Below are positions 1 to 11,134 of a stretch of 11,134 bases of DNA, piece after piece; within the stretch, counting starts at the first letter, position 1, and every line of letters begins with the position of its first letter. The stretch lies in assembly GCA_964247135.1 (NCBI GenBank), contig CAXTTL010000162.1:1-11134 (forward strand), read 5' to 3'. A program made the translations under genes and the position numbers. A model generated the notes under the pieces. It had not been told where the DNA came from. It searched no databases and worked only from the letters and a program-made list of their open reading frames with translations. The stretch is from an uncultured Deinococcales bacterium (lineage in GTDB: Bacteria; Deinococcota; Deinococci; Deinococcales; JAAFIG01).

Positions 1-2
1 AA

Positions 3-611
3 GTCAGACCCAAAGCGGATTGGGCGTTGTTTATTACGGTTTTAACCTGGGCTGGACTGGTCAACGCCTTCGCCATGATCCCACCGTTTTTCAGTTTTGC
101 AGCCCAACTCTCGAGTTTCCTGGGCACGCGCTCAGAGGCGATTCTGCTGGTCGTCATTCAAGGTTTTGGGATTGGAACTGGTCTTGCCCTCTCGAGCCTC
201 GCTGCGAGGCTTTCAGGCGCAAAACTGCGCGATTACGCCAGCGTGCTGCTGCCGATGTGCCTGGGGATTTGGGGCGGGCATTATTTGTTTCACTTCATCA
301 CGGGGTACGCAACCCTGCTGCCCAACATCGTGACCACGCTGCAAAACCTGGGCTTGCCACTGACGGCGCTGCCCAAACCCAGCATCCCTCGAGCCGACGG
401 AATTTTTCCAGTGCAAGTCGTGATTACTTATGTTGCGCTTGCCGCCAGTGGTTATGCCGCGTTTCAAAAAGCCAGCGTTGCCAGCAAGGGAGACTCGAGA
501 AACCTGATTCTGAAACTTTTGCCGCAAGTGCTGGTGCTGCTGGTAATTGCCACGATCACGCTTTTGATTTTTTCGCAACCCATGCAGGCTCGAGGGAGTT
601 TGTTGACTTGA
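3..611 (+). CDS. Polytopic membrane protein, C-terminal part (5' truncated by the window); resembles FesM-like / 4Fe-4S-binding-domain membrane proteins
   Basis: The frame of ORF 27..611 is open from the window edge (VRPKADWALFITV...). It has about 5 hydrophobic helices. The motifs NAFAMIPP, GIWGGHYLFHFITG and terminal QPMQARG resemble, from memory, the C-terminus of FesM-like 4Fe-4S membrane proteins. No Cys clusters are visible in the window, so the family call is tentative. Confidence 0.6.
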   Translation, partial: VRPKADWALFITVLTWAGLVNAFAMIPPFFSFAAQLSSFLGTRSEAILLVVIQGFGIGTGLALSSLAARLSGAKLRDYASVLLPMCLGIWGGHYLFHFITGYATLLPNIVTTLQNLGLPLTALPKPSIPRADGIFPVQVVITYVALAASGYAAFQKASVASKGDSRNLILKLLPQVLVLLVIATITLLIFSQPMQARGSLLT

Positions 612-700
612 AGGTCGAGTGTTTGAAAATGTAAATCTAACCAGGATACAGGAAAACATAAATGGAATTCGGGTTATTGCAACCTCTGAAAACCCAAACA

Positions 701-922
701 TTATGCAAAGAACATGACGTAAATACCAAAACAAACACCAAAGCCTAAAAAAAATAAACCAACTGACAAAGAAAGAAGACGTTGCTCCTTTCGTGAGAGT
801 TTCAAAATTGAAGGACGCATCTGCCCTATATTCCAATCAAAACGATAAGCTGCCAACAACAATAATCCAACAACGACACAAATAATGATGAAAAAAGCAT
901 CATCTGGACGAAGACTTCTCAA
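701..922 (-). CDS. Small hypothetical membrane protein (73 aa, two predicted TM helices); putative third gene of the TA operon
   Basis: The TTG start lies 4 nt after the antitoxin stop and is preceded by an SD-like GAGGTG 5 nt upstream (ctcGAGGTGataatTTG). Two hydrophobic stretches (AFFIIICVVVGLLLLAAY; LLSLSVGLFFLGFGVCFGIYVMFFA) flank a basic loop. GC is about 36% by hand count. Confidence 0.55.
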   Translation of the reverse strand: MRSLRPDDAFFIIICVVVGLLLLAAYRFDWNIGQMRPSILKLSRKEQRLLSLSVGLFFLGFGVCFGIYVMFFA

Positions 923-926
923 ATTA

Positions 927-1313
927 TCACCTCGAGAGTGCCGCCATCACCAACGGCAACTTCGGATCATGCGGACGCAACACAATCTCCACCTCACACC
1001 CCACCGCCTGGGCGTGCTCGAGCAAGGTACTCAAGGTCAGGTTCGACTCGAGTGATTCCACTTGCGCCACCCTGGGCGCACTGACCTCGAGCGCTGCGGC
1101 AACATCCTTGGCTTTTAAACCCGCTTGCTTTCTGGCTTTTGCCAGCGCTTCACCCACCGCTCGAGCCGCGATCACCTGGCGCACTTCATCCCGCATGGCT
1201 TGTGGGGTGCGGGTGCGAATGGGCGTGTCTTTGGGAACATGCACTTTCAGGGTTGCGCCCTGGCGTTCTTCTGGACTGAGTTGATCGAGTAACGCTTGCA
1301 AATTCTGATTCAT
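927..1313 (-). CDS. XRE-family helix-turn-helix antitoxin (HigA-like)
   Basis: HTH_3-type signature LAKARKQAGLKAKDVAAALEVSAPRVAQVESLESNLTLSTLLEHAQAVGCEVEI. The start overlaps the toxin stop (ATGA, 1310-1313), with a GGAGG SD upstream. Confidence 0.85.
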   Translation of the reverse strand: MNQNLQALLDQLSPEERQGATLKVHVPKDTPIRTRTPQAMRDEVRQVIAARAVGEALAKARKQAGLKAKDVAAALEVSAPRVAQVESLESNLTLSTLLEHAQAVGCEVEIVLRPHDPKLPLVMAALSR

Positions 1314-1729
1314 CCGCTCCTCCGAATCATGCCTGGTGCATCGCGCTTGAACGCCAAGTACACCTCAAGGGCTTCAGTTAACTTCAACGGGTTCGGGGTG
1401 TTGCCCGCTTTGACTTCGGCATTGACGATCACCGCAAAGGTTTCACTGCTTTTGGTGTGCTCTATGCTGACCTCGAGTGGAAACCAGTACGCCCGCGACC
1501 CACCTTTCAGACCACCTCGAGAACGGGTTTTCAACTCCCAAATTGGTGTGCCTTTTAAGGTTTTGGCAAAACGGCTTTCTAATCCTTGCTGGGTCAGGTC
1601 TTCGAGCATCAAAATGATGGCATCCAAAGCTTGCTGGTGTCCGGTGTGGGCAATCTCGAGCAAATCCTCAACGATGCGCGGGTGCAGGGCATCCAGGCGG
1701 TCAGGGTGGCAGGGTTCAAGAAGCCGCAT
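1310..1729 (-). CDS. Type II toxin, RelE/ParE superfamily (HigB/Gp49-like)
   Basis: RelE-like core KTLKGTPIWELKTRSRGGLKGGSRAYWF followed by AVIVNAEVK...TP. It lies immediately upstream of, and is translationally coupled to, an XRE-HTH gene (higBA order). Confidence 0.75.
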   Translation of the reverse strand: MRLLEPCHPDRLDALHPRIVEDLLEIAHTGHQQALDAIILMLEDLTQQGLESRFAKTLKGTPIWELKTRSRGGLKGGSRAYWFPLEVSIEHTKSSETFAVIVNAEVKAGNTPNPLKLTEALEVYLAFKRDAPGMIRRSG

Positions 1730-1730
1730 T

Positions 1731-1750
1731 AATTAAGTTTAAACTTAATT
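1731..1750. promoter_or_regulatory. Perfect 20-bp palindrome; putative antitoxin operator
   Basis: AATTAAGTTTAAACTTAATT is its own reverse complement and covers the -10 element of the TA promoter. Confidence 0.75.
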
Positions 1751-1764
1751 TCTATTTTGGTCAA
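1736..1764 (-). promoter_or_regulatory. Sigma70-type promoter of the TA operon, leaderless
   Basis: Minus strand TTGACC (1764-1759) - 17 nt - TAAACT (1741-1736) - 6 nt - ATG (1729); no SD. Confidence 0.8.
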
Positions 1765-1770
1765 GACCCA

Positions 1771-1822
1771 ACAAACAAAACTCGAGCCACGGGCAAACGT
1801 CAGTGGCTCGAGTTTTGTTTGT
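1771..1822. terminator. Intrinsic terminator, likely bidirectional, downstream of the YbhB/YbcL gene
   Basis: Perfect 20-bp arms ACAAACAAAACTCGAGCCAC (1771-1790) and GTGGCTCGAGTTTTGTTTGT (1803-1822) with a 12-nt loop. It starts 4 nt after the stop at 1827 and has a T-rich 3' arm on both strands. Confidence 0.8.
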
Positions 1823-1826
1823 ATTT

Positions 1827-2387
1827 TTAACGTCCGTAAGAGGCTGTAAAACTGGTTTTCGCAATCGCATTGCCGTTAAAGTTAAAACCAATAAAGGCTT
1901 GCGAGGCTCCCGCAGGAATCTCGAGTTTTTCCGCGCCCAAAGCGTACAGCGTGAACACATAACGGTGCGGCTTGTCGCCTGGGGGTGGGCAAGGACCGGC
2001 GTAGGCGGCTGCGCCCAAGGAATTCGTGGCTTGAACCGTTCCGGCGGGCATCAGTTTGCCGTCGGGGCTGCCAGCGCCCTTCTCGAGTTTGGTGCTGGAT
2101 GCTGGAATGTTGTAGACCATCCAGTGCGTGAAGCCGCCAACCCCAGTTTTGGCGTCAATGTCTTGCATAATCAGGGCAAAGCTTTTTGTGCCGGTCGGTG
2201 CGCCAGACCAATTGAGTTCTGGCGAGACGTTCGCGCCAGTGCAACCAAACCCATTCATGACTTGTTCGATTTTGATCATGGATCGCGCTGGCATGTCAGG
2301 GCTTTTCAGTTTGAACATGGTGCCCGTTTGCGCGGACGCACCGACGGCGACCAGCAGCAAGGCAGCGAGTGGCAGAAAACGTTTCAT
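1827..2387 (-). CDS. ybcL: YbhB/YbcL family Raf kinase inhibitor-like (PEBP) protein, secreted
   Basis: Signal peptide MKRFLPLAALLLVAVGASA. Family motifs GFGCTGANVSPELNWSGAPTGTKSFAL, HWMVYNIP and GPCPPPGDKPHRYVFTLYAL. GGAGG SD 6 nt before the ATG. Confidence 0.92.
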   Translation of the reverse strand: MKRFLPLAALLLVAVGASAQTGTMFKLKSPDMPARSMIKIEQVMNGFGCTGANVSPELNWSGAPTGTKSFALIMQDIDAKTGVGGFTHWMVYNIPASSTKLEKGAGSPDGKLMPAGTVQATNSLGAAAYAGPCPPPGDKPHRYVFTLYALGAEKLEIPAGASQAFIGFNFNGNAIAKTSFTASYGR

Positions 2388-2506
2388 GGTTTACCTCCAA
2401 AGCATTTCTCGAGTTTAAAGCTCGAGCTGTAGTCAATCACAAACTGTTTGAATCAGGCGTTTTTTTGGTTACATGACTTTCGTCGCTTGCGATACTGTGT
2501 TTGCGA

Positions 2507-2540
2507 AATGAAAATCAACCCTCTGCGAACGACAGGTTGA
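2507..2540 (-). terminator. Possible weak intrinsic terminator after the 570-aa gene
   Basis: TCAACC (2515-2520) / GGTTGA (2535-2540) stem followed on the minus strand by TTTTCATTT; begins about 15 nt after the stop. Confidence 0.35.
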
Positions 2541-2555
2541 AGGATTAACTCGAGG

Positions 2556-4268
2556 TTACTTGTTCCAGTTAAAACCAGTCTTGCCGTAACTTTGTAGCTT
2601 GTTGCCCACAGGCAAGAAATACCCATAACCCGCTTCGGTGCGTGAAGCCCAAGATTCAAACCAATCGCCGAAAGCGCTGGTTAAATCGGCTGGAATGTCT
2701 TTCTCGAGTTGGTACGCCTTCACGCTCGAGGCGATCATGGCGTCAATCTCGCTGCGCTCCAAACGCACTGGGGCGGTAAATTGTGCTCCCGCAATGTTTT
2801 GCGGCAAGTTAAAGGTTTTGAACAATGGATTTTCCAAGAGCGGTGCGGCGTTTAAATACGCCTCGAGTTTGGTTTGATCGCTGCCAATCAAAATGGTGTT
2901 GTTCTTGTTGACCATCAAGAGTTCAAATTTGGGAATTGTGGTGTTCTCGATTTGAAATTCTGGTCGTGTCAGCACCAGGCTTTCAAATCCGGCAATGGTT
3001 TTGCGCTCGAGGATTGGTGCGGGTTGATCGGCATTTTTGTTTTGCGCCAAAGTGTCATTGAAGGCGGTCTCGAGGTCATTCAAGATCAGTGCGCCGTCTT
3101 GGGTTTTGGCATAAAAAACCGAATCGGAATTTGCTCCTAACGCATTGCCAAGCAATGTTGATCCAAGCAGGTTTAAAGACAATGGTCTATACCGACTGAA
3201 GTTCGCAAGCCCTAAACTGGAAGCCAAGTAACTTGTGTTGGGCAGGTTGCTGTTTACAACGCCCCATTCGCTGCCGAGACGGGATTTGAGTTTGGTGAAA
3301 ACATCCATGACATTTTTTTGTTCTTGTTGGCTCAAATCCATGTCGGGCAACCATGTTTGCAGGTAATCCAGCCAGCCGTTGGTGTCGGTGGCAAACACGC
3401 TGGCGCTCGGGGCGGTGCTCGGCAAATCGGTCAGCAACTCGAGTTTGCTTGGCGAGTAGGTCAGTAATTTGTACAGGGCGGCATCGCCACCGTTTGGGTT
3501 TAACTGCGTGATACCTCGGGTTTCCAAACCGTCCTCAACGATGCTCGAGACGCTGCTGGAAACGTTTAAGGTTTTTAAGATTGCCAGCACATTTTGAGGA
3601 ATTGTTTTGTCGCGTCCAAGCAGTTGCGCCAGCGCCGAGTAATGAATGGTGGTCTTGAAAAAACCGTCGCCCGTGACGGTGCTGACCGCCTGATAAACGG
3701 GGTTATTCACCAGGACGGGCAGAACTTGTCCATTCAAACGTTTCAGGTAACCGCGCAGCAAATCTTTGTTGCTCGAGAGGTAGAACAAGTTGTTGCCAAT
3801 GCCCGCCGCCATGCCGCCACTGATGTCAACCAAGTAATTGCCTTCACGAAATTTGTTTTTTGGATTGACGTTTTTGATGGCGTCGTTAAACGATTTTGTG
3901 AAAGCGTTGACGATCAGGTTTTTGGGCGTCATGCGAACCACCGCCAGAAATTCTGGGCTGCCGTTGACGCTGTAGGCAGACACCGCCACGTCACGAATCG
4001 AGGCGATCATGGTGCGCACCGTCAGGTCTTTTAATAAACCTGGTACTTGCACATCCTTGCCCATCTGACTCGAGAGTGCATCATTTAACAGCGTTCCCAA
4101 GAACTTTTGCGTGTCCTCGGCAAACGAACCCATTTGCCCCACGGCTTCTTGTAAGTCTTTGGCTTCAATCACACCCAGCGCGTTGTCAGGAAAATACCGC
4201 GTGAGTGGTGTGGCGAAGGCGCTCGAGGACAGGGCTATGGTGAGGATCAGGATGGATTTGCGTAACAT
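2556..4268 (-). CDS. Exported protein of unknown function (570 aa), possibly DUF3352-like
   Basis: Long ORF with a Sec signal peptide (MLRKSILILTIALSSSAFA) and no Cys. The mixed alpha/beta pattern appears to repeat twice (YFPDNALGVI... and DLPSTAPSASV...), reminiscent of DUF3352-type proteins. The family call is unverified. Confidence 0.8.
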   Translation of the reverse strand: MLRKSILILTIALSSSAFATPLTRYFPDNALGVIEAKDLQEAVGQMGSFAEDTQKFLGTLLNDALSSQMGKDVQVPGLLKDLTVRTMIASIRDVAVSAYSVNGSPEFLAVVRMTPKNLIVNAFTKSFNDAIKNVNPKNKFREGNYLVDISGGMAAGIGNNLFYLSSNKDLLRGYLKRLNGQVLPVLVNNPVYQAVSTVTGDGFFKTTIHYSALAQLLGRDKTIPQNVLAILKTLNVSSSVSSIVEDGLETRGITQLNPNGGDAALYKLLTYSPSKLELLTDLPSTAPSASVFATDTNGWLDYLQTWLPDMDLSQQEQKNVMDVFTKLKSRLGSEWGVVNSNLPNTSYLASSLGLANFSRYRPLSLNLLGSTLLGNALGANSDSVFYAKTQDGALILNDLETAFNDTLAQNKNADQPAPILERKTIAGFESLVLTRPEFQIENTTIPKFELLMVNKNNTILIGSDQTKLEAYLNAAPLLENPLFKTFNLPQNIAGAQFTAPVRLERSEIDAMIASSVKAYQLEKDIPADLTSAFGDWFESWASRTEAGYGYFLPVGNKLQSYGKTGFNWNK

Positions 4269-4275
4269 GAATTTC

Positions 4276-4302
4276 AGTCTAGCACCCGTGTCATTTTGTC
4301 AA
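4276..4302 (-). promoter_or_regulatory. Extended -10 leaderless promoter of the 570-aa gene
   Basis: Minus strand TTGACA (4302-4297) - 15 nt - TAGACT (4281-4276, preceded by TGc) - 7 nt - ATG (4268); no SD. The -35 spacer is atypically short. Confidence 0.6.
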
Positions 4303-4310
4303 ACTCGAGC

Positions 4311-4351
4311 AATCAAAAAACGGGCGACTGGAGCGTGTCGCCTGTTTGATT
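4311..4351 (-). terminator. Intrinsic terminator after potD
   Basis: Stem AAACGGGCGAC (4318-4328) / GTCGCCTGTTT (4337-4347) with one mismatch, an 8-nt loop and a T run on the minus strand, just after the potD stop at 4362. Confidence 0.65.
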
Positions 4352-4361
4352 TTGCGTTGAT

Positions 4362-5408
4362 TTATCTGGCTTTGATTTTTGTCCAAACCGCATCGTAAAG
4401 CTTCAGGTTCGCACCGATGTCGTCGGTGAACTCGAGTTTCGCCATTTCGTTTTCGCTTGGATAAATGACTGTGTTTTTAACATCGGCTTTGCTCATGAAG
4501 GCTTTTGAGGCTTCGTTCGGACTGCCAAATTGATTGAAGTCGCTCAGTTGCGCTCCGACTTTGGCATCCAGAATGAAATTGATAAATTGTGTCGCCAGGT
4601 CTTTGTTGGGCGCTCCAGAGGTGATCATCAGGCTGTCCACCCAAATTTCGGTGCCCTCTTTGGGCAAAAAATACCCCAGGTTGGGATTGTCGCGGATGCC
4701 CCTGGCGGCTTCGCCGTTGTAAATCACGGCGGCGGTGGCTTGACCACCCAATAATTTATTCTTGCCCCCAGGCGAGCCGTCAAACCCTAGAGCGCGAGTT
4801 TTTGCCTCTTGAACAAGCTGTCCAGCTTGTTTTAAGTGATCGAGGTTGATGTCGTTTTGCGGGTATCCCAAGTAACGCAGTGCGCCGCCCAGCATCACGC
4901 GCATGTCGTCGAGCATCACAAACGGACCTTGCTGCTTTTTGGGATCAAACAGCAAACTCCAAGATTTATCGAAATTTTTAACCTTGTCTTTTCGGTAACC
5001 GATGCCCGTTGTGCCCCACTGGTACGCCACCGTGTACTTGTTGCCAGGGTCGTAATTTGGATTGACGAAACGTTTGGACAAATTCTTGTAATTCGTGATT
5101 TTTGCCAACTCGAGCGGCTGTACCAGATTTTTGCCAATTAAGGTTTTGATCGCGTAGGTGCTCGGCACGATCACATCGTATTGTTTTGTGCCGCCCTGCT
5201 CGAGTTTTGCCAGCATGTCCTCCATGCTCTCGTAGAGCGAAATATTGACTTTCGCGCCCGTTTTTTTCTCGAAGGCTTTGACGATGGCGGGGTCGATGTA
5301 TTCGGACCAGATGAACAAACTTAAGGTGCGTTTTTGACCCATCACCCCGACGCTCGAGATTGCGGTTGCGGCGGCGAACAATCCTGCCAGCACAAATCGT
5401 TTTTTCAT
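4362..5408 (-). CDS. potD: Spermidine/putrescine ABC transporter substrate-binding protein
   Basis: Motifs WSEYIDP, YESMEDMLAKL, YDVIVPSTY, YQWGTTGIGY, PKEGTEIWVDSL and FINFILD. The start is reassigned to ATG 5408 (MKKRFVLAG..., signal peptide), which is preceded by GAGGGGG. Confidence 0.93.
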   Translation of the reverse strand: MKKRFVLAGLFAAATAISSVGVMGQKRTLSLFIWSEYIDPAIVKAFEKKTGAKVNISLYESMEDMLAKLEQGGTKQYDVIVPSTYAIKTLIGKNLVQPLELAKITNYKNLSKRFVNPNYDPGNKYTVAYQWGTTGIGYRKDKVKNFDKSWSLLFDPKKQQGPFVMLDDMRVMLGGALRYLGYPQNDINLDHLKQAGQLVQEAKTRALGFDGSPGGKNKLLGGQATAAVIYNGEAARGIRDNPNLGYFLPKEGTEIWVDSLMITSGAPNKDLATQFINFILDAKVGAQLSDFNQFGSPNEASKAFMSKADVKNTVIYPSENEMAKLEFTDDIGANLKLYDAVWTKIKAR

Positions 5409-5487
5409 GACAATCCCCCTCAACTTCCTCGAGACTAGCAATGCAGAATATTAGCGCATTGGACTGGATGTGACATGAAAGATTCTT

Positions 5488-5516
5488 GTAGGGGATGGTC
5501 TCAGACCATCCCCTAC
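5488..5516. repeat. GTAG-type REP-like hairpin between potC and potD
   Basis: GTAGGGGATGGTC-TCA-GACCATCCCCTAC: a perfect 13-bp stem starting with GTAG on both strands, 2 nt after the potC stop, with no U tract. Confidence 0.6.
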
Positions 5517-5518
5517 GG

Positions 5519-6334
5519 TTATTCCTTGGCGTTGCGTTGCAACAAATTCGATGCTGCCACCGCGATCATGGTCAACAAAACAATAATCGTACTGAGGGCG
5601 TTGATGTCGGGCGTGATGCCGCGTTTGACGGTGGTGTAAATCCAGATCGGCAGCGTGCCAGAGGTCGGACCGCTGGTGAAGTACGAGATCACAAAATCAT
5701 CAATCGAGAGTGTAAAGGCAAGCAACGCGCCCGCCAGAATGCCAGGGGTTGCCAGCGGCAAAACAATAAAGCGAATCGCTTGCCACGCATTCGCATATAA
5801 ATCTCGAGCAGCTTCCTCGAGCGCATTGTCCAACCCTGCCAACCTCGAGCGCACCACAATGGCGACAAAACTGATCTGGAAGGTGATGTGCGCGATAATC
5901 ATGGTGAAGAGGCTCGGTTCAAAAATCGGCAGGAAGTTGCGCAGCGCGGCGTACATCAGCAGCAACGATATTGCCATGACGATATCGGGCGTGACGACCG
6001 GAATGTACATCAGCCAGGCGAACAGCCTCGAGCCTGGGAACTTGTAACGGTGCAAGCCGTAACCCAAAAGACTGCCCAGAATGGTGCTGACAAACGTGCT
6101 GATAAAACCGACGATCATGGTGTTCTCGGCGGCGTTTAAAATCTGGTCGTTGTCAAAAAGCGAGCTGTACCATTTAAACAGCGGTTGGGCGATCTGAAAA
6201 TCCACGCCGTATTTGGAATTCTTAAACGAGAAAATCACGATCACCAGAATCGGAATGTACAAAAACGCCATGACCGCATACGAAATCAGCCGCAATCCTG
6301 GCGAGACGGGGCGTTGCAGGCGTTCGCGGTTCAC
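5519..6334 (-). CDS. potC: Spermidine/putrescine ABC transporter permease
   Basis: FLYIPILVIVIFSF, EAA loop LEEAARDLYA, AFTLSIDDFVISYF, TLPIWIY and PDINALST. GTGA overlap with the potB stop. Confidence 0.93.
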   Translation of the reverse strand: MNRERLQRPVSPGLRLISYAVMAFLYIPILVIVIFSFKNSKYGVDFQIAQPLFKWYSSLFDNDQILNAAENTMIVGFISTFVSTILGSLLGYGLHRYKFPGSRLFAWLMYIPVVTPDIVMAISLLLMYAALRNFLPIFEPSLFTMIIAHITFQISFVAIVVRSRLAGLDNALEEAARDLYANAWQAIRFIVLPLATPGILAGALLAFTLSIDDFVISYFTSGPTSGTLPIWIYTTVKRGITPDINALSTIIVLLTMIAVAASNLLQRNAKE

Positions 6335-7281
6335 AGCAGATCACGCATTCCTTCCTCGCCGGCGCGGCGGGCGTAGAGGTACAAGACCAACAGCGTCAAG
6401 CCCATGACCAGAAAGCTGATGGCTGCGCCAAATGGCCAGTCCCTCGAGGTGCCGAATTGCTGCGCGATGCTGTTGCCGATCAGGCTCACTTTCGCCCCGC
6501 CAAGCAAGTCCGGCACGACGTACATGCCCAGCGCCGGAATGGCGGTCAGGATGATCGCGGCGACCAGACCAGGCAGGGTTTGCGGCAGCAAAACTTGCAC
6601 GAACGCCTGGATTTTGCTGGCGTACAAATCCTGTGCCGCCTCGAGCAAGCTCCAGTCCACGCGTTCGACGGCGGTATAAAGCGGCAAAACCATAAAAGGC
6701 AAGTAGGTGTTGACCATGCCCCAATACACGGCAAAATCGCTGGGGTACAGACCGTCACCGGCTTTGACCAAGCCCAAGACCCGAGCAAATTCGGTGACGG
6801 GCGTGCCTGGTGAGAAGACGATCATCCAGGCGTAGGTGCGAATCACCAGGTTCGTCCAAGAGGAGACGATCACCAGCGTTAACCAGGTGTTGCGTCCTTT
6901 TGGTCCGTGGGCGGCGATAAAAAAGGCGACGGGGTACGCCAGCACCACGCAAAACAGTGTCGTGACCAGTGAAACCAGCACCGTGCGCCCGAGAATCTCG
7001 AGATAGACGGGGTCAAACCCCAGAATATCCCAGCCCGCAAAACGTACATAATTGTTGGGTGTGAACGGTTGGGTTACACCGCCGAGGTCATCTCGAGAGA
7101 GAAACGAGAACGCCAGCAGGATGATGCTTGGAATCACCAGGAATACCGTGATCCAGATGACGCCAGGTCCGGCGGTCAGTGCGGCTCGAGCCAGCACTTG
7201 AAGCGGATTGAGGACTTCACCGCCGACGGTACTGGAGGTGCGGGCTTTCTTGGCTCGAGGTTTCTTGGCTTCCGAGATCAC
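6331..7281 (-). CDS. potB: Spermidine/putrescine ABC transporter permease
   Basis: LAYPVAFFIA, WTNLVIRTYAW, YLPFMVLPLY, LLEAAQDLYA, PDLLGG and RDWPFGAAIS. GTGA overlap with the potA stop. Confidence 0.93.
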   Translation of the reverse strand: MISEAKKPRAKKARTSSTVGGEVLNPLQVLARAALTAGPGVIWITVFLVIPSIILLAFSFLSRDDLGGVTQPFTPNNYVRFAGWDILGFDPVYLEILGRTVLVSLVTTLFCVVLAYPVAFFIAAHGPKGRNTWLTLVIVSSWTNLVIRTYAWMIVFSPGTPVTEFARVLGLVKAGDGLYPSDFAVYWGMVNTYLPFMVLPLYTAVERVDWSLLEAAQDLYASKIQAFVQVLLPQTLPGLVAAIILTAIPALGMYVVPDLLGGAKVSLIGNSIAQQFGTSRDWPFGAAISFLVMGLTLLVLYLYARRAGEEGMRDLL

Positions 7282-8402
7282 AAGGTTTCCGCCTTGGTGT
7301 GCGCCTCGAGCAAGATCAGTTTGTGCGGTGGGAAACTGGCATAAAGGGTTTCGCCCGTTTCAAAGTCGAGCATCACCTCGCCGATGTTCATGGCGCTGAC
7401 CTCGAGTTCGGTGCCGTCGCCGGTTTTGACGCGGTAGGCGTCCATCGCGCCCGAGTAAATTTCGTCGGTGATTTTGACCGCAACGGTGTTGACACTCGAG
7501 TTTTGGGTTCGGGTCAAACTGATTTTTTCGGGGCGTATTGCCAGCGTCACCTCGCCCGAGGCGGGCAAATCGCATTCAACCTCGAGGTCGCCAAAGGCGG
7601 TCTTGACCTTGTGCGGTGCGATCACGGTGGCGGCAATGGTGTTGCTCGAGCCTAAGAATTTGGCGACGTAAGCGTTGGCGGGGTGTTCGTACATTTCTTC
7701 TGGGCGTCCGAGTTGTTCGATCACGCCTCGGTTCATGACCGCCAAACGGTCTGACATGGTTAATGCCTCTTCTTGGTCGTGGGTGACAAAAATAAAGGTC
7801 ATGGCAAGACGCGATTGAAGGCGCATCAACTCCACTTGCAAATTGGCGCGAAGTTTGCGATCCAGCGCCGAGAGGGGTTCGTCGAGCAGCAAGACTTGCG
7901 GTTCGTTGACAATCGCCCTGGCGAGCGCCACGCGTTGCCGCTGACCGCCCGAGAGTTGCGCGGGCTTGTTCCGAGCCTTGCTGGCAATCTCGACCGTCTC
8001 GAGCGCCCTCTCAACTCGAGTGTTGATCTCAGAGGCTGCCACCTTGCGCATTTTTAAACCGAACGCCACATTGTCCCAGATGCTCATGTGCGGAAATAGC
8101 GCGTAATTTTGAAATACGGTGTTGACGTTGCGCTGGTTGGGCGGCAACTGCGAAACGTCTTGCCCGCGCAATTTCACCTCGCCGGAGTCGGCAAATTCAA
8201 ACCCCGCCAAAATCCGCAGCAGGGTCGTTTTGCCGCAGCCCGAAGGTCCGAGCAAACTGAAAAACTCGCCGCGCCGAATCTCGAGACTGATGCCCTTTAA
8301 AACCTCGAGATCACCGAATGATTTTCTGACATTCCCGAAGGTCACGTCCGAGTTTTGCTCGAGTTGACGCTTTCGCCGCTCAGTCTGGTTGAGTTCAGTC
8401 AC
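7278..8402 (-). CDS. potA: Spermidine/putrescine ABC transporter ATP-binding protein
   Basis: Walker A GPSGCGKT, VFQNYALFPHM, signature LSGGQ, Walker B LLLDEP, H-loop VTHDQEEA and a C-terminal TOBE-like region. The start is reassigned from 8447 to GTG 8402, 7 nt after a -10-like CATAAT. Confidence 0.93.
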   Translation of the reverse strand: MTELNQTERRKRQLEQNSDVTFGNVRKSFGDLEVLKGISLEIRRGEFFSLLGPSGCGKTTLLRILAGFEFADSGEVKLRGQDVSQLPPNQRNVNTVFQNYALFPHMSIWDNVAFGLKMRKVAASEINTRVERALETVEIASKARNKPAQLSGGQRQRVALARAIVNEPQVLLLDEPLSALDRKLRANLQVELMRLQSRLAMTFIFVTHDQEEALTMSDRLAVMNRGVIEQLGRPEEMYEHPANAYVAKFLGSSNTIAATVIAPHKVKTAFGDLEVECDLPASGEVTLAIRPEKISLTRTQNSSVNTVAVKITDEIYSGAMDAYRVKTGDGTELEVSAMNIGEVMLDFETGETLYASFPPHKLILLEAHTKAETL

Positions 8403-8409
8403 CTTGGGT

Positions 8410-8439
8410 ATTATGCGGCATCGGCGCACCGAAAGGCAA
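8410..8439 (-). promoter_or_regulatory. Putative leaderless promoter of potABCD
   Basis: Minus strand TTGCCT (8439-8434) - 18 nt - CATAAT (8415-8410) - 7 nt - GTG (8402). Confidence 0.5.
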
Positions 8440-8465
8440 AAACCCAAACCGAATTGGGTTTGGGT
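8438..8465 (-). terminator. Intrinsic terminator after the 3D-domain gene
   Basis: Perfect 9-bp stem ACCCAAACC (8442-8450) / GGTTTGGGT (8457-8465) with a 6-nt loop, followed by a T run on the minus strand. Confidence 0.65.
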
Positions 8466-8490
8466 CTAAAGTGTTCCACAAAAAATTTGC

Positions 8491-9369
8491 CTAACGTCGT
8501 CCGTAACGTAAAATCGTTAACTTCACCTGGCGTTTGCCCCAACGCAGTGCCATGCTGCGGCTGTAAAACCAGATGTCCACGGTTCTCGAGATTCGCGGAT
8601 TCATGGTGTCTTCAACGACGAAGACCACACCTTGCAACATGCTGTTGTAACGTCCGCGTCCGGCACCAGAACCCAGTGCGCCCATGTCCTCGAGCGTCAC
8701 CTGCGAACCGTATGGGATGCTGCCGAGCATGTCTGGACTGAGGGCGATCACGCCGAAACGGGTTCGTGCGCCTGTGGCGGTGACCCTGGGGCTGGAATCG
8801 GTTTGGCTGATCGAGCTGTTGTAAGCCGTCGATTTTAAGAAATAACTCGGTCCTCTGCGGCTGGATAAGGTGCTGACCCTGGAAGAGGTTGTGATCTTGG
8901 GTTTTGTTTTGGGTTTGAGGGTCGCTTTAATGCTTGGTTTTGGCGCTGCGCTGGTTTTTGCCGTGCTTGCCACACTGGGTTTGCTGCTCGAGGTGCTTGG
9001 CTTGGGGTTGCTCGAGGTGCTGGAGGGTTTGACTGCCAAAGCAACGCTCGGGGGGCTGGCTGGGGCGATGCTGCCGCTCGAGGTTCGGGTGCTGACGGCG
9101 GCTGATGGACTGTCGGGCAACGAGGACGGCAATGGCGTGCTCGAGGTGATGGCGCTTGGCGGGTTGCCGCCGAGCACGCTGAGGGCTTCAAAACGAAGGG
9201 GCAGCGGAATTTGCACTGGGTCTGGCAGTGGAAGGTTGTTGGAAAGCAAAGTTCCGTCCAGGTCTTCAGTTTGTCCTGGGGCACTTTGCGCGAGGCTGTT
9301 CCAGCCAGCAATCATGATGGTGAGCGTGACGACCAATGTCAGTACACGCCAAAAGTTCTGTCTTGTCAT
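8491..9369 (-). CDS. Secreted or membrane-anchored 3D (Asp-Asp-Asp) domain protein with Ser/Pro/Lys-rich linker; putative cell-wall lytic transglycosylase-like
   Basis: N-terminal hydrophobic segment and low-complexity linker. C-terminal STAYNSSISQTDSSPRVTATG...VIALSPD...IPYGSQV...VEDTMNPR...VDIWF...ALRWGKRQV is typical of 3D domains. AAGGAGG SD. Confidence 0.88.
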   Translation of the reverse strand: MTRQNFWRVLTLVVTLTIMIAGWNSLAQSAPGQTEDLDGTLLSNNLPLPDPVQIPLPLRFEALSVLGGNPPSAITSSTPLPSSLPDSPSAAVSTRTSSGSIAPASPPSVALAVKPSSTSSNPKPSTSSSKPSVASTAKTSAAPKPSIKATLKPKTKPKITTSSRVSTLSSRRGPSYFLKSTAYNSSISQTDSSPRVTATGARTRFGVIALSPDMLGSIPYGSQVTLEDMGALGSGAGRGRYNSMLQGVVFVVEDTMNPRISRTVDIWFYSRSMALRWGKRQVKLTILRYGRR

Positions 9370-9966
9370 TCTCGAGCGCCTCCTTGGTGGGCGTCAAAAT
9401 TTCACGCCATGAGGTCGAGCAATAAAAAAAGCTGTTGGCAACGTATTTCGTCGCCTTCGAGCGTTCCAAGAGATTAGACGTGCTCCTTAAGGGTTTGATG
9501 AGTTTTAAACTGGTATTTTCTCATGCAATCACATTCTGTTCCTTAAACCCAGCTTCAAAACCAGCGAATCATCCCAGGCTCAAGGCTTCTGGTACCATGA
9601 GAGAACTGCCAAGACGGCTGACCAAATTCTCATGCTTAACATTCGAGAATTTAACCCCCAGTAAATGTAGGTTAGGTTACAGACACTACCAGATGTAGTT
9701 TGACACAACCATAAATAACCCAAAGAACCCATCAACTGGTGGCAAATCACCCCAAAGCCAAAGTCTTCGAGAAATCTTCAAAAAACATTGCAAAAAACCA
9801 GGCACAAACCGCGCACAATACATCAACAGGGGGTAACCACCTCGAGCGCCAAACATCACCCGCAACGAATGACGAAGCACACTGCTGTTCTCAGCGCCCC
9901 AAAACTAGAATCTAGGCATTCAAAACCTCGAGACAATAACTCGAGCATCAAAACGGAGGAAAGACC

Positions 9967-10707
9967 ATGACAAGCACCCCAAACCCAAACTCGCAACGCC
10001 TCGGCTTTATCTTGATTGGCATCGCAGCACTTTTAACCATCAGCCTGATTGCAGGCGACGGCGCGGGTTGGTTGATTGTTGGCGCGATAGCCGCCGGATT
10101 CCTGTATTTCTACCGCAAGAATCGTCTTCCAGGACTTGCCGTTCCGGGCGGAATTCTGGCGGGCGTCAGTGCGGGCATTTTGTTTGACAGCATCCTCGGC
10201 TTTGACACCGCCTTCTTGATTGGACTGGCGGGCGGTTTTTACCTGATCACCAAACTCGAGCCAAAACGTCACGCCTGGGCAATCTATCCAGCCATCGCCC
10301 TGATTGGTATTGTGGTGGTCAATTTTGTCTCCGATTCGCCGTGGGTGTTTATTCTGGGCACGTTCGCCCTTGGCGTTCATTTTCTAAATCGCAGCAAAAC
10401 AAACCGTATCTCGAGCAGCCCAGCAAACATTGAAGTCGATCTTTCAAGCGTCCAAACGATTGTCCCAACTGTTGAAACCTCAAGCTCGAGCAGCTTTCAC
10501 AGCGCACTTTCACGCCTCGACCGCCTGAAAGCCTGGCGCGGCAACATTGCGGTGCAAAACCAAATTCCTGTTCAAGATGTGCTTTCCGACGCTCAACTCG
10601 AGCATCTCGCACACGCCCCAGTCAGCACGCTCGAAGCTTTGCAAGACACCCTCGAGATTGGGCAGCTTGTGAAGTACGGATCGGCGGTGCTGGCAATCTT
10701 GCAGTAG
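9967..10707 (+). CDS. Multi-pass membrane protein with a C-terminal HRDC-like domain
   Basis: About 6 short Gly-rich TM helices (aa 12-140) and a Ser-rich linker, then RLKAWRGNIAVQNQIPVQDVLSDAQLEHLA...TLEAL...KYGSAVLAIL, which matches the HRDC pattern. GGAGG SD 7 nt before the ATG. Confidence 0.8.
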   Translation: MTSTPNPNSQRLGFILIGIAALLTISLIAGDGAGWLIVGAIAAGFLYFYRKNRLPGLAVPGGILAGVSAGILFDSILGFDTAFLIGLAGGFYLITKLEPKRHAWAIYPAIALIGIVVVNFVSDSPWVFILGTFALGVHFLNRSKTNRISSSPANIEVDLSSVQTIVPTVETSSSSSFHSALSRLDRLKAWRGNIAVQNQIPVQDVLSDAQLEHLAHAPVSTLEALQDTLEIGQLVKYGSAVLAILQ

Positions 10708-10732
10708 AAATGAGATTCAATCAGCATTTGAG

Positions 10733-10765
10733 AACCGAGGAGGGCTACTGCCTCCTCGGTTTTTT
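10733..10765 (+). terminator. Intrinsic terminator after the membrane-HRDC gene
   Basis: 11-bp stem AACCGAGGAGG (10733-10743) / CCTCCTCGGTT (10751-10761) with a 7-nt loop, followed by a T run. Confidence 0.85.
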
Positions 10766-10769
10766 GTGG

Positions 10770-10813
10770 TTGATGGATTGCATGACAACATTGATGGATT
10801 GCATGACAACATT
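10770..10813. repeat. Perfect 21-bp tandem duplication (2 copies)
   Basis: TTGATGGATTGCATGACAACA at 10770-10790 and 10791-10811, followed by TT. Confidence 0.9.
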
Positions 10814-10854
10814 TACGGATGTGTAAAAACCTTCTCGAGGCTCGAGTTTTATTC

Positions 10855-10900
10855 GTTCAGAAGGTTCAGTATTGACTGAACGAACAGAACGGACTATATT
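10855..10900 (+). promoter_or_regulatory. Leaderless promoter with an overlapping palindromic operator for the GbsR/MarR gene
   Basis: TTGACT (10872-10877) - 17 nt - TATATT (10895-10900) - 6 nt - ATG (10907). The dyad GTTCAGT-attg-ACTGAAC (10864-10881) sits on the -35. Confidence 0.8.
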
Positions 10901-10906
10901 TCAACC

Positions 10907-11134
10907 ATGTTGTCCCCTCGAGATCAGTTGATCGAAGATTTTGGAATGTACTTCGAGCAATACGGGCTGTCACGTATTCTAGGGCGCATTTATGGCTTAC
11001 TGATGATCGCAGACGAGCCAATGTTGGGACTCGATCAAATGGCAGAGCGACTGGGCATTTCCAAAGCCAGCGTCAGTACCACGGTACGCCAATTGCAGGC
11101 ATTCACCTTGATCGAAAAGGTCACGGTCCCACGG
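10907..11134 (+). CDS. GbsR/MarR family transcriptional regulator (3' truncated by the window)
   Basis: Manual translation gives MLSPRDQLIEDFGMYFEQYGLSRILGRIYGLLMIADEPMLGLDQMAERLGISKASVSTTVRQLQAFTLIEKVTVPR, a typical GbsR-type winged HTH. It is absent from the ORF track because there is no stop inside the window. Confidence 0.9.
   Translation, partial: MLSPRDQLIEDFGMYFEQYGLSRILGRIYGLLMIADEPMLGLDQMAERLGISKASVSTTVRQLQAFTLIEKVTVPR

Follow-up and report, generated by a model that had tools for sequence, protein, structure and literature searches.

The window, that is, the whole stretch of 11,134 bases analysed here, contains 74 exact copies of the hexamer CTCGAG, about one per 150 bases, all within a span (110..10922, established by position listing and 200 shuffles) whose first copy lies at 110-115 and whose last lies at 10917-10922. 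The gene calls are home-made, in the window and in the genome alike. The first called gene (27..611, forward strand, 194 aa) carries five copies, at 110, 191, 388, 494 and 589. It is followed on the reverse strand by the gene of an HTH_3 protein assigned through Pfam (927..1313, 128 aa; copies at 931, 1017, 1047, 1086 and 1160) and by a 139-aa gene without Pfam match (1310..1729; copies at 1472, 1516 and 1655). The gene call is uncertain in the region 1730..2555, which can be read as 1827-2387 on the reverse strand or as 1803-2432 on the forward strand; two copies fall in the called gene (1920 and 2082) and five outside it (1781, 1807, 2408, 2421 and 2549). Further along the reverse strand there is a 570-aa gene without Pfam match (2556..4268, ten copies), separated by a non-coding copy (4304..4309) from the gene of an ABC solute-binding protein (4362..5441, five copies). 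Two ABC permease genes (5519-6334 with four copies and 6331-7281 with six) and an ABC ATPase gene (7278..8447, ten copies) come next on the same strand, all of them assigned through Pfam. Seven of the ATPase copies encode Leu-Glu, and at most of the seven other residues are found in the orthologues of non-enriched genera (LS/LA, TR/TV, LD, LR, LV/VR). The window is completed by a 292-aa reverse-strand gene without Pfam match (8491..9369, six copies), a non-coding spacer (9371..9945) with copies at 9371, 9841, 9927 and 9940, the forward-strand gene of an HRDC-domain protein (9967..10707, Pfam, five copies) and a non-coding tail (10834..10922) with copies at 10834, 10841 and 10917.

The original prediction had given about 74 copies between 110 and 10922, and this count proved exact; dinucleotide-preserving shuffles of the window yield a mean of 1.95 and a maximum of 6, and none of the 200 reaches 74. 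The words GTCGAG, ATCGAG and TTCGAG, said to be rare, occur five times each. It was also right that the hexamer occupies all frames, both strands and non-coding DNA: 61 copies lie inside the 11 called genes, on both strands, in the frames CTC-GAG (29), xxC-TCG-AGx (23) and xCT-CGA-Gxx (9), and the other 13 lie in 1,831 uncalled bases (7.1 per kb). When the codons of the window genes are shuffled synonymously (500 repeats), 7.05 copies remain on average and 15 at most, compared with the 61 observed.

The enrichment extends beyond the window. The study genome (G000) is a metagenome assembly of 5,091,702 bases in 386 contigs, 84% complete, and it holds 33,925 copies of CTCGAG, 24.8 times the zero-order expectation and about 6.7 per kb. 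Every contig is enriched (median 6.8 per kb, minimum 2.56 per kb). CTCGAG is the commonest hexamer of the genome by more than two-fold, and its single-mismatch variants number 96-2,216 copies each. The regions of lowest density (1-3 per kb) contain accessory genes, including a TraG/TraC-type conjugation ATPase; an Rfam search of one low-density contig found nothing. All 19 family genomes examined are enriched (18 of 18 besides G000), with 3.5-6.7 copies per kb at orthologous loci whose GC content ranges from 44 to 61%. In the order, CTCGAG heads the hexamer counts in the samples of six other genera, which bears out the earlier statement of a similar enrichment in other Deinococcota, and one large genus (g7) is depleted; density is graded across the order, from depletion through neutrality up to 25-fold enrichment.

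Such an abundance could in principle simply follow from codon, dipeptide or oligonucleotide composition, since the commonest frame is CTC-GAG and the maximal-order Markov ratio of observed to expected copies is only 1.24. This ratio is uninformative because the pentamers are themselves built from the motif. The genes of the genome contain 27,573 copies; synonymous shuffling leaves 3,869 and codon permutation 1,629, so that a 7-fold and a 17-fold excess remain, and each of the three frames is enriched over its shuffled count (17,254 vs 3,032; 4,066 vs 285; 6,253 vs 552). Besides, non-coding DNA has 7.2 copies per kb where 0.23 are expected (31.6-fold), and the dipeptide excess is specific: Leu-Glu is over-used 2.35 times in the proteins, with 77% of the pairs spelled CTCGAG, whereas EL and LD stand at 1.01 and 0.90. 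These results refute the compositional reading, to which we give practically no weight, and they uphold the earlier claim that codon bias is insufficient, as dicodon bias is too, an excess persisting through the codon-shuffled controls that had been proposed. The pressure acts at the DNA level and is strong enough to introduce Leu-Glu and Ser-Ser/Arg pairs into proteins. The fragmented state of the assembly would suggest an artefact of assembly or library, or a small mobile repeat carrying CTCGAG. However, the word is found in every assembly of the family as well as in near-complete genomes from other genera, some of them chromosomes in one contig, and three independent studies yielded short contigs that are 96-100% identical to parts of the window, including sites 1160, 4431 and 8987/9011/9077; an artefact is unlikely because of these assemblies and contigs. 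The sequencing-run search with the window returned only short pieces, with no run covering most of it and no RNA dataset listed. As for a mobile repeat, the flanks approach background composition beyond about 4 bases, and the sites occupy orthologous positions that are conserved and show no surplus of gaps. Both versions are refuted on these grounds, and their probability is negligible.

The maintenance of the word was analysed by alignment to G005, a genome of the same genus (296 kb, 85.6% identity). CTCGAG is conserved at 81.7% of sites (n=3,815) and other hexamers at 46.0% (n=580,277); in non-coding DNA the values are 71.8% (n=255) and 42.6%. Of the words one transition away, 106 of 308 in coding DNA and 20 of 33 in non-coding DNA have the complete motif as their aligned counterpart, against a background transition divergence of about 8%, and the three transition positions show similar fluxes (86, 94 and 125 events); these substitutions are unpolarised by an outgroup, so that gains and losses are counted together. 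The rate at which existing copies are lost is around 3-4 times lower than the rate of change of other hexamers, and the exchange between one-transition-off words and the motif exceeds the background transition rate 4-7 times, alike in coding and non-coding DNA and from 44% to 71% GC. Gaps affect 0.87% of motif sites and 1.18% of positions elsewhere; therefore the word is not born by insertion, and new copies arise through ordinary point substitutions rather than through insertion or a mobile repeat. Because conservation is in excess in both coding and non-coding DNA, a genome-wide process maintains CTCGAG, as had been anticipated, and the suggested comparison with the orthologous DNA of relatives agrees, within the unpolarised alignment to G005.

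With regard to its distribution, spacings of 20 bases or less make up 4.4% of the total in the genome, compared with 12.6% under a geometric distribution; spacing is slightly regular overall (coefficient of variation 0.96) and shows a three-base periodicity. Every 4-kb window of the genome contains at least 5 copies, and no large origin-like clusters were seen in it, the maximum being 9 sites in 300 bases. CTCGAG also occurs in a CRISPR repeat. Non-coding flanks are symmetric (A at -3 in 41%, G at -1 in 36%), which suggests a dimeric reader; flank preference differs by family (C at -1 in G196), so the data do not point to one reader conserved throughout. CTCGAG is present at 3-5 copies per kb in phage-like IMG/VR contigs, which have genes for tail, tape-measure and portal proteins. 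The host of one of them (L413) had no match among 61 genomes of the order, 26 such phage-like loci gave no nucleotide match to G000, and none of the named phages examined was informative.

Regarding modification enzymes, no CTCGAG methyltransferase, XhoI-type nuclease (PF04555) or Vsr was found in G000, which is 84% complete. The XhoI-family nuclease is present in 4 of 201 genomes of the order, and in G104 it adjoins a TaqI/BseCI-like N6-adenine methylase. Another 12 genomes, from moderately enriched genera (4 of 18 in g13, 3 of 3 in both g15 and g31, plus g28 and g43), have close homologues of this methylase (43-61% identity) but not the nuclease, and no close homologue occurs in the 83 genomes of the depleted g7. 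In the family, the first XhoI-linked methylase type has no close homologue in any of the 19 genomes (best identity 27%), and the second gives generic motif-level matches only, with none in the one-contig G011. The methylases of G000 adjoin nucleases of other specificity (Eco29kI, NgoPII, MvaI/BcnI, NotI-like, SacI-like). Several candidates were rejected: the methylase of contig C36, seemingly orphan, is a close M.PvuII homologue with counterparts in only 5 of 18 family genomes; that of C4 has homologues in 6 of 18, some with stop codons; the M.Eco57I-like methylase of G027 is common only to G019; the C5 methylase of G011 shares at most 31% identity with those of G000; and the open frame L242:4322-6076 is spurious, lacking both a Pfam match and any resemblance to the G104 methylase.

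CTCGAG is a genuine highly iterated palindrome (HIP) that extends across the lineage. The explanation that we favour for it, tentatively and with less than even confidence, is a weak fixation bias, the likeliest mechanism being a recombination-coupled molecular drive. The original prediction had described a HIP1-like palindrome outside cyanobacteria, and the data agree in abundance, frames, non-coding occurrence, conservation and lineage spread. The bias towards the exact hexamer would be weak at each site (scaled strength roughly 2-3) and would act on all resident DNA. A CTCGAG-recognising factor, for which this analysis identified no candidate, may favour motif-bearing alleles in DNA uptake and/or heteroduplex repair, in the way that was suggested for uptake sequences and, of late, for HIP1, which two studies link to transformation and uptake (PMC13756078; bioRxiv 10.1101/2024.09.10.611283). 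In the family of G000 this drive seems to operate in the absence of a methyltransferase dedicated to CTCGAG. ComEC, which is necessary for uptake but not specific, is present; it also occurs in non-enriched control genomes and therefore does not discriminate.

Two other explanations seem improbable to us, each clearly less so than an artefact or a compositional effect. In Elhai's HIP1 model, an orphan methyltransferase would mark CTCGAG, whose sites would be created and preserved by replication control or by repair of the methyl-directed mismatch or very-short-patch kind. Cyanobacterial HIPs accompany orphan methylases (PMC4390886), an orphan CTCGAG methylase is described for Nocardia, with the motif clustered at the origin (PMC4752239), and the nuclease-methylase pair of G104 and the orphan enzymes of the moderately enriched genera, missing from g7, point in the same direction. 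Nevertheless, it is the densest family that lacks close homologues of both XhoI-linked methylase types, its two seemingly orphan methylases are patchy, and the number of N6_Mtase genes per genome varies from 1 to 10 with no shared orthologue evident. G019 and G027, which are 99-100% complete, are enriched and contain no C5 methylase; the single-position bias typical of very-short-patch repair is not seen, nor was Vsr found; and within g13 density does not track the presence of the methylase. The option of methylation-directed maintenance, raised at the outset, is consequently unsupported in the family, where no recognisable CTCGAG methyltransferase, XhoI-family nuclease or Vsr appears, and the recommended search for a methyltransferase lacking its endonuclease gave none in the genome, the orphan type being found only in some sister genera. 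On the other hand, a collective function under weak selection per site could be at work, an abundant protein reading CTCGAG, for example as a nucleoid organiser or as a Chi-like 'self' signal that attenuates a nuclease. It would give the same conservation and flux statistics as the drive, and the two-fold deficit of very close pairs and the slightly regular spacing agree no less well with a function of diminishing returns per site than with a blind drive. The symmetric non-coding flanks and the evenness over 4-kb windows are in line with it, and the phage-like contigs fit a word profitable to foreign DNA, but the host search for these contigs gave no match among 61 genomes of the order, no candidate protein was identified, flank preferences are not kept between families and a palindrome cannot carry the orientation signal of Chi.

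Returning to recombination-coupled drive, a broader version of it, which we hold more doubtful than the drive itself, is that CTCGAG may be a methylation-independent Deinococcales 'self' word recognised by a factor in uptake, recombinational repair or end-processing, an old order-wide drive that would reach about 25-fold here, rewrite proteins and extend to the phages of these hosts. Searches covering mainly the open literature found no published report of iterated CTCGAG in Deinococcota and nothing tying iterated palindromes to Deinococcus or Thermus in the HIP sense. HIP1 has been treated so far as a cyanobacterial peculiarity, and we know of no accepted explanation for it in three decades. 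CTCGAG represents a second, denser and independent case of the HIP type, outside cyanobacteria. Deinococcota include cultured, naturally transformable members, and these relatives, the graded density and an extreme family without a recognisable cognate methylase make a comparative system, in which methyl-directed repair, uptake drive and protein binding are separated by differing testable predictions. A DNA-level force that measurably alters amino-acid sequences across the proteome also matters for evolutionary-rate analyses, the detection of horizontal transfer and metagenome binning.

Among known systems, CTCGAG resembles HIP1 (GCGATCGC) and the alternative cyanobacterial HIPs, which Elhai 2015 (PMC4390886) and Xu et al. 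2018 (PMC5861425) give as GGCGCC, GCsGC and rCCGGy, in being a short palindrome at least 10-fold over-represented genome-wide. It shares with HIP1 the occurrence in all frames and in non-coding DNA, the three-base periodicity of spacing, conservation above background, a lineage-wide spread with exceptions and the presence in a CRISPR repeat. It differs in the word (a 6-mer, the XhoI site), in the phylum and in its density, which is several-fold higher (about 6,700 per Mb, where PMC4390886 quotes 300-2,700 per Mb for HIP1). Its densest family, moreover, lacks a conserved cognate methyltransferase. The uptake sequences of Pasteurellaceae (USS) and Neisseriaceae (DUS) are hyper-abundant, common to a family, kept by drive and not by local function, capable of reshaping peptides and rarer in recently acquired DNA. 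CTCGAG is likewise hyper-abundant, peptide-reshaping, family-wide and sparser in recently acquired DNA, but USS and DUS are non-palindromic words of 9-12 bases at around 1 per kb, whereas CTCGAG is palindromic, has 6 bases and only weak flanks, and reaches 6.7 per kb, and their uptake bias has been demonstrated experimentally while CTCGAG is known here from sequence. Very-short-patch repair (Dcm/Vsr) in E. coli raises CCWGG and lowers CTWGG, favouring the methylase's word over one-off variants; in the CTCGAG genome neither Vsr nor a C5 methylase assignable to the word was found, all three transition positions contribute instead of one, and the one-off words are not depleted. XhoI/PaeR7I-type restriction-modification has the same recognition word, and nucleases and methylases of the XhoI family exist in sister families of the order; however, restriction targets are normally avoided, whereas this one is enriched 25-fold in a family where searches for the nuclease and for both linked methylase types found none. 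Finally, in Nocardia (Blow et al. 2016, PMC4752239) CTCGAG is concentrated at the origin of replication, whereas in the present lineage it is spread over the whole genome.

CTCGAG, the recognition site of XhoI and PaeR7I, is a genuine HIP-like word, HIP1 being the highly iterated palindrome of cyanobacteria. The original prediction of about 74 copies in the window proved to be exact: 74 are counted, from 110-115 to 10917-10922, whereas 200 dinucleotide-preserving shuffles give a mean of 1.95 and a maximum of 6. The neighbouring words GTCGAG, ATCGAG and TTCGAG, which had been described as scarce, occur five times each. The enrichment is not limited to the window, which is contig C162 of its assembly. 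The whole assembly (GCA_964247135.1, hereafter G000; 5,091,702 bases in 386 contigs, 52.7% GC, 84% complete) contains 33,925 copies, that is, one per 150 bases or 24.8 times the zero-order expectation. CTCGAG is the top hexamer of this genome by more than two-fold, the runners-up are its own overlaps, and each of its 18 single-mismatch variants is present in 96-2,216 copies. All the contigs are enriched (median 6.8 per kb, minimum 2.56 per kb) and any 4-kb segment contains at least 5 sites (mean 26.6). The Markov control proposed together with the original prediction, when set to maximal order, gives an observed/expected ratio of only 1.24 in G000, and it is uninformative because the pentamers are mostly CTCGAG itself.

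Genes were called with a codon-usage-scored ORF picker of our own making rather than with a standard gene finder. The motif had been claimed to occur in all three frames, on both strands and in non-coding DNA, and to exceed what codon bias can explain; both claims hold. In the window, 61 sites are located in 11 genes on both strands (CTC-GAG 29, xxC-TCG-AGx 23, xCT-CGA-Gxx 9; hyphens separate codons) and the remaining 13 in 1,831 uncalled bases, whereas 500 rounds of synonymous shuffling leave these genes with 7.05 sites on average and never more than 15. In G000 as a whole, the 4,275 called genes contain 27,573 sites (17,254, 6,253 and 4,066 in the same frame order), compared with 3,869 after within-gene synonymous codon shuffling (3,032, 552 and 285) and 1,629 after codon permutation. 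Besides, the non-coding DNA carries 6,308 sites in 875,732 bases, which means 7.2 per kb against 0.23 expected (31.6-fold), a density that matches that of coding DNA. The pressure extends to protein sequences: Leu-Glu is the most over-used dipeptide of G000 (22,405 against 9,546 expected, 2.35-fold; Glu-Leu 1.01, Leu-Asp 0.90, Ser-Ser 1.62) and 77% of these pairs are spelled by CTCGAG. In the ABC ATPase of the window seven Leu-Glu pairs are spelled in this way, and most of them correspond to LS/LA, TR/TV, LD, LR or LV/VR in the orthologues of genera that lack the enrichment. Three minus-strand genes of the window are without Pfam match (2556-4268, 8491-9369 and 1310-1729; 570, 292 and 139 aa, respectively); otherwise it encodes an ABC transporter operon of an ordinary kind, an HTH_3 regulator and an HRDC-domain protein.

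The sites of G000 have weakly biased, symmetric flanks, with A favoured at -3 and G at -1, mirrored by T at +3 and C at +1; this bias is no weaker at non-coding sites (41% and 36%) than at coding ones. Farther out than about 4 bases the composition is close to that of the background, and therefore the sites are not copies of a longer repeat. Apart from the three-base periodicity typical of coding DNA, the spacings between sites are near-geometric (coefficient of variation 0.96), but pairs separated by at most 20 bases show a two-fold deficit and gaps of 300-600 bases a slight one. No two sites are spaced by 6 bases, since this arrangement would generate GAGCTC. This word, the SacI site and CTCGAG in reverse letter order, is absent from the 5.09 Mb of G000, and the control word CGAGCTCG has near-zero counts in most genomes of the family. 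At a spacing of 8 bases (CTCGAGNNCTCGAG) pairs are scarce, about seven-fold fewer than at 7 or 9 (11 versus 87 and 115).

Among records that carry a name, the nearest are metagenome-assembled genomes entitled "Deinococcales bacterium". Strong enrichment is found in all 18 other genomes compared from the window's family, whose loci orthologous to the window carry 3.5-6.7 CTCGAG per kb across GC contents of 44-61%. Across 201 surveyed genomes of the phylum, this family shows 5.2-6.7 sites per kb, the genera g13, g14 and g15 about 1.4-3.5, g35 (from another family) 3.6, and the families f2 and f4 0.3-2.9; genus g9 (30 genomes) is close to the control and genus g7 (83 genomes) is depleted, with 26-1,010 copies per 2-6 Mb genome, even though the search for the XhoI-family nuclease found none in these 83 genomes. 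In DNA samples from six other genera, with GC contents from 46% to 71%, CTCGAG outranks every other hexamer and reaches 8-12 times expectation; in one g9 genome it comes 298th. The flank preferences vary between lineages and the common element is the hexamer itself. Thus, the trait is order-wide, graded and extreme in the window's family, and the similar enrichment suggested for some other Deinococcota is confirmed. No published report of it in this phylum was found in a search poor in subscription journals and without supplements. In a non-enriched g9 genome (G022; loci L235 and L236, 40 kb) all 34 CTCGAG sites are in the context CCTCGAGG, and this organism seems to tolerate the bare word only within that octamer. 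Among 120 IMG/VR viral contigs fetched by a three-site pattern, 30 (L413, L344, L312, L400 and others) have densities of 3-6 CTCGAG per kb along as much as 14 kb, at 10-18 times expectation and GC 51-72%; their genes include tail and tape-measure genes (L413), a portal gene (L344) and a phage exonuclease (L312). No match was found between these contigs and 61 genomes of the order.

The dynamics of the sites were followed by aligning 400 kb of a genome of the same genus (G005) onto G000, from which 95 blocks totalling 296 kb, with 85.6% identity, were obtained. CTCGAG is conserved in 81.7% of cases (n=3,815) versus 46.0% for other hexamers (n=580,277); by arithmetic from these figures, per-base change is about 3.3% within the motif and about 12.1% elsewhere. 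In non-coding DNA, too, the motif is better conserved than other hexamers (71.8%, n=255, versus 42.6%), so coding constraint is not the cause. The window alone, compared among five genomes of the genus, offers fewer sites and the same picture (66-79% versus 40-47%). The partners of non-conserved sites are mostly one transition off (CTCGGG 69, TTCGAG 57, CCCGAG 56, CTCAAG 55, CTCGAA 37, CTTGAG 31), and gaps are not in excess at the motif (0.87% versus 1.18% elsewhere), which indicates that sites arise and decay by point substitution and not by insertion. Of the one-transition-off words, 106 of 308 in coding and 20 of 33 in non-coding DNA are aligned with a full CTCGAG, against a background transition divergence of about 8%; these counts are unpolarised and pool gains with losses. 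The slowed loss of the motif and the equilibrium ratio between CTCGAG and one-off words both point to a scaled fixation bias that we infer to be roughly 2-3 per site, weak singly and strong in sum. In the stretches of G000 with the lowest density, where about 1-3 sites per kb still exceed chance several-fold, the genes look accessory: a GH30 and sugar-transporter cluster, subtilases, large Pfam-less proteins and a TraG/TraC-type conjugation ATPase. This is consistent with a gradual loading of resident DNA with sites. The low-CTCGAG island encoding this ATPase (C75:11000-19000, L214) is probably a recently acquired integrated conjugative element.

Coding, compositional, repeat and assembly effects are ruled out as the cause of the excess, and CTCGAG is upheld by a bias towards the exact hexamer acting on all DNA. 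A methylation-centred model of its maintenance is unlikely; some weight is left to it by the orphan methylases of sister genera and by a possible unrecognised enzyme. The many restriction-modification genes of G000 correspond to avoided palindromes and not to CTCGAG, about 25 of the 64 six-base palindromes being depleted at least ten-fold (GGATCC, for instance, has 7 copies). They comprise a C5 methylase with an Eco29kI-type nuclease (CCGCGG, 11 copies), an NgoPII-type nuclease with a C5 methylase (GGGCCC 1, CGGCCG 3), methylases paired with MvaI/BcnI-type and NotI-like nucleases, and a close M.PvuII homologue (E-value 1.5e-149 to PDB 1boo; CAGCTG, 15 copies), the contigs behind the Eco29kI-, NgoPII-, MvaI/BcnI-, NotI- and PvuII-type matches being C178, C14, C189, C207 and C36. 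A D12-class methylase adjoins a weak SacI-family nuclease match on C320 (L103:320-2244; GAGCTC, 0 copies), and there are also two MmeI-like enzymes, a type I HsdM-like protein and a 1,499-residue helicase-methylase fusion. Neither an XhoI-family nuclease nor Vsr was found in this 84% complete genome. Across the phylum that nuclease family occurs in 4 of 201 genomes: in G104 a broken gene is preceded by a 583-residue TaqI/BseCI-like N6-adenine methylase, and in G021 the gene is convergent with a 340-residue PF01555 methylase (both genomes belong to other families). Close homologues of the former methylase (43-61% identity) occur without the nuclease in 12 further genomes (4 of 18 in g13, 3 of 3 in g15, 3 of 3 in g31, plus g28 and g43), all of them enriched or moderately so, and none was found in g7 or g9. 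Judging from these genes, CTCGAG and XhoI-type modification are linked in the order. Within g13, site density does not track methylase presence; none of the 19 genomes of the window's family has a close homologue of the G104 type (best match 27% identical), nor was one of the G021 type found in this family. Within it, the one-contig genome G011 yielded no PF01555 gene, the enriched and 99-100% complete G019 and G027 no C5 methylase, and N6_Mtase genes number 1 to 10 per genome without an evident common orthologue. By homology, then, a dedicated methylase is not recognisable in the family with the densest CTCGAG. Event numbers are similar across the three transition positions (86, 94 and 125), which argues against single-position, deamination-linked repair of the Vsr type.

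A collective function under selection (for instance, binding by a protein or marking of self DNA) would account for the symmetric flanks, the shortage of sites close together and the somewhat regular spacing, and is also rather improbable. It is quite possible that CTCGAG is maintained by a recombination-coupled drive, which would consist of uptake bias, biased heteroduplex repair or both. This tentative preference is due to the weak and uniform effect per site, the involvement of all word positions and the loading of acquired DNA, and also to the facts that the phylum is known for natural transformation and that ComEC is present in G000. It is further due to the parallel with HIP1, which recent work ties to transformation (PMC13756078; 10.1101/2024.09.10.611283). 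A CRISPR-like array at C221:6898-7252, with one spacer duplicated, has a repeat of about 37 bases that contains CTCGAG, and this resembles HIP1 inside a CRISPR repeat of Synechocystis (PMC6604393).
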